In this document: positions 1 to 64,000 of the stretch, piece by piece | How positions within the stretch are numbered: position 1 is the first letter of the stretch | Layout of the letters: each line of letters opens with the position of its first letter | DNA from: Escherichia coli | Lineage (GTDB): Bacteria > Pseudomonadota > Gammaproteobacteria > Enterobacterales > Enterobacteriaceae | Direction: 5' to 3' (one strand) | Assembly (NCBI RefSeq): GCF_003334765.1 | Contig: NZ_QOWT01000013.1 | DNA: 64,000 nucleotides | Program-made: the position numbers and the translations under genes | The notes under the pieces: generated by a model | Told to the model about the DNA's origin: nothing | Seen by the model: the letters and a program-made list of their open reading frames with translations, nothing else | Database searches by the model: none

Positions 1-235
1 ATGACTCATGATGAACCCTGTTCCATGGCTCCAGATGACAAACATGATCTCATATCAGGGACTTGTTCGCACCTTCCTTAACAATCTTATATTTCCCTCT
101 GCGCGCCTTTCCTACCCGCAGTATATAGTGCAAGCGGTATGAGGAAAGGGAGATTTCACAAGGATGTTATACTCAAAGTAGACAATCCTGATCTCAAGCG
201 TACGTATTGTCCATGCGATGAATAAAGGAAAAGTT

Positions 236-541
236 ATGAAACACAAGCTTTCTGCAATCCTTATGGCCTTCATGTTGACGACGCCAGCTGCGTTTGCTGC
301 CCCTGAAGCAACAAACGGGACCGAGGCAACGACGGGTACTACTGGCACCACAACGACCACTACCGGCGCAACCACGACTGCTACTACCACTGGTGGCGTG
401 GCTGCTGGCGCTGTCGGCACGGCGACAGTTGTCGGTGTGGCAACGGCTGTTGGTGTGGCGACGTTGGCAGTTGTTGCAGCAAATGACAGTGGCGATGGCG
501 GTTCTCATAACACCTCAACCACCACGTCCACTACACGCTAA
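236..541 (+). CDS. gfcA: GfcA (YmcD), small Thr-rich protein; first gene of the gfc group-4-capsule operon
   Basis: ORF-track frame 218..541 trimmed to ATG at 236 (AAGGA about 6 nt upstream); 101 aa with N-terminal hydrophobic signal-like segment and a T/G/A low-complexity tract; recognised as E. coli GfcA. Confidence 0.85.
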   Translation: MKHKLSAILMAFMLTTPAAFAAPEATNGTEATTGTTGTTTTTTGATTTATTTGGVAAGAVGTATVVGVATAVGVATLAVVAANDSGDGGSHNTSTTTSTTR

Positions 542-647
542 TACCGCTTTAACGCGTCGAAATTAAAGTTAAATGATACCCGGTTGCGATATTCGTACCG
601 GGCTTTAGAGATTTGCATTTTTTTAATTAACCTTTCAAGGATTAAAG

Positions 648-1292
648 GTGCGCCCTCTTATTTTATCGATTTTCGCACTATTTCTTGCGGGATGTACGCA
701 CAGCCAGCAAAGTATGGTCGATACATTTCGCGCCAGCCTTTTCGATAATCAGGATATCACCGTAGCGGATCAGCAGATCCAGGCGTTGCCTTATTCCACT
801 ATGTATTTACGCCTTAATGAAGGGCAACGAATCTTTGTGGTACTGGGATATATAGAACAAGAACAAAGCAAATGGTTATCCCAGGATAACGCCATGCTGG
901 TTACCCACAATGGACGTCTTTTAAAAACCGTCAAACTTAATAATAATCTGCTGGAAGTGACAAATTCCGGGCAGGACCCTCTGCGTAACGCGCTGGCAAT
1001 AAAAGATGGCAGCCGCTGGACGCGCGATATTCTCTGGAGTGAAGACAACCATTTTCGCTCTGCGACCCTGAGTTCTACTTTTTCCTTTGCTGGATTAGAG
1101 ACGCTGAATATTGCGGGTCGCAATGTGCTGTGTAATGTCTGGCAGGAAGAGGTGACTTCCACGCGGCCAGAAAAACAGTGGCAAAACACATTCTGGGTCG
1201 ATTCGGCTACTGGCCAGGTTCGTCAAAGTCGGCAAATGTTAGGCGCAGGGGTTATTCCCGTAGAAATGACGTTTCTTAAACCCGCACCATGA
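648..1292 (+). CDS. gfcB: GfcB (YmcC) lipoprotein
   Basis: ORF track 648..1292, 214 aa, GTG start; signal peptide ending in LAGC lipobox; recognised as GfcB. Confidence 0.85.
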   Translation: MRPLILSIFALFLAGCTHSQQSMVDTFRASLFDNQDITVADQQIQALPYSTMYLRLNEGQRIFVVLGYIEQEQSKWLSQDNAMLVTHNGRLLKTVKLNNNLLEVTNSGQDPLRNALAIKDGSRWTRDILWSEDNHFRSATLSSTFSFAGLETLNIAGRNVLCNVWQEEVTSTRPEKQWQNTFWVDSATGQVRQSRQMLGAGVIPVEMTFLKPAP

Positions 1293-2035
1293 ATAAATTA
1301 CAGTCGTATTTCATTGCCAGCGTACTTTACGTAATGACACCCCATGCCTTTGCGCAAGGAACGGTGACTATTTATCTGCCTGGCGAACAACAGACACTTT
1401 CCGTTGGCCCCGTGGAAAATGTTGTCCAGTTGGTGACACAACCGCAACTGCGCGATCGCCTCTGGTGGCCTGGTGCCTTGCTGACCGACTCTGCGGCGAA
1501 AGCTAAAGCGCTTAAAGACTACCAACATGTCATGGCACAGCTTGCTTCCTGGGAAGCAGAAGCTGACGACGATGTGGCGGCAACGATTAAATCCGTGCGC
1601 CAGCAGTTACTCAATCTCAATATCACTGGTCGCTTACCGGTCAAACTGGACCCTGATTTTGTACGAGTGGATGAGAACAGCAATCCCCCGTTGGTCGGGG
1701 ACTATACGCTCTATACCGTACAGCGTCCGGTGACTATTACTCTGCTGGGTGCGGTTTCTGGGGCCGGGCAATTGCCCTGGCAGGCAGGCCGTAGCGTTAC
1801 CGATTATCTGCAAGATCACCCCCGCCTTGCAGGCGCGGACAAGAATAACGTTATGGTGATTACGCCTGAGGGTGAGACTGTCGTCGCCCCTGTTGCCCTG
1901 TGGAATAAAAGACATGTGGAACCACCGCCTGGCAGCCAGCTTTGGTTGGGCTTTTCTGCGCATGTACTGCCCGAAAAATATGCTGATTTAAATGACCAGA
2001 TTGTGTCTGTTTTAACGCAACGTGTTCCTGACTGA
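1289..2035 (+). CDS. gfcC: GfcC (YmcB) periplasmic capsule-assembly protein
   Basis: ORF track 1289..2035, 248 aa; ATG overlaps gfcB stop (ATGA); cleavable signal peptide; recognised as GfcC. Confidence 0.85.
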
Positions 2036-4131
2036 TGAAGAAGAATTCTTATCTTTTAAGCTGCCTGGCCATTGCCGTCTCCAGTGCCTGTCATGCTGAA
2101 GTATTAACCTACCCGGATCCGCTGGGTTCGTCGCAATCAGACTTTGGCGGCACAGGATTGTTGCAGATGCCAAATGCGCGCATCGCACCGGAAGGTGAAT
2201 TCAGCGTCAACTACCGGGATAACGATCAATACCGGTTCTACTCCACCTCCGTGGCGCTGTTCCCATGGCTGGAAGGCACCATTCGTTATACGGATGTGCG
2301 CACACGCAAATATAGCCAGTGGGAAGATTTCAGCGGCGATCAGTCATACAAAGACAAATCATTCGATTTTAAACTTCGCCTGTGGGAAGAAGGTTACTGG
2401 CTACCGCAAGTGGCGTTTGGTAAACGTGATATTGCTGGTACGGGTCTGTTTGACGGTGAGTATCTGGTGGCCAGCAAGCAAGCGGGGCCATTTGATTTCA
2501 CCCTCGGGATGGCATGGGGCTACGCCGGTAATGCGGGCAATATTACCAACCCGTTTTGCCGGGTGAGCGATAAATATTGTCATCGCGCAGAGTCTCACGA
2601 TGCGGGCGATATCAGCTTTAGCGATATCTTTCGTGGCCCGGCTTCCATCTTTGGCGGCATTGAGTATCAAACGCCGTGGAATCCCCTGCGTCTGAAACTC
2701 GAATACGATGGAAACAATTACCAGAATGATTTCGCTGGCAAACTGCCTCAGGCAAGCCATTTCAACGTCGGCGCAGTTTATCGCGCTGCCAGCTGGGCAG
2801 ATCTCAACCTGAGTTATGAACGCGGTAACACGTTGATGTTTGGCTTCACGTTACGGACCAATTTCAACGATCTGCGCCCTGCCCTGCGCGATACGCCAAA
2901 ACCGGCATATCAACCTGCGCCTGAATCTGAAGGATTGCAGTACACCACGGTAGCAAACCAACTTACCGCCCTGAAGTATAACGCGGGCTTTGACGCGCCA
3001 GAAATTCAGCTACGCGATAAGACACTGTATATGTCTGGTCAGCAATACAAATACCGTGACTCTCGTGAAGCGGTCGATCGTGCCAACCGGATTCTGGTGA
3101 ATAACCTGCCGCAAGGCGTTGAGAAGATTAGCGTGACGCAAAAGCGCGAGCATATGGCGATGGTGACTACCGAAACCGACGTAGCCAGCCTGCGCAAACA
3201 GCTGGCAGGTACAGCGCCTGGTCAATCAGAGCCACTGCAACAACAACGTGTTGAAGCTGAAGATCTTTCTGCCTTTGGTCGGGGCTACCGTATTCGTGAA
3301 GATCGCTTTAGCTACTCTTTCAACCCAACACTTTCACAGTCGCTGGGCGGCCCGGAAGATTTCTATATGTTCCAGCTGGGGCTGATGTCCAGTGCCCGCT
3401 ACTGGTTTACCGACCACCTGCTGCTTGATGGCGGTATTTTCACCAATATTTACAACAACTACGACAAGTTTAAGTCTTCGCTGTTGCCCGCGGACTCTAC
3501 CCTGCCCCGCGTGCGCACGCATATCCGTGACTACGTTCGCAATGACGTTTATCTCAACAACTTGCAGGCGAACTATTTTGCTGACTTAGGCAATGGTTTC
3601 TATGGCCAGGTGTATGGCGGTTATCTGGAAACGATGTACGCCGGTGTCGGTTCCGAGCTGCTTTATCGCCCGCTAGATGCCTGCTGGGCGCTGGGTGTGG
3701 ACGTTAACTACGTGAAGCAACGTGACTGGGACAACATGATGCGTTTCACCGATTATTCCACGCCAACAGGTTTCGTGACGGCTTACTGGAACCCGCCGAC
3801 GCTCAATGGCGTACTGATGAAACTTAGCGTTGGGCAATATCTGGCAAAAGATAAAGGCGCAACGATCGACGTCGCCAAACGCTTTGACAGCGGCGTGGCG
3901 GTAGGGGTATGGGCGGCAATCAGTAACGTATCTAAAGATGACTACGGCGAAGGCGGCTTTAGTAAAGGTTTTTATATCTCGATTCCATTCGACTTGATGA
4001 CCATTGGACCTAACCGCAACCGCGCGGTGGTTTCGTGGACACCATTGACGCGTGATGGTGGACAAATGCTGTCACGCAAATACCAGCTCTATCCAATGAC
4101 GGCAGAGCGAGAAGTACCGGTTGGACAATAA
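2035..4131 (+). CDS. gfcD: GfcD (YmcA) outer-membrane protein
   Basis: ORF track 2035..4131, 698 aa; ATG overlaps gfcC stop (TGATG); signal peptide; recognised as GfcD. Confidence 0.85.
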
Positions 4132-4176
4132 CCTGACGTAATTCATAACATTACATTGACTGATAAATATAAACCA

Positions 4177-5316
4177 ATGAAAAAGAACATTTTTAAGTTT
4201 TCGGTACTGACATTGGCTGTTCTGTCTTTGACAGCATGTACCCTTGTTCCTGGTCAGAATTTATCGACCAGTAACAAGGATGTCATTGAACTACCTGACA
4301 ATCAGTATGACCTGGACAAAATGGTCAATATCTATCCCGTCACGCCAGGATTGATTGATCAGTTGCGCGCCAAACCGATTATGTCGCAGGCTAACCCGGA
4401 GCTGGAGCAGCAAATCGCAAACTATGAATATCGTATCGGGATTGGTGATGTGTTGATGGTTACGGTCTGGGATCACCCGGAACTAACCACCCCCGCAGGG
4501 CAATACCGTAGCGCCAGTGATACCGGCAACTGGGTTAACGCCGATGGTGCGATTTTCTACCCCTATATTGGTCGCCTGAAAGTGGCCGGGAAAACACTTA
4601 CCCAGGTACGCAACGAGATTACAGCGCGTCTCGATTCAGTCATTGAAAGCCCGCAAGTCGATGTCAGCGTCGCGGCGTTCCGATCGCAAAAAGCGTACGT
4701 CACCGGCGAAGTCAGCAAATCGGGTCAGCAGCCGATTACCAATATTCCTCTGACCATCATGGATGCGATTAACGCCGCGGGCGGTCTGACCGCAGATGCA
4801 GACTGGCGCAACGTGGTGCTCACCCAGAATGGCGTAAAGACCAAAGTGAACCTCTATGCGCTGATGCAGCGTGGCGACTTGCGCCAGAACAAACTGCTGC
4901 ACCCGGGCGATATTTTATTTATTCCGCGCAACGATGATCTGAAAGTCTTCGTGATGGGTGAAGTGGGTAAACAGAGCACGCTGAAAATGGACCGCAGCGG
5001 TATGACCCTGGCGGAAGCGCTGGGTAACGCTGAGGGTATGAATCAGGATGTCGCTGATGCGACGGGGATTTTTGTTATTCGTGCAACGCAAAACAAGCAG
5101 AATGGCAAAATCGCCAATATTTATCAGCTGAATGCGAAGGACGCATCGGCAATGATACTCGGAACGGAATTCCAGCTTGAACCTTACGACATTGTTTATG
5201 TCACTACCGCGCCGCTGGCTCGTTGGAACCGTGTGATTTCTCTGCTGGTACCGACGATTTCCGGGGTGCATGACCTGACAGAGACTTCACGGTGGATTCA
5301 AACATGGCCCAACTAA
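4177..5316 (+). CDS. gfcE: GfcE (YccZ), Wza-family outer-membrane polysaccharide export lipoprotein
   Basis: ORF-track frame 4156..5316 trimmed to ATG 4177 (379 aa); lipoprotein signal (LTAC); Wza-like sequence. Confidence 0.85.
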
Positions 5317-5750
5317 AATTTAACTCAATCCTGGTGGTTTGTACCGGCAACATTTGCCGTTCGCCCATTGGCGAGCGCTTGCTGCGTAAACGTCTGCCGG
5401 GCGTAAAAGTCAAATCGGCAGGTGTTCATGGTCTGGTAAAACACCCTGCAGATGCGACAGCGGCAGATGTTGCCGCTAATCATGGCGTATCTCTTGAAGG
5501 ACATGCCGGACGTAAGCTCACTGCTGAGATGGCACGAAATTACGATCTGATTCTGGCAATGGAGTCGGAACATATTGCTCAGGTTACCGCAATTGCTCCC
5601 GAGGTCCGCGGGAAGACAATGCTGTTTGGGCAATGGCTGGAACAGAAAGAGATCCCGGATCCCTATCGTAAAAGTCAGGACGCATTTGAACATGTCTACG
5701 GTATGTTGGAGCGCGCCAGTCAGGAATGGGCGAAGCGCCTCAGCCGGTAA
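5304..5750 (+). CDS. etp: Etp (YccY) low-molecular-weight protein-tyrosine phosphatase
   Basis: ORF-track frame 5292..5750 trimmed to ATG 5304 (148 aa); CTGNICRS P-loop motif of LMW-PTPs; overlaps gfcE 3' end by 13 nt. Confidence 0.9.
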
Positions 5751-5769
5751 TTTGAGTTTATAAAATACG

Positions 5770-7950
5770 ATGACAACTAAAAATATGAATACGCCACCAG
5801 GCAGCACTCAGGAAAATGAGATCGATCTGCTTCGTCTGGTCGGCGAGTTATGGGATCACCGTAAGTTTATTATCAGCGTGACCGCGTTATTCACGCTGAT
5901 CGCTGTCGCTTACTCGCTGTTAAGCACACCAATTTATCAGGCAGATACTCTGGTCCAGGTTGAGCAAAAACAGGGCAACGCCATTCTCAGCGGCCTGAGC
6001 GATATGATCCCTAACTCATCGCCCGAGTCTGCACCGGAGATCCAACTGCTGCAATCGCGCATGATTCTCGGTAAAACCATTGCTGAACTGAATCTGCGCG
6101 ACATAGTTGAGCAGAAGTATTTTCCGATTGTGGGTCGCGGCTGGGCGAGATTAACCAAAGAAAAACCAGGTGAGCTGGCGATCAGCTGGATGCATATTCC
6201 ACAACTGAATGGTCAGGATCAGCAACTGACACTCACGGTTGGGGAAAACGGCCACTATACACTGGAAGGTGAAGAGTTCACCGTCAATGGTATGGTCGGC
6301 CAGCGTCTGGAAAAAGATGGCGTTGCGCTGACTATCGCGGACATTAAGGCCAAACCAGGAACACAGTTTGTCCTGAGCCAGCGTACCGAACTGGAAGCGA
6401 TTAACGCATTGCAGGAAACCTTTACCGTTAGCGAACGCAGTAAAGAAAGCGGGATGCTGGAACTTACCATGACTGGTGATGATCCCCAGTTGATTACTCG
6501 TATTCTGAACAGCATCGCTAACAACTATTTGCAACAGAATATCGCTCGCCAGGCGGCGCAGGATTCACAAAGCCTTGAATTCTTACAGCGCCAGTTACCT
6601 GAAGTGCGCAGCGAGCGGGACCAAGCGGAAGAAAAACTCAACGTTTATCGCCAGCAGCGCGATTCGGTTGACCTTAACCTGGAAGCCAAAGCCGTTCTTG
6701 AGCAGATTGTGAACGTTGATAATCAACTCAATGAGCTGACCTTCCGCGAGGCAGAGATCTCCCAGCTGTATAAGAAAGATCACCCAACTTATCGTGCGCT
6801 GCTGGAAAAACGCCAGACGCTGGAGCAAGAACGCAAACGCCTGAATAAGCGGGTATCGGCAATGCCTTCCACCCAACAGGAAGTGTTGCGTTTAAGTCGT
6901 GACGTAGAAGCGGGCCGTGCGGTATATCTGCAATTACTTAACCGCCAGCAGGAGTTGAGTATTTCGAAATCCAGTGCCATTGGTAACGTGCGGATTATCG
7001 ACCCGGCAGTCACTCAGCCGCAGCCAGTGAAACCGAAAAAAGCGTTGAACGTGGTGCTTGGTTTTATTCTTGGCCTGTTTATTTCTGTGGGTGCCGTGCT
7101 GGCGCGTGCGATGTTGCGTCGTGGTGTAGAAGCCCCGGAACAACTGGAAGAGCACGGCATCAGCGTTTATGCCACTATCCCAATGTCCGAGTGGCTGGAT
7201 AAACGCACCCGTCTGCGTAAGAAAAATTTATTTTCTAATCAGCAGCGCCATCGTACTAAAAATATCCCCTTCCTGGCGGTGGATAACCCGGCGGATTCTG
7301 CTGTGGAAGCCGTACGTGCGCTACGAACCAGTCTGCATTTCGCTATGATGGAGACGGAGAATAACATTCTAATGATCACCGGTGCGACGCCAGACAGTGG
7401 TAAAACGTTTGTCAGTTCAACTCTGGCAGCGGTGATCGCCCAGTCCGATCAAAAAGTGTTATTTATTGATGCCGACTTACGCCGTGGTTATTCGCATAAC
7501 CTGTTTACCGTGAGTAATGAACATGGCTTGTCGGAATATCTGGCAGGTAAAGATGAGCTCAACAAAGTGATCCAGCATTTTGGCAAAGGAGGCTTTGATG
7601 TGATTACTCGCGGTCAGGTGCCACCTAACCCGTCTGAACTGCTGATGCGCGATCGGATGCGTCAATTACTGGAATGGGCGAACGACCATTACGATCTGGT
7701 GATTGTCGATACGCCGCCGATGCTGGCGGTGAGTGATGCCGCGGTCGTGGGGCGTTCTGTTGGCACCAGCCTGCTGGTTGCGCGTTTTGGCTTGAACACC
7801 GCCAAAGAGGTGAGTTTGTCAATGCAGCGTCTGGAACAGGCAGGCGTCAATATTAAAGGCGCTATCCTCAATGGTGTGATTAAACGCGCCAGCACCGCTT
7901 ACAGTTACGGCTATAACTATTACGGTTATAGTTACTCCGAGAAAGAGTAA
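5770..7950 (+). CDS. etk: Etk (YccC) Wzc-family BY-kinase (tyrosine autokinase)
   Basis: ORF track 5770..7950, 726 aa; Walker A (GATPDSGKT), C-terminal tyrosine cluster YSYGYNYYGYSY. Confidence 0.9.
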   Translation: MTTKNMNTPPGSTQENEIDLLRLVGELWDHRKFIISVTALFTLIAVAYSLLSTPIYQADTLVQVEQKQGNAILSGLSDMIPNSSPESAPEIQLLQSRMILGKTIAELNLRDIVEQKYFPIVGRGWARLTKEKPGELAISWMHIPQLNGQDQQLTLTVGENGHYTLEGEEFTVNGMVGQRLEKDGVALTIADIKAKPGTQFVLSQRTELEAINALQETFTVSERSKESGMLELTMTGDDPQLITRILNSIANNYLQQNIARQAAQDSQSLEFLQRQLPEVRSERDQAEEKLNVYRQQRDSVDLNLEAKAVLEQIVNVDNQLNELTFREAEISQLYKKDHPTYRALLEKRQTLEQERKRLNKRVSAMPSTQQEVLRLSRDVEAGRAVYLQLLNRQQELSISKSSAIGNVRIIDPAVTQPQPVKPKKALNVVLGFILGLFISVGAVLARAMLRRGVEAPEQLEEHGISVYATIPMSEWLDKRTRLRKKNLFSNQQRHRTKNIPFLAVDNPADSAVEAVRALRTSLHFAMMETENNILMITGATPDSGKTFVSSTLAAVIAQSDQKVLFIDADLRRGYSHNLFTVSNEHGLSEYLAGKDELNKVIQHFGKGGFDVITRGQVPPNPSELLMRDRMRQLLEWANDHYDLVIVDTPPMLAVSDAAVVGRSVGTSLLVARFGLNTAKEVSLSMQRLEQAGVNIKGAILNGVIKRASTAYSYGYNYYGYSYSEKE

Positions 7951-7960
7951 AACTGAAAGT

Positions 7961-7996
7961 GGCCGGATGCGGCGTGAACGCCTTTTCCGGTCTACG
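7961..7996. repeat. REP (repetitive extragenic palindromic) element
   Basis: GGCCGGATGCGGCGTGAACGCCTTTTCCGGTCTACG between convergent etk and appA; matches the E. coli REP consensus. Confidence 0.7.
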
Positions 7997-8028
7997 CATT
8001 AGACAGTTCTTCGTTTGTCATCAGCCTC

Positions 8029-8059
8029 AGAGCATTCAGGTAACTGAATGCTCTTTTTT
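8029..8059 (+). terminator. Rho-independent terminator downstream of etk
   Basis: AGAGCATTCAG-GTAA-CTGAATGCTCT perfect hairpin followed by TTTTTT. Confidence 0.65.
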
Positions 8060-8064
8060 ATGCA

Positions 8065-9363
8065 TTACAAACTGCACGCCGGTATGCGTGCTTCATTCAC
8101 GATTTGCGTAAAACCTGCCAACGAACACATGCCCTGCGCATTTCGCTCTTCACATCCTGCCAGGGTCAGTTTCACCTCTCCGGGCGGCGTATTTAATGAC
8201 AGCGGCGTTTTATCACGCATCTGCTGTAAAGTCTGGAAGACCAGCGAAACCTGAATCCACTGGCTGTTATCGCTTAGCCGACGCCAGCGTTCAAACACCA
8301 GTTCACCACCTGGCGGCGTGTTATCCGGCTGACCGGGAAGCGTCCAGTTGAGCTCCAGTGCGCCGCCGAGATTTGCCAGATTAGTATCGTGTCCGGCGAT
8401 AAACAGCACTGAAGTGGGTAATGTCACACCATACGCCTGTTTTTGCGGTGGATGGGGCGTCAACGCTGTCTTGATCAAATCTAATAACGGGGTGGCGCGG
8501 CTGCGGGCAACCTCTGGCGTGCGTTGTAGCAAATAAAATTGCGCGTTATGCAAACTTAGCAAGGTGTTCCACTGGTGTGAATCGGTGATCCTTCCCCACC
8601 CCGGCTCCGGCATTCCCTGTGCTTGTTGCAGGAGAAATATCTCCGTCAGCATTGATGCGAGGCTTACCGCACCGGTTAATGAGACATTGTCGGCGCTCAC
8701 CTTGAGTTCCGATGGTAATGCCTGCGTTAATGAACAGCTTTCGTCCTGTTTCTCACGTTTAAGGCACAAGTTTGATTGCGGAAAATTAAGCACCCGTTCC
8801 AGTTCGCGAAACGCCGTTTGCCGATGCCCGGTAAAGTCAGCAATTGACCCTCCTGCCCTGCTGAGGATCGCGTCAGTCACGTTCGCGTTATCCAGTTGGC
8901 AAACGCCAGTTTTTAGAGGATTAAATAACGGATCGGGACTGGACGTATCTGCCTGGGTATGTACGGTTATTGCACAGTCAGGTGCCAGCCCGGCGGCGAA
9001 GGCTTCGCCTGTTTTACGGGTACGCTCGTCGACATCAGCAATAATCGCGACCTGACCAGACTGCGGGCAGCCCTTTTTCGCCAGCAATCCGTCGGCTACC
9101 AGACGCTGGCGTTGGTAATGTCCGAGATAGGCGATTAGCTCACCACCGCGCGGTGTCAGCCAACCCAGTTTTACCGGCCAGGTTGGCCATGCGTCTGGGG
9201 TGACATCCTGCATCAGTTGCGTGGCCTTGGTTGGAGCACGCACACCATGACGACTGACAATCACCACACTTTCCAGCTTCAGCTCCGGCTCACTCTGAGC
9301 GAATGCAGATTGCGGGGTTAACGGAATCAGAAGAGATAAAAATGGGATTAAGATCGCTTTCAT
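8065..9363 (-). CDS. appA: AppA periplasmic phytase / pH 2.5 acid phosphatase
   Basis: ORF-track frame 8065..9393 trimmed to Met-11 (432 aa); signal peptide, RHGVRAP histidine-acid-phosphatase motif. Confidence 0.9.
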   Translation of the reverse strand: MKAILIPFLSLLIPLTPQSAFAQSEPELKLESVVIVSRHGVRAPTKATQLMQDVTPDAWPTWPVKLGWLTPRGGELIAYLGHYQRQRLVADGLLAKKGCPQSGQVAIIADVDERTRKTGEAFAAGLAPDCAITVHTQADTSSPDPLFNPLKTGVCQLDNANVTDAILSRAGGSIADFTGHRQTAFRELERVLNFPQSNLCLKREKQDESCSLTQALPSELKVSADNVSLTGAVSLASMLTEIFLLQQAQGMPEPGWGRITDSHQWNTLLSLHNAQFYLLQRTPEVARSRATPLLDLIKTALTPHPPQKQAYGVTLPTSVLFIAGHDTNLANLGGALELNWTLPGQPDNTPPGGELVFERWRRLSDNSQWIQVSLVFQTLQQMRDKTPLSLNTPPGEVKLTLAGCEERNAQGMCSLAGFTQIVNEARIPACSL

Positions 9364-9442
9364 CGATATGTTTCCGCTTTTCATATCTGACATTATTGAT
9401 TGCCTGATGCGATGCTAATGCGCCGCATCAGGCCTACGTTCG

Positions 9443-9535
9443 TTAACTTTTCAGACGCGGGTCCAGCCATACCAACACAAGGGTGGAGAGCGAACACATC
9501 AACAAAATGCCGACGAACCAAAGTAAATACCACAT
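9443..9535 (-). CDS. appX: AppX (CbdX/YccB) 30-aa membrane subunit of cytochrome bd-II
   Basis: Not in ORF track (below size cut-off); hand translation of minus strand 9535 to 9443 gives MWYLLWFVGILLMCSLSTLVLVWLDPRLKS then TAA; sits 12 nt downstream of appB stop. Confidence 0.75.
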   Translation of the reverse strand: MWYLLWFVGILLMCSLSTLVLVWLDPRLKS

Positions 9536-9547
9536 TGTTTCTGCTCC

Positions 9548-10684
9548 TTAGTACAACTCGTTTTCGTTACGGCGGAGAGTTTCTGTTGTCATGCGCCCCC
9601 ACATTTTGTAGTAGCTCCAGAGAGTGTAGAGCAACACAATGGGCAAAAATATCAGCACGATTACCAACATAATGCTCAGCGTCAGCTGACTGGAAGTACT
9701 GTCCCACAACGTCAGGCTGGAGATCGGACTCACGCTTGACGGCATGACAAAGGGGAACAGCGTGATGCCTGCCGTGAAAATCACGCCAAATTGCATCAAT
9801 GATGCCATCAAAAATCCCCAACCCGGGCGACCACGATAAATCGCCATCACCGTCAGCAATGGGCAGAAGAATCCCAGCAGCGGGAAGATCCACAAAACGG
9901 GCGACTCGACAAAATTATTCATCCAGGCACCAGGTAGCACTGCCACCAGTTTCATTAACGGATTGGAAGGACCGTTAGCATCCTGGGCGAGCAGTACAAA
10001 GCCATCAATACCGACCCACAGCCAGTAACCCGCCAGCAAAAAGCACAGCATCACCAACAGTGCAGCGCGTTTGGTCGCCAGCTGTGAACGCAGATGAATC
10101 ACACCAACAGTTTTCAGTTGTAACCAGACGCCACCTTGCAAAATCACCATCCCAAGGCTGAGCAATCCGCACAATAAAGGGAATGGCGTCAGCAGTTGCC
10201 AGAAGCTGCCGAGATACTCCACGCGTAATTGCGGTGTGAAGGCAAACGGCACGCCGAGCAACAAGTTGCCGAAGGCGATACCGAAGACTACCGGCGGCAC
10301 CAGACTGCCGATGACCAGACCGGCGTCCCACATTTTACGCCAGCGTGCATCGGCGATTTTTCCGCGATAATCAAAGGCCAGCGGGCGGAAGAACAGTGAG
10401 CACAGCACCAGGATCATCGCCACATAAAAGCCGGAAAACGCCGCTGCATACACTCTGGGCCAGGCGGCAAATAATGCCCCACCAGCGAGGATCAACCAGA
10501 CCTGGTTGCCTTCCCAGTGTGCACCAACGCTGTTTATCACTATCCGGCGTTCATCATCATTACGCGCCACCAGCGGCAGCAGACAGCCGATCCCCATGTC
10601 AAATCCGTCGGAGATCATAAAGACCACCAGGATCACGCCAATCAGCAGCCACCAGATGAAGCGCAATGTTTCATAATCAAACAT
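9548..10684 (-). CDS. appB: AppB (CbdB) cytochrome bd-II oxidase subunit II
   Basis: ORF track 9548..10684, 378 aa, polytopic membrane protein; recognised as AppB. Confidence 0.9.
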
Positions 10685-10695
10685 GATTTTCTCCT

Positions 10696-12240
10696 TTACC
10701 CCTGTTGCTGCGTCGGTTGTTCACTCTGCATCGCGCTCGGCCCCAGACGGGCATATTTCTGCATCAGGTAGACTTCGGCGATTAAGAACAGGGTGTAAAG
10801 CCCTACGATCATGATCAGTGAGAAAGCCAGTTGTCCTGTGGTTAAAGCGGAGTGCGCGGAGTATGTCGGTAAGATGTCCTGTATCGCCCACGGCTGACGA
10901 CCAAACTCGGTCATAAACCACCCGGCTTCAATCGCAATCCACGGCAACGGCAAACTCCAGAGCGCCATTTTCAGCACCCAGCGATGCTGGTCGATTTTGC
11001 CACGCAGCGTCTGGACAAGCGCAATCAGCATCACCAGTAGCAGCAGGGAACCACAGCCCACCATGATGCGGAAACTCCAGAATACCGGCGCAACCTGAGG
11101 TATCGCGCCACGCATCGCCGCCTGGTACTGTGCGGCTGTGACATGATTCATATCCGGCGCATAGCGGGAGAGCAACATGCCGTAGCCCAGGTCACCTTCC
11201 AGTCCCCGGAATGCCTGCAACACATGCGGCTCACGATTGCCTTGCGATATTTCCTGCATTAACAGCCAGGCCATACGTCCGCGTTGCAAGCGTGGGTAGG
11301 TTTCAGCCATCAAATTCTTCAGACCCGGCACGGGTTTATCTAATGAGTGAGTGGCGAGGATCCCTAGCAGCGCGGGAATTTTGAGGGCAAAGGCGTTACG
11401 CTCTTGATCCTGTTCCGGCCAGGCAACCACATGGAACGGTGCAGGTGCAGGTTCCGTTTGCCACTCCCCTTCCATCGCCGCCAGTTTTACCGGTTGTACT
11501 TGCGCGACTTCATACGCAGAACTGTCTCCGAGTTGCAGGGTACCGATAATCGCCAGAGTACCGAAGACGGAACCGATGGCAAACGAGCGTAATGCGACAT
11601 CGCGCTCCCGTCCGCGCAGTAAATACCAGGCGCTGATCGCCATAATAAACATGGCCCCGGTCACGTAGCCCGCCATTACGGTGTGCACAAATTTCACCTG
11701 GCTGACCGGATTAAAGACCAGCTCGCTGAAGCTGGTCATCTCCATACGCAGGGTGTCGATATCAAAATGCGCACCGGTCGGGTATTGCATCCAACCGTTG
11801 GCATTCAATATCCACAACGCAGAGAGATTTGAACCGAACGCCACCAGCCACGTCACCAGCAGGTGCTGGTATTTATTCAGCCGTTGCCAGCCGAAGAAGA
11901 ACAGCCCGACAAAGGTGGATTCGAGGAAGAAGGCCATTAATGCTTCCATCGCCAGCGGTGCGCCAAAAATATCGCCCACATAGTTGGAATAGAATGACCA
12001 GTTAGTACCAAACTGAAACTCCATGGTCAGGCCGGTAGCCACGCCAAGAGCAAAATTGATACCGAAGAGCTTACCCCAGAAGCGCGTCATATCGCGGTAG
12101 ATTGTTTTGCCGGTGACCACGTAAATGGTTTCCATAATAGCCAGCAAAAAAATCAGCCCCAGGGTAAGGGGTACAAATAAAAAGTGATACAGCGCGGTCA
12201 GAGCAAACTGCCAGCGCGATAAATCAATGACATCCCACAT
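10696..12240 (-). CDS. appC: AppC (CbdA) cytochrome bd-II oxidase subunit I
   Basis: ORF-track frame 10696..12246 trimmed to Met-3 (514 aa) with AGGAG upstream; recognised as AppC. Confidence 0.9.
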
Positions 12241-12373
12241 GCGCACTCCTGTAGGCGAAGAGAGAAAAATAACCCGATAATGGTAGATCTCCCTCTTTAT
12301 CCTGAAACTCTACGACCAGAGGTATTCGCCGATTGCGATATTCATAAGACTGAAAGCGATACTTACCGTCTTT

Positions 12374-13231
12374 TTACGTCGGTGCAGCTTCCGCCAGCCA
12401 CTGACATACCTCGCTAAGCCGCTGCGCAGAGTCGACCAAATCTTCTGGCGCTGCCAGCACCACTTCCGGTATTGGGCAGATTTCATAACTTTCCAGTAAC
12501 GGGCCTTTTAAGGTGTCCGTACAGCGTAAATGCCAGACATGGCGTAACCCCGTGGCGTTGATATAGCTCTCGCCATAGCCAATGGTACGAATCTGAATAT
12601 TTCCCGGCCCACAGAGACGTGAGAGAAAAAGCCGATCAGCCTCGCTGATGGGTAATTGCGTCAGATTAATGCTGTGCGGCTGCGCGTCGGGGTTACGTAC
12701 ATGTGCCAGTAACTCATGCGCCAACGGTAGGCCATTCATCAGGCCATCAATGGGCGGCGGTAACAGCGAATCTGTCGGCAAGAGATTTTGCGTTGCCGCC
12801 TGCCACAACGCCAGCGGCGCGCAGCCAGCCTCCAGTTTGTCCTCCAGCAACTTTTCGCCGCGACGTCTGCGCACCCGCCATAATCCGCAGAAGATCGCCT
12901 CCTGTATTTCACTTTCACTGTCGTCAGCCTGCTGAATGCGCACTGACACTTCCCCTTCCCCGAGAAGCGTATTGATAAAGTGACGATCGTCGGCGTTGAG
13001 ATTTAACAGATCGACTGCCAGCACCTCGCCCAACGGCGGTTGGCGTTCGCTTAGTTGATGTTGTAACTCGTTTAACAGCGCAATCACCTGCGGGCTGTGA
13101 GCACATTGCTCCAGGGCCGCCATACTCGGTTCATCATTCACCTGACAGGTGATCGGCAGTGGATTCATGCTGAAACTGTCATCGTTCGGTTGCGTTCCTG
13201 GCCCCAGCAGATGGAAAAAAGTTTCGCTCAT
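12374..13231 (-). CDS. hyaF: HyaF hydrogenase-1 operon protein
   Basis: ORF-track frame 12374..13291 trimmed to Met-21 (285 aa); start overlaps hyaE stop by 4 nt. Confidence 0.85.
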
Positions 13232-13626
13232 GAGGCACGCTCCTGCTGCGGTTCGACAAGCCCGCGCATCAGGTTTATCAGTTCCGCCCACGGGTGAATA
13301 CCATTCAGCACGCCGCGATAGTTTCCGCCGGTAAACACTAAAGTGGCAGGAAAGCGAAAGACGCCAAAGCGATCGCCGATGGCTTCGCTCTGCTCAAGGT
13401 CAGCAATCGCCACCTGCCATGTATAGTCGGGAAACTCGCGCAGTAATTCGCCAATCATTACCGGATTATCGCTGACCTCTGGCGTGCGTTTCGGGTCACT
13501 GCTTAATAACACCACGCCGTCTGGCGCTTGCGTAAGCCAGTCGTCAAGACGGGATTCACTGACTGGCGTCCAGCCGCGCGCCAGCATTCGTTGCCACAAC
13601 GCATCAAATGGCGTGTCGTTGCTCAT
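13228..13626 (-). CDS. hyaE: HyaE hydrogenase-1 operon protein (Tat-signal chaperone-like)
   Basis: ORF track 13228..13626, 132 aa; 4-nt overlap with hyaD. Confidence 0.85.
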
Positions 13627-14210
13627 CCCTGCTCCTCCTGTGTCATCCGGTACTGGCGCAAGCGAACGCCTTCGTAATTTTCCATCGACAGACAGTCATA
13701 ATTGAGACAGCGCGATTCATTAGCCGGTTGCGGCACAATTCCCCACGCAGCAAGCTGCGCCAGCGCCGCCTGTTCCGCAGCGGGCAGTTGCTCCCGTGCC
13801 AGTTCGCTCAGGCTACCGCCGTAGTCGTCGAGCATTGCGGGTTGCAGACCGACGAGGGCAATATGTGCTGGCAGATGTCCGCGGATATCCGCCAGCGCCA
13901 ACACTTCGGAGAAACTGTTCTGATGCAGGCTCATTTTCTTCGCGCTGAGATAAGCCGGAATGCGTTCTCCGGCATAGGTTCGCAGCGTTCCAGGTTCCAG
14001 CCCGTAGTCAATGGCATCGAGAATCAACAGATGGCTGGCGCTTTCGACATACCCCAGCAAGTTCAGTCCCTGAGTACCGCCATCGACAATCTCCACATAC
14101 TCGGGCCAGTGGTAATGGGCATACAGCCGTTCCGCCACCCGCACGCCGAAGCCTTCATCGGCCCACAGCAGGTTGCCCAGCCCCATGACCACCACGCGTT
14201 GCTCGCTCAT
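13623..14210 (-). CDS. hyaD: HyaD hydrogenase-1 maturation endopeptidase
   Basis: ORF track 13623..14210, 195 aa; recognised as HyaD. Confidence 0.9.
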
Positions 14211-14914
14211 GAACGCTCCTTGTTACTTATTTTGCCAAATTTGTGGCTACGGTAGCCGTTGACCATGGTGGAGATCACCGTGTCGTCGGACATGATGTCT
14301 TCACGCAGCGCCATGTAGACATGACCGATCACAAACGCGCCAATCAGCCACATCCCCAGCCGATGCCAGCTGTGAATGTCCATTGAGTTGCCACCCGTCC
14401 AGTAGAAAAATTCCACCACATAACGGAACGGCGCAAAAATAGCGTACTGGCTGTGTTCGCTGTACAGCGCAAAACCAGTGATGATCATAAAGACCGACAT
14501 CAGGAAATAGCCGAACATCGCCGCCTGGGCGATGGGATTATGGCCTATATCGGCACTCGGACGTTTTGCCAGAAACAGATACCAGCGGATTTCATACCAC
14601 ACGCCCTGCCACCAGCTTTTACGCCATACCGGCACGATAAACAGCTCGCGGGAGTATCGATTGCCAACAAAAGCCCAGTAGATCCGCATCAGCAAAACCA
14701 CGGTAAAAACCATCCCGGCGCTGAAGTGAATTAACCTGATGTAGCCCATATAGAACAGATACGTCGCCTCGCCGCTGACGGAAGGTAGCGGCTTGCCGAT
14801 AAAGTATCCGGTGACCATCAACACCGCCATGCATAACACCGTCAACCAGTGCCAGATGCGCACTGGCGCTTCAAAGACATAGTGGCTGACAACGTTGTCG
14901 CTTTTCTGTTGCAT
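14207..14914 (-). CDS. hyaC: HyaC hydrogenase-1 cytochrome b subunit
   Basis: ORF track 14207..14914, 235 aa, four hydrophobic helices. Confidence 0.9.
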
Positions 14915-14932
14915 GATGATTCTCCTTCGCTG

Positions 14933-16726
14933 TTAACGCACCTGCACGGAGATCAGCTCGCTACCGTCGTCACCCAGCACGTGTGTTGAACAGGCGAGGC
15001 ACGGGTCAAAGCTGTGCAGAGTACGCAGGATCTCCAGCGGTTGCTCGGGGATCGCCATTTTGGTGTTCATCAGCGCCGCTTCATAAGCGCCAATCTGCCC
15101 TTTGGGATCGCGCGGGCTGGCGTTCCAGGTGGTCGGCACCACGCACTGGTAGAGATCAATCTTGCCATCGCGAATGGCGGCCCAGTGGCCTAACGCCCCG
15201 CGCGGCGCTTCGGTAAAACCGACACCACGGCACTCTGTCGGCCAGGTTGCAGGTTCCCATTTTTCCGTGGAAGCAGTGGCGAGATTGCCGTTTTTCAGGT
15301 TGGTCATCAGCTTGTCGAAGAAATACTGCAACTTATCTGCGGCCCACTGCGCTTCGTGCGCGCGGCACAAAATGCGGCCTAACGTTGACTGGATACCGGA
15401 AAGCGGCAGGTTCAACGCCGACATCATGCGATCGACCGACTCAACGGTCGCAGCATCGCCTTTGTGATAAGCGATTAACGTGCGCGCCAGCGGCCCCACT
15501 TCCATCGCGTTACCGCGCCAGCGTGGCGCTTTGATCCACGAGTAGCGTTCCTGTTCATTCAGCTGCTGAATGTTGGTATCGCTGCCTTTGACATCGCCGG
15601 GGTTGTACCACGGGTCGGTGATGCCATCGAACGGATGACGCCCGACCTGATCGTTGGGATATCGATACCAGGCGTGGTCGACAAACTCCTGCACCTGCTG
15701 CGGATCAACCAAATCCACTGGCAGCACATTGTTGAAGTCGCCGTTAATCACCGCGCCGCCAGGCATCAGCAGACTTTTCTCGCCAAAGTCGTTGGCAATA
15801 TCCGGGAATGCGCCGTAGCTGAGAACGCATTTATCAGAAAGACCAGTGCCGATTTCGCTCCACGGTTTGTTGAACTGACCGATGGCTAAGGCGTCGGGGA
15901 TCATCACGTTGTTAATGAAGTCCGCCGTGCGGGTGATAATTGACTGCACCAGGTTCAGGCGTTCCATATTGACTGCCCCGACCGCGCCGCTTTCGTCAAT
16001 GTTGATGGCGCAAGGCATCCCGCCGACAATCCAGTTTGGATGCGGGTTTTTACCGCCAAAGACCGCGTGGATTTTGACAATTTCACGCTGGAAATCGAGA
16101 GCTTCGAGATAGTGGGCAAAGCCCATCAGGTTAGCTTCTGGCGGCAGTTTGTACTGCGGGTGCCCCCAGTAGCCATTGCGGAAGATCCCCAACTGCCCGC
16201 CTTCAACAAATTTTTTCAGGCGGTTTTGTACGTCGAAGAAATAGCCAGGGGATGATTTCGGCCAAGAGGAGAGACTTTGCGCCAGTTCGGAGGTTTTCCG
16301 CGGGTCGGCTTTCAGCGCATCTAACACATCGATCCAGTCCATCCCGGCAAGCTGATAGAAGTGCACCAGATGATCGTGGCACCAGAGCGTTGCCAGCATA
16401 ATGTTGCGGATGATATTGGCGTTGTCCGGCACTTTAATACCGATAGCATCTTCGATGGCGTAAACCGAAGCCAGGGCGTGTACGCCAGTACAGACGCCGC
16501 AGATACGTTCAACGAACGCCCACGCATCGCGCGGGTCGCGCCCTTGTAGGATGATCTCCAGCCCGCGAAACATGGTGCCGCAGGAGACGGCATTGGTGAT
16601 CACATTCTGATCGTTAATATTCACTTCGCAGCGCATGTGGCCTTCGATGCGCGTAATCGGGTCGACCACCAGGCGGCGTCCGGCATTATTGATGGTGTAT
16701 CCCTGAGTTTCGTACTGAGTGCTCAT
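14933..16726 (-). CDS. hyaB: HyaB [NiFe] hydrogenase-1 large subunit
   Basis: ORF track 14933..16726, 597 aa; N-terminal RxCGxC and C-terminal DPCLACSTH nickel-binding motifs. Confidence 0.9.
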
Positions 16727-17841
16727 GCCTGTTTATCCTCATTGCCTGGCTGATGTTCGGTTTCTGTAGGTTGCTGGTTATGACGTCTGCGCTGGTCAAC
16801 GGCGCTGGCGACTGCGTGCACACCAACAGCCGCTGCCACCACGCCAAGCGCGGTTAAACCGACGGTATCGGCGGTGGAATGAGTACCCATTTGCGGAATA
16901 TCGACCACGCGGCTGTAGAACGAACCGCGATCCCAGAAACCATTTTCCGCACAGCCCAGGCAGCCGTGACCAGACTGGATTGGGAAAGAAACGCCATCAT
17001 TCCAGCGTGTGGAGGAACAGGCGTTATAGGTGGTAGGCCCTTTGCAGCCCATTTTGTACAGGCAGTAACCTTTGCGGGCAGCGTCATCATCCCAACTCTG
17101 GACGAACTCTCCGGCGTCGAAGTGGGCGCGGCGATAGCATTTATCGTGGATTCGCTGACCATAGAACATCAGCGGACGGCCCATTCTGTCGACATCTGGC
17201 AAGCGATCAAAGGTCACCATGTAAGTAATGATGGCGCTCATCACATCCGGGATCGGCGGGCAGCCAGGTACTTTGATAATGGGTTTGTCGGTGATGACTT
17301 TGTCGATAGGCGTTGCCTGCGTCGGATTGGGTCGCGCGGCCTGCACGCAGCCCCAGGACGCGCAGGTTCCCCAGGCGATAATCGCGCTGGCTCCGGCAGC
17401 GGCACGTTTGAGTTTCTCAATAAACGGTCGACCGCTGCTGATACAGAACATCCCCTGCTCGCCCAGCGGCGGATTACCTTCTACTGCGAGGATATATTTG
17501 CCATTGTATTGCGTGATGATGTCTTCAAAGACTTCTTCCGCCTGGGTTCCGGCGGCAGCCATCAAAGTATCGTCGTAATCGAGGGAAATCAGGGAAAGGA
17601 TGACGTCCTTCGCCAGTGGGTGAGCGGAGCGGATAAAAGATTCGGTACAGCAGGTGCATTCCAGACCGTGGATCCATACCACCGGAATGCGCGGTTTGTT
17701 CTCCAGCGCCCAGGCAATCTTTGGTGCCATTCCCGCGCCTAATCCCAGCGACGTGGCAGCCAGACTACAATATTTGAGAAAGCTGCGCCGGGTAACGCCC
17801 TGACGCCGCATGGCCTGGTAAAATGTTTCCTCGTTATTCAT
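16723..17841 (-). CDS. hyaA: HyaA [NiFe] hydrogenase-1 small subunit
   Basis: ORF-track frame 16723..17868 trimmed to Met-10 (372 aa) with GGAGG upstream; twin-arginine signal RRSFLK. Confidence 0.9.
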
Positions 17842-18226
17842 ATCGCACGTCTCTCCTCCTTGCGACACCGGCAGGACACCGGGCGCTTATGGTCGGCAAG
17901 CGACGTCCCTGTAGCAAGGCAAACCATCGCTTCACGTGAGATGCTGAAAACGAAAGCTCATCCTTCTGCACTGGCGCACGTCGCCAGAAAGTATTGTTAA
18001 TAAAGCGTAGTGAAACTTTTGCACAAAACAATACAAACTGTGTGGATTTATCTTTTAGCGATAAAAATGGACCTATTTTTCTTTTGGCCGGGCGGTGGGG
18101 ATGTTTAGCCGGTTGCTAAACGAGTAAAAGAGAAGGAATTCATGGTGATGAAATGATCAATCTGCTGTTATTTCACGCTATCAATGCACTTTTGGCTGTT
18201 TTTCAGGCAAACAAACAAATTAGGGG

Positions 18227-18255
18227 TTTACACGCCGCATCGGGATGTTTATAGT
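18227..18255 (+). promoter_or_regulatory. serT promoter (sigma-70 -35/-10 with GC-rich discriminator)
   Basis: TTTACA (18227-18232), 17-nt spacer, TATAGT (18250-18255), then GCGCGTC discriminator; 12 nt upstream of mature tRNA 5' end. Confidence 0.6.
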
Positions 18256-18267
18256 GCGCGTCATTCC

Positions 18268-18355
18268 GGAAGTGTGGCCGAGCGGTTGAAGGCACCGGTC
18301 TTGAAAACCGGCGACCCGAAAGGGTTCCAGAGTTCGAATCTCTGCGCTTCCGCCA
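18268..18355 (+). tRNA. serT: tRNA-Ser (anticodon UGA)
   Basis: 88-nt sequence GGAAGTGTGGCCGAGCGGTTGAAGG...TTCGAATCTCTGCGCTTCCGCCA with long variable arm, encoded CCA end and TGA anticodon in CTTGAAAA loop. Confidence 0.9.
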
Positions 18356-18364
18356 AATAAGATA

Positions 18365-18397
18365 AGGGGTTAGCTAAATGCTAACCCCTTTTTCTTT
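18365..18397 (+). terminator. Rho-independent terminator after serT
   Basis: AGGGGTTAGC-TAAAT-GCTAACCCCT stem-loop followed by TTTTCTTTT. Confidence 0.7.
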
Positions 18398-18561
18398 TGC
18401 CTGTCGAAATTCTCAGGGCGTTATATTTGCTTAATGACCTGATAATCCGCTGTTAAACCTGTTCCAGATCAAATGCGTAAAGATGGGTAAAACTTCTGGG
18501 TGCCCTTACGCATTATCATTATGCTGCTTAATTAATTACATCTGTCATAGAGAGTGACTCA

Positions 18562-19221
18562 ATGGATCGTATTGTTAGTTCTTCACATGACCGTACATCA
18601 CTGCTTAGCACCCATAAGGTGCTGCGTAATACCTATTTTCTGCTGAGCCTGACGCTGGCCTTTTCGGCGATTACCGCAACTGCCAGTACGGTGCTGATGC
18701 TGCCATCTCCGGGTCTGATTCTGACGCTGGTGGGTATGTATGGTTTGATGTTCCTGACCTATAAAACGGCGAATAAGCCGACCGGGATTATCTCCGCATT
18801 CGCCTTTACCGGTTTTCTGGGTTATATCCTCGGACCTATTCTGAACACCTATCTGTCTGCCGGAATGGGTGACGTAATCGCTATGGCACTGGGCGGAACG
18901 GCGTTAGTGTTCTTCTGCTGCTCTGCATATGTGCTGACCACCCGCAAAGATATGTCGTTCCTCGGCGGTATGCTGATGGCGGGTATTGTGGTGGTGCTGA
19001 TTGGTATGGTTGCGAATATCTTCCTGCAGCTGCCTGCTCTGCATCTGGCGATCAGCGCGGTCTTCATTCTGATCTCCTCTGGCGCTATCTTGTTTGAAAC
19101 CAGCAACATCATTCATGGCGGTGAGACGAACTATATTCGTGCCACGGTTAGCCTGTATGTTTCGCTGTACAACATCTTCGTCAGCCTGCTGAGCATTCTG
19201 GGCTTCGCTAGCCGCGATTAA
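18562..19221 (+). CDS. yccA: YccA, BAX-inhibitor-1 family inner-membrane protein (FtsH modulator)
   Basis: ORF track 18562..19221, 219 aa, seven hydrophobic segments; recognised as YccA. Confidence 0.9.
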
Positions 19222-19243
19222 TCTCACCCGCTAACACTTTCAT

Positions 19244-19275
19244 AGCCTCGCTTTATGCGGGGCTTTGTTTTTTGT
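19244..19275 (+). terminator. Rho-independent terminator after yccA
   Basis: AGCCTCGC-TTTAT-GCGGGGCT hairpin followed by TTGTTTTTTGTT. Confidence 0.55.
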
Positions 19276-19311
19276 TACACTGCCGCCAGTCTGATTAAGG
19301 TAGTAATAATT

Positions 19312-19641
19312 ATGCTGATCTTCGAAGGTAAAGAGATAGAAACGGATACCGAAGGCTATCTCAAAGAAAGCAGCCAGTGGAGTGAGCCGCTGGCTGTGGT
19401 GATTGCAGAGAACGAAGGGATTTCGCTGTCACCGGAACACTGGGAAGTGGTGCGTTTTGTGCGTGATTTCTATCTGGAATTCAATACTTCTCCGGCGATT
19501 CGTATGCTGGTAAAAGCGATGGCGAATAAATTTGGCGAAGAAAAAGGTAACAGCCGCTATTTATACCGACTGTTTCCGAAAGGTCCGGCTAAGCAAGCCA
19601 CCAAAATTGCTGGCCTGCCAAAACCGGTAAAATGTATTTAA
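19312..19641 (+). CDS. tusE: TusE (YccK) sulfur-relay protein for tRNA 2-thiouridine synthesis
   Basis: ORF-track frame 19255..19641 trimmed to Met-20 (109 aa) with TAAGG upstream; DsrC-like, C-terminal PKPVKCI. Confidence 0.85.
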
Positions 19642-19916
19642 CGGATACGAAAATCGGTTAATTCCCCCGAGGGATGATGCGGCTCGCTGAGCACCCGTTC
19701 TACACGCGCAGAACGCGGGCCGCCACTCTTTAACCACTGCATTAATTTTTCCACCTGCCCTTCTTCACCGCAAGCAACCACTTCCACGCTGCCATCGTCA
19801 AGATTTTTGGCGTACCCGGTTAAACCCAGTCTTTTCGCTTCGTACTGTGTGGTGTAGCGAAATCCTACGCCCTGAACTCGCCCGTAAACCCAGGCAATTA
19901 TGCAGACTTTCGACAT
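19638..19916 (-). CDS. acyP: AcyP (YccX) acylphosphatase
   Basis: ORF-track frame 19638..20129 trimmed to Met-72 (92 aa); acylphosphatase signature VQGVGFR. Confidence 0.85.
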
Positions 19917-20010
19917 TGCTGCTCTCCTTATCCTTAATGGACGCGTTGCAAATCCATGGAAAACTCCGGACAATGACGCCCATTTCTTTGCATCGACAGA
20001 AAAGTAAATT

Positions 20011-21201
20011 ATGAGTGTACGTTTAGTGTTAGCCAAAGGGCGCGAAAAATCATTACTTCGTCGCCATCCGTGGGTCTTTTCCGGGGCCGTTGCCCGCATG
20101 GAAGGTAAAGCCAGCCTCGGTGAAACCATCGATATTGTTGATCATCAGGGAAAATGGTTAGCACGCGGCGCTTATTCGCCAGCTTCGCAAATCCGGGCGC
20201 GCGTCTGGACGTTTGACCCGTCTGAGTCTATCGACATTGCTTTTTTTTCCCGCCGTTTGCAACAAGCACAAAAATGGCGTGACTGGCTGGCGCAAAAAGA
20301 TGGCCTCGACAGCTATCGTTTAATCGCCGGAGAATCTGATGGCCTGCCGGGTATTACTATCGATCGTTTCGGTAATTTTCTGGTGCTGCAACTGCTGAGT
20401 GCTGGGGCAGAATATCAGCGCGCGGCATTAATTAGTGCCCTGCAAACGCTGTACCCGGAATGTTCGATTTACGATCGCAGCGACGTCGCGGTACGTAAAA
20501 AAGAAGGAATGGAGCTGACCCAGGGCCCCGTCACCGGCGAGTTGCCACCTGCCCTGCTGCCGATTGAAGAACACGGAATGAAACTGCTGGTGGATATTCA
20601 GCACGGACACAAAACGGGCTACTACCTGGACCAGCGTGATAGCCGCCTGGCTACCCGCCGCTACGTTGAAAATAAACGTGTGCTGAACTGTTTCTCCTAT
20701 ACCGGTGGTTTCGCCGTATCGGCACTGATGGGCGGTTGCAGCCAGGTTGTCAGCGTTGATACCTCCCAGGAAGCGCTGGATATTGCACGGCAGAACGTTG
20801 AGCTGAACAAACTGGATCTGAGCAAGGCTGAGTTTGTCCGTGATGATGTCTTTAAATTGCTGCGTACTTATCGCGATCGCGGTGAAAAATTTGACGTTAT
20901 CGTGATGGACCCGCCGAAGTTTGTTGAGAATAAAAGCCAGTTGATGGGCGCGTGTCGTGGTTATAAAGACATCAACATGCTGGCGATTCAGCTGCTGAAT
21001 GAAGGCGGTATTCTCCTGACTTTCTCCTGTTCCGGTCTGATGACCAGCGATTTATTTCAGAAAATCATCGCGGATGCCGCAATTGATGCCGGTCGTGATG
21101 TACAATTTATAGAGCAGTTCCGTCAGGCAGCCGATCATCCGGTGATCGCTACCTATCCGGAAGGGCTATATCTGAAAGGGTTTGCCTGTCGCGTCATGTA
21201 A
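20011..21201 (+). CDS. rlmI: RlmI (YccW) 23S rRNA m5C1962 methyltransferase
   Basis: ORF track 20011..21201, 396 aa; SAM-dependent methyltransferase fold with PUA-like N-terminus. Confidence 0.9.
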
Positions 21202-21576
<375 letters not shown>

Positions 21577-21586
21577 TCCCTGAACA

Positions 21587-21622
21587 AATCCCCGGAAGGT
21601 TTTTGCCTTCCGGGGATTTTTT
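21587..21622. terminator. Bidirectional terminator between convergent hspQ and yccU
   Basis: AATCCCCGGAAGG-TTTTTG-CCTTCCGGGGATT hairpin with T-run on + strand; overlaps yccU stop. Confidence 0.7.
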
Positions 21623-22034
21623 ATTTGGCCAGGCCCAGGCGAGGGATCTCAATAGCCGGGCAGCGATCCATCACCACATTTAACCCGGCATCCCGTGCCA
21701 GTACTGCCGCTTGCTCATTAATCACCCCCAGTTGCATCCAGAGGGTTTTCGCGCCAATGGCAATAGCTTCCTGTGCCACGCCCCACGCCGCTTCTGAATT
21801 ACGGAAAACATCGACCATATCGACTTTTTCCGGAACGTCTGCCAGCGTGCCATACCCCTTCTGGCCCAGCAGCGTTTTGCCGGCAACTTTTGGCGAAACC
21901 GGAATGACGTGATACCCCTGGTCGAGTAGATATTTCATCACGCGATAGCTGGGACGATCGGGTTTGTCGCTTGCCCCCACCAGCGCAATGGTGTGAGTGG
22001 ACGTTAAAATGCCTGCAATATCGGTTTCTTTCAT
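21621..22034 (-). CDS. yccU: YccU, CoA-binding domain protein
   Basis: ORF-track frame 21621..22115 trimmed to Met-28 (137 aa); recognised as YccU. Confidence 0.8.
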
Positions 22035-22206
22035 TATTTCCTCCAGACTGTTTAACAAAGTGTACGACAAAGCCGACATGCCAACCATGCAGCTAATACG
22101 AATGAATGAGAGCAAAAGCGGGAAATATGTCTATATGTTAGTAAGTATGATTAAAGAAAAATTTTGACACATTATTATTCGGGCGGTCTTTTGACAGGAG
22201 CTACCT

Positions 22207-22869
22207 ATGAAAACCGGCATCGTGACCACCTTGATTGCATTATGTTTGCCGGTATCCGTTTTTGCCACCACGCTGCGGCTTTCAACCGATGTCGATCTTC
22301 TGGTACTCGACGGCAAGAAGGTTTCCAGCTCTCTGCTGCGCGGTGCGGACAGCATTGAACTGGATAATGGACCGCATCAGTTAGTGTTTCGCGTTGAGAA
22401 GACGATTCATCTTTCCAATAGTGAAGAACGGCTGTATATCTCCCCACCGCTGGTGGTCAGTTTTAATACCCAGCTCATCAACCAGGTCAATTTTCGCCTG
22501 CCTCGCCTGGAGAATGAGCGGGAAGCTAACCATTTTGATGCCGCGCCGCGCCTTGAATTGTTGGATGGCGATGCGACGCCGATTCCGGTAAAGCTGGATA
22601 TTCTCGCCATTACCTCAACGGCAAAAACGATTGATTATGAGGTCGAGGTTGAACGCTATAACAAATCCGCGAAACGCGCTTCACTACCGCAATTTGCCAC
22701 GATGATGGCAGATGACAGTACGCTGCTTTCGGGTGTTTCCGAGCTGGATGCTATTCCACCGCAGTCTCAGGTGCTCACAGAACAACGGCTGAAGTATTGG
22801 TTTAAACTGGCTGACCCACAAACGCGAAATACTTTCCTGCAGTGGGCGGAAAAACAACCATCTTCCTGA
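22207..22869 (+). CDS. yccT: YccT, secreted protein of unknown function (DUF2057 family)
   Basis: ORF track 22207..22869, 220 aa, AGGAG RBS, signal peptide. Confidence 0.8.
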
Positions 22870-22878
22870 GATTTTTGT

Positions 22879-22897
22879 GCCTGTGCGCAGGCTTTTT
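22879..22897 (+). terminator. Rho-independent terminator after yccT
   Basis: GCCTG-TGCG-CAGGC hairpin followed by TTTTT. Confidence 0.55.
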
Positions 22898-22964
22898 CGG
22901 TCTTTATCTTGCAGCGATAAGTGCTTACAGTAATCTGTAGGAAAGTTAACTACGGATGTACATT

Positions 22965-23423
22965 ATGGAACTGACGACTCGCACTTTACCTGCGCGGAAA
23001 CATATTGCGCTGGTGGCACACGATCACTGCAAACAAATGCTGATGAGCTGGGTGGAACGGCATCAACCGTTACTGGAACAACACGTACTGTATGCAACAG
23101 GCACTACCGGTAACTTAATTTCCCGCGCGACCGGCATGAACGTCAACGCGATGTTGAGTGGCCCAATGGGGGGTGACCAGCAGGTTGGCGCATTGATCTC
23201 AGAAGGGAAAATTGATGTATTGATTTTCTTCTGGGATCCACTAAATGCCGTGCCGCACGATCCTGACGTGAAAGCCTTGCTGCGTCTGGCGACGGTATGG
23301 AACATTCCGGTCGCCACCAACGTGGCAACGGCAGACTTCATAATCCAGTCGCCGCATTTCAACGACGCGGTCGATATTCTGATCCCCGATTATCAGCGTT
23401 ATCTCGCGGACCGTCTGAAGTAA
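22965..23423 (+). CDS. mgsA: MgsA methylglyoxal synthase
   Basis: ORF-track frame 22956..23423 trimmed to Met-4 (152 aa); recognised as MgsA. Confidence 0.9.
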
Positions 23424-23429
23424 TATTGC

Positions 23430-23456
23430 ACAGGTGGCAAACGCCACCTGTTTCTT
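23430..23456. terminator. Bidirectional terminator between convergent mgsA and helD
   Basis: ACAGGTGGC-AAAC-GCCACCTGT perfect hairpin followed by TTCTT; overlaps helD stop. Confidence 0.65.
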
Positions 23457-34056: not shown

Positions 34057-34085
34057 AAACCTCCGCAATGCGGAGGTTTCTTTTT
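34057..34085. terminator. Bidirectional terminator between convergent fabA and rmf
   Basis: AAACCTCCG-CAATG-CGGAGGTTT hairpin followed by CTTTTT, preceded by A-rich tract. Confidence 0.75.
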
Positions 34086-34097
34086 AAAGAGACAGAA

Positions 34098-34265
34098 TCA
34101 GGCCATTACTACCCTGTCCGCCATGGCTTCTCGCCAGCCTCCCAGCCATTGTGACCTTTGATTCAGCGTCTGATAGGGACACATTTCTTTTGAGCGTCCG
34201 GCGATGCCGGCCTGATAACCACGTTGATGTGCCCGTTCCAGGCGATCTCGTTTTTGTCTCTTCAT
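34098..34265 (-). CDS. rmf: Rmf ribosome modulation factor
   Basis: Not called in ORF track (a longer out-of-frame ORF 34084..34281 covers it); hand translation from ATG at 34265 gives MKRQKRD..., 55 aa, stop TGA at 34100-34098. Confidence 0.9.
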   Translation of the reverse strand: MKRQKRDRLERAHQRGYQAGIAGRSKEMCPYQTLNQRSQWLGGWREAMADRVVMA

Positions 34266-34462
34266 GCCTCGTTTCCCTCATACTGGTTTCTGGTGGAAAA
34301 GAAAACAGTGATTACTAAATGTGCAATCACAGTTAAGCAATACCGCGAATCATAACTGCCGTCAATGCGCAAAATTCACGCCACTGTCATATTTGTGAGC
34401 TACACGGGCATGTCGGTTGTACAAAAAATGTGAAGAGGAACAAATTTTTCCGCACGTTAGAG

Positions 34463-34500
34463 ACAAAAAAACCGCCTCAGGCAACATACCGGAGACGGTT
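34463..34500 (-). terminator. Putative Rho-independent terminator after pqiC
   Basis: On minus strand AACCGTCTC-(13-nt loop)-GAGGCGGTT followed by TTTTTTTT. Confidence 0.5.
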
Positions 34501-34520
34501 ATATTTACAAATCTTTATAA

Positions 34521-35084
34521 TTAAGGTAGACGCTTTATCTCTTGTGCAATAGAAGCGGCTTCCTGACTCCAGACACCGGCCAGCACTTTAACCATCTCAT
34601 CGTAACCATCCTGAGTTTGCACTCCTTCCAGACGGAACGGACGTTTGATCAGTTGTCCCTGGTGGTTCAACAGCCACTCACCACTGACAATGACCTTGCC
34701 ATCATAGCGACCGTTAAACTCCGTTACGGTAACATTGAGCGTGTCCTGGGCGCTTCCCAGAGGCTGGGAGACAACCACCCAGCCGGGCAGTTGCGTACTC
34801 AGGTTGGCAACCAGGGTGTTGCGCAACTGTTGATCCAACGGGCTGGCCCACAAGTTGTTGTTGGCAATCACATACTTCACATCACTGGTTTGATAAACCA
34901 CACCATTCCCCGCCAGATAGTCAGGAACAGTGACCTGCTCTACCCATAACAGACGATTGCCCTGGCTGGCGGTACTTTGTGTACCGCTCTGCACCACAGG
35001 TAACTGGTAATAGTTTTTATTAATTTCGCCGGAGCTGCATCCGGCCAGCCACAGTGCTGCAATCGTCACTAGCCACTTTTTCAT
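34521..35084 (-). CDS. pqiC: PqiC (YmbA) lipoprotein of the Pqi MCE system
   Basis: ORF track 34521..35084, 187 aa, lipobox LAGCSS; overlaps pqiB stop by 4 nt. Confidence 0.85.
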   Translation of the reverse strand: MKKWLVTIAALWLAGCSSGEINKNYYQLPVVQSGTQSTASQGNRLLWVEQVTVPDYLAGNGVVYQTSDVKYVIANNNLWASPLDQQLRNTLVANLSTQLPGWVVVSQPLGSAQDTLNVTVTEFNGRYDGKVIVSGEWLLNHQGQLIKRPFRLEGVQTQDGYDEMVKVLAGVWSQEAASIAQEIKRLP

Positions 35085-36721
35085 TGTTTCGCCCTCTTCG
35101 GCTCTGGATCTTTTTTGTCCTTCGCTTCAAATACCAGCGCGTTACTCTTCTCATTGAGCGTTTTCAGCACCGGTTGCAGTTCTCGCAACACCTGATCAAG
35201 GCGCTGCATATCCGCCACCATCTTGTTGTAGGCTGCGGAGCCAGGCTGGAAGCCCTGCATGCTGCGATTCAATTCACGCAACGTTGACTGCATATCCGTC
35301 GGCAACTGCTGCATCGACTGGCTAGCGAGGATCTTGTTCATGCTATCCAGCGTCGTTTGCAGGTTTTTCATTGTGCGCTGACTTTCAGAAAGCGTACTGG
35401 TTGCCTGTTCAATCATCGGATTCAATGGCAGTTTGTTGATCTTATCCAACGCTTCCATCAGTCGTTGCTGGATTTGCGCCAGGCCGCCGCTAACGGTCGG
35501 GATAATCTGATAACCATTAAATTCACGAATACCGGTTATTGCAGGCGTATTTGGATAGAAATCGAGATCAACATACAGTGCACCAGTGACCAGGTTTCCG
35601 GTTTTCAGCGATCCGCGTAAACCACGTTTCAACAATTCGCCAAGGTGCTCAACAACATCCGCATTTTCGCCAAGCTGCATTTTCAGCCGCTCTGGCTCGA
35701 TACGAATCAGTACCGGAATACGGTAATCATCGTTAAATGTCTGACGCATATTCGGCGCAAAGAATGGCACTTTGCTTACGGTACCCAGGCGAATACCCCG
35801 GAACTCTACCGGAGCTCCCGGTTGCAGACCGCGTACCGAATCTTTAAAGAACATCAGATAATCAATGTGATCGGTGTACAACGAATCCTGAATGCTCTTC
35901 TGATCATCATACAAAACGAAAGCTGTTTTCGGTGCCACTGGCTGCCCTAAATCCAGACCTTCCGGCACATCAAAGCTGACACCGCCACTCAGCAGCGTTG
36001 TCAATGAGCCCATCTCCACACGCATCCCTGCTGACGTCAGATCAACCGCAATGCCACTATCTTTCCAGAAGCGAACATTGTTGGTCACCAGTCGGTCATA
36101 AGGTGCATTGATGAACAGTTGATAGCTGATATTGCGTTTTTGTGTATCGAAGGTGCTGGTTTCAACCGAACCTACCCGATAGCCACGGAACAGCACCGGA
36201 TCTCCTGGCGAGAGCTGCCCGGCTTTTTTGCTATCGAGAATCACACGGATACCTTTCGCATCAGGCGGGGCCAACGGTGGCGAGTCCAGCAAATCGTATT
36301 TATCCATTTTGCTGCCTTTCGCGCCTGGCTGCAGTTCGATATAAACTCCAGACAGCAGCGTTCCCAGGCCGCTAATCCCTTCGCGACCAATCTGCGGTTT
36401 CACCACCCAAAAGACGGTGTCTTTATGCAGCAATTTTTCCATACCGGAATTCAGCCGCGCTTTGATTTCAACGTGCGTCAAATCATCAGCCAGTGTGGCG
36501 CTTTCAACCACGCCGACGTCAACGCTACGGCTTTTAATGGTGGTTTTGCCACCTTCAATTCCTTCCGCATTCGCGGTGATCAGGGTCACTTCCGGTCCCT
36601 GATGGCTGTAATGATAAAAAAGAACCCAGGCCCCAATGAGCGCCGTGACGATAGGAAATATCCACACGGGAGACCAGTTCTTCACTTTCTGGATTTTGGC
36701 TTCCCCATTATTAGATTCCAT
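35081..36721 (-). CDS. pqiB: PqiB MCE-domain intermembrane transport protein
   Basis: ORF-track frame 35081..36781 trimmed to Met-21 (546 aa); N-terminal TM helix then repeated MCE domains. Confidence 0.85.
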   Translation of the reverse strand: MESNNGEAKIQKVKNWSPVWIFPIVTALIGAWVLFYHYSHQGPEVTLITANAEGIEGGKTTIKSRSVDVGVVESATLADDLTHVEIKARLNSGMEKLLHKDTVFWVVKPQIGREGISGLGTLLSGVYIELQPGAKGSKMDKYDLLDSPPLAPPDAKGIRVILDSKKAGQLSPGDPVLFRGYRVGSVETSTFDTQKRNISYQLFINAPYDRLVTNNVRFWKDSGIAVDLTSAGMRVEMGSLTTLLSGGVSFDVPEGLDLGQPVAPKTAFVLYDDQKSIQDSLYTDHIDYLMFFKDSVRGLQPGAPVEFRGIRLGTVSKVPFFAPNMRQTFNDDYRIPVLIRIEPERLKMQLGENADVVEHLGELLKRGLRGSLKTGNLVTGALYVDLDFYPNTPAITGIREFNGYQIIPTVSGGLAQIQQRLMEALDKINKLPLNPMIEQATSTLSESQRTMKNLQTTLDSMNKILASQSMQQLPTDMQSTLRELNRSMQGFQPGSAAYNKMVADMQRLDQVLRELQPVLKTLNEKSNALVFEAKDKKDPEPKRAKQ

Positions 36722-36725
36722 ACTG

Positions 36726-37979
36726 TCAGGACTCCTCATGCTCTGATTCAGGTTGACGATCCCACGACAAACGCGGGTCAAACGTCATAGCAGAAAACAT
36801 TGTCATTATGACGACTAAAGCAAACATTAATGCACCCATTGCCGGATAAATACTCATTAAACCTCCCATACGCACCAGCGCCGAGAGCACCGCGATAACG
36901 AAAACGTCAATCATCGACCAGCGGCCTACAAACTCAACAACTTCATAAATCAAATGCATTCTTTCACTGTCGCGCTTGCCATGCCCTTTGGCATCCCAAC
37001 ACAGCCACGCGATGGCGATCATCTTTAACGTTGGCACCATAATACTGGCCAGAAAGATCACCGCAGCGACGGGATAAGAGCCTTCGCTCCATAACAGAAT
37101 GACCCCAGCGAGAATCGTCGACGGCATCTTCGAGCCTAATAAATCCGTCACCATGATGGGCAAAATATTAGCCGGAAGATACAGCATGATGGACGTTACA
37201 AGCAGCGCGAGTGTCCACTGCAGGCTGTTTCTACGCCGAACGTACCCTTTGGTACTACAACGCGGGCACACGGGTTCATCAGCAGGAAGGATTGCCGTAC
37301 AACAGGAGCACGAACGCAGCCCCTGACGTATCCCCGTGACGCCTGGTTTTAGCGGCTGGCGCAGTTCTGGCATCGGGGCGATGTCGTCCCATAACCAGCG
37401 ACGATCAACGCACTGAAAAGCGCGCAGTTGCAGGACACAAAATAAACACCAGGGGAGAAAGCTGCTGCCTACCCCAATGCTGCCGTAAGCCATCAGTTTA
37501 ACGAAACTGACCAGCACACCCGCGAGGAAAATCTCCGCCATTCCCCAGGTTTTGAGTTGAAAAAGCACCCGTGCCAGTTGCTCTTTTAAACGGACCGGTA
37601 ATTCCGCGCGATTCACCAGTAACAGAATGGTTATCAGACAAAACGCGGGAACCAGTTGCACAAACAACAGGAAAAAGGTGCCGAGGCTGGCGTAGTCCTC
37701 AGAAAAAAGCACGCCGGGAATTTCCAGTAATGTAATTTCACTGGTAACTCCTGCAACGTTCATATTCACAAAAGGAAACAAGTTGGACAGCAACAGCATG
37801 AACAGTGCAGCCAACGCATAGGCGGTGGGACGCTGCCGAGGGGCATCCCACGCCACGGTTAACGTTGTGCCACACCGGGGACATGCCGCTTTCTGACCAT
37901 GCTCAAGGCGCGGTAACGCCACCAGCATGTCACACTGCGAGCACAGGATGTGCTTCGCGGCATGATGATGTTCGCACAT
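36726..37979 (-). CDS. pqiA: PqiA paraquat-inducible inner-membrane protein
   Basis: ORF track 36726..37979, 417 aa; duplicated CxxC zinc-ribbon plus TM modules; AAGGAG RBS. Confidence 0.85.
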   Translation of the reverse strand: MCEHHHAAKHILCSQCDMLVALPRLEHGQKAACPRCGTTLTVAWDAPRQRPTAYALAALFMLLLSNLFPFVNMNVAGVTSEITLLEIPGVLFSEDYASLGTFFLLFVQLVPAFCLITILLLVNRAELPVRLKEQLARVLFQLKTWGMAEIFLAGVLVSFVKLMAYGSIGVGSSFLPWCLFCVLQLRAFQCVDRRWLWDDIAPMPELRQPLKPGVTGIRQGLRSCSCCTAILPADEPVCPRCSTKGYVRRRNSLQWTLALLVTSIMLYLPANILPIMVTDLLGSKMPSTILAGVILLWSEGSYPVAAVIFLASIMVPTLKMIAIAWLCWDAKGHGKRDSERMHLIYEVVEFVGRWSMIDVFVIAVLSALVRMGGLMSIYPAMGALMFALVVIMTMFSAMTFDPRLSWDRQPESEHEES

Positions 37980-38108
37980 TGGTACTCCTTAATGATGCGC
38001 TATTTTACAGATGACTAACAAAGTGTTGGTTTTCATGCCTGATAAACCCAGTTCATCAGGCAATTTTACCGTTGTCAGCTGTCTCTGTTTAAATCGACTA
38101 TTTTGCGA

Positions 38109-40016
38109 TCAGCCACCATTTTTTAACGCTTCAAGATACTCCCAGCGTTCAAAGGCTTGCTCCAGCTCCTGCTCTGCAGCAGCCATATCAGCAAGCACTT
38201 TTTGCGTCTGCTCATGCGGCTGACTGAAGAAGGAAGCATCCGCCACTTGCGTCTGTAGGGCTTCCAGCTTCGCCTCCAGATCTTCGAGCAATTGCGGTAG
38301 CTGCTCCAGTTCGCGCTGCAATTTATAGCTTAGTTTGCTACTGCTGCGTTTTACAGTTTCTGCTTTTGCCGCGGCGGCTTCTTCGGTTTTTTTCACCGCA
38401 GGCTGTTTGAGCGCCACATACTGCTCTTGCTGACCACGGGCATCATGATAACCGCCGACATAACGACCAATTTTACCGCCGCCTTCGAAGATCCAACATT
38501 CTGTAACGGTGTTATCGACAAACTGACGATCGTGGCTAACCAGCAATACCGTGCCCTGATAGCTGTCGATCAGTTCTTCCAGCAGTTCCAGCGTTTCGAC
38601 ATCAAGATCGTTGGTCGGTTCGTCAAGAATCAATAAGTTGCTTGGTTTGAGGAACAAACGCGCCAGCAGCAAGCGGTTCCGCTCACCGCCAGAAAGCGCA
38701 CGTACCGGCGTCATCGCCCGTTTCGGATGGAACAGAAAGTCCTGCAAATAGCCCAATACGTGGCGTGGCTTGCCGTTAACCATCACCTCTTGCTTACCTT
38801 CGGCAAGGTTATCCATCACCGTTTTATCGGGATCCAGTTCCGCGCGGTGCTGATCGAAATAAGCCACTTCCAGTTTGGTGCCAACGTGAATACGCCCGCT
38901 GTCCGCTTGAAGCTGACCGAGCATCAGTTTTAGCAGCGTGGTTTTGCCGCACCCATTCGGACCAATCAGGGCAATTTTGTCGCCACGTAGAACCTGGGCA
39001 GAAAAATCTTTCACCAGTTGCTTACCGTTAACCTGGTAGCAAACGTCTTCCATTTCGAAAACGATTTTACCGGAGCGGCTGGCCTCTTCCACCTGCATCT
39101 TTGCGGTACCCATCACTTCGCGACGTTCACCACGTTCGCGACGCATCGCTTTCAGGGCGCGTACGCGGCCTTCATTACGGGTACGGCGTGCTTTGATCCC
39201 CTGGCGGATCCACACCTCTTCCTGCGCCAGTTTGCGATCGAACTCGGCATTTTGTAATTCTTCCACGCGCAGGGCTTCTTCTTTTTCCAGCAGGTACTGG
39301 TCGTAATTCCCTGGATAGGTCACCAGCTTGCCGCGATCGAGATCAACAATGCGCGTCGCCATATTGCGGATAAACGAACGGTCGTGGGAGATGAAAATAA
39401 TCGTCCCGTTGAAAGTTTTCAAAAACCCTTCCAGCCAGTCGATGGTTTCAATATCCAGGTGGTTTGTCGGTTCATCAAGCAACAGCACGCGCGGATTACT
39501 CACCAGCGCGCGTCCTAATGCCGCTTTACGCAACCAGCCGCCGGAAAGCGACGACAGCGCAACGTTAGGATCTAACCCCAGTTGCGCCAGCACTTCGTTG
39601 ATGCGGTTTTCCAGCTGCCACAGGTTGTGGTGATCCAGCTGTTCCTGAACCTTCGCCAGTTCGTTGAGATTTTTCTCGCTCGGGTCGTTCATCACCAGGC
39701 GCGAAATATCGTGATAGCGTTTCAGATATTCCGCTTGTTCTTCAATGCCTTCGGCAACGAAATCATAAACGCTACCCTCAACGTTACGCGGCGGATCCTG
39801 TTGCAGACGCGCTACAATCAAATCTTGCTCGTAAATAATGCGACCGTCATCCAGCCCTTGTTCACGGTTGAGGATTTTCATTAACGTCGATTTGCCTGCG
39901 CCGTTGCGGCCCACCAGACAAACACGTTCGTTATCTTCGATATGCAGTTCTGCGTTATCGAGAAGCGGCGCGTCGCTGAACGACAGCCATGCGCCATGCA
40001 TACTGATTAATGACAT
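38109..40016 (-). CDS. uup: Uup ABC-F family ATPase
   Basis: ORF track 38109..40016, 635 aa; two ABC cassettes (GRNGAGKST and GPNGCGKTT Walker A, two LSGG signatures) and C-terminal coiled coil. Confidence 0.9.
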   Translation of the reverse strand: MSLISMHGAWLSFSDAPLLDNAELHIEDNERVCLVGRNGAGKSTLMKILNREQGLDDGRIIYEQDLIVARLQQDPPRNVEGSVYDFVAEGIEEQAEYLKRYHDISRLVMNDPSEKNLNELAKVQEQLDHHNLWQLENRINEVLAQLGLDPNVALSSLSGGWLRKAALGRALVSNPRVLLLDEPTNHLDIETIDWLEGFLKTFNGTIIFISHDRSFIRNMATRIVDLDRGKLVTYPGNYDQYLLEKEEALRVEELQNAEFDRKLAQEEVWIRQGIKARRTRNEGRVRALKAMRRERGERREVMGTAKMQVEEASRSGKIVFEMEDVCYQVNGKQLVKDFSAQVLRGDKIALIGPNGCGKTTLLKLMLGQLQADSGRIHVGTKLEVAYFDQHRAELDPDKTVMDNLAEGKQEVMVNGKPRHVLGYLQDFLFHPKRAMTPVRALSGGERNRLLLARLFLKPSNLLILDEPTNDLDVETLELLEELIDSYQGTVLLVSHDRQFVDNTVTECWIFEGGGKIGRYVGGYHDARGQQEQYVALKQPAVKKTEEAAAAKAETVKRSSSKLSYKLQRELEQLPQLLEDLEAKLEALQTQVADASFFSQPHEQTQKVLADMAAAEQELEQAFERWEYLEALKNGG

Positions 40017-40027
40017 TACTATTCCTT

Positions 40028-42136
40028 TCAGGCTGCGGTAATCAGCCAGCAGTTGTGGATCTGGCGGTTACGGGCGAAATCCTGGGAGAGCGTTTTTTGC
40101 GTAATTTCTTGTGCTTTCAGTCCCAGTTTTGCCAGGCCGTCGAGATCCATACGGAAGCCACGTTTGTTGTTCGAGAACATGATCGTCCCACCTGCACGCA
40201 GCAGACGTTTCAAATCTTTCATCAGCGCCAGATGATCGCGCTGAACATCAAACGCATCTTCCATTCGTTTTGAGTTAGAGAAGGTTGGCGGATCGATAAA
40301 GATCAGATCGAACTGTTCATTTGCCTCACGCAGCCACGCCAGGCAATCGGCCTGAATCAGGCGATGCGCACGCCCGGTCAGGCCATTCAGACGCAGGTTG
40401 CGTTCTGCCCATTCCAGATAAGTACGCGACATATCCACGGTGGTGGTGCTGCGTGCACCGCCTAATCCCGCATGCACGGTGGCGCTGCCGGTATAAGAGA
40501 ACAGGTTGAGGAAATCTTTGCCTTTGCTCATCTGACCGAGCATACGACGGGCGATGCGGTGATCGAGGAACAGACCAGTATCGAGATAATCCGTCAGGTT
40601 CACCCACAAGTGAGCGTTATATTCGGTAACTTCAAGAAACTCGCCCTTCTCGCCCAGTTTCTGGTATTGGTTTTTGCCCTTCTGGCGTTCACGGGTTTTC
40701 AGCACCAGTTTGTTTGGCGCAATCCCCAGTACCGAAATGGTTGCAGCGATAATATCGAACAGACGCTGACGCGCTTTGTGAGCATCAATAGTTTTTGGCG
40801 GCGCATACTCCTGCACCACCACCCAGTCGGCATAACGGTCAACGGCAACGTTATATTCTGGCAGATCGGCGTCATACAGGCGGTAACATTCAATCCCTTC
40901 CTGGCGAGCCCACTTCTCGAATTTTTTGAGGTTCTTACGCAGGCGGTTGGTGTAGTCTTCCGCTACCATCGCCGGTTTGCTGTCTGGAGTGCTTTCGGCA
41001 ACGTGGTAATTTTTCTGTACGCAGTCCAGCGGGCCGTTTTTCGCCTTGTACTGTTTGTCTGCACGCAGCTGCAAGCAGCTTAGCAGATCCGGCGAGGCAC
41101 TAAACAAAGAGAGATTCCAGCCACCAAACTGGTTTTTCATGATCCGACCCAGCAGGCTATGCAGCGCAATCAGCGCCGGTTCGCTGTCCAGACGTTCCCC
41201 GTATGGCGGGTTGCTCAACACTGTGCCGTACGGCCCTTTCGGCAGCGGATTGGTCAGTTGCGCGACATCTTTCACCTCAAAGGTGATCAGTTCACCAATC
41301 CCCGCAAGACGGGCGTTAGTGCGTGCACGTTGAATCACCCGTGCGTCGCTGTCCGAACCGTAAAAATGAGAGCTATACTCAGCCAGGCCTTTACGGGCGC
41401 GAGTTTGCGCTTCCGCTTTCACTTCCTGCCAGATAGCTTCATCATGCTGCGCCCAGCCGCTAAAGCCCCAACGCCCACGGTGCAAGCCTGGTGCGCGATC
41501 GGTCGCCAGCATCGCTGCTTCAATCAGCAACGTACCGGAACCACACATCGGATCGAGCAGCGGTGTTCCTGGCTGCCAGCCGGATCGCATCACAATAGCG
41601 GCTGCCAGGGTTTCTTTGATCGGCGCAATACCAGCACGATCGCGATAGCCACGCAGATGTAAACCATCACCACTCAGATCAAGAGCGATACTGGCGGTTT
41701 CTTTATGCAGCCAGACGTTAACGCGGATATCCGGCGCATCGCGATCAACATTTGGACGCGGCAGATTTTTCCGCGTGAAAGCATCGACGATCGCGTCTTT
41801 CACTTTCATCGCGCCGTACTGACTGTTGCGGATGGTGTCATTCAAACCACTGAAGTGGACAGCGAAGGTCGCGCCAGGATTAAACATCTCTGTCCAGTTG
41901 ATCGCCTGAACACCGAGATAGAGGTCTAAATCGCTGTAAACCTTACACTCGCCCAGCGGCAACATAATACGCGAGGCCAGGCGGCTCCACATCAGGCTCT
42001 GGTAAACAAGCCGTGTGTCGCCCTTGAAATGGACCCCACCCTGAACCACCTGGCATTCAACGGCCCCCAGGTTTTCCAGTTCAGTTTTTAACAGCTCTTC
42101 CAGCCCACGGGCCGTACTGGCAAACAGAGAATTCAT
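40028..42136 (-). CDS. rlmL: RlmKL (RlmL/YcbY) bifunctional 23S rRNA m2G2445/m7G2069 methyltransferase
   Basis: ORF track 40028..42136, 702 aa; recognised as RlmKL. Confidence 0.9.
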
Positions 42137-42379
42137 ATCGTCACTTTTACTCTAAGAGCCTACCGCAGTAGGCGTAATTGTTGCAGTCAGTCTGGACATG
42201 GACAGCGCGGAGAAACCGGAGCGTACACAAGTACGTGAGGATTTCGAGCATAACCCAGGGCCAAACTGACAAATAAAATAGCCTAATGGGACAGGCGCTA
42301 AGAAAATTGTTGCGCATTATAGCTAATAAGCGCGTCATGTCATAAAGTTGAGGGCTTATTTTCATTTGAGGACCGCACC

Positions 42380-43489
42380 GTGGCGACATTAATCCGGCTT
42401 TTTATTCATCCTGTTAAATCGATGCGCGGCATTGGTCTTACACATGCTCTGGCAGATGTCAGTGGTCTGGCCTTCGATCGCATCTTTATGATCACGGAAC
42501 CTGACGGTACGTTTATTACCGCTCGCCAGTTTCCCCAGATGGTACGGTTTACTCCTTCACCTGTGCATGATGGCTTGCATCTCACCGCACCAGATGGCAG
42601 TAGCGCATATGTTCGTTTTGCTGATTTCGCCACACAAGACGCACCAACCGAAGTTTGGGGCACACATTTTACCGCGCGAATTGCGCCAGACGCGATCAAC
42701 AAATGGCTAAGTGGATTTTTCTCCCGCGAAGTGCAATTACGCTGGGTGGGGCCACAAATGACCCGGCGCGTGAAACGCCACAACACTGTACCTCTGTCAT
42801 TTGCTGATGGCTATCCTTACCTTCTTGCTAACGAAGCCTCGTTACGTGATCTCCAACAACGTTGTCCGGCCAGTGTAAAAATGGAGCAATTCCGCCCCAA
42901 TCTGGTGGTTTCCGGCGCGTCAGCCTGGGAAGAAGATCGCTGGAAAGTGATTCGCATTGGTGATGTGGTGTTTGATGTGGTTAAACCTTGTAGCCGCTGT
43001 ATTTTCACCACCGTCAGCCCAGAAAAAGGGCAAAAACATCCGGCAGGCGAACCATTAAAAACATTGCAATCTTTCCGCACTGCCCAGGATAACGGCGATG
43101 TCGATTTTGGTCAGAATTTAATTGCCCGTAATAGCGGCGTGATTCGCGTTGGCGATGAGGTGGAAATTCTGGCAACGGCTCCGGCAAAAATTTACGGCGC
43201 AGCTGCCGCTGATGATACCGCCAACATCACGCAACAACCGGACGCAAATGTAGATATTGACTGGCAGGGACAGGCATTTCGTGGAAATAACCAACAGGTG
43301 TTGCTGGAGCAATTAGAAAATCAGGGAATTCGTATCCCTTATTCTTGCCGCGCGGGCATTTGTGGAAGTTGCCGTGTTCAGCTTTTAGAAGGCGAAGTCA
43401 CGCCGCTGAAAAAATCAGCAATGGGCGATGATGGCACCATTCTTTGCTGTAGCTGTGTACCGAAGACTGCACTTAAGTTGGCGCGTTAG
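42380..43489 (+). CDS. ycbX: YcbX MOSC-domain protein with C-terminal 2Fe-2S ferredoxin domain
   Basis: ORF track 42380..43489, 369 aa, GTG start with GAGGA 7 nt upstream; C-terminal CRAGICGSC...CC cysteine cluster. Confidence 0.85.
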
Positions 43490-44028
43490 ACTGCCTGTTC
43501 GAGGCTGAAGCTGTCAACATTAACCTGCGGTTTCAGCCTGTCGTTCATGATTTTAATGGCGTCGCCCAACTGCATCGCGCGACCCGCAATAACAACGCAG
43601 GGTTGTGCCAGCAGGCATAGTGCGGCATTTTCGCCAGATTCAACGACCAGCAAATTGACCTGCTCGTGAGTATCGCTCAACCAAACGCAGGCCGCATCGC
43701 CCGGCATGGGCACCCACATTTCACCATGGGAAACAAAATGCCAGCTTTTCGGCATTTGCGGTTTGAGATAGCGAATTGCTACCAGTGCATTCAGCACCAG
43801 TTCGGCTTTTTGTTCTTTAGATAAATTAAAATCGCGGCACTTTTCTTCAAAAGAGAAATAGAGCGCGGCGTCGTCAACGCAAAAGCCTGCGGGAGAAAAG
43901 GCATCTGGAGTCAACATCTTGCGCGCAAAACGTGAGCGAAATAGCATACCATTGGCTAAATCGAGCATCATTCGATCGTGCTCTTCATCGTAATACCAAC
44001 GCCAGTTATCGTCTGGTTTAATTCGCAT
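43486..44028 (-). CDS. zapC: ZapC FtsZ-ring associated protein
   Basis: ORF-track frame 43486..44064 trimmed to Met-13 (180 aa); 4-nt convergent overlap with ycbX. Confidence 0.85.
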
Positions 44029-44201
44029 CTGCCTCTCCCCTACCCTATAAAACCGCAGCAACACAATCCATTGTCGCTTCGCTTAATAACCTCAACAATA
44101 AAAGTACAAAATGTCTAAATAAGCAACAGCGATGAATATAAAACAACCAGGGCTGAAAATAAAGCCCTGATTATCTTATAAAGAGGAATTCGAAGAAATA
44201 A

Positions 44202-45212
44202 TTAGATATGGGTAACGATTTCTTTAATCAGCGGCGGACCTTTAAAAATAAAACCAGAATAAATTTGCACCAGTGAGGCACCCGCAGCAATCTTTTCACG
44301 CGCAGCGATAACCGAGTCGATGCCGCCAACACCGATGATCGGTAAGCGACCGTTTAATTCCAGTGACAAGCGGCGAATAATTTCGGTGCTTTTTAACTGA
44401 AGCGGACGACCACTTAAGCCACCGGTTTGATCGCAATTTTTCATTCCCTGAACAAGAGAACGATCGAGTGTGGTATTGGTTGCAATAACGCCATCAATAT
44501 TATGGCGAACTAAACTATCGGCAACCTGGATCAATTCTTCTTCAGAAAGATCCGGCGCGATCTTCACTGCGATCGGCACATATTTATGGTGCATCGCTTG
44601 CAAATCATTTTGCTTATTTTTAATCGCGGTTAAGAGATCATCCAGCGCTTCACCATATTGCAGCGTGCGTAATCCTGGGGTATTCGGCGATGAAATATTG
44701 ATGGCGATATATCCCGCATAGGCATAGATTTTTTCCATACAAATCAGATAGTCATCTTTGCCCTGCTCCACTGGCGTATCTTTATTTTTGCCGATGTTAA
44801 TACCCAGGACGCCGTCATAATGGGCCTTTTTTACGTTCTCTACGAGGTTATCAACGCCAAGATTATTAAAGCCCATACGGTTGATCAAACCTTCGGCATC
44901 TACCAGACGAAAGAGACGCGGCTTGTCATTACCTGGCTGTGGACGTGGCGTGACGGTACCGATCTCGATCGATCCAAATCCCATCGCGCCTAACGCGTCA
45001 ATGCACTCCCCGTCTTTATCAAGACCGGCTGCCAGACCAAGCGGATTTTTAAACGTCAGGCCCATGCAGTTAACAGGTTTCGCAGGCACTTTCTGCCGCA
45101 CCAGTGCTTCAAACGGCGTTCCTGTAATACGGCGTAATTGCTGAAAAGTAAACTCATGAGCGCGCTCTGGATCGAGCTGGAAAAGGGCTTTACGAACGAA
45201 GGGGTAGTACAT
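44202..45212 (-). CDS. pyrD: PyrD dihydroorotate dehydrogenase (quinone)
   Basis: ORF-track frame 44202..45239 trimmed to Met-10 (336 aa) with AGGAG upstream; [21 protein letters not shown] recognised. Confidence 0.95.
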
Positions 45213-45298
45213 GAACTCTCCTGGATTCCCGGTGTGCAAACCGGGGGCGTATTATGTGCGAGTTCGGACCAAAAGGGAATTGACCTGCGGCAAAAAAA

Positions 45299-45312
45299 AC
45301 GCAAACGTTTTC
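45299..45312 (-). promoter_or_regulatory. PurR-box-like operator upstream of pyrD
   Basis: Minus strand reads GAAAACGTTTGCGT (AAACGTTT core of PurR consensus); lies upstream of a CATAAT -10 (45256-45251) and C-run start region. Confidence 0.55.
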
Positions 45313-45322
45313 CGAACCTGTT

Positions 45323-46033
45323 TCAGGGCAGATTTTGCTCCTTCTTTGCACTCAACCCGCCGTAATCATTTATCGCCCGCCAGGCGACATGACACGGTGC
45401 GATTGCCTGACACCAGCTTGTCTGACGCTGGCTTTTAGGCGGCACAACTCCCACATTACTTAACGCTTTACCATTTACACTCACCTGAATCAGGTTAATG
45501 TAATAAGGCGTTGGGTTAGTGAGTTGTACACCCTGCGAATTCCGTGTCCAGCGTAATTGTTGATAAGCTTCCAGCGGGTCGCCCGGCAAACCTTCGGGTC
45601 GCCAGAACAGTTTAAATACCGAGCGCATCGCCACTTTTACGCTCTGATTTTCAACTTTGCCGGATGGCACGCTGGCAATGCTTAACTCAAATAGCGTTTC
45701 GCGATCCACAGGCAAGATGTCGCTTTCCGTTCTCAGCAAGCGCAACGTGCCTGTCGTACCGGGCTTCAGGAGAATAAGTGGCGGAGCGGCCAGTAATGGT
45801 GCTGGCACTGTCGACGCTTCCCCCCCGGCCCAACGCGTTGGGCGGTTGATTTTACTGTTAATAAGCCAGGATTCCTGACTGGTATTAGTCAGTAAAATAG
45901 ATATCGATTCTCTGTCTGCCGGAAAGATAAATCGCGTTCCGCCGACCACCACTCCTGCCTGCAATTCACCCGCCACCAGCAGCGATAAAACGGCGAAAAT
46001 CAAGAGCGCCAATCTGTTCCACGTATTAGTCAT
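45323..46033 (-). CDS. ycbF: YcbF periplasmic pilus chaperone (PapD-like)
   Basis: ORF-track frame 45323..46060 trimmed to Met-10 (236 aa); signal peptide; chaperone-usher family chaperone. Confidence 0.8.
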   Translation of the reverse strand: MTNTWNRLALLIFAVLSLLVAGELQAGVVVGGTRFIFPADRESISILLTNTSQESWLINSKINRPTRWAGGEASTVPAPLLAAPPLILLKPGTTGTLRLLRTESDILPVDRETLFELSIASVPSGKVENQSVKVAMRSVFKLFWRPEGLPGDPLEAYQQLRWTRNSQGVQLTNPTPYYINLIQVSVNGKALSNVGVVPPKSQRQTSWCQAIAPCHVAWRAINDYGGLSAKKEQNLP

Positions 46034-46541
46034 AATGAAGTACAAATGTCGCGCTGGCATTCACTTTACCCGACTGCACATCGCTATTGACAGGTCGCAA
46101 TTGCGCATAAAAAGTTAATGGCACCTTACCGCTATGTAGGCTGTAGTCTTTACTCGCCTGGTTAAGCGGAATCAATATCTTCGCATCATCCAGAATCGCA
46201 ATTGCCAGCCCGCTGGCTGCATCCGTACCACTTTCAATGGACAACATTTCGCTCTGCACTCCGTCGGGGGTTCCTGAAAAGGTGACGTCAACCGTGCTGA
46301 CATCTGTTCCGCAATCCTGCAAATTAATGATGAAAGATTTCTCCGGGCCATAATTCCCATGAGAAAAACGTGTCAGCGAGACATCGCCTAACTGCACATT
46401 GATTTGCTTGCTATCCTGTGCCAGCACGCATGTATTACGGCGAAACGATCCGCTAATGTTGACCGTGCCATCATGGGCAAATAGCTCACAGCCCCACGTT
46501 AATCCCAATAAGAACAGAATCCAGATTATCCGTTTCAACAT
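46026..46541 (-). CDS. ycbV: YcbV fimbrial-like subunit
   Basis: ORF-track frame 46026..46589 trimmed to Met-17 (171 aa) with AGGAG upstream; signal peptide; stop overlaps ycbF start by 8 nt. Confidence 0.75.
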   Translation of the reverse strand: MLKRIIWILFLLGLTWGCELFAHDGTVNISGSFRRNTCVLAQDSKQINVQLGDVSLTRFSHGNYGPEKSFIINLQDCGTDVSTVDVTFSGTPDGVQSEMLSIESGTDAASGLAIAILDDAKILIPLNQASKDYSLHSGKVPLTFYAQLRPVNSDVQSGKVNASATFVLHYD

Positions 46542-46548
46542 CACTCCT

Positions 46549-47091
46549 TCACTGGTAAACCAGATCAAAATAGAGAACCGCCGTCGCATTACCGCCCGTT
46601 GCTCCCGCCTTTGTGGACTTATAACGAAGTTGATATTTGAGTGTGTTATCCCCGGCTTTTAAGGGCGTAAGAGGCTGGACCTGATTGAGCGGGATTTCTT
46701 GCTGACTTTGCGCATCAAGAATTTGCACGGCAATCCCCGTTGCCATACCACCGCTTCCGCCTGTGTCAGTTAGTTTGAGCAGTGTCGGCGCAAGGGTGTC
46801 AGCCTCGCCGCTAAAAAGGACGTCCGCGCCAGTAATACCAGCGGCACAACCGGTGATATCGATATTCAAATCAGCAGCAGTGCTTACGGTATTCGCGGCC
46901 TGAAAATCACTGATATTAAAATCACCAATATGAATATTTTGTAATGCACTTTTGGTGGCGACATCACAGCCCTGATCGACCACATTCCCATAAATATGCA
47001 TACTAACTTGTTCAGGCCCAGCCATCCCGACATGGATGTTAAGAATGCTAAAGAACAAGATAACGCACTGAAATATCGTTTTTTTCTTCAT
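46549..47091 (-). CDS. ycbU: YcbU fimbrial-like subunit
   Basis: ORF track 46549..47091, 180 aa; signal peptide, C-terminal pilin-like beta-strand (VLYFDLVYQ). Confidence 0.8.
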   Translation of the reverse strand: MKKKTIFQCVILFFSILNIHVGMAGPEQVSMHIYGNVVDQGCDVATKSALQNIHIGDFNISDFQAANTVSTAADLNIDITGCAAGITGADVLFSGEADTLAPTLLKLTDTGGSGGMATGIAVQILDAQSQQEIPLNQVQPLTPLKAGDNTLKYQLRYKSTKAGATGGNATAVLYFDLVYQ

Positions 47092-47102
47092 ACGTTCACG
47101 CG

Positions 47103-50764
<3,662 letters not shown>

Positions 50765-50788
50765 CTCGCTCTCTTAACTGAAGACGGC

Positions 50789-51490
50789 TTACGATTTACA
50801 GTTGAGTTGCGGCGTTTCCGCCCCGTAGTCATTGATGGTTCGATACGTTACGCTGCTATTTTTGGCCCCCTTTGGCAGAGAAAATTGGTATTTATCAAAG
50901 GGGGAAATCATTTGATTTTTAACTACTTTTCCACCTATTTTCAGGTCTGTCAGGGTAATGAAATAAGGTGTTGGGTTACTGACCGTAACCATGTCAGCTG
51001 ACGAAGTGCAACGCAGTTTCGCCGGAGCCTCGCCTAAGGGATACGCTAAACCTTTTGGTCGCCAGAAAAGTTTGATGACGCTTTGTGTGGCAATCTTCAG
51101 GGTATTTCCCTCTTTCCGCTTCGTTGTTGAAGGGACTGCCCGTACGCTAGTGAAGAAAAGGGTTTCTCTGTCTTTCGCCAACGGCGCTCCAATGTACATA
51201 ATGCGTAACAGATTCTCATTTGCCGGATTCAGCACAAATAGCGGTGGTGTAATAATAAAGTCTGCTGATTTTTTATTATCTGGGGTCATCACCCATGACT
51301 GAATAAGATAAGGAACATCCGGACTGGTGTTACGTACACCCAGTGAAATTTGCTCTTCACCTTCTGAATAAACAAGACGTGTTGCTGCAAGTCCAATCCC
51401 GCCTTTACCTGCCGCCCATGCGGATGAGCAGCTGAGTAATATTGCCGTTAAACTTACGGTCACAATTCCCTTTGTTATGCAAGTTTTCAT
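50789..51490 (-). CDS. elfD: ElfD (YcbR) periplasmic fimbrial chaperone
   Basis: ORF track 50789..51490, 233 aa; PapD-like chaperone. Confidence 0.85.
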   Translation of the reverse strand: MKTCITKGIVTVSLTAILLSCSSAWAAGKGGIGLAATRLVYSEGEEQISLGVRNTSPDVPYLIQSWVMTPDNKKSADFIITPPLFVLNPANENLLRIMYIGAPLAKDRETLFFTSVRAVPSTTKRKEGNTLKIATQSVIKLFWRPKGLAYPLGEAPAKLRCTSSADMVTVSNPTPYFITLTDLKIGGKVVKNQMISPFDKYQFSLPKGAKNSSVTYRTINDYGAETPQLNCKS

Positions 51491-51572
51491 AAATAGTCAC
51501 TCTTAAAAAATATGAATATCCCCTCCAGAACACTGGAGGGGTACTAATTAATAAAACAATTAATGAGTTCTA

Positions 51573-52112
51573 TTAATAATAGTTAATATGGAAATTTGTT
51601 ACCGCATTCACATTACCTGAAGTCGCTTTCCCCGTAGCGATATAATCAACTTTAAAAGTCAACGTCTGATCTCCATCCTGCAACAAAATGTTCCCGGTTT
51701 CTGTGTCTGGCGTGATGGCCGTTGTACCATCATTCATATACATTTGCAGGGCCACGTTTGTAGCAGCATCAGATGAGGCCTGGTTAGCAAACGCTGTAAT
51801 CTGAGTAGTATCCGCAGTGCCATTAAAGGTGAACGTTGCATTTTTTGTTACGGTAGTATCACAATCTTTTAATTCAATTGGCACATCAATTTGCACGCCA
51901 GAAACCTGACCATTGGTTTGCAACTTCGTGGCACTAACATCTGGCAAAGTCACCACGGAATCTTTCGTCGCAGCTACCAGGGTACAAGCTGGAGCAATAA
52001 CTTTACCATTAAATGTTACTGAGCCATCCGTGATAGCATTATCATCAGCAGCCATAACGCTGGACGTTGCACATACCACAGTTATAAACGCCGTCAATAC
52101 ACTTTTTTTCAT
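51573..52112 (-). CDS. elfA: ElfA (YcbQ) major fimbrial subunit
   Basis: ORF-track frame 51573..52121 trimmed to Met-4 (179 aa); signal peptide; C-terminal pilin-like strand (VTNFHINYY). Confidence 0.8.
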   Translation of the reverse strand: MKKSVLTAFITVVCATSSVMAADDNAITDGSVTFNGKVIAPACTLVAATKDSVVTLPDVSATKLQTNGQVSGVQIDVPIELKDCDTTVTKNATFTFNGTADTTQITAFANQASSDAATNVALQMYMNDGTTAITPDTETGNILLQDGDQTLTFKVDYIATGKATSGNVNAVTNFHINYY

Positions 52113-52467
52113 CGTTATCATCCTGATCTCTTCGTAAATATGATAATGCCTTTAAATGACATTAGACTTAATAATAACAATAATTGTCCGCCATTTAAAT
52201 CAAGCATACTAAATCCAATAAGTGACAAATCTTTAATTTATAGATTTCATGAATATTTAAATATTAACTGAACGAGTAATTCATTGATTCAACATCTAAT
52301 GACTATCCGATAAATAAATATGCGTGATATATAAAGCCCTTTCTTTAGTTTATTTTCAGAAAAAGATACACAAAATTTATATTTGGAATTTTCTTGTCTC
52401 TCCGACAGACTGACCGAATTGTTATCAATGTTAACAAAAAAAGAACAATTGGTTATAAGGAGAGAGT

Positions 52468-53043
52468 ATGCGTGTCATCACCCTGGCGGGTAGTCCTCGC
52501 TTTCCTTCTCGCTCCAGCTCCTTGCTGGAATATGCGCGGGAAAAACTAAATGGCCTGGATGTAGAGGTTTATCACTGGAATCTGCAAAACTTCGCCCCGG
52601 AAGATCTACTTTATGCTCGTTTCGATAGTCCGGCACTCAAGACCTTCACCGAACAGCTGCAACAGGCCGATGGGCTGATTGTCGCCACGCCTGTGTATAA
52701 AGCCGCCTATTCCGGTGCGTTGAAAACCCTGCTCGACCTGCTGCCAGAACGCGCTTTGCAAGGCAAAGTGGTGCTACCGCTGGCGACGGGCGGTACCGTG
52801 GCCCATCTGCTGGCGGTCGATTATGCCCTTAAACCAGTTTTAAGCGCACTGAAAGCTCAGGAGATCCTGCACGGCGTGTTTGCCGATGACTCACAAGTAA
52901 TTGATTACCATCACAGACCCCAGTTCACGCCAAATCTGCAAACCCGTCTTGATACCGCGCTAGAAACTTTCTGGCAGGCATTGCACCGCCGCGATGTTCA
53001 GGTTCCTGACCTTCTGTCTCTGCGAGGTAATGCCCATGCGTAA
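52468..53043 (+). CDS. ssuE: SsuE NAD(P)H-dependent FMN reductase
   Basis: ORF track 52468..53043, 191 aa, AAGGAGAG RBS. Confidence 0.9.
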   Translation: MRVITLAGSPRFPSRSSSLLEYAREKLNGLDVEVYHWNLQNFAPEDLLYARFDSPALKTFTEQLQQADGLIVATPVYKAAYSGALKTLLDLLPERALQGKVVLPLATGGTVAHLLAVDYALKPVLSALKAQEILHGVFADDSQVIDYHHRPQFTPNLQTRLDTALETFWQALHRRDVQVPDLLSLRGNAHA

Positions 53044-53995
53044 CATCATTAAACTGGCGCTGGCGGGATTGCTTAGCGTCTCTACTTTTGCGGTTGCTGC
53101 AGAATCCTCGCCTGAAGCGTTACGTATAGGCTATCAGAAAGGCAGTATTGGTATGGTGCTGGCAAAAAGCCACCAGTTACTGGAAAAACGCTATCCGGAA
53201 TCAAAAATCTCCTGGGTGGAGTTCCCCGCGGGTCCGCAAATGTTGGAAGCGTTAAACGTTGGCAGTATTGATCTCGGCAGTACCGGGGATATTCCGCCAA
53301 TCTTTGCCCAGGCTGCCGGGGCTGATTTGGTGTACGTGGGCGTCGAGCCACCGAAGCCCAAAGCCGAAGTGATTCTGGTGGCAGAAAACAGCCCGATCAA
53401 AACCGTAGCCGATCTTAAAGGTCACAAAGTTGCCTTTCAGAAAGGTTCCAGTTCACACAACCTTTTACTGCGTGCACTGCGTCAGGCCGGACTTAAGTTT
53501 ACCGATATCCAACCCACTTACCTGACGCCCGCTGATGCCCGCGCCGCGTTCCAGCAAGGTAACGTTGACGCCTGGGCTATCTGGGATCCCTACTACTCTG
53601 CTGCATTATTACAGGGCGGCGTGCGGGTGCTGAAAGACGGCACCGATCTCAATCAAACTGGATCGTTTTATCTGGCAGCTCGTCCCTATGCAGAAAAAAA
53701 CGGCGCTTTTATTCAGGGCGTACTGGCAACCTTTAGTGAGGCCGATGCGTTAACCCGCAGCCAGCGCGAGCAAAGCATCGCTTTACTGGCAAAAACGATG
53801 GGCTTACCGGCACCGGTGATTGCCTCTTACTTAGATCATCGCCCTCCTACCACCATCAAACCGGTTAACGCCGAGGTTGCCGCCTTACAGCAGCAAACGG
53901 CAGATCTGTTTTATGAAAATCGTCTGGTGCCGAAAAAAGTCGATATTCGCCAGCGCATCTGGCAGCCCACTCAACTGGAAGGAAAACAATTATGA
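53036..53995 (+). CDS. ssuA: SsuA periplasmic aliphatic-sulfonate binding protein
   Basis: ORF-track frame 52994..53995 trimmed to Met-15 (319 aa); signal peptide; 8-nt overlap with ssuE. Confidence 0.9.
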
Positions 53996-55137
53996 GTCTG
54001 AATATGTTCTGGTTTTTACCGACCCACGGTGACGGGCATTATCTGGGAACGGAAGAAGGTTCACGCCCGGTTGATCACGGTTATCTGCAACAAATTGCGC
54101 AAGCGGCGGATCGTCTTGGCTATACCGGTGTGCTAATTCCAACGGGGCGCTCCTGCGAAGATGCGTGGCTGGTTGCCGCATCGATGATCCCGGTGACGCA
54201 GCGGCTGAAGTTTCTTGTCGCCCTGCGTCCCAGCGTAACCTCACCTACCGTTGCCGCCCGCCAGGCCGCCACGCTTGACCGTCTCTCAAATGGACGTGCG
54301 TTGTTTAACCTGGTCACAGGCAGCGATCCACAAGAGCTGGCAGGCGACGGAGTGTTCCTTGATCATAGCGAGCGCTACGAAGCCTCGGCGGAATTTACCC
54401 AGGTCTGGCGGCGTTTATTGCAGAGAGAAACCGTCGATTTCAACGGTAAACATATTCATGTGCGCGGAGCAAAACTGCTCTTCCCGGCGATTCAACAGCC
54501 GTATCCGCCACTTTACTTTGGCGGATCGTCAGATGTCGCCCAGGAGCTGGCGGCAGAACAGGTTGATCTCTACCTCACCTGGGGCGAACCGCCGGAACTG
54601 GTTAAAGAGAAAATCGAACAAGTGCGGGCGAAAGCTGCCGCGCATGGACGCAAAATTCGTTTCGGTATTCGTCTGCATGTGATTGTTCGTGAAACTAACG
54701 ACGAAGCGTGGCAGGCCGCCGAGCGGTTAATCTCGCATCTTGATGATGAAACTATCGCCAAAGCACAGGCCGCATTCGCCCGGACGGATTCCGTAGGGCA
54801 ACAGCGAATGGCGGCGTTACATAACGGCAAGCGCGACAATCTGGAGATCAGCCCCAATTTATGGGCGGGCGTTGGCTTAGTGCGCGGCGGTGCCGGGACG
54901 GCGCTGGTGGGCGATGGTCCTACGGTCGCTGCGCGAATCAACGAATATGCCGCGCTTGGCATCGACAGTTTTGTGCTTTCGGGCTATCCGCATCTGGAAG
55001 AAGCGTATCGGGTTGGCGAGTTGCTGTTCCCGCTTCTGGATGTCGCCATCCCGGAAATTCCCCAGCCGCAGCCGCTGAATCCGCAAGGCGAAGCGGTGGC
55101 GAATGATTTTATCCCCCGTAAAGTCGCGCAAAGCTAA
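53992..55137 (+). CDS. ssuD: SsuD FMNH2-dependent alkanesulfonate monooxygenase
   Basis: ORF track 53992..55137, 381 aa; 4-nt overlap with ssuA. Confidence 0.9.
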
Positions 55138-55147
55138 GGAAGAAATA

Positions 55148-55939
55148 ATGGCAACGCCAGTGAAGAAGTGGTTATTGCGCGTTGCCCCCTGGTTTTTACC
55201 GGTGGGCATCGTGGCGGTGTGGCAACTGGCCTCCTCGGTTGGCTGGCTGTCGACGCGTATTTTGCCTTCACCGGAAGGAGTGGTGACGGCGTTCTGGACG
55301 CTCTCCGCCAGCGGCGAACTGTGGCAGCATCTGGCGATCAGCTCCTGGCGGGCGCTGATTGGCTTTTCAATTGGCGGATCGCTGGGGTTGATTTTGGGAC
55401 TGATTAGCGGGCTATCTCGCTGGGGAGAACGGCTGCTGGATACCTCAATTCAGATGTTGCGCAACGTGCCGCATCTGGCGCTGATCCCGCTGGTGATTTT
55501 GTGGTTTGGCATTGATGAATCCGCAAAAATCTTTCTGGTGGCGCTCGGTACGCTATTCCCCATTTATATCAACACCTGGCATGGCATCCGTAATATCGAT
55601 CGCGGGTTGGTGGAGATGGCGCGTAGCTATGGATTATCCGGCATACCGCTGTTTATCCATGTGATCCTGCCTGGTGCCCTGCCCTCAATTATGGTCGGCG
55701 TGCGTTTTGCGTTGGGCCTGATGTGGCTGACGCTGATTGTTGCCGAAACCATTTCTGCCAATTCAGGCATTGGTTATCTGGCGATGAATGCGCGGGAGTT
55801 TTTGCAAACGGACGTGGTGGTAGTCGCTATTATTCTTTACGCCCTGCTCGGCAAACTGGCTGACGTCAGCGCGCAGCTGTTAGAGCGCCTCTGGTTGCGC
55901 TGGAACCCGGCTTATCATTTGAAGGAGGCCACGGTATGA
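55148..55939 (+). CDS. ssuC: SsuC aliphatic-sulfonate ABC transporter permease
   Basis: ORF-track frame 55103..55939 trimmed to Met-16 (263 aa); polytopic membrane protein. Confidence 0.9.
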
Positions 55940-56703
55940 ATACTGCTCGTCTGAACCAGGGCACGCCATTGTTGCTCAATGCAGTAAGCAAACATTACGC
56001 GGAAAATATCGTCCTGAACCAACTGGATTTACATATTCCGGCAGGTCAGTTTGTGGCGGTGGTGGGCCGCAGCGGTGGTGGCAAAAGTACCCTGCTGCGC
56101 CTGCTGGCAGGTCTGGAAACGCCAACCGCAGGCGATGTGTTAGCGGGCACCACACCGCTGGCTGAAATTCAGGAAGACACGCGAATGATGTTTCAGGATG
56201 CGCGTCTGCTACCGTGGAAATCGGTGATTGATAACGTTGGGTTAGGCCTTAAAGGCCAGTGGCGCGATGCCGCACGTCGAGCGTTGGCTGCGGTAGGACT
56301 GGAGAATCGCGCAGGGGAATGGCCTGCCGCACTTTCTGGCGGGCAGAAACAGCGAGTGGCGCTGGCAAGAGCGTTGATTCATCGACCGGGATTATTGTTG
56401 CTTGATGAACCGCTCGGGGCGCTGGACGCCTTAACGCGACTCGAGATGCAGGATTTGATTGTGTCACTTTGGCAGGAGCACGGCTTTACCGTACTGTTGG
56501 TGACGCATGATGTGAGCGAAGCGGTAGCGATGGCTGACCGGGTGCTGTTAATTGAAGAGGGAAAAATTGGTCTGGATTTGACAGTGGATATCCCCCGTCC
56601 GCGTCGATTAGGGTCGGTGCGATTAGCGGAGCTGGAAGCGGAGGTGTTGCAACGGGTGATGCAACGTGGTGAATCTGAAACTCGCCTGAGAAAACAGGGG
56701 TAA
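55936..56703 (+). CDS. ssuB: SsuB aliphatic-sulfonate ABC transporter ATP-binding protein
   Basis: ORF track 55936..56703, 255 aa; Walker [18 protein letters not shown] signature; 4-nt overlap with ssuC. Confidence 0.9.
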
Positions 56704-56745
56704 ATTCCCCGAATGGCGGCGCTATTGCCGCCATTCGGTTATTTA

Positions 56746-59358
56746 TCAAGCCAGTGCTTTAGTTATCTTCTCGTACAGATCGCCAGAGAGATTTTCCAGC
56801 CCTTTCAACTGTTCCAGCGCCGCGCGCATTTTCTCCTGACGTTTGGCATCGTAACGTTTCAGGCGAATCAGCGGTTCAATCAGACGTGAAGCCACCTGCG
56901 GGTTACGGCTGTTGAGGTCGGTAAGCATTTCCACCAGGAACAGGTAACCGCTGCCATCTTCGGCATGGAACGCTGCCGGATTGCTGCCCGCAAACGCGCC
57001 AATCAACGAACGAATACGGTTCGGGTTGCTCATGGTAAATGAGCGATGCTGCAACAGGCCGCGCACCGTCTCCAGCACATTCGCCGCCGGGCTGGTGGCT
57101 TGCAGGATAAACCATTTATCCATCACCAGACCGTTCTGATGCCACTTGTCGTCGTACTCCTGCATCAGCGCGTCACGGCAAGGCAGCTGTGCGGCAACCG
57201 CCGCAGAAAGCGCCGCCAGCGCATCAGTCATATTGTTTGCTTCGTGGAACTGCTTGCTCACCAGCACATCAGCCAGATGCGTTTCACCAAAAGCGAGGAA
57301 ACGCAGGCAGGCATTACGCAGAGTGCGTTTTGCAATATCTTCATGCTCAACACGGTACTCGCTCTGGTAATTCGCGTTGTAAATAGCCAGTAGCTCATCC
57401 GCCAGTTCAGTCGCCAGAGTACGAGTGAGTGCTTCGCGTACTTCGGCAATAGCAATCGGGTCGATGATATCGAACAATTCAGCCATTTCATTGACAGAAG
57501 GCAGCGTCAGGATTTCTGCCGCCAGCGCTGGATCAATCTTCTCATCAAGCAGTACCGCGCGGAAAGCATCAGCCACATGCACCGGCAGAGACAGCGGCTG
57601 ACCTTGCTGATGACGCGCGACGTTCAGCTTGATGTAGGTTGCCAGCAAACTTTGCGCCGCATCCCAGCGGGAGAAATCATTACGCGCATGACGCATCAGG
57701 AAGGTCAGTTGCTGATCGCTCCACTTATATTCCAGTTTCACTGGCGCAGAGAATTCGCACAGCAGCGCAGGCACCGGCTGGAAGTAGACATTATCAAAGA
57801 CAAAGGTCTGTTCCGCCTGAGTGACGTTCAGCACGGAATTCACCGGATGACCGCCTTTCTGCAACGGGATCACTTTGCCTTCGTTATCATACAGTTCGAT
57901 GGCAAACGGAATATGCAGCGGCTGTTTTTCTGCCTGATCCGGCGTGGCTGGCGTGCGCTGGCTGATGGTCAGGGTGTACTGCTCGGTTTCCGGATTGTAG
58001 TCGTCTTTGACGGTCACAATCGGTGTACCGGACTGGCTGTACCAACGGCGGAAATGGGAGAGATCGACATTCGACGCATCTTCCATCGCCTGCACAAAGT
58101 CGTCACAGGTCGCTGCACTACCATCATGACGCTCGAAATAAAGCTGCATCCCTTTCTGGAAGTTTTCTTCGCCAAGCAGGGTGTGGATCATGCGAATCAC
58201 TTCCGCGCCCTTCTCGTAAACGGTCAGGGTGTAGAAGTTGTTCATCTCAATGACCATATCCGGGCGGATCGGGTGCGCCATCGGGCTGGCGTCTTCTGCA
58301 AACTGCAATCCGCGCATGGTGCGTACATTATTGATGCGGTTAACTGCGCGGGAACCAAGGTCAGAGCTGAACTCCTGATCGCGGAAGACGGTTAAACCTT
58401 CTTTCAGGCTGAGCTGGAACCAGTCGCGACAGGTCACTCGGTTACCGGTCCAGTTATGGAAATATTCATGGCCGATAACGCGTTCAATATCGAGGTAATC
58501 TTTGTCGGTGGCGGTGTCGGTGCGGGCCAGCACATATTTGGAGTTAAAGATATTCAGCCCCTTATTCTCCATTGCGCCCATATTGAAGAAATCCACCGCG
58601 ACGATCATATAGATGTCGAGGTCATACTCCAGGCCAAAGCGTTCTTCATCCCATTTCATGGAGTTTTTCAGCGAGGTCATCGCCCACGGCGCGCGATCAA
58701 GGTTGCCGCGATCGACGTACAGCTCCAGTGCTACTTCGCGACCAGAACGCGTGGTAAAGGTATCGCGCAGTACATCAAAGTCGCCTGCCACCAGCGCAAA
58801 CAGGTAGCACGGTTTCGGGAACGGGTCCTGCCACTGTACCCAATGGCGTCCGTTTTCCAGTTCGCCTTGCGCAACGCGGTTACCATTGGAAAGCAGGAAG
58901 GGATATTTGATTTTATCGGCAATAATTTTGGTGGTAAAACGCGCCAGCACGTCCGGGCGGTCGAGATAATACGTAATATGGCGGAAACCTTCGGCTTCAC
59001 ACTGGGTGCAAAGCGCATCGCCTGACTGATAAAGCCCTTCCAGCGCGGTATTCGCCGCCGGGCTTATTTCATTAATGATCTTAAGCGTAAAACGCTCCGG
59101 CAAATTACTGATAACCAGTGCGCCCTCTTCTTCTTTCCAGGCGGTCCACGGCTCATCATTAATATGAACAGAAACCAGTTTGAGGTCTTCGCCGTTGAGA
59201 CGAAGGGGAGCATCTGATGCACCATGACGGACAGCCTGGCTGACCGCGGTAACGACCGTCTTTTGCGCGTCGAGGTCAAAGGTCAAGTCAATATCAGTAA
59301 TCTGGTAATCCGGCGCACGATAATCGTGACGGTATTTGGCTTGTGGCTGTTGAGTCAT
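56746..59358 (-). CDS. pepN: PepN aminopeptidase N
   Basis: ORF track 56746..59358, 870 aa; M1-family zinc motif HEYFHNWTGN. Confidence 0.95.
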   Translation of the reverse strand: MTQQPQAKYRHDYRAPDYQITDIDLTFDLDAQKTVVTAVSQAVRHGASDAPLRLNGEDLKLVSVHINDEPWTAWKEEEGALVISNLPERFTLKIINEISPAANTALEGLYQSGDALCTQCEAEGFRHITYYLDRPDVLARFTTKIIADKIKYPFLLSNGNRVAQGELENGRHWVQWQDPFPKPCYLFALVAGDFDVLRDTFTTRSGREVALELYVDRGNLDRAPWAMTSLKNSMKWDEERFGLEYDLDIYMIVAVDFFNMGAMENKGLNIFNSKYVLARTDTATDKDYLDIERVIGHEYFHNWTGNRVTCRDWFQLSLKEGLTVFRDQEFSSDLGSRAVNRINNVRTMRGLQFAEDASPMAHPIRPDMVIEMNNFYTLTVYEKGAEVIRMIHTLLGEENFQKGMQLYFERHDGSAATCDDFVQAMEDASNVDLSHFRRWYSQSGTPIVTVKDDYNPETEQYTLTISQRTPATPDQAEKQPLHIPFAIELYDNEGKVIPLQKGGHPVNSVLNVTQAEQTFVFDNVYFQPVPALLCEFSAPVKLEYKWSDQQLTFLMRHARNDFSRWDAAQSLLATYIKLNVARHQQGQPLSLPVHVADAFRAVLLDEKIDPALAAEILTLPSVNEMAELFDIIDPIAIAEVREALTRTLATELADELLAIYNANYQSEYRVEHEDIAKRTLRNACLRFLAFGETHLADVLVSKQFHEANNMTDALAALSAAVAAQLPCRDALMQEYDDKWHQNGLVMDKWFILQATSPAANVLETVRGLLQHRSFTMSNPNRIRSLIGAFAGSNPAAFHAEDGSGYLFLVEMLTDLNSRNPQVASRLIEPLIRLKRYDAKRQEKMRAALEQLKGLENLSGDLYEKITKALA

Positions 59359-59576
59359 AAATAACCTTTAGCATCTTTTATAGAGTCTGGTGTTCAGTCT
59401 ATTCCTGTTGCGTAAATCGCGCTATGCAGAATCTTCATCTTTTCAGGTACAAACGCCTTTATTGCTACATTTTTATAACATACACCGCGTAATGCCATCG
59501 ACCAGAAAGGTGGCATATGGTGTGATCGGGGTTCAATAAATTGCGAAACAAGGTATACTCCAGCAGTTCCTGAAGA

Positions 59577-59594
59577 TGTTTATTGTACTAAACG
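59577..59594 (+). promoter_or_regulatory. NadR-box-like palindrome in pncB leader
   Basis: TGTTTA-TTGTAC-TAAACG inverted repeat (TGTTTA-N6-TAAACA-like) downstream of a GTTCAA-17 nt-TATACT promoter candidate (59531-59559). Confidence 0.55.
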
Positions 59595-59623
59595 CTCCTG
59601 TACGAGGACGCTACTGCGCACCT

Positions 59624-64000: not shown

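Follow-up and report, generated by a model that had tools for sequence, protein, structure and literature searches.

The window, by which we mean the whole 64-kb stretch of E. coli DNA that was analysed, holds near its start gfcABCDE-etp-etk, the already well-known group 4 capsule export operon of E. coli, which on sequence grounds is complete and K-12-like. Seven co-oriented genes lie on the plus strand in the order gfcA-gfcB-gfcC-gfcD-gfcE-etp-etk, as expected of the group 4 capsule (gfc/ymc) operon, and their names were taken from the RefSeq annotation of identical DNA in strain H3. The features of the operon and its 3' side are as follows.

236-541, plus strand: gfcA, 101 aa, threonine-rich inner membrane protein, annotated in the identical DNA of strain H3 as WP_001295358.1
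648-1292, plus strand: gfcB, 214 aa, lipoprotein with a GTG start
1289-2035, plus strand: gfcC, 248 aa, overlapping gfcB by 4 nt (ATGA)
2035-4131, plus strand: gfcD, 698 aa, YjbH-domain outer membrane protein, overlapping gfcC by 1 nt (TGATG)
4177-5316, plus strand: gfcE, 379 aa, Wza-like outer membrane polysaccharide export (OPX) lipoprotein (NCBIfam NF011658, 703 bits, cutoff 333)
5304-5750, plus strand: etp, 148 aa, low-molecular-weight phosphotyrosine phosphatase (NCBIfam NF008486 equivalog, 334 bits, cutoff 247), overlapping gfcE by 13 nt
5770-7950, plus strand: etk, 726 aa, BY-kinase (NCBIfam NF007350 equivalog, 1592 bits, cutoff 1248)
8029-8062, plus strand: terminator-like hairpin in the gap separating etk from the convergent appA, with an 11-bp stem and a T run after it

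All seven lengths equal those of the MG1655 counterparts, and GfcA, GfcB, GfcC, GfcD, GfcE and Etp are 100% identical to the MG1655 proteins, leaving Etk alone to differ, by one residue. An earlier note made from this DNA had called the locus complete, with seven full-length open reading frames, and this holds; the three overlaps it described (gfcB/gfcC, gfcC/gfcD and gfcE/etp) are exact to the nucleotide. Its description of the genes as tightly packed suits those three of the six junctions, but not the other three, where spacers of 106 nt (gfcA-gfcB), 45 nt (gfcD-gfcE) and 19 nt (etp-etk) intervene. The gfcA-gfcB spacer folds no better than shuffled sequence (z = -0.78). The last three genes encode the OPX lipoprotein, the phosphatase and the BY-kinase, all above the curated NCBIfam cutoffs, and Etk aligns over its whole length with the Wzc structures. 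The operon transcript likely ends at the hairpin at 8029-8062, beyond which appA (8065-9393) converges on the 3' side of the operon; the cspH side of the locus is taken by an IS5 at the window edge.

The one residue that sets Etk apart is a private substitution, L283R (CTG to CGG, base 6617), which is the sole difference from strain H3 across window positions 78-28888. For the 61-mer around base 6617, none of the 2,623 matching genomes was 100% identical. The residue aligned with Etk 283 in Wzc K30 (7NHR) is a leucine.

Upstream of gfcA, the following features were located.

1-77, minus strand: terminal 77 bp of IS5, the end with the ins5A (insH) transposase promoter, matching reference IS5 at 77/77 positions
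66-93, plus strand: promoter-like site across the junction, TTCGCA-16 nt-TATATT, with TTCGCA in the IS5 repeat and TATATT in native DNA, pointing to gfcA
78-81, no strand: TTAA, an IS5 target tetranucleotide (Py-T-A-Pu), at which identity to native DNA begins
78-235, plus strand: 158 bp of retained native gfcA upstream DNA, 100% identical to many phylogroup A genomes
165-173, plus strand: extended -10 element TGTTATACT of the proximal gfcA promoter, with its start A at window 180 and a 56-nt leader
203-211, no strand: the 9-bp site that is duplicated around the K-12 IS1D, uninterrupted here

Positions 1-77 match, at 77 of 77 bases, the terminal stretch of the 1195-bp IS5 annotated in strain C21 (L001 2501-2577). 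The 16-bp IS5 inverted repeat GGAAGGTGCGAACAAG lies on the minus strand at 62-77, the single match in the window to an inverted-repeat search, and the start codon (ATG) of ins5A lies on the complement of 7-9, 68 bp from the IS5 tip, with the gene continuing past the window start. Terminal repeat, terminal sequence and ins5A start position are thus all those of IS5. Window bases 10-77 are the 68-bp 'PIS' region, defined as the 68-bp 5' end of IS5 (PMC11894529). ISKpn26 is ruled out as the identity of the element, as the ISKpn26 end of strain PK6 finds no match within 8 substitutions. The transposase-promoter end faces gfcA, the transposase gene reads away from the operon, and 158 bp separate the junction from the gfcA start codon. 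On the gfc-sense strand, IS5 showed no strong intrinsic terminator, so read-through from distal promoters may occur.

In uninterrupted native DNA the sequence runs ...GGGGGATAG-TTAA-CAATC... (L003 2492-2509), and IS5 has been documented at TTAA in bgl and flhDC (PMC5493358); the TTAA at 78-81 would presumably represent one of the two copies of the 4-bp target duplication. The window shows 77 bp of IS5, the other 1118 bp and the second TTAA copy lying beyond its start. We infer that the element is complete and simply inserted, with cspH beyond; a simple insertion would place the 1195-bp IS5, then TTAA and ...CCAGAGGGGGATAG, in native orientation, upstream of window position 1. Among 5,426 complete E. 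coli genomes, none carries the junction (100-bp junction query, 0 spanning matches), and its exact 40-mer gave 0 matches in each of the metagenome_contigs and genome_contigs collections. Apart from this end, the 64-kb window follows MG1655 collinearly.

These features bear on the IS1 insertion that lies in the gfc promoter region of K-12, as the earlier note stated and as both the literature (PMC2516531) and the MG1655 annotation agree. In MG1655, IS1D occupies 1049778-1050545 and the gfcA ATG is at 1049744, so that the IS1D end is 33 bp from the ATG. No IS1 terminal repeat is present in positions 1-8000 on either strand at up to 4 mismatches, in accord with the earlier report of none near gfcA. 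In a BLAST comparison with MG1655, the window splits at IS1D: positions 78-211 align on its upstream side and positions 203-64000 on its downstream side, the two alignments sharing 9 bp. Because 203-211 is continuous and IS1D is only 33 bp from the ATG, the window itself excludes the K-12 'silent' arrangement, an IS1 33 bp upstream of the gfcA ATG within a 9-bp duplication. The absence of IS1D and the 15 substitutions in 64 kb also rule out K-12 as the strain. The earlier view that the upstream IS1 and promoter status could not be judged from the window is therefore overturned: the intact 203-211 decides against the K-12 form, and, with an IS5 end joined to native DNA at TTAA, the window itself shows an interrupted upstream region. 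The 235 bp counted upstream of gfcA are right in length, but the first 77 are the IS5 end, which had been overlooked. Likewise, the either/or test proposed there, by which an IS1 end would mean a silent operon and its absence an expressible one, does not cover the IS5 allele actually present.

Promoter positions were taken from published maps. Cappable-seq in EDL933 places gfcA transcription start sites (TSSs) 2, 30, 56, 82, 99, 128, 178 and 191 nt upstream of the ATG (PMC10469882 Table S5), and these distances were transferred to the window through the EDL933 locus (L018). The main gTSS in EDL933 is -178 in five of eight growth conditions (RRS 222-387), -128 in two, both stationary-phase, and -56 in one (PMC10469882 Tables S5 and S7); the -56 start is detected in all eight conditions, with a score of only 35 where it is the main start (PMC10469882). 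The window equivalents are 108 (-128), 137 (-99), 154 (-82), 180 (-56), 206 (-30) and 234 (-2). The -178 and -191 starts fall on the far side of the IS5 junction, -178 by 20 nt. EDL933 TSS 1316403, the -56 start, maps 7 nt downstream of TGTTATACT, an element unchanged across six diverged strains; being present in all EDL933 conditions, this start could suffice for expression. The -128 start keeps its initiation site while its -35 zone is replaced by the IS5 tip; it has no recognisable -10 at the usual distance, and promoter assignments around it are uncertain.

Between EDL933, the source of the TSS map, and phylogroup A, the spacer is 94.4% identical. In MG1655, a TSS was shown 958 nt upstream of gfcA; subtracting the 777 nt of IS1D and its target duplication gives 181, which indicates that this distal promoter is also active in a phylogroup A background. 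Variation among six diverged strains touches 1 of 100 columns in the ATG-proximal 100 bp and 39 of 260 in the distal spacer. A consensus promoter scan of the native spacer found nothing, functional promoters being visible only through published TSS data. The K-12 RpoD SELEX table holds only a K-12-specific predicted promoter adjoining IS1 (PMC3946193), and the EPEC complementation primer gfcA5 was rejected as a promoter locator, as the whole spacer served there as 'promoter' and gives no location. The junction site at 66-93 matches consensus at 9 of 12 positions, with about 0.7 such sites expected by chance per 700 bp, and from its motifs might, purely as a hypothesis, be a promoter made by the insertion.

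We consider it probable, at roughly 60%, that IS5 at the TTAA 158 bp upstream splits an otherwise intact K-12-like operon, free of IS1D, from its main promoters, so that transcription is reduced and re-wired. With the -178 start 20 nt beyond the junction, IS5 would interrupt the leader some 20 nt past the main start and cut the main promoter off from gfcA by 1.2 kb of untranslated IS DNA. The proximal promoter (TGTTATACT, start at window 180) would stay intact, and a reduced, re-wired operon transcription would be the most likely result. The anatomy, the junction and the absence of IS1 were observed directly; we infer that the promoters mapped in EDL933 and MG1655 also operate in this strain and that IS5 is polar.

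The K-12 MG1655 gfc (ymc) locus is the closest comparison. It has the same seven genes in the same order, six identical proteins and the same appA side, and shares 63.8 kb of common sequence with the window at 15 substitutions and 1 indel. In both, an insertion sequence lies between the distal promoters and gfcA; in K-12 this is IS1D (768 bp) 33 bp from the ATG, whereas here it is IS5 (1195 bp) 158 bp from the ATG, with the -56 promoter kept. In K-12, every mapped start is upstream of IS1D except the -2 start and the minor -30 start, the latter being part of the duplicated target. The effect predicted here is accordingly milder than in K-12, whose IS1D at -33 follows the four strongest starts (-56, -128, -178 and -191). 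Among complete genomes, 466 have the K-12 IS1D junction and none has the IS5 junction of the window. The functional operons of EPEC E2348/69 and EHEC EDL933 share architecture and protein families with the window, and in EDL933 the 100 bp adjacent to the ATG, with TGTTATACT and the -56 start, are identical to it. In both strains, however, the cspH-gfcA spacer is uninterrupted, -178 and -191 are attached and gfcA is strongly expressed, whereas the spacer in the window is interrupted by IS5.

It is unlikely that the IS5 is neutral, with the proximal promoter, the -128 start and read-through across IS5 together giving essentially normal operon expression. The ubiquity of the -56 start in EDL933, the rank of -128 in stationary phase, the strong conservation of the ATG-proximal 100 bp relative to the rest of the spacer and the lack of a strong intrinsic terminator on the relevant IS5 strand all fit such neutrality; however, -178 is the main start in most EDL933 conditions, with scores far above the 35 of -56, a 1.2-kb untranslated insert would be expected to be polar through Rho, and IS5 DNA replaces the -35 zone of the -128 start. 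That IS5 instead activates the operon, by breaking a silencing AT-rich region as in bgl or through the junction site at 66-93, we regard as very improbable. IS5 activates bgl whatever its position or orientation and de-represses or remodels other promoters (PMC2753651, PMC11894529), the displaced distal spacer is 68% AT compared with 59% in the retained part, and the activated glpFK, fucAO, flhDC and bgl resemble the window in that IS5 occupies a Py-T-A-Pu site within an AT-rich regulatory spacer that precedes an operon. In glpFK, fucAO and flhDC, however, the ins5A promoter is distal and IS5 lies upstream of the activated promoter, whereas here the ins5A promoter is proximal and the insertion is downstream of the main start. 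This leaves the bent IB region at a distance of about 1.1 kb and directs the transposase promoter away from gfcA, so the activating arrangement of those operons (a distal ins5A promoter, with a 3' bent IB region or transposase read-through facing the target) is absent, and only orientation-independent bgl-type activation is conceivable. Further, the native operon is not cryptic, gfcA being strongly transcribed in EDL933 and EPEC (PMC3853201), and the 9/12 match of the junction site is no better than chance.

The main reading assumes a simple insertion, and it is improbable that the IS5 end marks instead the edge of a larger IS5-mediated deletion or inversion, with DNA other than the cspH side beyond it. 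The window ends 77 bp into IS5 with the other junction outside it, IS-mediated deletion is known at this locus from strain PSS-13, in which IS1B is joined to the 3' end of etk, and the absence of the junction from the 5,426 genomes and both contig collections leaves no second copy for comparison. Against this, the junction falls exactly at Py-T-A-Pu with native sequence from the first base, as for a fresh transposition, the remaining 64 kb is collinear with MG1655 (15 substitutions, 1 indel), and simple insertions are far commoner.

The cspH-gfcA spacer, 441 bp long, carries at least five other independent IS insertions in other strains. Besides the K-12 IS1D, these include the following.

Strain PK6: ISKpn26 (IS5 family), in the same orientation as the IS5 of the window, at CTAA, 205 bp from the ATG
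Strain 254D-1: IS1, 202 bp from the gfcA ATG
Strain 61: IS1, 55 bp from the gfcA ATG
Strain GDSC2BY4G: IS1A, 27 bp from the gfcA ATG

Each differs from the allele in the window in element, site or both, and none has its junction. In each of the six independent spacer IS alleles, whose distances from the ATG are 27, 33, 55, 158, 202 and 205 bp, the element either splits the distal promoters or lies 3' of them. E. coli B and C have lost the -10 of the main gfcA promoter through a 23-bp deletion; counts of this BL21-type deletion are unreliable, since undeleted genomes can be joined from two pieces and then appear 100% identical. A broader reading, which we find unlikely, is that the IS5 in the gfcA leader and the non-conservative Etk change L283R are both adaptive changes acting on capsule export in this lineage. 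They would then belong to a recurring, convergent trend, among commensal and laboratory lineages of phylogroup A, of turning down or re-wiring the group 4 capsule promoter, with the IS5 tip supplying a new -35 that reshapes promoter use. The lesions cited for such convergence are IS1D in K-12, the 23-bp deletion in E. coli B and C, and IS1 or ISKpn26 in several isolates.

The operon and its silencing by an IS in K-12 are textbook knowledge, and the locus itself is ordinary and no news; the allele is new, of a known promoter-lesion type. What is added here is that the allele is not that of K-12, that the IS5 allele is absent from 5,426 complete genomes, and that the junction, read with published TSS maps, predicts a main promoter cut off and a proximal promoter retained. 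Production of O-antigen capsule requires O-antigen synthesis genes as well as expression of the operon, and the rfb, wzy and waaL genes lie outside the 64-kb window. If the strain makes O antigen, this allele would be a natural 'promoter-swap' mutant for gauging the level of gfc transcription required for group 4 capsule. That the 441-bp spacer has suffered several independent IS and deletion lesions suggests repeated loss or tuning of capsule expression in phylogroup A lineages.

The DNA carries seven full-length reading frames on the + strand (ORF listing, window 1-9500), and these are a real, complete and already well known operon, gfcABCDE-etp-etk, for group 4 capsule export. The names of GfcA-D rest on the RefSeq annotation of strain H3, whose DNA equals window 78-28888 but for one base, while GfcE, Etp and Etk score far over the curated NCBIfam cutoffs.

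Genes of the operon and the downstream hairpin (window coordinates)
236-541, + strand, gfcA (ORF listing; name from H3)
648-1292, + strand, gfcB (GTG start; name from H3)
1289-2035, + strand, gfcC (ORF listing; name from H3)
2035-4131, + strand, gfcD (ORF listing; name from H3)
4177-5316, + strand, gfcE, Wza-like exporter
5304-5750, + strand, etp, Etp phosphatase equivalog
5770-7950, + strand, etk, Etk kinase equivalog
8029-8062, terminator-like hairpin and T run between etk and convergent appA

All seven translations match the lengths annotated for MG1655, and six of the seven are identical to it in sequence, with Etk showing a single residue change (L283R). The earlier note had identified the locus rightly as the known operon with complete genes, and each overlap it gave holds to the nucleotide: ATGA (4 nt), TGATG (1 nt) and 13 nt. 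At the remaining three junctions the genes lie 106, 45 and 19 nt apart. The first of these spacers, between gfcA and gfcB, holds a GC-rich hairpin (CCCGGU...ACCGGG, 579-625) with a U7 run some bases 3', which could be an attenuator yielding surplus gfcA transcript; the whole spacer folds no better than shuffled sequence (z = -0.78). A REP-like palindrome, GCCGGATGCGGCGTGAACGCCTTTTCCGGTCTACG, lies at 7963-7997, past the etk stop codon and ahead of the terminator-like hairpin.

Upstream of gfcA, bases 1-77 read ...GGGACTTGTTCGCACCTTCC and are identical at 77/77 positions to the terminus of a 1195-bp IS5 annotated in strain C21. The 16-mer IS5 terminal repeat GGAAGGTGCGAACAAG has a single match across the window (minus strand, 62-77). 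The start codon of the transposase gene ins5A (insH) is the complement of 7-9, 68 bp from the IS5 tip, in accord with the published length of the IS5 transposase-promoter region, 68 bp (PMC11894529). The related ISKpn26 was rejected as the element at 1-77, being more than 8 substitutions apart. The match to native E. coli DNA starts at base 78, and the uninterrupted sequence there is ...GGGGGATAG-TTAA-CAATC..., so IS5 abuts TTAA, a tetranucleotide that obeys the Py-T-A-Pu target rule; IS5 insertions at TTAA are on record for bgl and flhDC (PMC5493358). Between the tip and the gfcA ATG are 158 bp, and the transposase gene is directed away from the operon. A simple insertion would place the full 1195-bp IS5, TTAA, ...TTTCCAGAGGGGGATAG and cspH beyond the window start. 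That this end is instead the edge of a larger rearrangement is improbable, and such an edge would be compatible with the same effect on the operon. Upstream of the IS5 transposase promoter, which is normally silent, there is now gfcA regulatory DNA (10-77 with 78-180, minus strand); at fucAO, host DNA flanking this promoter activates it, and by analogy the gfc region might affect transposase expression in this strain.

No IS1 terminal repeat was found in window 1-8000 with up to four mismatches, in agreement with the earlier note, which saw none in the 235 bp upstream of gfcA and held that upstream IS status could not be judged from this DNA. On that point it was mistaken: the DNA rules out IS1 and shows IS5 inside the leader. 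MG1655 has IS1D at 1049778-1050545 and its gfcA ATG at 1049744, placing IS1 just 33 bp upstream of gfcA. When aligned by BLAST to 66.6 kb of MG1655, the window splits into two pieces (78-211 and 203-64000) that flank IS1D and share its 9-bp target duplication; the IS1D site is therefore within the window and intact. Across 63.8 kb, only 15 substitutions and one indel separate the window from MG1655. The strain is a close phylogroup A relative of K-12; K-12 itself was rejected as its identity on these differences and the uninterrupted IS1D site.

A simple consensus promoter scan of the native spacer found nothing, and promoter positions were taken from published Cappable-seq of EHEC EDL933 (PMC10469882, Tables S5 and S7), with EDL933 coordinates mapped base by base onto the window.

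EDL933 transcription start sites (nt upstream of the gfcA ATG; PMC10469882)
-2, window 234, 2/8 conditions
-30, window 206, 5/8 conditions
-56, window 180, 8/8 conditions; "main gTSS" in 1, score 35
-82, window 154, 3/8 conditions
-99, window 137, 2/8 conditions
-128, window 108, 7/8 conditions; main gTSS in 2
-178, beyond the IS5 junction, 6/8 conditions; main gTSS in 5, scores 222-387
-191, beyond the IS5 junction, 5/8 conditions

The -56 start is an A at window 180, seven nt past an extended -10, TGTTATACT (165-173), and the -178 start would fall 20 nt upstream of the IS5 junction. For MG1655, gfcA starts are listed at 90 and 958 nt (PMC10469882). Subtracting 777 nt (IS1D and its duplication) from 958 gives 181, which indicates that the distal promoter fires in the K-12 background too. 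The 90-nt start lies 57 nt inside IS1D (10746-10835 of comparison locus L004) and points to transcription running out of the IS1 end into gfcA in K-12. Across six aligned diverged strains, the 100 bp adjacent to the ATG vary at 1/100 columns and the distal spacer at 39/260 (Fisher p = 2e-5), with 0-5 differences in the first 122 nt of gfcA.

On this map, IS5 lies inside the leader of both distal starts, the main one included, and does not precede the promoter region. RNA begun at -178 or -191 would need to traverse an untranslated 1.2-kb stretch of IS DNA that runs antisense to ins5A. No strong intrinsic terminator was found on the gfc-sense strand of IS5, so any polarity would depend on Rho, and Rho-dependent polarity across IS5 is the step we propose. 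At the -128 start, the IS5 tip stands in place of the -35 zone; the -56 promoter is untouched, and a promoter-like site at the junction (TTCGCA-16-TATATT, 66-93; consensus scan) is no better than chance expectation. An insertion neutral for operon expression seems unlikely. Activation of the operon by IS5 is very improbable: the ins5A promoter end is the one proximal to gfcA, so bent-DNA/IHF and fusion-promoter mechanisms do not apply, and the native operon is not cryptic. Our best reading, with a probability of roughly 0.6, is that operon transcription is reduced and re-wired, an effect that would be milder than in K-12, where IS1D sits downstream of the four strongest starts.

The sole difference from strain H3 across 78-28888 is G instead of T at base 6617 (etk codon 283, CTG to CGG), making L283R a private, non-conservative substitution; among 2,623 genomes matching the surrounding 61-mer, none is identical. 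The aligned residue in Wzc K30 structures is Leu, in a periplasmic helical region. One private substitution in 28.8 kb landing in the 7.7-kb operon is not statistically remarkable. Elsewhere, an A run in the ompF leader (about 62972, 26 nt upstream of the start codon) has lost one base (A7 vs A8 in MG1655), and substitutions relative to both MG1655 and H3 occur at 28889 (sulA-sxy spacer, 47 bp upstream of sxy) and 34771 (pqiC).

The IS5 junction occurs in 0/5,426 complete E. coli genomes and is absent from both large contig collections searched; 466 genomes, mostly laboratory derivatives, share the K-12 IS1D junction. The -219 to +42 region is present in 3,623 genomes, and in 3,156 of them a single piece covers 80% of it or more. 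Sampling genomes with an interrupted region revealed at least five further independent IS events hitting the 441-bp cspH-gfcA spacer (comparison loci L002, L006, L015, L016 and L017), which looks like a recurrent IS target.

Independent IS events (distance from the gfcA ATG)
IS1A, 27 bp, strain GDSC2BY4G
IS1, 55 bp, strain 61
IS1, 202 bp, strain 254D-1
ISKpn26, at CTAA, 205 bp, oriented as the window's IS5, strain PK6
IS1B, with deletion of gfcA through most of etk, strain PSS-13

In E. coli B derivatives (BL21, REL606) and in strain C, 23 bp of the spacer are deleted (native -202 to -180; about 357 in the BL21(DE3) locus L011; columns 258-280 of the spacer alignment A1), and with them go the start mapped at -191 and the presumed -10 element of the main promoter, that of the -178 start. 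This adds a second promoter lesion in laboratory lineages, one that involves no IS. The window's IS5 allele joins this known class of lesions at the gfcA promoter; in an operon already known, what is new is an insertion allele without earlier record that carries a testable predicted effect.

Follow-up and report, generated by a model that had tools for sequence, protein, structure and literature searches.

Modular anatomy of GfcA, the threonine-rich first product of the group 4 capsule operon of Escherichia coli, and its putative membership of the YjbE family

Introduction

The gene gfcA is the first of the group 4 capsule operon gfcABCDE-etp-etk, and its product has been described as a protein of 30% threonine, located in the inner membrane or secreted. 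One source calls it natively unstructured, and another ‘entirely uncharacterized’. A signal peptide of 21 residues is listed in UniProt (P75885) and has been scored as Sec/SPI (PMC10278209), and a preprint on soft-rot bacteria reports a highly variable gfcA locus with a conserved signal peptide. In EPEC, the capsule is lost upon in-frame deletion of gfcA and restored by gfcA alone on a plasmid, and the gfcA transcript stands about 70-fold above those of four other surface-structure genes (PMC3853201). Among publications of the years 2022 to 2026, our searches brought up no new work on the function of GfcA.

Among the closest described systems is that of YjbE, whose gene opens the exopolysaccharide operon yjbEFGH. 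Both GfcA and YjbE are small Sec-exported proteins of low complexity, encoded 5′ of paralogous genes (those of YjbF, YjbG and YjbH in the case of YjbE), and both carry a GxAAG motif, a GDG motif and a poly-Thr C-terminus; YjbE, however, is without the long Thr tract that follows the signal peptide in GfcA, and its hydrophobic stretch counts only 9–12 residues. The gene of a YjbE-family member is directly followed by those of a lipoprotein (YjbF/GfcB), a periplasmic protein (GfcC type) and an outer-membrane protein with a double barrel (YjbH/GfcD), and published fold recognition places the N-terminal barrel of GfcD/YjbH in the family of FapF, a polypeptide exporter. The Fap subunits of Pseudomonas offer a further likeness, by analogy only, as GfcA is likewise small and exported, lacks structure in the predictions and shares its operon with a FapF-like barrel. 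Two more kinds of system bear on repetitive, Thr-rich coding DNA such as that of gfcA, namely mucin-like or O-glycosylated Ser/Thr-rich regions, and the simple-sequence contingency loci that Neisseria and Haemophilus have.

In this work we examine gfcA in a stretch of 64,000 nucleotides of E. coli DNA (the window), where an initial annotation had singled out the low-complexity tract of the encoded protein. The explanation we arrive at, to which we give a probability of about 0.6, is that of a known gene of modular build, with a Thr expansion in Escherichia and a proposed role for its product as partner or cargo of the outer-membrane proteins encoded downstream.

Results

Identity and surroundings of the gene

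The name given to the gene in the initial annotation is borne out by 100% nucleotide identity over 306 nt to annotated gfcA, including that of K-12 MG1655 (WP_001295358.1), and by the order of the operon. Its 101-aa product reads, in translation, MKHKLSAILMAFMLTTPAAFAAPEATNGTEATTGTTGTTTTTTGATTTATTTGGVAAGAVGTATVVGVATAVGVATLAVVAANDSGDGGSHNTSTTTSTTR. The ORFs that follow on the 3′ side (648–1292, 1289–2035, 2035–4131, 4156–5316, 5292–5750 and 5770–7950) correspond to gfcB, gfcC, gfcD, gfcE, etp and etk, in agreement with the annotated K-12 operon; gfcB to gfcD (window 648–4131) matched annotated genes directly, and gfcE, etp and etk were placed by their order only. A Shine-Dalgarno-like AAGGA can be read at 225–229, 5′ of gfcA. 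Compared to K-12, the gene has the same position in the operon, encodes the same 21-residue signal peptide and shows no internal difference, whereas its upstream side is occupied by an IS5 end (1–77) instead of the IS1 found in K-12 about 25–33 bp before the start codon. No NCBIfam match was found for the GfcA, GfcB, GfcC or GfcD proteins, and E. coli GfcA has no Pfam match either, including none to PF11106 (YjbE). The tract is part of a known gene, the name of which already refers to its high threonine content, and as a feature it was already known. The coordinates of all features are collected in Table 1.

Table 1. Features of gfcA and its 3′ spacer (window positions).
Feature	Position	Strand	Basis or remark
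gfcA CDS	236..541	+	101 codons plus stop; ORF list and translation
Sec signal peptide, residues 1–21, MKHKLSAILMAFMLTTPAAFA	236..298	+	basic N-terminal region, hydrophobic region, AxA site
Thr/Gly-rich low-complexity spacer, residues 24–54	305..397	+	composition, family alignment
Gly/Ala/Val hydrophobic core, residues 55–82, VAAGAVGTATVVGVATAVGVATLAVVAA; candidate membrane helix	398..481	+	hydropathy, family alignment
Polar C-terminal tail, residues 83–101, NDSGDGGSHNTSTTTSTTR	482..538	+	GDG motif, Thr-rich end, terminal Arg
Imperfect 21-nt (7-codon, TTG[T/A]TTT) tandem repeat, two copies, 80% identity	338..378	+	Tandem Repeats Finder
Internal 18-nt imperfect duplication, VGVATA / VGVATL, 13/18 bases identical	431..466	+	codon table
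Spurious antisense ORF, 102 aa	112..420	-	ORF list
Spurious antisense ORF, 104 aa	194..508	-	ORF list
Stem-loop in gfcA-gfcB spacer, CCCGGTTGCGATATTCGTACCGGG	579..602	+	RNA fold; T-rich stretch then runs to 624

Two modules in one tract

The claim that residues of about 24 to 82 are almost all T, G, A and V stands up to counting, since residues 24–82 (nt 305–481) contain these four at 55 of 59 positions (T 22, A 14, G 10, V 9). The binomial chance of such a composition is about 1e-24, and that of the 30 Thr among the 101 residues of the whole protein about 1e-14. Nevertheless, the initial annotation merged two different modules here. Residues 24–54 are hydrophilic (18 T, 6 G, 4 A, 2 E, 1 N), while residues 55–82 consist of 10 A, 9 V, 4 G, 4 T and 1 L. 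A mucin-like character could apply to the first module, which is Thr-rich and predicted to be disordered, but not to the second, which is a conserved hydrophobic core. Signal-peptide cleavage is predicted after AFA, ahead of both.

GfcA as a putative member of the YjbE family

Relatives were gathered through the neighbouring GfcD/YjbH, which gave 80 loci in species-representative genomes, all of them Enterobacterales. In 79 of these 80 loci an ORF of 71–101 aa lies just 5′ of the gfcB/yjbF homologue, and the 73 distinct small proteins so encoded have a common architecture, with a signal peptide that ends in an AxA-like site, an Ala/Gly/Ser/Thr stretch, a Gly/Ala/Val/Leu hydrophobic stretch, a GDG(S/A)N-type motif and a poly-Thr C-terminus. 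The signal peptide is conserved across all 79 loci, and so is a C-terminal run of three to seven Thr (T3–T7), mostly ending in R or Q. The hydrophobic stretch varies in length, YjbE-type sequences having 9–12 residues, those of the Pantoea/Erwinia type 17–21, and most of the GfcA type 30. Conservation is highest in the C-terminal GDG motif with its poly-Thr tail; in an alignment of 21 sequences G61, T96, T97 and T99 are invariant, and G54, A56, A57, G58, A81, A82, D87 and T95 are conserved in at least 90%. PF11106 matches 12 of these 21 aligned members and is on record for one GfcA-type orthologue (P0032) located within a complete gfc operon.

The long Thr tract (residues 24–54) behaves differently, being seen in its long form only in the three Escherichia loci and replaced by gaps in all members outside Escherichia. 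Its place is taken by 10–19 residues in the five other GfcA-type sequences recovered (from Enterobacter, Superficieibacter, a metagenome-assembled genome and a metagenome contig), and in E. albertii the tract is 5–7 residues shorter. Hydrophobic core, GDG motif and C-terminal poly-Thr tail are thus the parts conserved family-wide, and the long Thr tract is not; judging by the alignment, it is an expansion seen only in Escherichia loci.

Low complexity defeats the tools by which homology is commonly detected. BLASTP of GfcA against YjbE gave no alignment, and hhalign of the GfcA-type against the YjbE-type alignment paired only residues 1–24, that is the signal peptides. Of the only 14 matches returned by an exhaustive phmmer search with GfcA, two relatives were informative (P0029 and P0032), and a search with P0032 found only P0032 itself. 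It is therefore on grounds of synteny, architecture and intermediate sequences, and not of statistics, that we place GfcA in the YjbE family, as what seems to be a divergent member.

What a word-indexed protein search with GfcA brought up were for the most part E. coli translations with frameshifts or truncations, and an exact look-up of the canonical 101-aa and 107-aa forms in the protein collection gave no match. The frameshifted gfcA-like translations among database proteins come mostly from short contigs and are likely sequencing or assembly errors.

Repetitiveness of the DNA

The DNA of the tract had been described as a run of near-repeated triplets, which is right as a statement on composition but not on DNA repeats, as no codon occurs more than twice in a row and the longest exact direct repeat measures 8 nt (GGTGTGGC, at 434 and 452, inside the 18-nt duplication of Table 1). 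Thr codons are mixed (10 ACG, 9 ACC, 7 ACT, 4 ACA), and the 21-nt unit in Table 1 is the only repeat reported by Tandem Repeats Finder. Repeated hexamer pairs are more numerous than after base shuffles (15 against 4.8 ± 2.8), though not when the same peptide is recoded with its own codons in 5,000 versions (21.9 ± 6.0), where the longest exact repeat averages 9.1 ± 1.4 against the observed 8. Since the recoded versions are as repetitive or more so, the repetitiveness stems from amino-acid composition and not from recent amplification at the DNA level.

Both antisense ORFs exist as annotated, and the judgement that they are spurious agrees with the variation among six E. coli alleles, where 21 of 26 variable sites fall at third codon positions of the + frame. 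It is accordingly the + frame that is under selection, and the antisense ORFs are by-products of the composition. Within E. coli, the amino-acid sequence of GfcA is under purifying selection.

Length variation across strains

At a carriage threshold of at least 80% of the gene, gfcA is present in 3,592 of 5,426 complete E. coli genomes. A sample of matches taken at even steps with the 306-nt CDS as query gave 59 full-length matches, all of 306 nt, and a similar sample with a 551-nt query gave 58, with a single length variant of the CDS; another match in the latter sample has a deletion of 9 nt, located in the gfcA-gfcB spacer and so outside the gene. Variant alleles were then used as queries themselves. 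An allele longer by 18 nt was found in 5 genomes, identical in all of them (three are typed O169:H41), and one longer by 21 nt in 1 genome, RMDEC465, while all other full-length matches listed, also with the variant alleles as queries, are of 306 nt. Both insertions are perfect in-frame tandem duplications directly after window position 336, a point that coincides in the allele alignment with the start of the imperfect 21-nt repeat, and they must be independent events, since they sit on different allele backgrounds. Identity to the 306-nt query is below 95% in at most 28 records, of which several are substitution-only alleles, and indels of 16 nt or more therefore occur in well under 1% of genomes. 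No indels below 16 nt were seen among the matches listed, and no frameshifting length change in the six alleles from complete genomes that were fetched and translated.

In-frame length polymorphism, as expected in the initial annotation, does exist, but it is rare (6 of 3,592 genomes); the alternative that the annotation had allowed for, a tract of one length in all strains, is not what we find. Similarly, the supposed proneness to slippage is supported by the two tandem duplications and contradicted by a DNA without perfect repeats. Slippage-type events do occur in the tract, yet the locus is neither hypervariable nor phase-variable. In-frame tandem duplication of units of 18–21 nt is how the Thr tract was built and how it is still altered on occasion.

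These figures also bear on whether the tract could be a contingency locus, in which slipped-strand mispairing switches or tunes the expression of the capsule. Like the loci of Neisseria and Haemophilus, gfcA has repetitive coding DNA, belongs to a surface structure and possesses rare tandem-duplication alleles, and the two independent in-frame duplications (+18 and +21 nt), together with the imperfect repeat at 338–378, are what such a locus could produce. Unlike those loci, however, it has no perfect short repeats, no exact repeat reaching even 9 nt and its synonymous codons being mixed, and more than 99% of strains share one length, five of the six genomes that differ carrying the same allele and the records below 95% identity being as few as stated. 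Nor is there frameshift switching in the alleles examined from complete genomes. With perfect short repeats and frequent length differences both absent, we reject this possibility, whose chance we consider next to nil.

The hairpin behind the gene

Every one of the 73 distinct homologous spacers examined has a hairpin of -12 kcal/mol or stronger behind the small gene. In YjbE-type loci its stem is conserved (ATAACCACAC/GTGTGGTTAT) and accompanied by a T run, and in GfcA-type loci the stems are CCCGG/CCGGG with covarying inner pairs. Rfam holds no family for window positions 1–1000, and a terminator scan of positions 1–700 found none. So conserved a hairpin fits an excess expression of the first gene.

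The same hairpin could be taken as part of a cis-acting device, with gfcA serving mainly as a leader ORF whose Thr codons, as in the thr operon leader, couple the operon to the supply of threonyl-tRNA. Its 30 Thr codons in a small first ORF and the conserved hairpin downstream would suit such a role. Against it, gfcA complements in trans, the plasmid-borne gene alone making up for the EPEC deletion, so that it is the protein that acts (PMC3853201). Signal peptide, core and tail are, moreover, conserved as protein across genera, the hairpin begins 38 nt after the stop codon, beyond the footprint of a terminating ribosome, and YjbE-type relatives are rich in Ser and Ala, not in Thr, before the tail. 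On trans complementation, protein-level conservation and hairpin distance a leader role is rejected as very improbable.

Hydrophobic core and membrane location

The core is a candidate membrane helix, and GfcA might be a single-pass inner-membrane protein, with residues 55–82 as stop-transfer helix, the Thr tract as a flexible periplasmic stalk, and a Gly/Ala face of the helix packed against Etk or the Wzx/Wzy machinery. A hydrophobic stretch of 28–30 residues is long enough for this, with a Kyte-Doolittle 19-residue maximum of 2.16 at residues 63–81, and it is conserved in GfcA-type orthologues at the length of 30 residues. AlphaFold2, run with the 21-sequence family alignment, places a helix of low confidence at residues 57–83 behind a coil at residues 21–56 (pLDDT below 45 for residues 24–54). 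Weak, non-significant profile matches to the Gly/Ala-rich ring subunits of V-ATPases (E of about 0.3) point the same way, as do the RefSeq and UniProt product names, which say inner-membrane protein, and transmembrane segments predicted for GfcA-like proteins in a preprint.

Several observations oppose this reading. The YjbE-type paralogues have only 9–12 hydrophobic residues and yet the same tail and the same outer-membrane partners. Summed roughly on the Hessa scale without regard to position, the cost of inserting the GfcA core comes to about +1 kcal/mol or worse, a borderline value for a transmembrane segment, and the mean pLDDT of the AlphaFold2 model is only 49. Lastly, the flank that follows the core is acidic and not basic; it reads NDSGDGG in GfcA and is acidic in all GfcA-type orthologues (AAND, AATD and AASDDD in relatives). 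Under the positive-inside rule, an acidic flank argues against a cytoplasmic tail. Taken together, we regard an inner-membrane GfcA as doubtful, if still a serious contender.

When GfcB, GfcC and GfcA were modelled by AlphaFold2 as one fusion (GfcB-linker-GfcC-linker-GfcA), GfcB and GfcC reached a pLDDT of about 90 and GfcA stayed unstructured at 24–30, with no support for its docking to either. PDB sequence searches found nothing with GfcD, for which no sequence relation to solved structures was detected, and only insignificant matches with the GfcA family.

Discussion

The part of our explanation that concerns function is its least certain one. Mature GfcA could serve the GfcB/C/D outer-membrane module as its partner or cargo instead of being a stable protein of the inner membrane, a reading that we infer from the comparisons above and to which we allow somewhat less than an even chance. 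GfcA would be exported by Sec, its signal peptide cleaved, and the mature protein made in stoichiometric excess; its hydrophobic core would be the element bound or inserted at the GfcB/C/D module, whereas its Thr-rich stretches would form extended hydrophilic spacers in contact with the O-antigen capsule polymer, which they might also carry and which they would help to keep on the cell surface. The role thus ascribed to the Thr residues is wholly inferred.

We tie GfcA to the B/C/D module because the small gene stays with homologues of gfcB, gfcC and gfcD even in yjbEFGH, an operon without wza, wzb and wzc. The cargo reading is suggested by three further points, namely that YjbE-type cores of 9–12 residues are too short for the inner membrane and yet keep the same tail, that the acidic flank behind the core argues against a cytoplasmic tail, and that GfcD reportedly has a FapF-like barrel at its N-terminus, FapF being an exporter of polypeptides. 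Excess expression is proposed because of the conserved hairpin after the small gene together with the roughly 70-fold level of the gfcA transcript in EPEC. On the other side, the length of the GfcA core would suffice for a membrane helix, the databases name the inner membrane, GfcA is unstructured in the fusion model, and profile comparison with YjbE pairs only the signal peptides, all of which counts against the cargo reading.

It is tempting to carry the cargo reading further and to see in GfcA and YjbE polypeptides with an amyloid- or strand-like Gly/Ala/Val core, threaded through or beside the FapF-like double barrel so that the poly-Thr tail and the Thr tract are displayed at the surface as protein anchor or primer of the group 4 capsule. 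Compared with Fap functional-amyloid secretion, however, the passage of GfcA through GfcD, or its assembly into fibres, would be a matter of analogy alone, and we think this elaboration unlikely.

The Thr stretches might be O-glycosylated in mucin-like fashion, making GfcA a small carrier of O-antigen or another glycan, exported via GfcD; such modification is compatible with either location of the protein. The idea has been in print since 2021, as speculation (PMC8592465), and the heterogeneous encapsulation of EPEC after loss of waaL could be read in its favor (PMC3853201). GfcA is 30% Thr and predicted to be exported, its poly-Thr tail is conserved family-wide, and it shares with mucin-like or O-glycosylated Ser/Thr-rich regions a high Thr content in an exported stretch predicted to be disordered, a description that holds for residues 24–54 and 93–100 only. 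In other respects it differs from them, being free of proline from residue 24 to residue 101 and having no glycosyltransferase or oligosaccharyltransferase among the seven genes of its operon as annotated, and a tract of which half is hydrophobic. GfcA orthologues outside Escherichia do without the long Thr tract, and K-12 retains YjbE with the same tail. K-12 is not known to make O-antigen. The literature we searched also yielded no mass-spectrometric or gel evidence of glycosylation, and we consider a glycosylated GfcA rather improbable.

Much of what surrounds the tract, i.e., the gene itself, its Thr richness, its variability between genera and the idea of glycosylation, was already in the literature or in database names. 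What this work changes is that length variation of the tract is now quantified as rare, and the idea of phase variation thereby removed. GfcA belongs to a capsule system that EPEC and EHEC need, and the comparative results narrow the question of what GfcA/YjbE proteins do. The coupling of the small gene to its B/C/D neighbours, the acidic flank behind the core and the conserved hairpin behind the gene would together make for a concrete and testable model, in which GfcA may be the cargo of the outer-membrane module.

Results and Discussion

The small first gene of the group 4 capsule operon, gfcA, is undetectable in 1,818 of the 5,426 complete E. coli genomes (about one third), and gfcB-gfcD are missing from 1,710, which is about as many; therefore, the whole gfc module is polymorphic for presence/absence in this species. 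In some strains gfcA has been lost through IS1-associated deletions, whilst in others gfcC or gfcD is interrupted by IS1 insertions. The operon is a recurrent target of this element, as seen at two of the fetched loci (L006:749-1446 and L007:788-1485) and in two hits of the genome search (H238 and H251).

The window itself opens with the end of an IS5 element, where the start of the transposase gene reads GGAAGGTGCGAACAAGTCCC...ATGAGTCAT on the reverse complement. Native DNA adjoins this end from position 78, and gfcA starts 158 bp downstream of the junction. In K-12, however, the element upstream of gfcA is IS1 and not IS5, about 25-33 bp from the start codon, and none of the 5,426 complete E. 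coli genomes carries the IS5-gfcA upstream junction as a single contiguous match.

Features of the gfcA region
Feature	Window position	Other locus	Remark
IS5 element end	1-77		Reverse complement is the transposase gene start
GDG motif and poly-Thr tail, GfcA C-terminus	482-538		Outside the tract (residues 24-82) described in the initial annotation
Stem-loop, gfcA-gfcB spacer	579-602	L005:2217-2240 (fetched locus)	

Each of the 73 distinct homologous spacers examined has a stem-loop, which follows the small first gene and precedes the next one. A common stem, ATAACCACAC-NNNN-GTGTGGTTAT, with a T run after it, is shared by the YjbE-type loci, and GfcA-type loci have CCCGG/CCGGG stems, the inner pairs of which covary. 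The structure, for which there is no match in Rfam, may be a partial terminator or a hairpin that stabilises the mRNA. At one fetched locus (L001, NZ_CP028752.1), a 9-nt deletion shortens the spacer that separates gfcA from gfcB, and the length of gfcA itself is normal.

In RefSeq, gfcA alleles with only one or a few residue differences relative to the reference are named 'hypothetical protein' instead of GfcA, and so are the duplication alleles of this gene. The name appears to depend on a near-exact match, because no NCBIfam model matches GfcA.

Across the whole GfcA/YjbE family, the best-conserved low-complexity feature is the C-terminal GDG motif with its poly-Thr tail, which in most YjbE-type proteins is T7. 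For functional tests, this motif and tail are a better target than the long Thr tract.

Follow-up and report, generated by a model that had tools for sequence, protein, structure and literature searches.

The y, z1 and z2 REP elements of Escherichia coli are defined by a conserved GTAG tetranucleotide located 5' of a palindrome (PMC8266576), and two inverse REPs joined by a linker form a BIME. A further, biochemical hallmark of the y-type REPs is binding and cleavage by the TnpA-REP (RAYT) transposase. REPs are one class of the structures that protect Rho-dependent transcripts. Such transcripts have precise steady-state 3' ends located just past stable stem-loops without a U tract, these ends are made by PNPase and RNase II trimming, and the sequence downstream is enriched in C over G (Dar and Sorek 2018, PMC6061677). 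In the same study, 13% of the mapped intrinsic terminators were associated with annotated REPs. According to the summary of Liang, Rudd and Deutscher 2015 given in PMC12306157, a REP reduces translation when fewer than 16 nt separate it from a stop codon.

The etk/appA junction of E. coli can be compared with each of these systems. Its spacer carries a hairpin that, like canonical Rho-independent terminators, is a stable stem-loop followed at once by a U tract that closes on an in vivo 3' end; unlike them, it has G-C pairs at only 5 of its 11 stem positions and lacks an upstream A tract. As with the bidirectional terminators (Ju, Li and Liu 2019), a single hairpin lies between two convergent stop codons, whereas the symmetric A- and U-tracts of that class are missing and a published 3' end is listed on one strand only. 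The spacer also contains a REP that resembles the E. coli y-type REPs and BIMEs in its GTAG head, its imperfect palindrome of ~35 nt, its internal mismatch loop and its near-identical copies genome-wide. In contrast to a BIME, this REP is single and is accompanied by a putative 10-nt relic of a second, inverted REP; the junction of MOD1-EC7003 has a complete pair of a y and a z2-like REP at the same site. As at the REP and stem-loop 3' stabilizers of Rho-terminated mRNAs (Newbury 1987; Peters 2012; Dar and Sorek 2018), two stable stem-loops lie in the appA direction: a hairpin without a U tract, then the REP with an interrupted U-rich stretch, ahead of a region antisense to etk that is mildly C-rich over G. 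Finally, the stem of the REP starts at a distance of 8-11 nt from the stop codon of etk, inside the 15-nt range of the REPs reported to lower translation (Liang 2015; for example nrdAB).

The window, a 64,000-nucleotide stretch of the E. coli contig NZ_QOWT01000013.1 (assembly GCF_003334765.1), contains the junction at 7951-8064, where the stop codons of etk and appA face each other across 114 bp, just as the first-pass annotation had described it (Table 1). The etk gene encodes a tyrosine kinase and is the closing gene of the gfc-etp-etk group 4 capsule operon. RefSeq gives both names, etk and appA, to the genes at this junction across thousands of genomes. From the appA stop codon, the distance to the T-run is 5 nt and that to the hairpin stem 10 nt. 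The window does not come from K-12 itself, since a 4.3-kb MG1655 segment is not an exact substring of it, but its 114-bp spacer is identical to that of MG1655. K-12 coordinates were obtained as 1049980 minus the window coordinate, a conversion fixed by K-12 derivatives with a 100% match over 7931-8084. The junction is an ordinary 3' meeting point of two convergent operons with two known kinds of element. We assign a probability of about 0.8 to the following account of the whole: a one-way hairpin terminator ends etk, a y-type REP lies upstream of it, and appA transcripts read through the hairpin and then end either by Rho termination with trimming or at the REP as an intrinsic end.

Table 1. 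Features at the etk/appA junction (window coordinates; strand left empty where none applies)
Feature	Position	Strand	Basis
etk CDS	5770-7950	+	NCBIfam NF007350, 1592 bits vs cutoff 1248; stop TAA 7948-7950
Interrupted U-rich tract (UUUCAGUUUUACUCUUUC), candidate weak appA tail	7941-7958	-	tail score -3.95
Single y-type REP, GTAG 7995-7992	7959-7996	-	consensus match, fold, copy number
GCATTAGACA (CGCATTAGAC, 7995-8004; first C common with the REP), putative REP relic	7996-8005		alignment to MOD1-EC7003
Terminator hairpin	8029-8054	+	perfect 11-bp stem, GTAA loop
Terminator T-run, TTTTT	8055-8059	+	published RNA 3' end at 8059
appA open frame	8065-9393	-	NCBIfam NF007552, 846 bits vs cutoff 585
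appA CDS, K-12 annotated start	8065-9363	-	open frame extends to 9393
Right boundary of gfc-etp-etk presence/absence polymorphism	8073-8074		homology lost in block-less genomes

The two arms of the hairpin (8029-8039 and 8044-8054) show 100% complementarity around a 4-nt loop, and the fold has a free energy of -17.2 kcal/mol (z = -7.2), with 0 of 200 shuffled sequences as stable. The perfect hairpin with a T-run that had been noted at 8029-8059, separate from the REP, is thus present as described. In the etk direction the stem is directly followed by UUUUUAU, which is the stem-loop and U-tract arrangement of an intrinsic terminator. We computed Kingsford-type tail scores and ranked them among all 15-mers of the window. 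The T-run scores -4.92 on the etk strand, within the top 0.11%, and the sequence that comes next in the appA direction, GAGGCUGAUGAC, scores -1.58, close to the window median. On the plus strand the hairpin is preceded by CAGCCTC, without an A tract, so its flanks lack the A-tract/U-tract arrangement of bidirectional terminators; a pattern scan of the spacer reported a plus-strand terminator and no minus-strand terminator. Because there is no A tract upstream on the plus strand and no U tract in GAGGCUGAUGAC, the hairpin with its T-run reads as a one-way terminator, and the 5/11 G-C pairs of a stem without an upstream A tract likewise point to termination in one direction only. The first-pass annotation had placed a T-run on the etk side only. 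For the hairpin this holds; for the REP it does not, since on the appA strand UUUCAGUUUUACUCUUUC comes directly after it.

A published RNA 3' end falls at the end of this T-run. The curated Term-seq list of Adams et al. 2021 (eLife; PMC7815308, supplementary file 1) contains a 3' end at MG1655 1041921(-), which corresponds to window position 8059(+), the final T of the run. Its flanking sequence is given as CTTCG...GCTCTTTTTT up to the end and ATGCATTACA beyond it, and its average reads are 51,879 in LB at OD 2.0 and 111,719 in M63; the end is not in the LB OD 0.4 list (PMC7815308). In the same tables its abundance is mid-range and ~10x that of the thrL attenuator end. As the MG1655 spacer is identical and the Term-seq end lies on the last T, the hairpin is a working intrinsic terminator of the etk strand, and the etk half of the Term-seq check that had been proposed for this junction comes out in favor of the hairpin. 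Under the 50-nt rule of Adams et al. the end is labeled 'antisense appA', because its distance from the etk stop codon exceeds that limit (PMC7815308). The distance is 109 nt, part of which is made up by the REP; it is this displacement beyond the 50-nt rule that leaves the end without a 'primary' label. No entry under the name etk is present in the Adams tables.

The y-type REP consensus, in the form used here, matches the plus strand at 7962-7995 with 2 mismatches in 34 nt, and 0 of 100 shuffles of the window yielded a chance match to it. A canonical REP had previously been placed at 7961-7996, which is right to within 1-2 nt of the y-type element found here, whose extended stem starts at 7959 and whose core spans 7962-7995. 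CTAC at 7992-7995 on the plus strand is GTAG on the minus strand, directly 5' of the palindrome, and the published defining features of the E. coli y, z1 and z2 REPs fit the spacer element (PMC8266576). This element is an imperfect palindrome whose fold consists of 5 + 4 pairs flanking a 3x3 internal loop (AAA/GCA, minus strand), with energies of -20.2 kcal/mol on the plus strand (etk sense) and -16.3 kcal/mol on the minus strand (appA sense). The REP 38-mer occurs in at least 40 places per genome in 5426/5426 complete E. coli genomes, and the spacer REP therefore belongs to a repeated family. An Rfam search of the REP found no family above its gathering score; naRNA4, a REP-derived family, was sub-threshold at 25.6 bits against a gathering score of 59.5. 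REP features are missing from the MG1655 feature table that we used, including for the yaaX-yaaA gap, at which the deposited MG1655 record presumably annotates one. The spacer copy is located outside coding sequence, between the two stop codons, and is transcribed within the etk 3' UTR and, given read-through of the hairpin, within the appA 3' UTR as well.

A search for a second REP found no y or z2 consensus match within 3 mismatches in the window, so that one intact REP is present rather than the two inverse REPs and linker of a BIME. In a single comparison, CGCATTAGAC (7995-8004) aligns to CGCATCAGGC, the outer arm of the second REP of MOD1-EC7003, which tentatively suggests that CGCATTAGAC is probably the relic outer arm of a second, inverted z2-like REP from a former pair. 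Separately, the stretch from the cbdX/appX stop codon (9445-9443) to the appA start (9363) contains a REP-like element at 9402-9437 (-). This element consists of GTAG and GCCTGATGCG...CGCATCAGGC with perfect 10-bp arms, and begins 6 nt past the cbdX/appX stop, which also places it within 15 nt of a stop codon.

The etk stop codon ends at 7950, the extended REP stem begins at 7959 and the core at 7962, so that the stem follows the stop within 15 nt, the spacing of the class described by Liang 2015. By this secondary argument from position, the REP next to etk may be one of those that reportedly hinder ribosomes at termination, with stalling, trans-translation and a reduced yield of protein. In a spacer variant with a 5-bp insertion the distance from the etk stop to the REP stem is 13-16 nt.

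The spacer is present in 3743/5426 E. coli genomes, with an identity of at least 99% over 154 nt in 2827 and of 90-99% in ~900. A 44-mer containing the hairpin is specific to this locus and is found in exactly the 3743 of 5426 genomes that carry the spacer; its median of two places per genome probably results from the palindrome matching both strands. We aligned seven spacers from distinct sources, six from E. coli (including MG1655, O157:H7 and O55:H7) and one from Escherichia sp. MOD1-EC7003. Variable positions number 0 of 22 in the stem and 16 of 92 in the rest of the spacer (one-sided Fisher p = 0.024); the stem being invariant, the alignment yields no covariation evidence for or against the structure. 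Among these seven, the hairpin loop occurs as GTAA, GTAG or GCAA, and the T-run has a length of 6 or 7. More change is seen in the REP region than in the hairpin stem, with G/A and T/C differences at the REP edges. In O157:H7, O55:H7 and related strains, AAGGT (5 bp) is inserted at 7955/7956, between the etk stop and the REP, and the loop reads GTAG instead of GTAA (window 8043).

Larger rearrangements occur in individual strains. In strain 20A24 an IS1 is inserted in the 5' arm of the REP (window ~7964-7972) with a 9-bp target duplication, GGATGCGGC; the REP is split and etk is moved ~770 bp away from the terminator (L015 360-380 and 1135-1150). In strain LC-1302-2020 an IS3-family element, with a rearrangement next to it, replaces etk and the REP to ~8003 (L004 1747-3000), and the linker, hairpin and appA are intact. 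The MOD1-EC7003 spacer (L012 4140-4310) is 164 bp long and contains two inverted REPs, y and z2-like, in a BIME-like arrangement, with the hairpin stem unchanged. In this genome the appA stop codon TAA is TCA and a full-length appA reading frame is absent, and appA is probably a pseudogene there.

The gfc-etp-etk block, the REP and the hairpin are all absent from 1683/5426 genomes, for example LF82. The block is also absent from E. whittamii and two other Escherichia genome records, in a shallow comparison in which a contig scan with an appA 3'-end pattern matched four Escherichia records only. Where the block is missing, cspH and appA are convergent, with an overlap of ~13 bp between their reading frames. 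The homology break at 8073/8074 falls within the last three codons of appA, and the AppA C-terminus reads ...PACSL in genomes with the block and ...PAC(A/S)LHQDK in those without it. Boundary positions in the block-less loci are L002 2980-2992 and L010 ~6440-6460, with further boundaries in L009 and L011. At the left boundary the last codons of cspH differ (CTCTCTTAA vs TTGTCTTGA), both encoding Leu-Ser-stop. These breakpoints assign the hairpin to the etk block rather than to appA in its ancestral form. That it travels with etk, and is absent where cspH abuts appA, fits a role as the etk terminator. It also fits appA generally lacking a canonical intrinsic terminator, and no terminator-like site was found downstream of appA in LF82.

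RNA polymerase arriving from etk transcribes the REP, a 32-nt linker, and the hairpin with its U tract, with release at ~8059, as documented by the Term-seq end. Release there occurs 5 nt short of the appA stop codon on the opposite strand, so that etk transcription does not run antisense into appA. The REP in the etk 3' UTR forms a stable stem-loop in RNA of either strand. An appA transcript would meet the hairpin as a stem-loop of -16.7 kcal/mol without a U tract, and read-through of it is most likely. Two routes may then end the transcript. In the first, Rho would terminate transcription within RNA antisense to etk, a stretch that is untranslated and richer in C than in G, and 3'-5' exonucleases would trim the RNA as far as the REP or else as far as the hairpin. 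In the second, transcription would end by weak intrinsic termination at the REP followed by the interrupted U-rich tract on the appA strand.

Our first choice for appA would be Rho termination with trimming back to the REP, ranked above an intrinsic end at the REP, because the transcript has two stable stem-loops followed by untranslated antisense etk sequence that is C-rich over G. The plus-strand GC skew is +0.17 to +0.21 at 7650-7850, which makes appA read-through RNA C-rich, a mild bias. The suggestion that appA transcripts may rely on the REP or on Rho is plausible. The proposal that an appA 3' end mapping to the hairpin would demonstrate bidirectionality is unsound, since a Rho-terminated RNA trimmed to a U-less stem-loop has the same end (PMC6061677). 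No appA-sense 3' ends (K-12 10419xx or 10420xx, +) are listed in the Adams tables, which list dominant peaks only and in which appA may be poorly expressed. These lists were curated to one dominant peak per 100 bp per strand (PMC7815308). Expression of appA is mainly induced in stationary phase, anaerobiosis or phosphate limitation. With dominant-peak curation and with appA possibly expressed poorly in the conditions sampled, the lack of an appA entry is uninformative. Supplementary file 2 of Adams 2021 names no Rho termination region for appA or etk, which for the etk strand is indirect evidence of termination independent of Rho; the supplements of TERMITe 2025, SMRT-Cappable-seq and RepRanger have no appA, etk or coordinate matches, and a full-text literature search returned no mention of an appA terminator or of the hairpin sequence.

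The REP and the U-rich tract downstream of it could instead be appA's own intrinsic terminator, which would place two interdigitated one-way terminators in the spacer; we regard this as possible, though unlikely. Each transcript would then pass through the other gene's hairpin and end at the one beyond it, and each mRNA would carry ~100 nt of fully complementary 3' UTR. UUUCAGUUUUACUCUUUC directly follows the -16.3 kcal/mol appA-sense stem-loop, its tail score ranks among the highest 1.2% of 15-mers in the window, the O157-type variant retains the tail (-3.8), and REP-associated intrinsic terminators are a mapped class (the 13% of Dar and Sorek, PMC6061677). These features suggest that the REP could act as a weak intrinsic terminator for appA. 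However, CAG breaks the U tract, the REP stem contains the 3x3 internal loop, and the score depends on weak outer GUG/CAC pairs, falling to -2.0 when counted from the CCGG core. The tails are weaker in E400634 (-2.5) and MOD1-EC7003 (-1.5), and the Adams tables lack a K-12 plus-strand 3' end at 10420xx. In addition, UUUCAGUUUUACUCUUUC is the complement of the A-rich last codons of etk, its stop codon and 8 nt of 3' UTR (GAGAAAGAGTAA plus AACTGAAAGT), and the composition of a tract that is partly etk coding sequence may not reflect termination.

The RNA that ends at 8059 in K-12 might differ from the full-length operon mRNA and be short and stable, arising as a decay product of the 3' UTR with the REP and the terminator as its limits or as a small RNA with its own transcription, a reading to which we give little weight. 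Its mid-range abundance, ~10-fold above the thrL attenuator end, its dependence on condition (LB OD 2.0 and M63, not LB OD 0.4) and the 6-U tail of the terminator are in line with such a species. K-12 also has an IS1 (insAB-4) upstream of the gfc operon, which we take to affect the operon's promoter, so that a stable fragment of small size, and not the complete etk mRNA, could be what is seen in K-12. Against a small RNA, no sigma-70-like promoter was found at 5000-8100 on either strand, no Rfam family was above threshold, and the literature text searched mentions no appA/etk intergenic RNA; a short RNA would in any case not conflict with the function of the terminator. A more elaborate scheme, in which crossed one-way terminators and ~100-nt complementary 3' UTRs couple the phytase and the capsule kinase through an RNA duplex and RNase III and the REP throttles Etk translation, is improbable.

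We consider it quite improbable that the hairpin at 8029-8054 is bidirectional and ends appA as well as etk transcripts. It is very stable both ways (-16.7 kcal/mol in the appA sense) and lies 10 nt past the appA stop, and such terminators are reportedly common between convergent E. coli genes, going by the title under which Ju et al. 2019 is cited. Yet the appA direction has GAGGCUGAUGAC in place of a U tract, with a score (-1.58) near the median, no A tract precedes the hairpin on the plus strand, a terminator is reported by the scan on that strand only, and appA in etk-less genomes has no such hairpin. Less probable still is an appA end at the small hairpin in its own last codons (8091-8074, -; GCACGC-loop-GCGUGC, then AGUUUGUAAU), which was flagged by the pattern scan and folds at -11 kcal/mol, but has a z of only -1.4 with 17/200 shuffles folding as well, an ordinary tail score of -2.39 (23% of 15-mers), a regional scan total of 3 hits vs 3.0 expected from shuffles, a position inside translated sequence and no listed 3' end at K-12 10419xx (+). 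As a terminator, this GC-rich 6-bp hairpin was rejected as no better than shuffled sequence. Genomes share its sequence whether or not they carry the etk block (LF82, PS10-3), but it has substitutions in the E. whittamii, L009 and L011 records.

Both spacer elements are standard and well understood, and the RNA 3' end was present in a public table beforehand. With a one-way terminator next to a REP where two genes converge, the locus makes a clean textbook example, of little import beyond annotation. At that level, the 'antisense appA' 3' end of the Adams tables is really the terminator of the gfc-etp-etk operon. The junction is also suited to testing whether the output of Etk is reduced by a REP so close to its stop codon (within 15 nt), and whether a REP sets the 3' end of a Rho-terminated mRNA, that of appA.

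Follow-up and report, generated by a model that had tools for sequence, protein, structure and literature searches.

The window, meaning the whole 64,000-nucleotide stretch of Escherichia coli DNA that was analysed, carries on its minus strand the cytochrome bd-II subunit genes appC and appB, directly followed in the same orientation by a very short gene, appX, and then by appA, whose product is functionally unrelated to the oxidase (Table 1). The gene order in the K-12 MG1655 record is hyaF, appC, appB, cbdX, appA and etk, and the segment 4750-14250 of the window differs from that record at 2 of 9501 positions. Between appB and appA the first-pass annotation had placed a 30-codon ATG micro-ORF, which is confirmed to the base by translation and by the ORF list: read on the minus strand, 9535..9443 gives MWYLLWFVGILLMCSLSTLVLVWLDPRLKS (codons ATG TGG TAT ... 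AGT), followed by TAA. The ORF is present, as a 30-aa frame with an ATG start, in a list compiled with a minimum length of 20 aa, and would be left out by the default cut-off of 60 aa.

Table 1. Genes, signals and competing reading frames around appX in the window.
Feature	Position	Strand	Remarks
appC, cytochrome bd-II subunit I	10696..12240	minus	514 aa; RefSeq mapping
appB, cytochrome bd-II subunit II	9548..10684	minus	378 aa; ORF and RefSeq mapping
Shine-Dalgarno sequence of appX, UAAGGAG	9544..9550	minus	overlaps the appB stop; GGAG core at 9547-9544, 8 nt 5' of the ATG
appX/cbdX (formerly yccB), CDS	9443..9535	minus	30 codons plus TAA stop; ATG at 9535; RefSeq cbdX maps exactly here
+2-frame GUG ORF	9393..9533	minus	46 codons
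Plus-strand ORF	9400..9672	plus	90 aa, TTG start
REP-like palindrome	9402..9433	minus	GCCUGAUGCG...CGCAUCAGGC, i.e. GCCTGATGCG(N12)CGCATCAGGC; 32-nt transcript hairpin in the 79-nt spacer
appA, periplasmic acid phosphatase/phytase	8065..9363	minus	RefSeq

At the junction between appB and appX the minus strand reads ...GAG TTG TAC TAA GGAGCAGAAACA ATG TGG TAT..., with the appB stop codon at 9550-9548. The two spacings given by the first-pass annotation are both exact, namely 12 nt (9547-9536) from the appB stop to the appX ATG and 79 nt (9442-9364) from the appX stop to the annotated RefSeq start of appA. A Shine-Dalgarno sequence that overlaps the preceding stop codon is typical of tightly packed operon genes. 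The UAAGGAG found here is the one given as the appX Shine-Dalgarno sequence in PMC9841429.

The peptide is identical at 30 of 30 positions (E 8e-16) to chain C of PDB entry 7OSE, deposited as ‘cytochrome bd-II ubiquinol oxidase subunit AppX’, and shares 100% identity with residues 1-30 of chain X of 7OY2. The description of the product as a single hydrophobic helix also holds, with a mean Kyte-Doolittle hydropathy of 2.08 over residues 1-24, a value that fits one membrane helix, and with a single transmembrane helix in 7OSE. The NCBIfam equivalog NF011333, ‘cytochrome bd-II oxidase subunit CbdX’, is matched over its full length (model 1-30/30) with 80.8 bits against a cutoff of 57 (E 4.2e-23), and Pfam PF08173, YbgT_YccB, is matched by residues 1-25 on model positions 1-25 of 27 (45.3 bits, E 8.7e-12). 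At 30 aa the peptide lies within the limit of 50 aa set for the YbgT_YccB family and has the one hydrophobic transmembrane helix that the family definition calls for. Similarity to CydX of bd-I (6RKO) is weaker but recognisable, with an E value of 0.009, and the score against the CydX equivalog TIGR02106, 18.9 bits, falls below the cutoff of 31.6; hence the window peptide is assigned to the bd-II paralogue and not to CydX itself. The CydX-family motif YxxWxxGx15[E/D], defined in PMC4325964 and described there for 97% of CydX homologues, is represented by Y3, W6, G9 and D25. That paper serves here as the source of the motif; YccB occurs in it only within the family name. The motif is kept in every orthologue that was found, position 25 being D or E wherever the retrieved ORF reaches that far.

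A 501-nt query around appX finds matches in 5419 of 5426 complete E. coli genomes, covering at least 80% of the query length in 5399, and every record among the matches listed has ‘cbdX: cytochrome bd-II oxidase subunit CbdX’ annotated under the match. The exact window peptide occurs on at least 1000 contigs. On the computed evidence of the reading frame, its signals, the identity to a solved chain, the family membership and the conservation set out below, the minus-strand segment 9535..9443 is almost certainly appX (synonyms cbdX and yccB), which stands third in the appCBX(A) operon and encodes the single-helix small subunit of cytochrome bd-II, and the match to AppX/CbdX proposed in the first-pass annotation is thereby upheld. 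Nothing contradicting this identity was found. The gene is well known, ordinary and fully annotated in current databases; being named by RefSeq and by curated HMMs, with its product present in two cryo-EM structures, it has no discovery value as a find. The value is rather methodological, in that a reading of the raw sequence recovers a functional 30-codon gene hidden by a 60-aa ORF cut-off, and AppX and CydX together make a textbook case for attention to micro-ORFs beside the genes of membrane complexes.

The distribution of appX in other enterobacteria was followed in two ways. An exhaustive search of representative proteins with AppX returned 12 clusters at E <= 0.001, identified as CbdX from E. 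coli/Shigella, E. fergusonii and Citrobacter. When so short a query (30 residues) is set against 1.8 billion proteins, the threshold is reached only by frameshifted E. coli variants and by AppX orthologues that are close, so that this search understates the spread of the family. One genome per GTDB species was also scanned with a degenerate DNA pattern covering the first 14 codons, which gave 13 loci. These comprise Escherichia (E. albertii, E. whittamii and three further (cryptic) lineages, two labelled E. coli), Citrobacter (C. youngae, C. braakii, C. portucalensis and Citrobacter sp.), Edwardsiella (Edwardsiella ictaluri, E. piscicida and E. anguillarum) and Salmonella enterica subsp. arizonae. 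The ORF is complete in 12 of the 13, and with E. fergusonii added there are 13 orthologous loci that were analysed in full; the E. anguillarum ORF, which ends with the fetched DNA after codon 20, lies outside this set.

All 12 complete pattern-found ORFs have 29-30 codons and end in ...LVWL[D/E]xRxx, the pattern itself fixing the first 14 codons, so that conservation there is by construction, and the scan being confined to appB operons that contain such an ORF. In each of the 13 loci analysed in full, 12 or 13 nt lie between the stop codon of an AppB orthologue, 69-97% identical, and the ATG, which is preceded at the same offset by a GGAG/GAGG motif. Over codons 15-29 the differences from the window at codon positions 1, 2 and 3 are in the ratio 31:9:86, with 65 synonymous-only codon changes against 42 amino-acid changes, these sums being taken over related species and hence not representing independent events. 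Such an excess at the third position is the pattern that would be expected of a translated sequence. In E. fergusonii (loci L009 and L010, 3501-3632) the order appC-appB-appX and the 12-nt spacer are kept. AppX is there 43 aa long, with a 13-residue hydrophilic C-terminal extension (...ESAKKDEADGNHKIA).

Variation within E. coli was assessed in six strains that rank among the most divergent matches, 95.6-98.0% identical over 251 nt. Compared with the window they show 7-32 differences in 451 nt, and all six encode the identical protein, WP_000270305.1. Only three variable sites fall inside appX, all of them synonymous (S15 TCG>TCA, R27 CGT>CGA and L28 CTG>TTG), with eight in the 79-nt spacer that follows, and the distribution points to purifying selection on appX. 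A natural appX knockout is seen in E. coli EL361 (NZ_CP193497.1; locus L008, 142-1505), where an IS3-family element inserted after nucleotide 52 of the gene truncates it at codon 18 and parts appCB from appA; cbdX is unannotated in that record. Since the insertion lies within the gene, appX is dispensable at least in the EL361 background.

A 30-codon ORF is in itself unremarkable, given that the window contains 295 ATG ORFs of 25-40 codons, 8 of them with a Shine-Dalgarno-like tetramer upstream, and the case for appX consequently rests on homology and conservation. Short frames of this kind being so common, the segment might be regarded as a chance ORF in a non-coding appB-appA spacer, giving rise to no product, but the peptide is identical to a chain in two solved structures and scores above a curated family cutoff. 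Moreover, within E. coli it varies only synonymously, and across four genera the ORF, the Shine-Dalgarno sequence and the 12-13 nt spacing are retained together with an excess of third-position substitutions. Support for a product also comes from mass spectrometry and initiation-site (TIS) Ribo-seq, as reported in PMC8585947 and PMC11188072. The chance-ORF reading is refuted by the structural and conservation data, and its probability is vanishingly small. The first-pass annotation had made the gene depend on conservation in other enterobacteria and on ribosome occupancy. Orthologues are indeed present in Escherichia, Citrobacter, Edwardsiella and Salmonella arizonae, and a published initiation-site profiling signal for AppX is mentioned in the legend to Fig. 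3B of PMC11188072; the main text of the initiation-complex profiling preprint of Weaver et al. (10.1101/511675) names none of appX, yccB and cydX.

No ORF of 60 aa or more overlaps the spacer except the 90-codon plus-strand one, antisense to appX and to the 3' end of appB, which could for that reason be taken for the real gene of the region. It begins with TTG, however, matches no NCBIfam family and is unannotated by RefSeq, and nearly all of it runs opposite to a REP palindrome and two coding sequences that are conserved. The matching antisense frame contains at least one internal stop in 13 of 13 orthologous loci, none of which shows a conserved open frame, and ribosome footprints on the antisense strand were likewise not seen. 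That this ORF is the gene is extremely unlikely, and it is rejected as an antisense shadow of appB and appX; the first-pass annotation was right to call it spurious, and the longer frame offered in place of appX proves to be an artefact.

A further frame overlaps appX itself, owing to the fact that the appX start reads AUGUG. Initiation at the GUG at 9533, either as well as or instead of at the AUG, would yield a 46-codon product in the +2 frame, VVFTLVRRHFVD..., running through the REP element to just before appA. The ORF exists, initiation in two frames can occur at AUGUG starts in E. coli (PMC9841429), and one database protein consists of the AppX N-terminus fused to the +2 frame, although this probably reflects a frameshift in one strain. 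For appX, however, the same paper (PMC9841429) gives an aligned Shine-Dalgarno spacing of 15 and ‘no’ for predicted ambiguity, and the +2 frame is interrupted at about codon 24 in E. fergusonii, three of four Citrobacter species, Edwardsiella and S. arizonae. Being unconserved in sequence, with no family match and no predicted start ambiguity, the +2-frame ORF is rejected, and use of the GUG is regarded as very unlikely. Initiation at the AUG of appX is hence the reading retained here.

The protein is reported to have been detected first by epitope tagging, under the name YccB, and overproduction of AppX is said to rescue a cydX deletion in part. Grauel et al. expressed bd-II from appCBX, purified it and assigned a band of about 4 kDa to AppX by mass spectrometry (PMC8585947). 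AppX could be built into their 3.0-Å cryo-EM map as a single helix that is buried in the membrane, contacts transmembrane helices 1, 5 and 6 of AppC and can be superimposed on the CydX helix of bd-I. The amphipol preparation contained a bd-II dimer whose main contact is made by AppX through Leu4/5/11/12/16/19; whether such a dimer also occurs in the membrane is left undecided by the authors (PMC8585947). A review assigns AppX the same role as that paper does (PMC8951039), and in a delta-appX background no phenotypes of point mutations in cydX were unmasked (PMC6005532). Literature on the identical sequence shows AppX to be made and bound to AppC, and by analogy with CydX it would be needed for the assembly, stability or activity of bd-II.

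For the locus as a whole these data suggest the following course of events. The appX gene would be transcribed together with appC and appB, and translated from its own AUG by way of the UAAGGAG that overlaps the appB stop. The product, a 30-residue peptide of 3.6 kDa with one transmembrane helix, packs on helices 1, 5 and 6 of AppC, next to the bundle of four helices in which hemes b595 and d are bound. As a structural subunit it would stabilise the bd-II quinol oxidase, as its paralogue CydX does for bd-I, and in one cryo-EM preparation it also provides the main contact between two bd-II heterotrimers.

The gene and its product can be set beside several known systems. There is no difference from AppX/CbdX (YccB) of E. 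coli bd-II, listed in UniProt as ‘Putative cytochrome bd-II ubiquinol oxidase subunit AppX’, either in residues, in position after appB or in RefSeq annotation. With CydX (YbgT; TIGR02106; 6RKO chain X) the peptide shares Pfam PF08173, the YxxWxxGx15[E/D] motif, the gene position after that of subunit II and a superimposable position on subunit I (PMC8585947). CydX is nonetheless a paralogue, with 37 aa against the 30 aa of AppX, and the residues Leu4/5/16/19 of AppX are replaced in CydX, a difference linked to the dimerisation of bd-II (PMC8585947). Furthermore, bd-I has a fourth subunit, CydH/CydY, whereas bd-II is without one (PMC8585947, PMC8951039). CydS of the Geobacillus thermodenitrificans bd oxidase and CydY/CydZ of other cydAB operons are likewise peptides of one helix that bind subunit I and whose genes follow cydB (PMC8951039, PMC4325964), but their sequence similarity to AppX was undetectable in the searches made, and the helix of CydS is tilted relative to that of CydX/AppX (PMC8951039).

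The association of appX with appA is of a different kind from that with the oxidase genes. Apart from the window itself, where appA comes next, an AppA-like ORF stands after appX in five loci only, all of them from Escherichia species other than E. fergusonii, whereas appX is followed by unrelated DNA, and not by appA, in Citrobacter, Edwardsiella, S. arizonae and E. fergusonii. In the last of these, appX is succeeded by a minus-strand ORF without a name, of 126 aa in L009 and 90 aa in L010, beyond which lies a gene for a TorS-like sensor kinase. The micro-ORF is thus present after appB with or without appA, from which it follows that appX belongs to the oxidase genes and not to appA. For its part, appA looks like a lineage-specific addition to the operon in the group of E. 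coli, E. albertii, E. whittamii and the cryptic Escherichia.

Within the spacer between appX and appA lies the REP-like palindrome listed in Table 1. Folding of minus-strand positions 9364-9445 gives -27.9 kcal/mol, with a z-score of -4.95 against shuffled sequences; no run of U follows the hairpin, and a terminator and promoter scan of the appX-appA spacer called neither. REP-like sequences are also found 3' of appX in E. albertii and other Escherichia loci. The hairpin might act as a 3' stabiliser of appCBX, or as a modulator of read-through into appA. A joint reading would combine this with the structural work, making the ‘leucine zipper’ between two AppX helices the basis of a physiological bd-II dimer and the hairpin a 3' stabiliser or partial barrier that sets the ratio of appCBX to appA; it is put forward only tentatively, and is rather unlikely to be correct as a whole. 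Against the leucine contact as a universal feature stand the substitutions L4Q and L16I in AppX of E. fergusonii, at sites called conserved dimer-contact leucines in the 7OSE paper, and L5F in the Citrobacter orthologues.

With regard to appA itself, the mechanically called ORF starts at an ATG at 9393, just past the REP hairpin, and has 442 aa, its start lying 30 nt upstream of the annotated one. The annotated start at 9363, which gives 432 aa and a signal peptide beginning MKAILIPF..., is the accepted one. Beyond the other end of appA, in the region that separates it from the convergent etk, a REP-like half-site, GCCGGATGCG, is found at 7962 (7962-7971). The same region contains, on the plus strand at 8029-8054, a strong terminator-like hairpin with an 11-bp stem and a T run, which is presumably the etk terminator.

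What the first reader, a model, noticed from the sequence alone, without database searches (positions are those of the whole stretch)
9443..17868. Hydrogenase-1 (hya) and cytochrome bd-II/acid phosphatase (app) operons in tandem on the minus strand
hyaABCDEF is tightly coupled (4-nt overlaps at A/B, C/D, D/E and E/F junctions, an 18-nt gap at B/C). It is followed after only 133 bp by appC-appB-appX-appA. No strong intrinsic terminator hairpin is evident in that 133-bp spacer, so transcriptional read-through from hya into app is plausible, in addition to the app promoter. Both are known to be induced under anaerobic, stationary-phase or acid conditions.
Basis: partly seen in the sequence, partly recalled or inferred. 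Interest (0 to 1): 0.25.

Follow-up and report, generated by a model that had tools for sequence, protein, structure and literature searches.

The report
E. coli hya and app operons
This is the textbook Escherichia coli gene cluster for hydrogenase 1 followed by cytochrome bd-II oxidase and acid phosphatase; the short gap between the two operons has no terminator signal and carries the known app promoter, so some read-through is plausible, but nothing here is new.

Summary
The window is E. coli chromosome, 100% identical to strain H3. On the minus strand it carries hyaABCDEF, then appC-appB-appX(cbdX)-appA.

There are two coordinate slips. appA (8065-9363) lies outside the stated interval. The end at 17868 is an upstream GTG; the annotated hyaA start is 17841.

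The spacer has no terminator-like hairpin. It folds no better than shuffles (z = 0.11) and is G-rich rather than C-rich, so it is a poor Rho loading site. Relatives in Escherichia, Edwardsiella and Citrobacter also lack a canonical terminator there.

The spacer does hold a conserved -10-like element. The published AppY ChIP-seq summit falls on it, and published YdeO binding lies in the same spacer. The literature treats hya and app as two units with separate promoters.

Read-through is therefore mechanistically plausible but undemonstrated. One 3'-end table shows no terminus at the junction and one after appX. Verdict: a known locus of low interest.

The parts
16723..17841 (-). hyaA, hydrogenase 1 small subunit with a Tat signal peptide
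   Evidence: RefSeq annotation of identical DNA. TIGR00391 scored 675 bits against a cut-off of 179.5, and the TAT signal domain TIGR01409 matched. The start is the ATG at 17841, not the GTG at 17868.
14933..16726 (-). hyaB, hydrogenase 1 large [NiFe] subunit
   Evidence: NF007550 equivalog, 1440.8 bits against a cut-off of 1101. ATGA overlap with hyaA.
14207..14914 (-). hyaC, b-type cytochrome membrane anchor
   Evidence: NF007551, 537.3 bits against a cut-off of 442. 18-nt gap after hyaB.
13623..14210 (-). hyaD, hydrogenase 1 maturation protease
   Evidence: NF007616, 441.8 bits against a cut-off of 261. ATGA overlap.
13228..13626 (-). hyaE, hydrogenase-1 operon protein (putative HyaA chaperone)
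   Evidence: NF008563, 285.6 bits against a cut-off of 210. ATGA overlap.
12374..13231 (-). hyaF, hydrogenase expression/formation protein (HupH family)
   Evidence: RefSeq names it hyaF. Two Pfam HupH_C domains, best E = 1.3e-33. No NCBIfam model matched.
12241..12373 (-). 133-nt hyaF-appC spacer. It has no terminator-like site, carries the appC promoter region, and is present in 5420 of 5426 complete E. coli genomes.
   Evidence: The AppY ChIP-seq summit at MG1655 1037695 equals window 12285 (PMC10057817; mapping). The YdeO ChIP-chip site lies in the same spacer (PMC4222967).
12280..12285 (-). Inferred -10 hexamer TACCAT, preceded by C, within the conserved block GATCTACCATTA (12278-12289). 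The inferred transcript start is about 12270-12274.
   Evidence: The block is GATCTAC(C/T)ATTA in all Escherichia loci except L003 (TTCTACTATTA), and GATCTACTATT(A/G) in the four Edwardsiella loci, while the flanks diverge. Its role as a -10 is inferred from position, resemblance to the consensus and the ChIP summit. No mapped start site could be retrieved.
12322..12364 (-). Conserved upstream block containing the direct repeat TATCGC...TATCGC, spaced 21 nt apart. It is a candidate activator-binding region.
   Evidence: Conserved across Escherichia while the middle of the spacer diverges. Which factor binds it is inference only.
12258..12297 (-). Purine-rich/pyrimidine-rich inverted repeat (AAAGAGGGAGA ... 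UUUUUCUCUCUU) that encloses the -10-like element. It could form a 10-bp hairpin only in RNA that enters from hya.
   Evidence: Local fold of -13.6 kcal/mol, z about -2.5 in E. coli and -0.85 to -1.9 in other Escherichia. It is absent in three Edwardsiella species and in Citrobacter. The support is weak and the complementarity may be chance between low-complexity tracts.
12246..12250 (-). appC Shine-Dalgarno sequence AGGAG
   Evidence: Lies within CTACAGGAGT, which is invariant across the seven sequences aligned. The Citrobacter locus has GATGGAGTT instead.
10696..12240 (-). appC (cbdA/cyxA), cytochrome bd-II oxidase subunit 1
   Evidence: NF011609, 1198.7 bits against a cut-off of 1025.
9548..10684 (-). 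appB (cbdB/cyxB), cytochrome bd-II oxidase subunit 2
   Evidence: NF011602, 832.8 bits against a cut-off of 681. 11-nt gap after appC.
9443..9535 (-). appX (cbdX), 30-aa accessory subunit of cytochrome bd-II
   Evidence: NF011333, 80.8 bits against a cut-off of 57. 12-nt gap after appB.
9402..9433 (-). REP-type hairpin in the 79-nt appX-appA spacer, with a published 3' terminus 6 nt downstream (window 9396)
   Evidence: Fold of -29.2 kcal/mol, z = -3.80. Weak naRNA4/REP-like Rfam match at 9365-9434. TRS 3' terminus at MG1655 1040584 (PMC10687069 supplement).
8065..9363 (-). appA, periplasmic acid phosphatase/phytase.
   Evidence: NF007552, 844.3 bits against a cut-off of 585. RefSeq annotation.
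17842..18267 (-). hyaA upstream regulatory region, lying between serT and hyaA
   Evidence: AppY ChIP-seq summit at MG1655 1031990 equals window 17990. YdeO binds in the yccA-hyaA spacer. Sequence.

Best explanation
This is the well-known E. coli respiratory gene cluster. hyaABCDEF encodes the O2-tolerant, H2-oxidising [NiFe] hydrogenase 1 and its maturation proteins. Its genes are translationally coupled through ATGA stop/start overlaps. It is followed 133 nt later by appC-appB-appX, which encode the cytochrome bd-II quinol oxidase, and then by appA, which encodes acid phosphatase/phytase.

The 133-nt spacer is mainly a promoter region. It holds a conserved -10-like element and upstream conserved blocks where the activators AppY and YdeO are found in vivo. 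Most app expression comes from this promoter.

The spacer has neither an intrinsic terminator nor a C-rich Rho loading site. RNA polymerase arriving from the hya promoter is therefore likely to continue into appC at some frequency, adding a second, hya-driven input to app expression.

The stronger RNA punctuation in the cluster lies further downstream, at the REP hairpin between appX and appA.

Shown: gene identities, junction geometry, absence of terminator signals, conservation of the -10-like block, and the published ChIP positions. Inferred: the exact -10 and start site, and the occurrence and size of read-through.
For: Identity: 100% DNA identity to annotated E. coli genomes and family models above their cut-offs.

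Coupling: four ATGA overlaps.

No terminator: the scan found nothing in 12241-12373, yet it did detect the hairpins at the true unit ends at 18364-18390 and 8029-8054. A liberal search found only weak imperfect structures. Fold z = 0.11.

Poor Rho site: C/G is 0.60-0.83 in the 78-nt windows that start within or just upstream of the spacer.

Relatives: no canonical terminator between hyaF and appC in E. albertii, Edwardsiella or Citrobacter. Adjacency is kept in 10 of the 11 full-length relative loci.

Promoter: GATCTAC(C/T)ATTA is conserved out to Edwardsiella. The AppY summit at MG1655 1037695 equals window 12285. YdeO ChIP-chip binding lies in the spacer, and an isolated appC-lacZ fusion is YdeO-inducible.

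3' ends: one table has termini at 1032129 and 1040584 but none in 1037607-1037739. The terminus at 1040584 sits 6 nt after a hairpin with z = -3.8.
Against: No direct evidence of a junction-spanning transcript was found. The curated view quoted in the literature lists hyaABCDEF and appCBA as separate units. A 133-nt gap is more typical of a boundary between units than of an intra-operon junction in E. coli (established operon-distance statistics, from my own knowledge).

The 3'-end evidence is negative evidence from a file that was truncated in storage. I did not identify its growth condition. Term-seq in LB/M63 gave no signal for the locus at all.

Rho-dependent termination cannot be excluded from composition alone.

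The promoter scan with a strict sigma-70 consensus found no site in the spacer. The -10 assignment therefore rests on conservation and the ChIP position, not on a mapped start site (searches gave none).
Confidence: 0.85

Rival explanations
1. The two operons are transcriptionally insulated. hya transcripts end at or just after hyaF, through Rho-dependent termination or a non-canonical weak terminator such as the imperfect hairpin that spans the hyaF stop codon. All app expression then comes from the appC and appA promoters.
For: The literature and RegulonDB, as quoted in PMC4222967, list separate units. The appC promoter is self-sufficient in an isolated reporter. A 133-nt untranslated gap gives Rho some opportunity to load. 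An imperfect hairpin of about -11 kcal/mol overlaps the hyaF stop codon and has a T-containing tail. Induction ratios differ between hyaF and appC.
Against: There is no GC-rich stem followed by a contiguous U tract. The fold is no better than shuffles. The spacer has C/G below 1, which is unfavourable for Rho loading. appC has a strong Shine-Dalgarno sequence that should restore ribosome coverage quickly. No 3' terminus was mapped in the spacer in the table that did detect termini at both ends of the cluster.
Confidence: 0.3
2. hya and app form one ten-gene operon driven mainly from the hyaA promoter, and the spacer element is only a minor internal promoter.
For: No terminator in the spacer. 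Adjacency is conserved across genera. The two share regulators.
Against: The strong AppY ChIP peak in the spacer has higher enrichment (43.9) than the one at hyaA (22.0). An isolated appC-lacZ fusion goes from undetectable to high activity with YdeO. appC is induced more than hyaF by YdeO in RT-qPCR, log10 2.64 against 1.66. The -10-like block is conserved.
Confidence: 0.05

Closest known systems
E. coli K-12 MG1655 hyaABCDEF (b0972-b0977) and appCBXA (b0978, b0979, b4592, b0980)
   Same: Same genes, order, overlaps and 133-nt spacer. The spacer sequence is identical to MG1655. Proteins are 99.8-100% identical.
   Different: Nothing of substance. The window is from another E. coli strain, 100% identical to strain H3 over 9.5 kb.
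Edwardsiella hya-app clusters (E. piscicida, E. anguillarum, E. hoshinae, E. ictaluri; loci L008-L011)
   Same: hyaE-hyaF followed by appC-appB-appX on the same strand. The GATCTACTATT(A/G) block and the CCTACAGGAGT Shine-Dalgarno region are conserved. There is no canonical terminator between the operons.
   Different: The spacer is 398-533 nt and begins with an extra rubredoxin-like ORF (CxxC...CPxC) that overlaps the hyaF stop codon. No appA was found within the fetched flank.
cydABX (cytochrome bd-I) operon
   Same: AppC and AppB also match the bd-I models NF011677 and NF011579 strongly, and a small third subunit follows.
   Different: The scores for the bd-I models fall below their curated cut-offs, whereas the bd-II models exceed theirs. 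The genomic context next to hya is specific to bd-II.

Membership tests
Hydrogenase 1 (hya) operon, membrane-bound [NiFe] hydrogenase | Small subunit with a twin-arginine signal peptide | tested here: met
   TIGR00391, 675 bits (cut-off 179.5). TIGR01409 TAT signal at residues 16-45.
Hydrogenase 1 (hya) operon, membrane-bound [NiFe] hydrogenase | Large subunit that matches the Hyd-1 equivalog rather than the Hyd-2 one | tested here: met
   NF007550 scored 1440.8 bits, above its cut-off of 1101. The Hyd-2 model NF007778 scored 554.7, below its cut-off of 969.
Hydrogenase 1 (hya) operon, membrane-bound [NiFe] hydrogenase | Cytochrome b anchor plus the accessory genes hyaD, hyaE and hyaF in the order A-B-C-D-E-F | tested here: met
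   NF007551, NF007616 and NF008563 scored above their cut-offs. HyaF matches Pfam HupH_C. The order matches MG1655.
Cytochrome bd-II oxidase (appCBX / cbdABX) | Subunits 1 and 2 and the small subunit X match the bd-II equivalogs above their cut-offs | tested here: met
   NF011609 scored 1198.7 (cut-off 1025), NF011602 scored 832.8 (cut-off 681) and NF011333 scored 80.8 (cut-off 57).
AppA phytase / pH 2.5 acid phosphatase | Match to the AppA-family equivalog, located downstream of appX | tested here: met
NF007552 scored 844.3 (cut-off 585) at 8065-9363.
Intrinsic (Rho-independent) terminator between hyaF and appC | Compact GC-rich stem-loop followed directly by a U tract on the sense strand | tested here: not met
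   No site in 12241-12373. The liberal search gave only imperfect hairpins of about -11 kcal/mol with 4 non-contiguous T in 8. Fold z = 0.11.
Rho-dependent terminator between hyaF and appC | Untranslated stretch of about 80 nt that is C-rich, G-poor and unstructured (rut site) | tested here: not met
   C/G is 0.60-0.83 in the 78-nt windows that start within or just upstream of the spacer. Composition is only a proxy. Sensitivity to bicyclomycin cannot be tested here.
Single transcription unit hyaA-to-appA (read-through) | RNA molecules that span the hyaF-appC junction and originate at the hyaA promoter | not testable with these tools
   Only indirect data are available. No 3' terminus was listed in the spacer in PMC10687069 supplementary file 4. 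No informative signal in PMC7815308 or PMC6131387.
Independent appC promoter in the spacer | Promoter element conserved in relatives, with activator occupancy | tested here: met
   The -10-like block is conserved out to Edwardsiella. The AppY summit maps to window 12285. YdeO binds there in vivo and an isolated fusion is active. The exact start site was not retrieved.

The most novel reading that the evidence does not exclude
hya and app act as a conserved, terminator-less 'super-operon'. A substantial share of cytochrome bd-II synthesis under anaerobic or acid conditions would come from polymerases that started at the hyaA promoter, wiring H2 oxidation by O2-tolerant Hyd-1 directly to O2 reduction by bd-II. 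In this reading the purine/pyrimidine hairpin at 12258-12297, which can form only in such read-through RNA, modulates its processing or the translation of appC.
Probability: 0.15. Interest if true: 0.3.

Novelty: already known. Interest (0 to 1): 0.08.

Why it matters
It matters little for discovery. The genes, their regulators and their adjacency have been described since the early 1990s. The only open point is quantitative: how much app expression is driven from the hya promoter. An answer would refine regulatory models of the AppY/YdeO/ArcA regulons. For example, it could show whether the drop in app expression in an arcA mutant is partly a cis effect of lower hya transcription rather than acting only through appY, as PMC3798270 assumes. 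It would not change how either enzyme is understood.

Tried and rejected
1. Rfam scan of 7500-19000 at E <= 1. It found only serT tRNA and weak REP-like (naRNA4) and sX4 matches, and nothing in the hyaF-appC spacer.

2. Strict sigma-70 promoter scan. It found no site in the spacer, which fits an activator-dependent or sigma-S promoter.

3. Classic papers by Atlung and Brondsted (PMC196729, PMC177838) and the Thomason start-site paper (PMC4288677). None is held in the library.

4. SMRT-Cappable-seq supplements. They contain no hya or app entries.

5. Term-seq supplements (PMC7815308). They list no plus-strand (MG1655) 3' ends in the locus, only the etk terminator on the other strand.

6. The Conway operon paper has no supplements held as text.

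7. Kim 2012 start-site tables. They list no appC start site, only weak sites near hyaA and hyaD.

8. Literature searches for a named joint transcript (hyaF-appC, hyaABCDEF-appCBXA and similar). Nothing was found. Two broad searches were swamped by unrelated papers.

9. Column-wise covariation of the hairpin around the -10. I abandoned this because the repetitive CT tract shifts the pairing register between species. I used per-sequence folds against shuffles instead, and support was weak and limited to Escherichia.

10. The published AppY motif ATGSCWGM. By eye I saw no clear match in the spacer, and I did not pursue it.
Full report
**What is there.** A 9.5-kb stretch around the finding is 100% identical to the chromosome of E. 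coli strain H3. It is present in all 5426 complete E. coli genomes searched, and 5414 of them cover at least 80% of it. The RefSeq annotation of that identical DNA, transferred to window coordinates on the minus strand, gives:

| Gene | Window coordinates |
|---|---|
| hyaA | 16723-17841 |
| hyaB | 14933-16726 |
| hyaC | 14207-14914 |
| hyaD | 13623-14210 |
| hyaE | 13228-13626 |
| hyaF | 12374-13231 |
| appC | 10696-12240 |
| appB | 9548-10684 |
| cbdX/appX | 9443-9535 |
| appA | 8065-9363 |

MG1655 has the same layout, and window coordinate = 1049980 minus MG1655 coordinate in this region. NCBIfam equivalog or subfamily models exceed their curated cut-offs for nine of the ten proteins. The Hyd-1 and bd-II models pass while the paralogous Hyd-2 and bd-I models fall below their cut-offs. 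HyaF has no NCBIfam model but carries two Pfam HupH_C domains.

**Checking the observation.** All the junction arithmetic is right.
- hyaA/B, C/D, D/E and E/F overlap by 4 nt, each as ATGA.
- hyaB/C are 18 nt apart.
- hyaF and appC are 133 nt apart (12241-12373).

There are two small slips. The interval end 17868 is the first GTG of the longest ORF. The real start is the ATG at 17841, downstream of an AAGGAGGAGAG ribosome-binding site. The text also names appA, which lies outside the interval.

**The spacer.**
- *Intrinsic terminator:* the scan finds no terminator-like site on the sense strand between 12241 and 12373. In the same run it picks up the hairpins at the true ends of the neighbouring units, at 18364-18390 after serT and at 8029-8054 between etk and appA. 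A more liberal search finds only imperfect structures of about -11 kcal/mol with scattered T residues. The region 12230-12400 folds no better than dinucleotide shuffles (z = 0.11).
- *Rho loading:* the spacer is G-rich relative to C (C/G 0.60-0.83 in 78-nt windows). This is the opposite of what a Rho loading site needs.
- *RNA families and conservation:* no Rfam family matches the spacer. The spacer is present in 5420 of 5426 complete E. coli genomes, at 95% identity or more in 5415.

**Comparative evidence.** A scan of one genome per species with HyaF returned 12 loci. In Escherichia clades, E. albertii, four Edwardsiella species and a Citrobacter species, hyaF is followed on the same strand by appC-appB-appX. 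Spacers are 133-138 nt in Escherichia, 88 nt in Citrobacter and 398-533 nt in Edwardsiella. None has a canonical terminator between hyaF and appC.

Within Escherichia the 5' third and the 3' third of the spacer are conserved while the middle diverges. The block GATCTAC(C/T)ATTA survives, with one or two substitutions, out to Edwardsiella. It reads as a -10 hexamer (TACCAT, 12280-12285) preceded by a C. This is my inference.

**Published binding data.** The AppY ChIP-seq summit for appC is at MG1655 1037695, which is window 12285. That is exactly on the conserved block and inside the spacer, with enrichment 43.9 against 22.0 at hyaA (PMC10057817). YdeO occupies the same spacer in vivo. An appC-lacZ fusion moved to att is silent without YdeO and strongly induced with it (PMC4222967). 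Both papers, and the ArcA regulon paper (PMC3798270), treat hya and app as two co-regulated operons.

**Read-through.** Direct evidence could not be obtained.
- In the TRS 3'-terminus table (PMC10687069, supplementary file 4), the sheet that reports termini for this locus lists one at 1032129 in the hyaA leader and one at 1040584 after appX. It lists none in 1037607-1037739.
- The terminus after appX lies 6 nt downstream of a strong REP-type hairpin at window 9402-9433 (-29.2 kcal/mol, z = -3.80). The method therefore detects a 3' end where a structure exists and none where there is none.
- This is still negative evidence, from a file truncated in storage and an unidentified growth condition.
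- Term-seq and SMRT-Cappable-seq supplements carry no signal for the locus.
- No paper in the library names a joint transcript.

I therefore rate partial read-through as likely (about 0.6) but unproven. The spacer promoter is the main driver of app expression.

**Side observation on the spacer.** A purine tract (AAAGAGGGAGA) upstream of the -10-like block and a pyrimidine tract (UUUUUCUCUCUU) downstream of it can form a 10-bp hairpin at 12258-12297. If the start site is where I infer it, this hairpin exists only in RNA coming from hya. Its fold is modestly better than shuffles in Escherichia (z -0.85 to -2.65) but not in three Edwardsiella species or in Citrobacter. The repetitive CT tract prevents a clean covariation test. 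I treat it as possibly chance complementarity between low-complexity tracts.

**Verdict.** This is an accurately read but ordinary and well-described locus. The read-through idea is reasonable and consistent with everything I could compute. It would be a minor refinement of known regulation and needs a simple wet-lab test.

Noticed in passing
window 9364-9442 (hairpin 9402-9433): The 79-nt appX-appA spacer holds a strong REP-type hairpin (-29.2 kcal/mol, z = -3.8; weak naRNA4 Rfam match). A published 3' terminus (MG1655 1040584, window 9396) lies 6 nt after it. The clearest RNA punctuation in the cluster is therefore between appX and appA, not between hyaF and appC.
   Followed up: partly
window 17851 (hyaA leader): The same published table lists a 3' terminus at MG1655 1032129. 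That is 10 nt upstream of the hyaA ATG, inside its Shine-Dalgarno tract AAGGAGGAGAG. It could be a processing or decay product or a premature end. It is unexplained.
   Followed up: no
L008 4746-5048 (also L009-L011): Edwardsiella species carry an extra small ORF directly after hyaF, overlapping its stop codon. It has a rubredoxin-like CxxC...CPxC pattern (...ECNLCWWVYDP...HWRCPQCDADK...) and is absent from E. coli. It resembles the rubredoxin genes of O2-tolerant hydrogenase operons (resemblance recalled from memory, not tested).
   Followed up: partly
L004 4815-5160 (Escherichia sp. MOD1-EC7003): Here hyaF is followed only by a fragment of appC (about residues 143-202) and the C-terminal part of appA. 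appB, appX and most of appC and appA appear to have been deleted in this lineage.
   Followed up: no
L014 (250-bp contig labelled Ruminococcus sp.): A 250-bp contig in a Ruminococcus assembly encodes a stretch 100% identical at the protein level to E. coli HyaF residues 141-223. It is most likely E. coli contamination of that assembly.
   Followed up: no
window 16879-17742 (+) and 13608-14255 (+): Long antisense ORFs of 287 aa (opposite hyaA) and 215 aa (opposite hyaD) appear in the mechanical ORF list. They are probably artefacts of codon bias on the opposite strand, and neither is annotated in RefSeq.
   Followed up: no
window 8029-8054 and 8074-8091: The convergent genes etk (+) and appA (-) are separated by a hairpin with a T tract on the etk side only, where Term-seq maps a 3' end (MG1655 1041921). 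On the appA strand, a separate short GC-rich hairpin at 8074-8091 ends on the appA stop codon.
   Followed up: no
window 18268-18355 (+), 18364-18390: tRNA-Ser(UGA) serT lies divergent from hyaA and is followed by a perfect 11-bp hairpin with T-rich sequence on both strands. A weak sX4 sRNA Rfam match overlaps the tRNA.
   Followed up: no

Follow-up and report, generated by a model that had tools for sequence, protein, structure and literature searches.

The convergent genes tusE and yccX of Escherichia coli share the last four nucleotides of their coding sequences. We read this arrangement, with a probability of about 0.9, as an ordinary and evolutionarily stable tail-to-tail overlap of two unrelated housekeeping genes, one that leaves their mRNAs with complementary 3' tails and needs no role as a regulator to account for it. 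All positions refer to the window, the whole stretch of 64,000 nt from contig NZ_QOWT01000013.1 that was analysed, which is E. coli chromosome. The two genes are functionally unrelated: the product of tusE is a tRNA 2-thiouridine sulfur-relay protein, that of yccX an acylphosphatase. Published Term-seq shows that the tusE mRNA ends about 86 nt into yccX, immediately behind a G+C-rich hairpin whose U-tract is poor; for the yccX mRNA the most likely end lies about 95-100 nt inside tusE, at a predicted hairpin and U-tract (19578-19537). If that second end is right, the two mRNAs would be perfectly complementary over about 190 nt (19537-19727), a potential RNA duplex. The overlap probably persists because both C-termini are constrained and the tetramer drifts synonymously among TTAA, TTAG, CTAA and CTAG, and it need not have been selected as a regulator.

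Overlapping stop codons of tusE and yccX

On the plus strand tusE closes with AAA TGT ATT TAA at 19630-19641, encoding K, C, I and a stop, with TAA at 19639-19641; along the minus strand yccX closes with CGT ATC CGT (R I R) followed by TAA at 19640..19638, and the two bases 19639-19640 are common to both stop codons. The functional cysteine of TusE is its penultimate residue. An earlier note, made from the letters of this DNA alone, had put the two stops at exactly these positions, and the sequence, the list of open reading frames (ends at 19641 on the plus and 19638 on the minus strand) and RefSeq, whose coordinates for both genes (Table 1) give the identical 4-nt overlap, all agree with it. 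The note had also located the overlap within TTTAA, which holds with the refinement that the coding overlap itself is TTAA and the extra T belongs to the last Ile codon of tusE. The gene that it called acyP is yccX in RefSeq.

One might ask whether the overlap is unreal, an annotation artefact in which one of the stops was miscalled. We found no point in favour of this reading and regard it as effectively refuted: NCBIfam equivalog models cover both proteins end to end, TusE over 1-109 of 109 residues (243.7 bits) and YccX over 1-92 of 92 (170.6 bits); the solved E. coli acylphosphatase (PDB 2gv1) has 92 residues, the same as YccX, and covers 1-92; the alignment with PDB relatives of the DsrC/TusE family reaches the final TusE residue, 109; and the C-termini of both proteins are conserved across 80 species. 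Every one of the 5426 complete E. coli genomes in the collection contains the stretch 19200-20050, many with 100% identity; its annotated gene order is yccA, tusE, yccX, rlmI.

Table 1. Features at and around the tusE/yccX overlap (window coordinates)
Feature	Position	Strand	Basis and remarks
yccA canonical intrinsic terminator	19244..19273	+	Consensus scan; primary 3' end of PMC7815308 at 19269
tusE CDS	19312..19641	+	109 aa, sulfurtransferase TusE; ORF list, NCBIfam NF008562 (1-109/109), RefSeq
U-rich tract UUUUUCUUC after candidate yccX hairpin	19537..19545	-	Antisense of tusE Glu-Glu-Lys codons
Candidate yccX terminator hairpin	19546..19578	-	Predicted by folding, MFE -13.3 kcal/mol; antisense to tusE codons 79-89
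Shared tetramer TTAA (4-nt CDS overlap)	19638..19641	both	Sequence reading
yccX (acyP) CDS	19638..19916	-	92 aa, acylphosphatase; ORF list, NCBIfam NF011000 (1-92/92), PDB 2gv1, RefSeq
tusE mRNA 3' untranslated tail	19642..19728	+	Antisense to last ~29 yccX codons; PMC7815308
G+C-rich hairpin before mapped tusE end	19679..19723	+	MFE -19.5 kcal/mol for 19677-19723; followed by weak U-tract CACUCUUUAA
yccS/sxy overlap, 38 nt	28213-28250	both	yccS + (ends 28250); sxy - (ends 28213)
ycbX/zapC overlap, 4 nt, TTAG	43486-43489	both	ycbX + (42380-43489, stop TAG); zapC - (stop TAA, 43488->43486)

A conserved instance of a common class

Overlapping gene ends of this kind are well described. Lillo and Krakauer (2007; PMC2174442) reported that prokaryotic overlaps have a modal length of 4 bp, that convergent overlaps jump markedly at 4, that the tetramers permitted in 4-nt convergent overlaps are CTAA, TTAA, CTAG and TTAG, and that convergent overlaps number about 58 in E. 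coli. tusE/yccX is an ordinary arrangement, with no claim to rarity, and a member of this known 4-nt convergent class: the NCBIfam models, RefSeq and the PDB relatives identify both members as genuine protein-coding genes, which lie on opposite strands, and the overlap of their 3' ends is exactly 4 nt long and consists of a permitted tetramer, TTAA. Like the other members it packs the stops of opposite strands into a tetramer and forces the terminators into the partner, the same authors having pointed out that a Rho-independent terminator of such a pair has to fall within the partner's coding sequence. The pair differs from the class in nothing essential; it is one instance, and one that is conserved across Enterobacteriaceae.

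Neighbouring genes provide further examples, in that 3 of the 8 convergent pairs annotated in the first 50 kb of the window overlap, namely tusE/yccX, ycbX/zapC and yccS/sxy. The latter two resemble tusE/yccX as convergent coding overlaps, and zapC-ycbX and sxy-yccS adjoin yccX-tusE on the excludon list of PMC12288877; they differ from it in involving other genes and, for yccS/sxy, in an overlap of 38 nt rather than 4.

For the comparison across species we scanned species-representative genomes and retained the 80 closest loci, all of them from Enterobacteriaceae; comparisons on 81 species include the window. What is new here is how faithfully the geometry is kept: the exact E. coli stop overlap is found in 78 of the 80 species, and all four permitted tetramers are in use. 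TTAA accounts for 49 of the 79 overlapping cases (the window included), TTAG and CTAA for 11 each and CTAG for 8, and synonymous changes at wobble positions switch between them, with ATT or ATC (Ile) as the final sense codon of tusE and mostly TAT or TAC (Tyr) as that of yccX. In Escherichia (the window and loci L002 and L003) yccX has no terminal Tyr codon and ends IR* where most other Enterobacteriaceae have IRY*. This loss is a 3-nt deletion (window 19641-19643, corresponding to about 2830-2836 in L004-L081) that regenerated the TTAA overlap. Of the two exceptions, Entomohabitans teleogrylli (L054:2825-2837) carries a 4-nt insertion that leaves a gap of 0, with abutting stops and TGA as the yccX stop, and Cedecea colo (L057:2825-2840) carries a 7-nt tandem duplication of ATTTAGT that opens a gap of 3 nt. 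These data make the overlap an old and stable one, and yet a dispensable one, given that these two species have split the stops while keeping both TusE and YccX intact.

Overlapping transcripts

With zero intergenic DNA there can be no terminator between tusE and yccX, and each mRNA must therefore enter the other gene; indeed, an mRNA that bears its own stop codon already covers that of its partner. The earlier note had drawn both conclusions, that no room is left for a terminator and that each transcript runs antisense into the other gene. The geometry establishes the former, and the latter is supported on the tusE side by Term-seq and for the pair as a whole by the ExcludonFinder survey, in which the transcripts overlap in at least 50% of the transcriptomes.

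Term-seq, which the note had proposed as a check, has been published for E. coli (Adams et al. 2021; PMC7815308), and Supplementary file 1 of that study records, for the tusE strand, a dominant 3' end with the class 'antisense yccX'. It occurs in LB at OD 0.4 (MG1655 position 1030253) and in M63 (1030252) and is absent from the sheet for LB OD 2.0. The 61-nt flank given for it matches window 19677-19737 letter for letter, and the end maps to 19727 (LB 0.4) or 19728 (M63), 86-87 nt past the tusE stop and inside yccX. The legend gives the flanks as '40 bp upstream and 10 bp downstream', whereas the strings are 61 nt long, and we took 10 nt as downstream. This choice is supported by yccA, because the same reading puts its 3' end at 19269, within the U-tract of its canonical terminator. 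Supplementary file 1 has no 3'-end entry naming tusE, that is, none for the yccX end; the supplements of PMC12207403 have no entry for tusE or yccX, and a full-text literature search for yccK together with yccX found nothing.

The transcript overlap is already known. In ExcludonFinder (PMC12288877), which drew on 58 MG1655 transcriptomes, yccX-tusE is one of 165 convergent pairs with overlapping transcript boundaries in at least half of them, and Georg et al. (2019; PMC7154689) mentioned yccX/tusE as one of the tail-to-tail pairs that the top RyhB MAPS list contains, proposing that overlapping mRNAs or UTRs could let one partner co-purify indirectly with the other. The pair is catalogued as a convergent excludon by the criterion of transcript overlap, and the literature bears this out with both the Term-seq end and the ExcludonFinder listing.

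Hairpins at the two transcript ends

Both hairpins were compared with 2000 synonymous recodings of the coding sequence, drawn with codon usage from the window, and both were examined for covariation with RNAalifold on the 81 species. The mapped tusE end lies 4 nt past the hairpin at 19679-19723, in a tail, CACUCUUUAA, that has 4 U among 10 nt, and the consensus terminator scan does not call this hairpin. It is not unusual among synonymous recodings of the yccX codons, 18% of which are at least as stable; RNAalifold finds no compensatory change and a consensus energy of -0.45 kcal/mol, and the energies of the homologous segments vary widely across species around a median of -13.9 kcal/mol. We read the hairpin as a side effect of the conserved GGPRSAR motif, whose codons are rich in G+C, because so many recodings are equally stable and no compensatory change is seen. 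The tusE end itself could be the product of weak intrinsic termination, or a trimmed end derived from Rho or from collision.

For yccX, the best candidate terminator, at which its mRNA most likely ends, is the predicted hairpin and U-tract at 19578-19537. Some 5.8% of the tusE recodings yield as stable a hairpin, and 2.3% do so jointly with the U-tract, values that are marginal and post hoc. The U-tract has 5-7 U among 9 nt in 80 of the 81 species and 4 in the remaining one, a conservation that is expected because the EEK codons of tusE are themselves conserved. The 10-nt loop region of the hairpin falls outside the rules of the consensus scan. Here, too, RNAalifold on the 81 species finds no compensatory change (consensus energy -3.8 kcal/mol), and homologous energies vary widely, with a median of -9.0 kcal/mol. 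At 19567-19569, E. coli and E. albertii encode an Arg residue of TusE by the rare codon CGA, where most other genera have CGC or CGT; on the antisense strand, CGA turns a mismatch in the stem of the candidate terminator into a G-U pair.

The two ends invite comparison with the bidirectional terminators described by SEnd-seq (Ju et al. 2019) and in bioRxiv 10.1101/2022.10.23.513370, which likewise serve convergent units with overlapping 3' ends, and the hairpin near the mapped tusE end, which lacks a canonical U-tract, is a further likeness. Those terminators are intergenic, however, with both ends flanking one shared hairpin region, whereas tusE and yccX have no intergenic DNA between them and their ends, one mapped and one predicted, lie about 190 nt apart in different coding sequences. 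With the tusE end at 19727, the predicted yccX end at about 19540 and separate hairpins about 150 nt apart, the pair does not conform to a bidirectional terminator in the sense of Ju et al. (2019).

Competing explanations

It is possible, though we lean against it, that the 3' ends are not the work of hairpin terminators embedded in the partner gene. Rho could instead act on the antisense tail, which is untranslated, or polymerases could collide head-on, and exonucleases would then trim the RNA as far as a stable hairpin. Such a route would suit a tusE end that has nothing better than CACUCUUUAA after its hairpin, draws no call from the consensus scan and sits behind a structure unremarkable among recodings. 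There is also precedent, since a non-intrinsic, Rho-independent, collision-driven form of termination has been described for convergent genes of E. coli (Ju et al. 2019; bioRxiv 10.1101/2022.10.23.513370), and PMC7815308 remarks that Rho-terminated RNAs get trimmed to processed ends. The supplements of the latter study, on the other hand, have no Rho-region entry naming tusE or yccX, and a 3' end 4 nt past a hairpin of -19.5 kcal/mol also fits weak intrinsic termination.

Another alternative is that the pair is a selected, true excludon, in which convergent transcription and the duplex of about 190 nt make tusE and yccX antagonise one another, through polymerase interference, RNase III or both, and that this explains the conservation. 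One might expect as much from transcripts that overlap in at least half of the 58 transcriptomes, from the mention of the pair among the tail-to-tail pairs of the top RyhB MAPS list, from a geometry kept in nearly every species compared, and from a candidate yccX terminator somewhat more stable than its recodings (5.8%, or 2.3% with the U-tract). Yet the functions of the two genes are unrelated, neither hairpin shows covariation, the p-value from the recodings is a marginal one obtained post hoc, and a literature search for reciprocal-expression or RNase III (rnc-mutant) data on the pair found none. The conservation is more simply explained by constrained C-termini and a zero spacer, and small insertions separated the stops in E. 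teleogrylli and C. colo with both proteins left intact. We therefore consider antagonism of this kind unlikely. The pair resembles the convergent excludons of MG1655 (PMC12288877) in being itself listed among them, on the basis of overlapping RNA-seq transcript boundaries, whereas the hallmark of classical excludons is mutually exclusive expression with RNase III processing, and tusE/yccX qualifies by transcript overlap alone.

That the embedded candidate terminator and the obligatory mRNA duplex have some regulatory consequence seems to us rather improbable as well. The strongest form of this idea is very improbable, namely a selected antisense switch in which a candidate yccX terminator, written into synonymous sites of tusE (such as CGA 19567-19569) and kept Enterobacteriaceae-wide, reciprocally couples tRNA-thiolation capacity to acylphosphatase expression through the duplex of about 190 nt. 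tusE/yccX is a clean, conserved example of a well-described form of genome compaction, with little meaning beyond bookkeeping. It could have modest value as a test case for two questions: whether selection shapes a terminator that lies within the coding sequence of a partner gene, and whether an obligatory 3'-3' mRNA overlap brings unrelated housekeeping genes any regulatory cost or use.

Other features of the region

A consensus promoter and terminator scan of 18400-21400 found, near the locus, only the yccA terminator and nothing in either antisense tail, and its match counts were no higher than those in shuffled sequence. Only some 45 nt separate the yccA terminator 3' end (19269) from the start codon of tusE, which means that the promoter of tusE must overlap the 3' region of yccA, or else tusE needs read-through. 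A mechanical open reading frame from the ATG at 19255 (128 aa) runs through the yccA terminator and is unsupported by the TusE family model. On the minus strand, a sigma-70-like match (TTGGCT, 17-nt spacer, CATAAT) at 20008-20036, in the first codons of rlmI and facing yccX, might be a yccX promoter; it is a consensus match only, in a region where the number of such matches equals the shuffled expectation.

At the gathering threshold, Rfam has no RNA family at the tusE/yccX locus. Its sole matches in the window are the PyrD leader at 45207-45280 (-), upstream of pyrD, and a tRNA at 18268-18355 (+), annotated as tRNA-Ser in RefSeq. By the ompA end, the window falls about 12 nt short of strain 600468 (NZ_CP025849.1), with the offset first appearing between 28250 and 30967; about 2 nt of it are recovered further on (34098-43486), and these differences are small strain indels.

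What the first reader, a model, noticed from the sequence alone, without database searches (positions are those of the whole stretch)
34084..34281. rmf is hidden in the ORF track by a longer out-of-frame ORF on the same strand
The ORF track lists a 65-aa ORF at 34084..34281 (minus strand) with no recognisable product. The real 55-aa ribosome modulation factor is in another frame at 34098..34265 (MKRQKRDRLERAHQRGYQAGIAG...). This is a clear case where longest-ORF calling gives the wrong gene.
Basis: seen in the sequence. Interest (0 to 1): 0.2.

Follow-up and report, generated by a model that had tools for sequence, protein, structure and literature searches.

The report
rmf gene shadowed by spurious ORF
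The real gene here is the well-known 55-residue E. coli ribosome modulation factor (rmf); the longer 65-codon reading frame lying over it is an unselected by-product of the rmf sequence, so the finding is correct but ordinary.

Summary
Both ORFs exist exactly as described, on the minus strand: 65 aa at 34084..34281 and 55 aa at 34098..34265.

**The 55-aa product is Rmf.**
- It matches NCBIfam NF011162 at 92 bits (cut-off 40) and Pfam PF04957 at E 2e-22.
- It is 100% identical to RMF in the E. coli 100S ribosome structure 6H4N.
- RefSeq annotates it at these coordinates, between pqiC and fabA.

**The 65-aa frame is not a gene.**
- It matches no family.
- Its 9 database "homologues" are sporadic mis-calls or frameshift hybrids from Enterobacteriaceae, against 635 clusters for Rmf.
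- Across about 70 Enterobacterales species it is cut by stops after 11 to 55 codons in most.
- Its translation diverges exactly as fast as the stop-filled third frame (69% versus 68% identity; Rmf 87%).
- rmf third codon positions vary freely.
- 12% of synonymous recodings of rmf leave this frame open.

**One correction.** rmf is hidden because it is shorter than the ORF lister's 60-aa default, not because of longest-ORF choice.

**One residual oddity.** The alternative frame's ATG at -16 is conserved in most Enterobacterales. It overlaps the published SD1 in a polyamine-responsive leader structure, and it is lost in four lineages that keep GAGG.

Verdict: already known, low interest.

The parts
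34098..34265 (-). rmf coding sequence (55 codons plus TGA): ribosome modulation factor
   Evidence: NCBIfam NF011162 92.1 bits against a cut-off of 40. Pfam PF04957 E 1.9e-22. 55/55 identical to PDB 6h4n_v. RefSeq CDS rmf WP_000828648.1 at the same coordinates. Codon-position entropies 0.33/0.16/0.96 across 71 distinct sequences.
34084..34281 (-). 65-codon ORF in the -1 frame of rmf: spurious, not under selection
   Evidence: No NCBIfam, Pfam or PDB match. Length from the same ATG varies from 11 to more than 67 codons among species. Its translation diverges like the stop-filled +1 frame, 0.687 versus 0.683. Codon log-odds -0.38 bits per codon against -0.02 for rmf. No RefSeq annotation in 5426 E. 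coli genomes.
34279..34281 (-). upstream ATG at -16, start of the spurious ORF; its G is the first base of SD1
   Evidence: Present in 67 of 71 distinct Enterobacterales leaders, and also in Serratia and Edwardsiella. Absent in an Erwinia group, Biostraticola, Rouxiella and Plesiomonas, which keep GAGG. No purine-rich Shine-Dalgarno motif precedes it (sequence).
34275..34279 (-). SD1 (GAGGG), the distal Shine-Dalgarno element of rmf
   Evidence: Sequence. Nearly invariant. Described as SD1, 11 nt upstream of the AUG, in a bulged-out region (PMC7177335).
34267..34270 (-). SD2 (GAGG), 2 nt upstream of the rmf AUG
   Evidence: Sequence. Described as SD2, within double-stranded RNA (PMC7177335).
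34295..34303 (-). U-rich strand (UUCUUUUCC) predicted to pair with 34268..34276 (GGAAACGAG, which takes in the last two G of SD1 and the first three bases of SD2)
   Evidence: MFE fold. The consensus fold keeps UUCC/GGGA. Both sides are invariant, so there is no covariation evidence. Agrees with the published U-rich stem that responds to spermidine.
34308..34330 (-). conserved 8-bp hairpin at the start of the rmf leader (GUGAUUGC-N7-GUAAUCAC), followed by a U-run
   Evidence: 6 of 8 pairs show compensatory changes, 95% of cells are paired, 0 of 500 shuffles reach the observed values, and slid controls give 35-70%. Also picked up by the terminator-like scan.
34056..34080 (.). bidirectional intrinsic terminator shared by rmf (-) and the convergent fabA (+)
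   Evidence: 11-bp stem with 7 G-C pairs and T-runs on both strands. It lies 3 nt past the stop codon of the spurious ORF.

Best explanation
The locus is the ordinary Escherichia coli rmf gene. It encodes the 55-residue basic ribosome modulation factor. In stationary phase this protein binds the 30S subunit near the anti-Shine-Dalgarno region and drives 70S ribosomes into inactive 90S/100S dimers together with HPF.

The 65-codon ORF that overlaps it in the -1 frame is a non-functional shadow. It happens to be open in E. coli because only about seven codon junctions in rmf can create a stop in that frame, and E. coli's synonymous choices avoid all of them. It starts at an ATG that sits on the conserved ribosome-binding region (AUGAGGG, where GAGGG is SD1). 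It appears instead of rmf in a simple ORF listing only because rmf is shorter than the 60-aa reporting threshold.

Shown here: identity of the product, selection in the rmf frame only, and lack of conservation of the other frame. Taken from the literature: what Rmf does on the ribosome, and the polyamine-responsive leader structure.
For: Identity of Rmf:
- NCBIfam equivalog 92 bits and Pfam RMF.
- 100% identity to RMF in 6H4N/6H58.
- RefSeq annotation and pqiC-rmf-fabA synteny.
- 635 homologous clusters across Gammaproteobacteria.

Selection acts on the rmf frame only:
- Entropy is 0.33/0.16/0.96 at codon positions 1/2/3. The most variable position is position 1 of the other frame.

The other frame is not conserved:
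- It is truncated at 11, 14, 28, 30, 39, 43, 53 or 55 codons in 39 of 71 distinct sequences.
- Identity to E. coli is 0.687, against 0.683 for the stop-filled +1 frame and 0.866 for Rmf. In no locus does it reach Rmf's identity.
- The chance of an open frame is 0.12.
- Codon usage is worse.
- It has no family match.
- It has only 9 database clusters, including frameshift hybrids.

Threshold artefact.
Against: - The ATG of the 65-aa frame is conserved in most Enterobacterales. The conserved block of the leader begins exactly at it.
- The frame is open for at least 64 codons in 28 of 71 distinct sequences, more than the 12% expected under E. coli codon usage. These species are related and differ in G+C content, so this is weak.
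- No experiment on translation of this frame could be consulted. Start-site ribosome profiling is usually done in exponential phase, when rmf is off.
Confidence: 0.95

Rival explanations
1. The 65-aa ORF is a genuine overlapping (overprinted) gene, translated in the -1 frame of rmf into a functional small protein.
For: - Intact ATG-to-TAA frame in E. coli, E. albertii, Salmonella and some Klebsiella, Enterobacter and Kosakonia.
- A few database entries call it as a protein.
- The sequence is invariant in 5425 of 5426 E. coli genomes, but so is rmf itself.
Against: - Stops fall at many different positions in close relatives: Citrobacter at codon 55, several Enterobacter at codon 30, Leclercia at codon 14.
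- Its translation diverges at the same rate as the non-coding +1 frame.
- rmf third positions, which are this frame's first positions, are the most variable.
- There is no Shine-Dalgarno motif upstream of its ATG.
- Codon usage is poor.
- It has no family or structure match.
Confidence: 0.02
2. The product is irrelevant, but the conserved upstream AUG at -16 is a functional out-of-frame start. Ribosomes that initiate there, perhaps recruited through the U-rich tract rather than an SD, read through and occlude the rmf AUG. This would tune RMF synthesis, like a regulatory overlapping uORF.
For: - The ATG is kept in 67 of 71 distinct leaders and in Serratia and Edwardsiella, while the 4 nt before it vary freely.
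- In every species that has it, the frame stays open across the rmf start. The shortest ORF is 11 codons and ends at +17.
- A conserved U-rich tract lies 14-25 nt upstream.
- rmf translation is known to be unusually regulated.
Against: - The ATG is lost in at least four lineages (an Erwinia group, Biostraticola, Rouxiella, Plesiomonas) that retain GAGG and the U-rich tract.
- Its G belongs to SD1, and its U and G are predicted to pair inside the published leader structure. Conservation is therefore explained without translation.
- It has no SD of its own.
- The papers read on rmf translation do not invoke it.
- Nothing on rmf was found in the start-site profiling papers that could be searched.
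Confidence: 0.06

Closest known systems
Ribosome modulation factor Rmf of E. coli K-12 (b0953; Pfam PF04957, NCBIfam NF011162; PDB 6H4N, 4V8G)
   Same: Identical 55-residue sequence. Same neighbours (pqiC upstream, fabA convergent downstream). Same leader elements SD1 and SD2 as published.
   Different: Nothing. This is the same gene.
Shadow ORFs: spurious open frames overlapping real genes, a classic gene-calling artefact
   Same: Open frame in another phase of a real gene. No own ribosome-binding site, no family, no frame-specific conservation. Occasionally deposited as a 'hypothetical protein'; here one Klebsiella entry is even named 'ribosome modulation factor'.
   Different: Here the shadow is longer than the real gene, because rmf is exceptionally short and the shadow starts in the leader and ends just before the terminator.
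Polyamine-modulon translation initiation regions (rmf, oppA, rpoE, cpxR; Igarashi laboratory)
   Same: The conserved block that carries the spurious ORF's ATG is the published rmf initiation region: a distal SD1 in a bulged region and SD2 in a U-rich stem.
   Different: Those papers, as far as they could be read here, do not discuss the AUG at -16. The 5'-proximal hairpin with covariation lies outside the 43-nt RNA they studied (-41 to -1).

Membership tests
Rmf (PF04957 / NF011162) | Sequence matches the family models above their curated thresholds over the full length | tested here: met
   NF011162 92.1 bits (cut-off 40), residues 4-50 on profile positions 1-47 of 47. PF04957 79.5 bits, residues 1-51 on 1-52 of 53.
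Rmf (PF04957 / NF011162) | Small (about 55 aa), strongly basic protein | tested here: met
   55 aa with 9 R + 3 K against 3 E + 2 D, counted from the translation.
Rmf (PF04957 / NF011162) | Binds the 30S subunit and dimerises 70S ribosomes | not testable with these tools
   Inferred from 100% identity to the RMF chain of the solved hibernating 100S ribosome 6H4N/6H58 and of 4V8G.
Rmf (PF04957 / NF011162) | Purifying selection in this reading frame across species | tested here: met
   Entropy 0.33/0.16/0.96 at codon positions 1/2/3 in 71 distinct sequences. Mean amino-acid identity 0.866 at 0.854 nucleotide identity.
Rmf (PF04957 / NF011162) | Conserved genomic context in Enterobacterales (pqiC - rmf - fabA) | tested here: met
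   RefSeq table. Edwardsiella and Rouxiella have PqiC-type ABC_trans_aux upstream and FabA downstream; Serratia has the upstream part.
Overlapping (overprinted) protein-coding gene, for the 65-aa frame | Open frame and length conserved among relatives | tested here: not met
   Length from the -16 ATG is 11, 14, 28, 30, 39, 43, 53, 55, 64-67 or more codons. 39 of 71 distinct sequences are truncated before the rmf stop.
Overlapping (overprinted) protein-coding gene, for the 65-aa frame | Amino-acid conservation above that of a non-coding frame; suppressed synonymous change in the host gene | tested here: not met
   0.687 against 0.683 for the +1 frame. rmf third positions have mean entropy 0.96, with only 5 of 55 invariant.
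Overlapping (overprinted) protein-coding gene, for the 65-aa frame | Own translation signals and evidence of translation | not testable with these tools
   No SD-like purine run precedes 34281 (ACCAGU-AUG). No ribosome-profiling data on rmf were found in the searchable papers.
Regulatory upstream or overlapping ORF, for the -16 AUG | Start codon conserved wherever the regulated gene and leader are conserved | tested here: inconclusive
   Kept in 67 of 71 distinct leaders plus Serratia and Edwardsiella. Lost in four lineages that keep SD1 and the U-rich tract. The conservation is confounded with SD1 and the leader structure.

The most novel reading that the evidence does not exclude
The conserved AUG 16 nt upstream of the rmf start (34281..34279) is used as an SD-independent, out-of-frame start. 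Initiation there competes with or masks initiation at the rmf AUG, adding a translational switch to the polyamine- and growth-phase-dependent control of ribosome hibernation. The peptide itself would be irrelevant.
Probability: 0.06. Interest if true: 0.4.

Novelty: already known. Interest (0 to 1): 0.06.

Why it matters
It matters little biologically. rmf is a textbook gene and is correctly annotated in all 5426 complete E. coli genomes examined.

The practical lesson is for the scan itself. A 60-aa minimum in an ORF track hides real small genes and shows their shadows instead. Such shadows do leak into public protein databases; one Klebsiella entry for the wrong frame even carries the name 'ribosome modulation factor'. 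rmf has been missed before: it was unannotated in Y. pestis and first scored as an sRNA (PMC3672283).

Tried and rejected
- **Rfam scan of 33900..34600 at E up to 10.** Nothing came near a gathering score, and the Pseudomonas-type rmf motif was not found.
- **Sigma-70 consensus scan.** No promoter was called. The reported start at -58 (PMC6134199) could not be reconciled with the hairpin.
- **Within-species test for stops in the alternative frame.** Uninformative, because the 198 nt are at least 99% identical in 5425 of 5426 E. coli genomes.
- **CsrA binding to the GGA-containing leader as the reason for its conservation.** The CsrA paper reports no regulation of the rmf leader fusion, so the effect is transcriptional and indirect.
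- **Literature search for translation from the -16 AUG.** Nothing on rmf appeared in the TRAINSPOTTER paper or the Onc112 preprint. No supplements are held for the retapamulin preprint.
- **Papers not held.** Aiso et al. 2005 on rmf mRNA stability and Shimada et al. 2013 on CRP control are not in the library.
- **Excess of open alternative frames as a sign of selection (39% observed against 12% simulated).** Rejected as evidence, because the species are phylogenetically non-independent, their codon usage differs, and the divergence control is flat.

Full report
**Observation.** On the minus strand the window holds two ATG-initiated ORFs. One is 65 codons at 34084..34281. The other is 55 codons at 34098..34265 and translates to MKRQKRDRLERAHQRGYQAGIAGRSKEMCPYQTLNQRSQWLGGWREAMADRVVMA. 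The starts are 16 nt apart, so the longer ORF is the -1 frame of the shorter. With the ORF lister's default minimum of 60 aa, only the 65-aa ORF is shown between 34040 and 34520. The immediate reason rmf is "hidden" is the length cut-off, not a choice of the longest of two overlapping ORFs.

**What the 55-aa ORF is.**
- It matches the NCBIfam equivalog for ribosome modulation factor at 92.1 bits against a curated cut-off of 40.
- It matches Pfam RMF (PF04957) at E 1.9e-22 over its whole length.
- It is 55/55 identical to the RMF chain of the solved E. coli hibernating 100S ribosome (6H4N, 6H58) and of 4V8G.
- The surrounding 661 nt are 100% identical to many E. coli chromosomes and are present in all 5426 complete genomes.
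- RefSeq annotates rmf at exactly these coordinates, between pqiC and the convergent fabA.
- A protein search finds 635 clusters of homologues, all carrying PF04957, across Enterobacterales, Alteromonadales and others.

**What the 65-aa ORF is.**
- It has no NCBIfam, Pfam or PDB match even at E = 10.
- The same large protein search returns only 9 clusters. By their sequences, four or five are isolated calls of the same frame: an E. coli "hypothetical protein", a Klebsiella entry mislabelled "ribosome modulation factor", and two short metagenome contigs.
- Three are hybrids that start as Rmf and switch to this frame, which means frameshifts or sequencing errors.

**Comparative test.** I collected 80 rmf loci from one genome per species and four more distant ones: Serratia, Edwardsiella, Rouxiella and Plesiomonas.
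- In 71 distinct sequences the entropy at rmf codon positions 1, 2 and 3 is 0.33, 0.16 and 0.96. The freely varying position is therefore rmf's third, which is the first position of the other frame. That is the opposite of what a coding frame shows.
- From the shared ATG, the other frame ends after 11, 14, 28, 30, 39, 43, 53 or 55 codons in 39 of the 71 sequences. It reaches 64 codons or more in 28.
- Length differs even within Enterobacter.
- The conceptual translation of this frame is on average 68.7% identical to that of E. coli. The +1 frame, which carries 1-4 stops and is certainly non-coding, scores 68.3%, and Rmf scores 86.6%. In no locus does the alternative frame reach Rmf's identity.
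- Codon usage is also worse: -0.38 bits per codon against -0.02.

**Is the open frame more than chance?** It is not.
- Recoding Rmf synonymously with the window's own codon usage leaves this frame open from the -16 ATG through to the same stop in 12% of 20,000 trials.
- By inspection of the sequence, only about seven codon junctions can make a stop in that frame. These are junctions where a codon that can end in T is followed by one that starts with AA, AG or GA.
- The window contains 149 ORFs of 60-100 aa, of which 120 lie over a longer ORF in another frame or strand.

**The one non-trivial feature.**
- The ATG that opens the spurious ORF is itself conserved. The block ATGAGGGAAACGAGGC-ATG-AAGAGACA (-16 to +11) is almost invariant, and conservation begins exactly at that ATG. 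The preceding linker varies in both sequence and length.
- This block is the published rmf translation initiation region. It has a distal SD1 (GAGGG, whose first G is the G of the upstream ATG) in a bulged region, and SD2 (GAGG, 2 nt before the AUG) in a U-rich stem. Spermidine modulates this structure (PMC7177335; PMC4191411).
- My fold reproduces that pairing: UUCUUUUCC at 34303..34295 with GGAAACGAG at 34276..34268. Both strands are invariant, so covariation cannot test it.
- The upstream ATG is lost in an Erwinia group, Biostraticola, Rouxiella and Plesiomonas, all of which keep GAGG.
- The simplest reading is that the ATG is conserved as part of the SD1 and leader structure.
- I cannot exclude that it is also used as an out-of-frame start that occludes the rmf AUG. 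I give this about 6%. I found no data on rmf in the start-site profiling papers I could search.

**Other elements of the gene.**
- An 8-bp hairpin at 34330..34308, followed by a U-run, is strongly supported by covariation in 63 distinct leaders. Six of 8 pairs show compensatory changes, 95% of cells are paired, no shuffle of 500 reaches the observed values, and slid controls give 35-70%.
- G-U pairs on the sense strand argue for RNA pairing rather than a DNA palindrome.
- The reported transcription start at -58 (PMC6134199) corresponds to window position 34323. That would remove the 5' arm of the hairpin, and this discrepancy is unresolved.
- rmf mRNA is known to be unusually stable, with a half-life of about 24 min (PMC8778775). 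A 5'-terminal hairpin would fit that, but this is inference.
- An 11-bp G+C-rich bidirectional terminator at 34056..34080 serves both rmf and fabA.
- No Rfam family matches the region.
- CsrA control of rmf is reported to be transcriptional and indirect, so it does not explain the leader conservation.

**How it works.** This part comes from the literature, not from tests here. Rmf is made on entry to stationary phase, under ppGpp and cAMP-CRP control, from a stable mRNA. It binds the 30S subunit at the anti-SD region and converts 70S ribosomes to 90S dimers, which HPF matures to 100S (structures).

**Verdict.** The gene is rmf, and the 65-aa ORF is a shadow. This is already known and of low interest. 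The useful points are methodological. A 60-aa threshold hides real small genes and shows their shadows. Shadows reach public databases. rmf has been missed before, in Y. pestis (PMC3672283).

Noticed in passing
window 34308..34330 (-): The leader hairpin GUGAUUGC-N7-GUAAUCAC, followed by UGUUUUCUUUU, has clear covariation across Enterobacterales: 6 of 8 pairs are compensatory and 0 of 500 shuffles reach the observed values. The published transcription start (-58, window 34323) would fall inside its 5' arm. Either the start is a few bases further upstream, or the hairpin forms in a longer transcript.
   Followed up: partly
window 34263..34281 (-) and loci L002-L085: The leader block ATGAGGGAAACGAGGCATGAAGAGACA is almost invariant from exactly the upstream ATG to codon 4 of rmf, including the third positions of Lys2 and Arg3. 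The ATG at -16 is lost only in an Erwinia group, Biostraticola, Rouxiella and Plesiomonas.
   Followed up: partly
window 33312..34028 (+): The ORF lister gives fabA as 238 aa from a GTG at 33312. The RefSeq fabA is 172 aa, 33510..34028, starting MVDKRESY. This is the mirror artefact, an over-extension to the first start after a stop.
   Followed up: yes
protein P0004 (Klebsiella pneumoniae, 65 aa); P0001 (E. coli MS 57-2): Public records hold the wrong-frame product. The Klebsiella entry is even named 'ribosome modulation factor', although its sequence is the -1 frame translation (MRETRHEETKTRSPG...).
   Followed up: yes
proteins P0005, P0006, P0008: These database proteins begin as Rmf and switch to the -1 frame part-way. 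They come from frameshifted rmf alleles or assembly errors, and two of them still score as PF04957.
   Followed up: partly
window 34056..34080: A perfect 11-bp G+C-rich stem with T-runs on both strands acts as a shared bidirectional terminator for the convergent rmf and fabA. The spurious ORF's stop codon lies 3 nt before it.
   Followed up: no
window 34084..34281 compared with 33900..34560: Within E. coli the 198 nt of rmf plus its ribosome-binding site are at least 99% identical in 5425 of 5426 genomes. The 661-nt region that includes the flanks falls to 95-99% in 1874 genomes, so the gene is far less variable than its intergenic surroundings.
   Followed up: no
loci L061, L070, L072, L075-L081 (Erwinia, Pantoea, Izhakiella): In Erwiniaceae the variable linker of the leader carries a second copy of the conserved CCACCAGA motif (CCACCAGATTCCACCAGAC), an apparent short duplication between the U-rich tract and SD1.
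   Followed up: no

Follow-up and report, generated by a model that had tools for sequence, protein, structure and literature searches.

The closest described counterparts of the region considered here are the pyrC and pyrD genes of E. coli and Salmonella, at which the CTP/GTP ratio selects between transcription starts at a C and at a G, and whose C-started messages carry a 5′ hairpin that prevents ribosome binding (PMC6524683; PMC7818426). Those two accounts, one a review and the other an engineering study, trace the switching to Sørensen et al. 1993, Frick et al. 1990, Wilson et al. 1992 and Liu & Turnbough 1994, and it was in Salmonella that start-site switching and hairpin-dependent control were demonstrated (Sørensen 1993, as cited in PMC6524683). 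Rfam holds a family for each of the two leaders, namely RF02373 for pyrD (Sørensen et al. 1993) and RF02372 for pyrC of E. coli and Salmonella (Wilson et al. 1992, Liu & Turnbough 1994). A similar logic is found in the pyrimidine genes pyrBI, carAB P1, codBA and upp-uraA, whose control likewise works without a repressor, by way of the nucleotides used at initiation, and which share with pyrD a T3 tract after a G start. They differ from it in that pyrD senses CTP/GTP, that its output is translational and not abortive transcription, and that slippage is unreported at pyrD. Two further kinds of site are relevant: the PurR operators (purF, purT, cvpA-purF, carAB P1 and others), which share with pyrD a 16-bp palindromic box with a central CG, and the class II FNR promoters (dmsA, yfiD, focA-pflB, pykA), in which, as in pyrD, a TTGNN-N4-NTCAA site centred about 41.5 bp upstream replaces the -35 box.

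We analysed a 64-kb stretch of DNA from E. coli, referred to below as the window, in which the minus strand carries the genes elfG-ycbU-ycbV-ycbF, pyrD and zapC in that order, with ycbF upstream and zapC downstream of pyrD. The surroundings of the pyrD control region belong to the E. coli chromosome: a 1-kb segment that includes the leader has 100% identity with many E. coli genomes and finds matches in all 5,426 complete genomes, and pyrD itself is 100% identical to E. coli chromosomes. The whole region is the native E. coli pyrD control region, already described and curated in Rfam. A first-pass annotation, made from the letters of the window, had drawn attention to the span 45213-45312 as a pyrD leader with nucleotide-sensitive start selection. 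The strings that it named are all present. The upper bound of the span needs correcting, as it clips two bases of a minus-strand PUR box that reaches to 45314. The features are collected in Table 1. After the -10 hexamer the leader reads ACGCCCCCGGTTTGCACACCGGGAATCCAGGAGAGTTC (45250-45213, minus strand), followed by the ATG. For comparison we used a set of 81 sequences, consisting of the window and 80 pyrD loci from one scan of species-representative genomes, all of them from Enterobacteriaceae and with PyrD identity of at least 91%. A protein search for distant orthologues returned only E. coli-level sequences.

Table 1. Features of the pyrD control region, given in window coordinates and ordered along the minus strand from ycbF to pyrD.
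Feature	Position	Strand	Remarks
ycbF stop codon	45325-45323	-	
Spacer between ycbF stop and PUR box	45322-45315	-	8 nt
PUR box (PurR operator) CGGAAAACGTTTGCGT	45299..45314	-	16 bp; centre about -64.5 from the G45242 start
T8 tract TTTTTTTT	45292..45299	-	between PUR box and FNR site, about -57 to -50
FNR-like site TTGCCGCAGGTCAA (TTGCC-GCAG-GTCAA)	45280..45293	-	class II position
Match to Rfam RF02373 PyrD_leader	45207..45280	-	full model, 1-74
Hexamer in -35 position, TTCCCT	45274..45279	-	17-bp spacer; poor match to TTGACA
Variable spacer	45273-45257	-	
-10 hexamer CATAAT	45251..45256	-	mapped TSS 9 nt downstream
ACG	45250-45248	-	three bases before the C-run
Start window	45241..45247	-	CCCCC at 45247-45243, then GG at 45242-45241
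5′-terminal hairpin CCCGGU-UUGCAC-ACCGGG	45228..45245	-	6-bp stem, 6-nt loop
Linker AAUCC	45223..45227	-	5 nt, single-stranded, hairpin to Shine-Dalgarno (SD); nearly invariant
SD AGGAG	45218..45222	-	5 nt before ATG; invariant in 81 sequences
Spacer AGUUC	45217-45213	-	SD to start codon
pyrD start codon AUG	45212-45210	-	read from sequence
pyrD CDS	44202..45212	-	336 codons and stop; quinone-dependent (class 2) dihydroorotate dehydrogenase; ORF list agrees with RefSeq annotation

The leader of the window is the RF02373 element, with the same hairpin in the same position and no difference within the leader. The match has a score of 97.9 bits (gathering threshold 47; E = 4e-18, or 4.2e-18 to two figures), its consensus structure consists of exactly the six base pairs of the hairpin, and it reaches 6 nt into the pyrD ORF. 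The model begins at 45280, so that the FNR site and the PUR box upstream stand outside it. No other Rfam family reaches its threshold at the pyrD leader; STnc240, RmaA and SNORA57 were considered and set aside with scores far under theirs. The fold of the 46-48-nt leader is unremarkable in terms of z-scores (-1.3 to -1.6) and the stem is short, so the significance of the hairpin is carried by the Rfam match and by its near-invariance. The same palindrome could be read on the other strand as an intrinsic terminator, which would make the minus-strand leader features coincidental, and a consensus scan does mark a terminator-like structure of 8 pairs at 45226-45247 of the plus strand. However, the tail, CGTATTATGT, has no U-run, no plus-strand gene ends nearby (the plus-strand ORFs are short and antisense to pyrD and ycbF), and it is the minus strand that the Rfam model matches. 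With neither a U-tail nor a gene to terminate, we rejected this reading and give it practically no chance.

The palindrome is best considered as the 5′ hairpin of the pyrD leader. The -10 hexamer is as named in the first-pass annotation and has the form NATAAT in all 81 sequences, with ATAAT invariant and the first base C, G or A. The run of Cs said to come immediately after it is also there, but does not follow directly, as the three bases ACG intervene. Positions 1-5 after the -10 vary among genera (ACGCC, CCCCT, AGCGC, ATGCC and others) with the count fixed at five, and are followed in every one of the 81 by an invariant CCCGG, the CCC at positions 6-8 and the GG at positions 9-10. The conserved unit is CCCGG at positions 6-10, rather than the run of five Cs.

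A start in this unit has been mapped by others. The transcription start map of MG1655 grown in M9-glucose lists one pyrD start, a G at 1,003,961 with 421 reads and a 30-nt UTR (PMC3415461, supplementary file 2). This base is G45242 of the window, at position 9 after the -10, and we predict that it is the “on”, translatable start, as mapped in a medium without pyrimidines. A single invariant start had been named in the first-pass annotation as an observation that would count against start-site selection; the map does give one start, but for one medium and with a cut-off that retains starts from 50% of the top signal upwards (PMC3415461), and this does not amount to a single invariant start. The start data for E. 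coli pyrD are of a single start in one condition, and the evidence for switching comes from Salmonella. Between the -10 and the ATG, both included, the leader of S. enterica subsp. arizonae in our set does not differ from the window, and it belongs to the same species as the Salmonella used for the switching work, though to a different serovar. For C starts of E. coli in rich medium, the supplements of Ettwiller 2016 show no entry at the pyrD coordinates. The architecture had been read as one for nucleotide-sensitive start selection, and the RF02373 match, the literature on pyrC and pyrD switching and the start at G45242 all bear this out.

The bases just after the mapped start suggest a different sensor, in which the T3 tract would support UTP-sensitive reiterative transcription of the carAB P1 and pyrBI kind, as a second or even the main means of detecting nucleotides. 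GGTTTG lies at 45242-45237, right at the mapped start, TTT is kept in 74 of the 81 sequences, and the carAB P1 start studied by Han and Turnbough in 1998 is reportedly GTTTG, resembling the pyrD G start. Against this, TCT replaces TTT in the other 7 taxa with the rest of the leader kept, the T3 bases sit in the hairpin loop, a part that tolerates variation, and control of pyrD has been ascribed to the CTP/GTP ratio with slippage unmentioned (PMC6524683; PMC7818426). We regard such a role for slippage as decidedly unlikely, and keep to the choice between C and G starts as the sensor.

Only a C-started transcript contains the complete 5′ arm of the hairpin, and in the E. coli leader one stem pair is lost for every base taken off the 5′ end: the minimum free energy is -13.6 kcal/mol for a start at 45245, -10.5 at 45244, -7.2 at 45243, -6.4 at 45242 and -4.0 at 45241. 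The E. coli hairpin alone has -10.3 kcal/mol when started from position 6 vs -3.1 from position 9, and the same holds across taxa, with -8.4 to -11.1 kcal/mol from position 6 and -1.1 to -3.2 from position 9. The CCGG...CCGG hairpin had been described as adjoining AGGAG, and this is accurate: its 3′ arm stops 5 nt upstream, leaving the SD unpaired by the stem, where reviews loosely put the hairpin over the SD.

A close parallel is found in pyrC of MG1655, which matches RF02372 PyrC_leader and is laid out in the same way as pyrD. It has a C-C-G-G start window 7-10 nt after the -10, a 5′-terminal GC hairpin that is whole only in C-started RNA and whose free energy falls as the start moves 3′, a hairpin 3′ arm that ends 13-16 nt before the AUG, and a PUR box upstream. 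The two differ in the loop (15 nt in pyrC vs 6 nt in pyrD) and in where the stem ends, for the 3′ arm of pyrC, GCCGGA, overlaps GGAG, whereas in pyrD the SD is 5 nt downstream of the stem. In pyrC about 6-8 kcal/mol is needed to open the GGAG when the RNA begins at the first C of CCGG or further upstream, vs 2-3 for G-started RNA. In pyrD the SD-opening energies of C and G starts are only 0.6-2 kcal/mol apart, inconsistently so, and the gap vanishes with a longer 3′ extent. The accepted model agrees with all the tests made, but inhibition is less direct in pyrD than in pyrC: these small and uneven differences do not demonstrate thermodynamic sequestration of the SD in pyrD, and a steric or standby-site effect is proposed instead.

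In designed 5′ UTRs the single-stranded standby surface sets the translation rate, and hairpins upstream of the SD that leave little surface lower translation, the surface being the distal plus the proximal length minus the hairpin height (PMC3936740). For pyrD this gives roughly 0-2 + 5 - 6, an extrapolation for a 6-bp stem since the rules were derived for hairpins of 9-18 bp. Counted from the AUG, the stem occupies -21 to -16, which is within the 30S footprint or adjoining it and is comparable to the position in pyrC. Because the stem leaves the SD unpaired and the SD-opening energies barely differ, the steric, standby-site mode of inhibition appears to be the more likely one in pyrD. Some of the same observations could be taken to mean that the hairpin mainly stabilises the message, protecting it from RppH and RNase E, so that C-started transcripts would be longer-lived and not silenced: 5′ stem-loops stabilise E. 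coli mRNAs, the hairpin begins at nucleotide 1-2 of the C-started RNA and excludes the SD, and in silico it hardly alters SD accessibility. The sign of such an effect would, however, be opposite to the physiology, as pyrimidine excess favours C starts and yet lowers PyrD, and the hairpin has been described as preventing ribosome binding (PMC6524683; PMC7818426). A primary role in stability is in our judgement highly improbable, and inhibition of translation by the hairpin is the reading that we retain.

Conservation across the family gives a similar picture. From C45245 to the AUG (45245-45210) the 81 sequences are near-invariant, and in the same set only 4.8% of pyrD third-codon positions are invariant. 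The hairpin stem is identical in all 81, so that covariation can lend it no support, while the loop varies both in sequence (UUUGCACA, UCUGCACA, UUUGCAUA) and in length (UUUGCAA, UUUGCUA, UUUGCCA), the CCCGG and CCGGG arms being 7-8 nt apart. A fixed register, a fixed stem and a free loop would be expected if the register of the start window and the formation of the stem were both under selection.

Near-invariance extends beyond the stem, to AAUCC, AGGAGAGUUC and the first 10 codons, and it could be argued from this that the leader is held constant by a trans-acting factor, either CsrA at the two GGA motifs of GGGAAUCCAGGAG, which are 9 nt apart, or a small RNA. We found no evidence for such a factor, PyrD_leader is the one Rfam family above threshold, and the start of a control gene behaves likewise: no part of pyrD is more conserved at synonymous sites than its first 10 codons (rank 1 of 327 windows), but the start of zapC ranks 5 of 171, so much of the signal is a general gene-start effect. 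A trans-acting factor thus strikes us as very unlikely, and selection on the register and stem remains the preferred explanation for the leader proper. For the same reason, a larger RNA element extending into the coding region was considered and downgraded to a general gene-start effect, zapC having the same tendency. A candidate pairing of the SD with CUUUUCC was likewise dropped, as it includes the third position of codon 11, which is variable in half of the taxa.

Upstream of the promoter, the first-pass annotation had noted a PurR-like box, GGAAAACGTTTGCGT, at 45313-45299 on the minus strand. The full 16-bp box departs from the consensus ACGCAAACGTTTTCNT at a single position (15 of 16 matching) and is the sole such site in the window, none of 100 shuffles having produced any. 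All 81 Enterobacteriaceae sequences have a PUR box, with 12-16 of its 16 positions matching. Unlike those of the pur genes, the pyrD box is far upstream of the core promoter and weak in effect (about twofold, as Wilson and Turnbough reportedly found in 1990), resembling in this carAB P1, whose box is at -128.5; the pyrC box, for its part, abuts the -10 and overlaps the -35 region, against about -64 in pyrD. That PurR occupies the site was established by Cho et al. 2011, whose Table 1 gives a ChIP-chip region for pyrD of 1,003,618-1,004,017 with a motif identical to CGGAAAACGTTTGCGT, at 1,003,889-1,003,904, or 102 nt before the ATG (PMC3159470). The distance from PUR box to ATG in the window is the same 102 nt, and the predicted PurR binding is in this way confirmed by a published region that carries the exact motif (PMC3159470). 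Binding at pyrD was seen only with adenine added, and pyrD was counted there among the promoters shown earlier to be directly repressed by PurR; the same experiment recovered pyrD and not pyrC, and its purT box, ACGAAAACGTTTGCGT, differs from that of pyrD in the first two bases only (PMC3159470). The effect of PurR on pyrD has been described as weak, or much smaller than on pur genes (PMC6245113).

Between the PUR box and the -10, a consensus promoter scan of 45000-45600 scores 0 sigma-70-like sites, because a -35 is absent. A conserved FNR site stands in place of the -35 box; the first-pass annotation overlooked it, though it is already published. Of the 14-mers in the spacer, TTGCCGCAGGTCAA is the most FNR-like, with 3 mismatches to TTGAT-N4-ATCAA vs 5 for the runner-up, and its centre is at -41.5 from C45245 or -44.5 from G45242. 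The match by itself is not above chance, as the window holds 329 sites at 3 or fewer mismatches vs 255 expected, and the claim is carried instead by conservation and by ChIP-seq. TTG and GTCAA are invariant in the 81 sequences, and the site belongs to a block that extends to 45272, is more conserved than the spacer, and contains the conserved bases of TTCCCT. Myers 2013 reported an FNR ChIP-seq peak at pyrD in all of their data sets, with one predicted site, and placed pyrD in Category 1, directly activated by FNR; their supplementary sigma-70 peak table gives occupancy values of 1380 and 5493 at pyrD (PMC3688515). The site that Myers et al. located at -38.5 would be this same 14-mer, provided that the older annotated start at 45248 was used. 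Compared with the known class II promoters, the pyrD match is weak (7/10), its distance ranges from -41.5 to -44.5 by the start counted, and the gene is biosynthetic, not respiratory. Reading GGTCAA as a RutR half-site found no support in the literature, and the documented FNR site is preferred. In the T8 tract just upstream, T45297-45295 and T45293-45292 are invariant in the 81 sequences and T45294 has a majority frequency of 0.73; the tract may provide an alpha-CTD or UP-like contact.

The position of the PUR box falls into two classes. Measured from the final T of the -10, its centre is at 53.5-55.5 bp in 31 of the 81 taxa and at 63.5-66.5 bp in the other 50. In the first class it stands about 20 bp upstream of the middle of the FNR site, and in the second about 30 bp. 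These spacings correspond to two and three helical turns and so place both sites on one face of the DNA. The manner in which PurR interferes with an FNR-dependent promoter is one that we infer, and the spacing allows a speculative proposal: the three upstream elements could form one geometric unit, with PurR as an anti-activator that displaces alpha-CTD upstream of FNR, and with UTP-sensitive slippage of GGUUUG transcripts, as at carAB P1, added to it. We consider this combined proposal unlikely. If PurR did act as an anti-activator, the repression of pyrD by purines would be contingent on oxygen and FNR, and if the G-started RNA did slip, pyrD would carry a UTP sensor besides its CTP/GTP sensor.

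Setting that proposal aside, we are confident that control of pyrD has three layers, comprising the FNR-dependent promoter, PurR and the choice of start site. RNA polymerase would use the -10 CATAAT with no usable -35, and FNR at the class II site TTGCCGCAGGTCAA would activate anaerobically. PurR with hypoxanthine or guanine would occupy the PUR box, 20 bp upstream of the FNR-site centre, and modestly lower transcription. The choice of start within CCCGG, at positions 6-10 after the -10, is proposed as the main pyrimidine control. At high CTP/GTP, initiation with CTP at C45245 or C45244 would give a transcript with the full 5′ arm of the hairpin, and at low CTP/GTP, initiation with GTP at G45242 or G45241 would truncate the arm so that no stable hairpin forms. 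Placed at the extreme 5′ end and 5 nt from the SD, the hairpin would leave almost no standby surface for the 30S subunit, and C-started pyrD mRNA would be poorly translated where G-started mRNA is translated well.

The evidence supports the sequence-only reading of this locus as correct, and the biology that it describes is textbook, resting on the genetics of the 1990s and later ChIP. What novelty is left lies only in the way the PurR and FNR sites are phased on the helix and in the speculative layer of UTP slippage. What the comparison adds is a fixed register of the start window, two positions of the PurR box that differ by one helical turn, and a hairpin that lies beside the SD and leaves it uncovered, additions that leave the accepted picture unchanged. 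In that picture pyrD is a classic example of “repression without a repressor”, in which the levels of the initiating NTPs choose the start and hence the translatability of the mRNA, and some 100 bp of DNA bring together purine signals through PurR, oxygen through FNR and pyrimidines through the CTP/GTP ratio.

A PUR box, the PurR operator, precedes pyrD in every one of the 81 Enterobacteriaceae sequences compared, and its positions fall into two classes separated by one turn of the helix. In 31 taxa, among them E. coli, Citrobacter and Salmonella, the centre of the box is about 20 bp upstream of the centre of an FNR-type site; in the other 50, among them Enterobacter, Klebsiella and Kosakonia, it is about 30 bp upstream. 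The FNR-type site is centred at -41.5 relative to C45245, the first C of the CCCGG start window. An FNR ChIP-seq peak has been found at pyrD, which is classed as directly FNR-activated (PMC3688515). This site was missing from the first-pass annotation.

Features of the pyrD upstream region (window coordinates unless a locus is named)
Feature	Position	Strand	Remark
FNR-type site, TTGCCGCAGGTCAA	45280-45293	minus	conserved; stands where a -35 box is expected
PUR box	45299-45314; L002-L081 (other loci), about 1070-1150	minus	
GGUUUG transcript start	45237-45242	minus	
Leader palindrome (terminator-like call)	45226-45247	plus	
First 10-20 pyrD codons	45153-45212	minus	
End of elf/ycb operon and gap to PUR box	45315-45325; L003-L006 (other loci), about 1073-1200	minus	gap of 8 nt
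IS1 insertion in ycbF	L083 (E. coli 23CRST021), 610-1307		ycbF interior, window about 45510-45530

The carAB P1 promoter has an initially transcribed GUUUG, at which UTP-sensitive reiterative transcription occurs. The pyrD transcript from the mapped G start opens with GGUUUG and so resembles it, with the middle T of the corresponding GGTTTG being C in 7 of the 81 taxa. A consensus scan called the leader palindrome terminator-like on the plus strand; since no U-run follows it on that strand and no plus-strand gene ends there, we rejected a terminator at this place and judge the call to be a palindrome artefact.

Third codon positions at the start of pyrD are unusually conserved, with a mean majority frequency of 0.96 compared to 0.68 for the whole gene, ranking first of 327 ten-codon windows. 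As the start of the downstream gene zapC shows a weaker version at the same loci (0.86 compared to 0.65; rank 5 of 171), the conservation is largely a general gene-start effect.

Among the 5,426 complete genomes of E. coli, 4,064 have the junction with ycbF seen in the window; in another 1,353 ssuE lies directly upstream of pyrD, and both the box and the T-tract differ (AAGAAAACGTTTGCTATTTATTGCC). Those Pseudocitrobacter loci in which the end of a ycbF-like gene is present have the K-12-type GCGTTTTTTTTG. In some E. coli strains an IS1 insertion splits ycbF roughly 300 bp before the ATG of pyrD, and the pyrD promoter and leader are intact in these strains. The elf/ycb fimbrial operon ends very close to the PUR box, and no terminator-like site was found on the minus strand, from which we infer that transcription may read through from this operon into pyrD.
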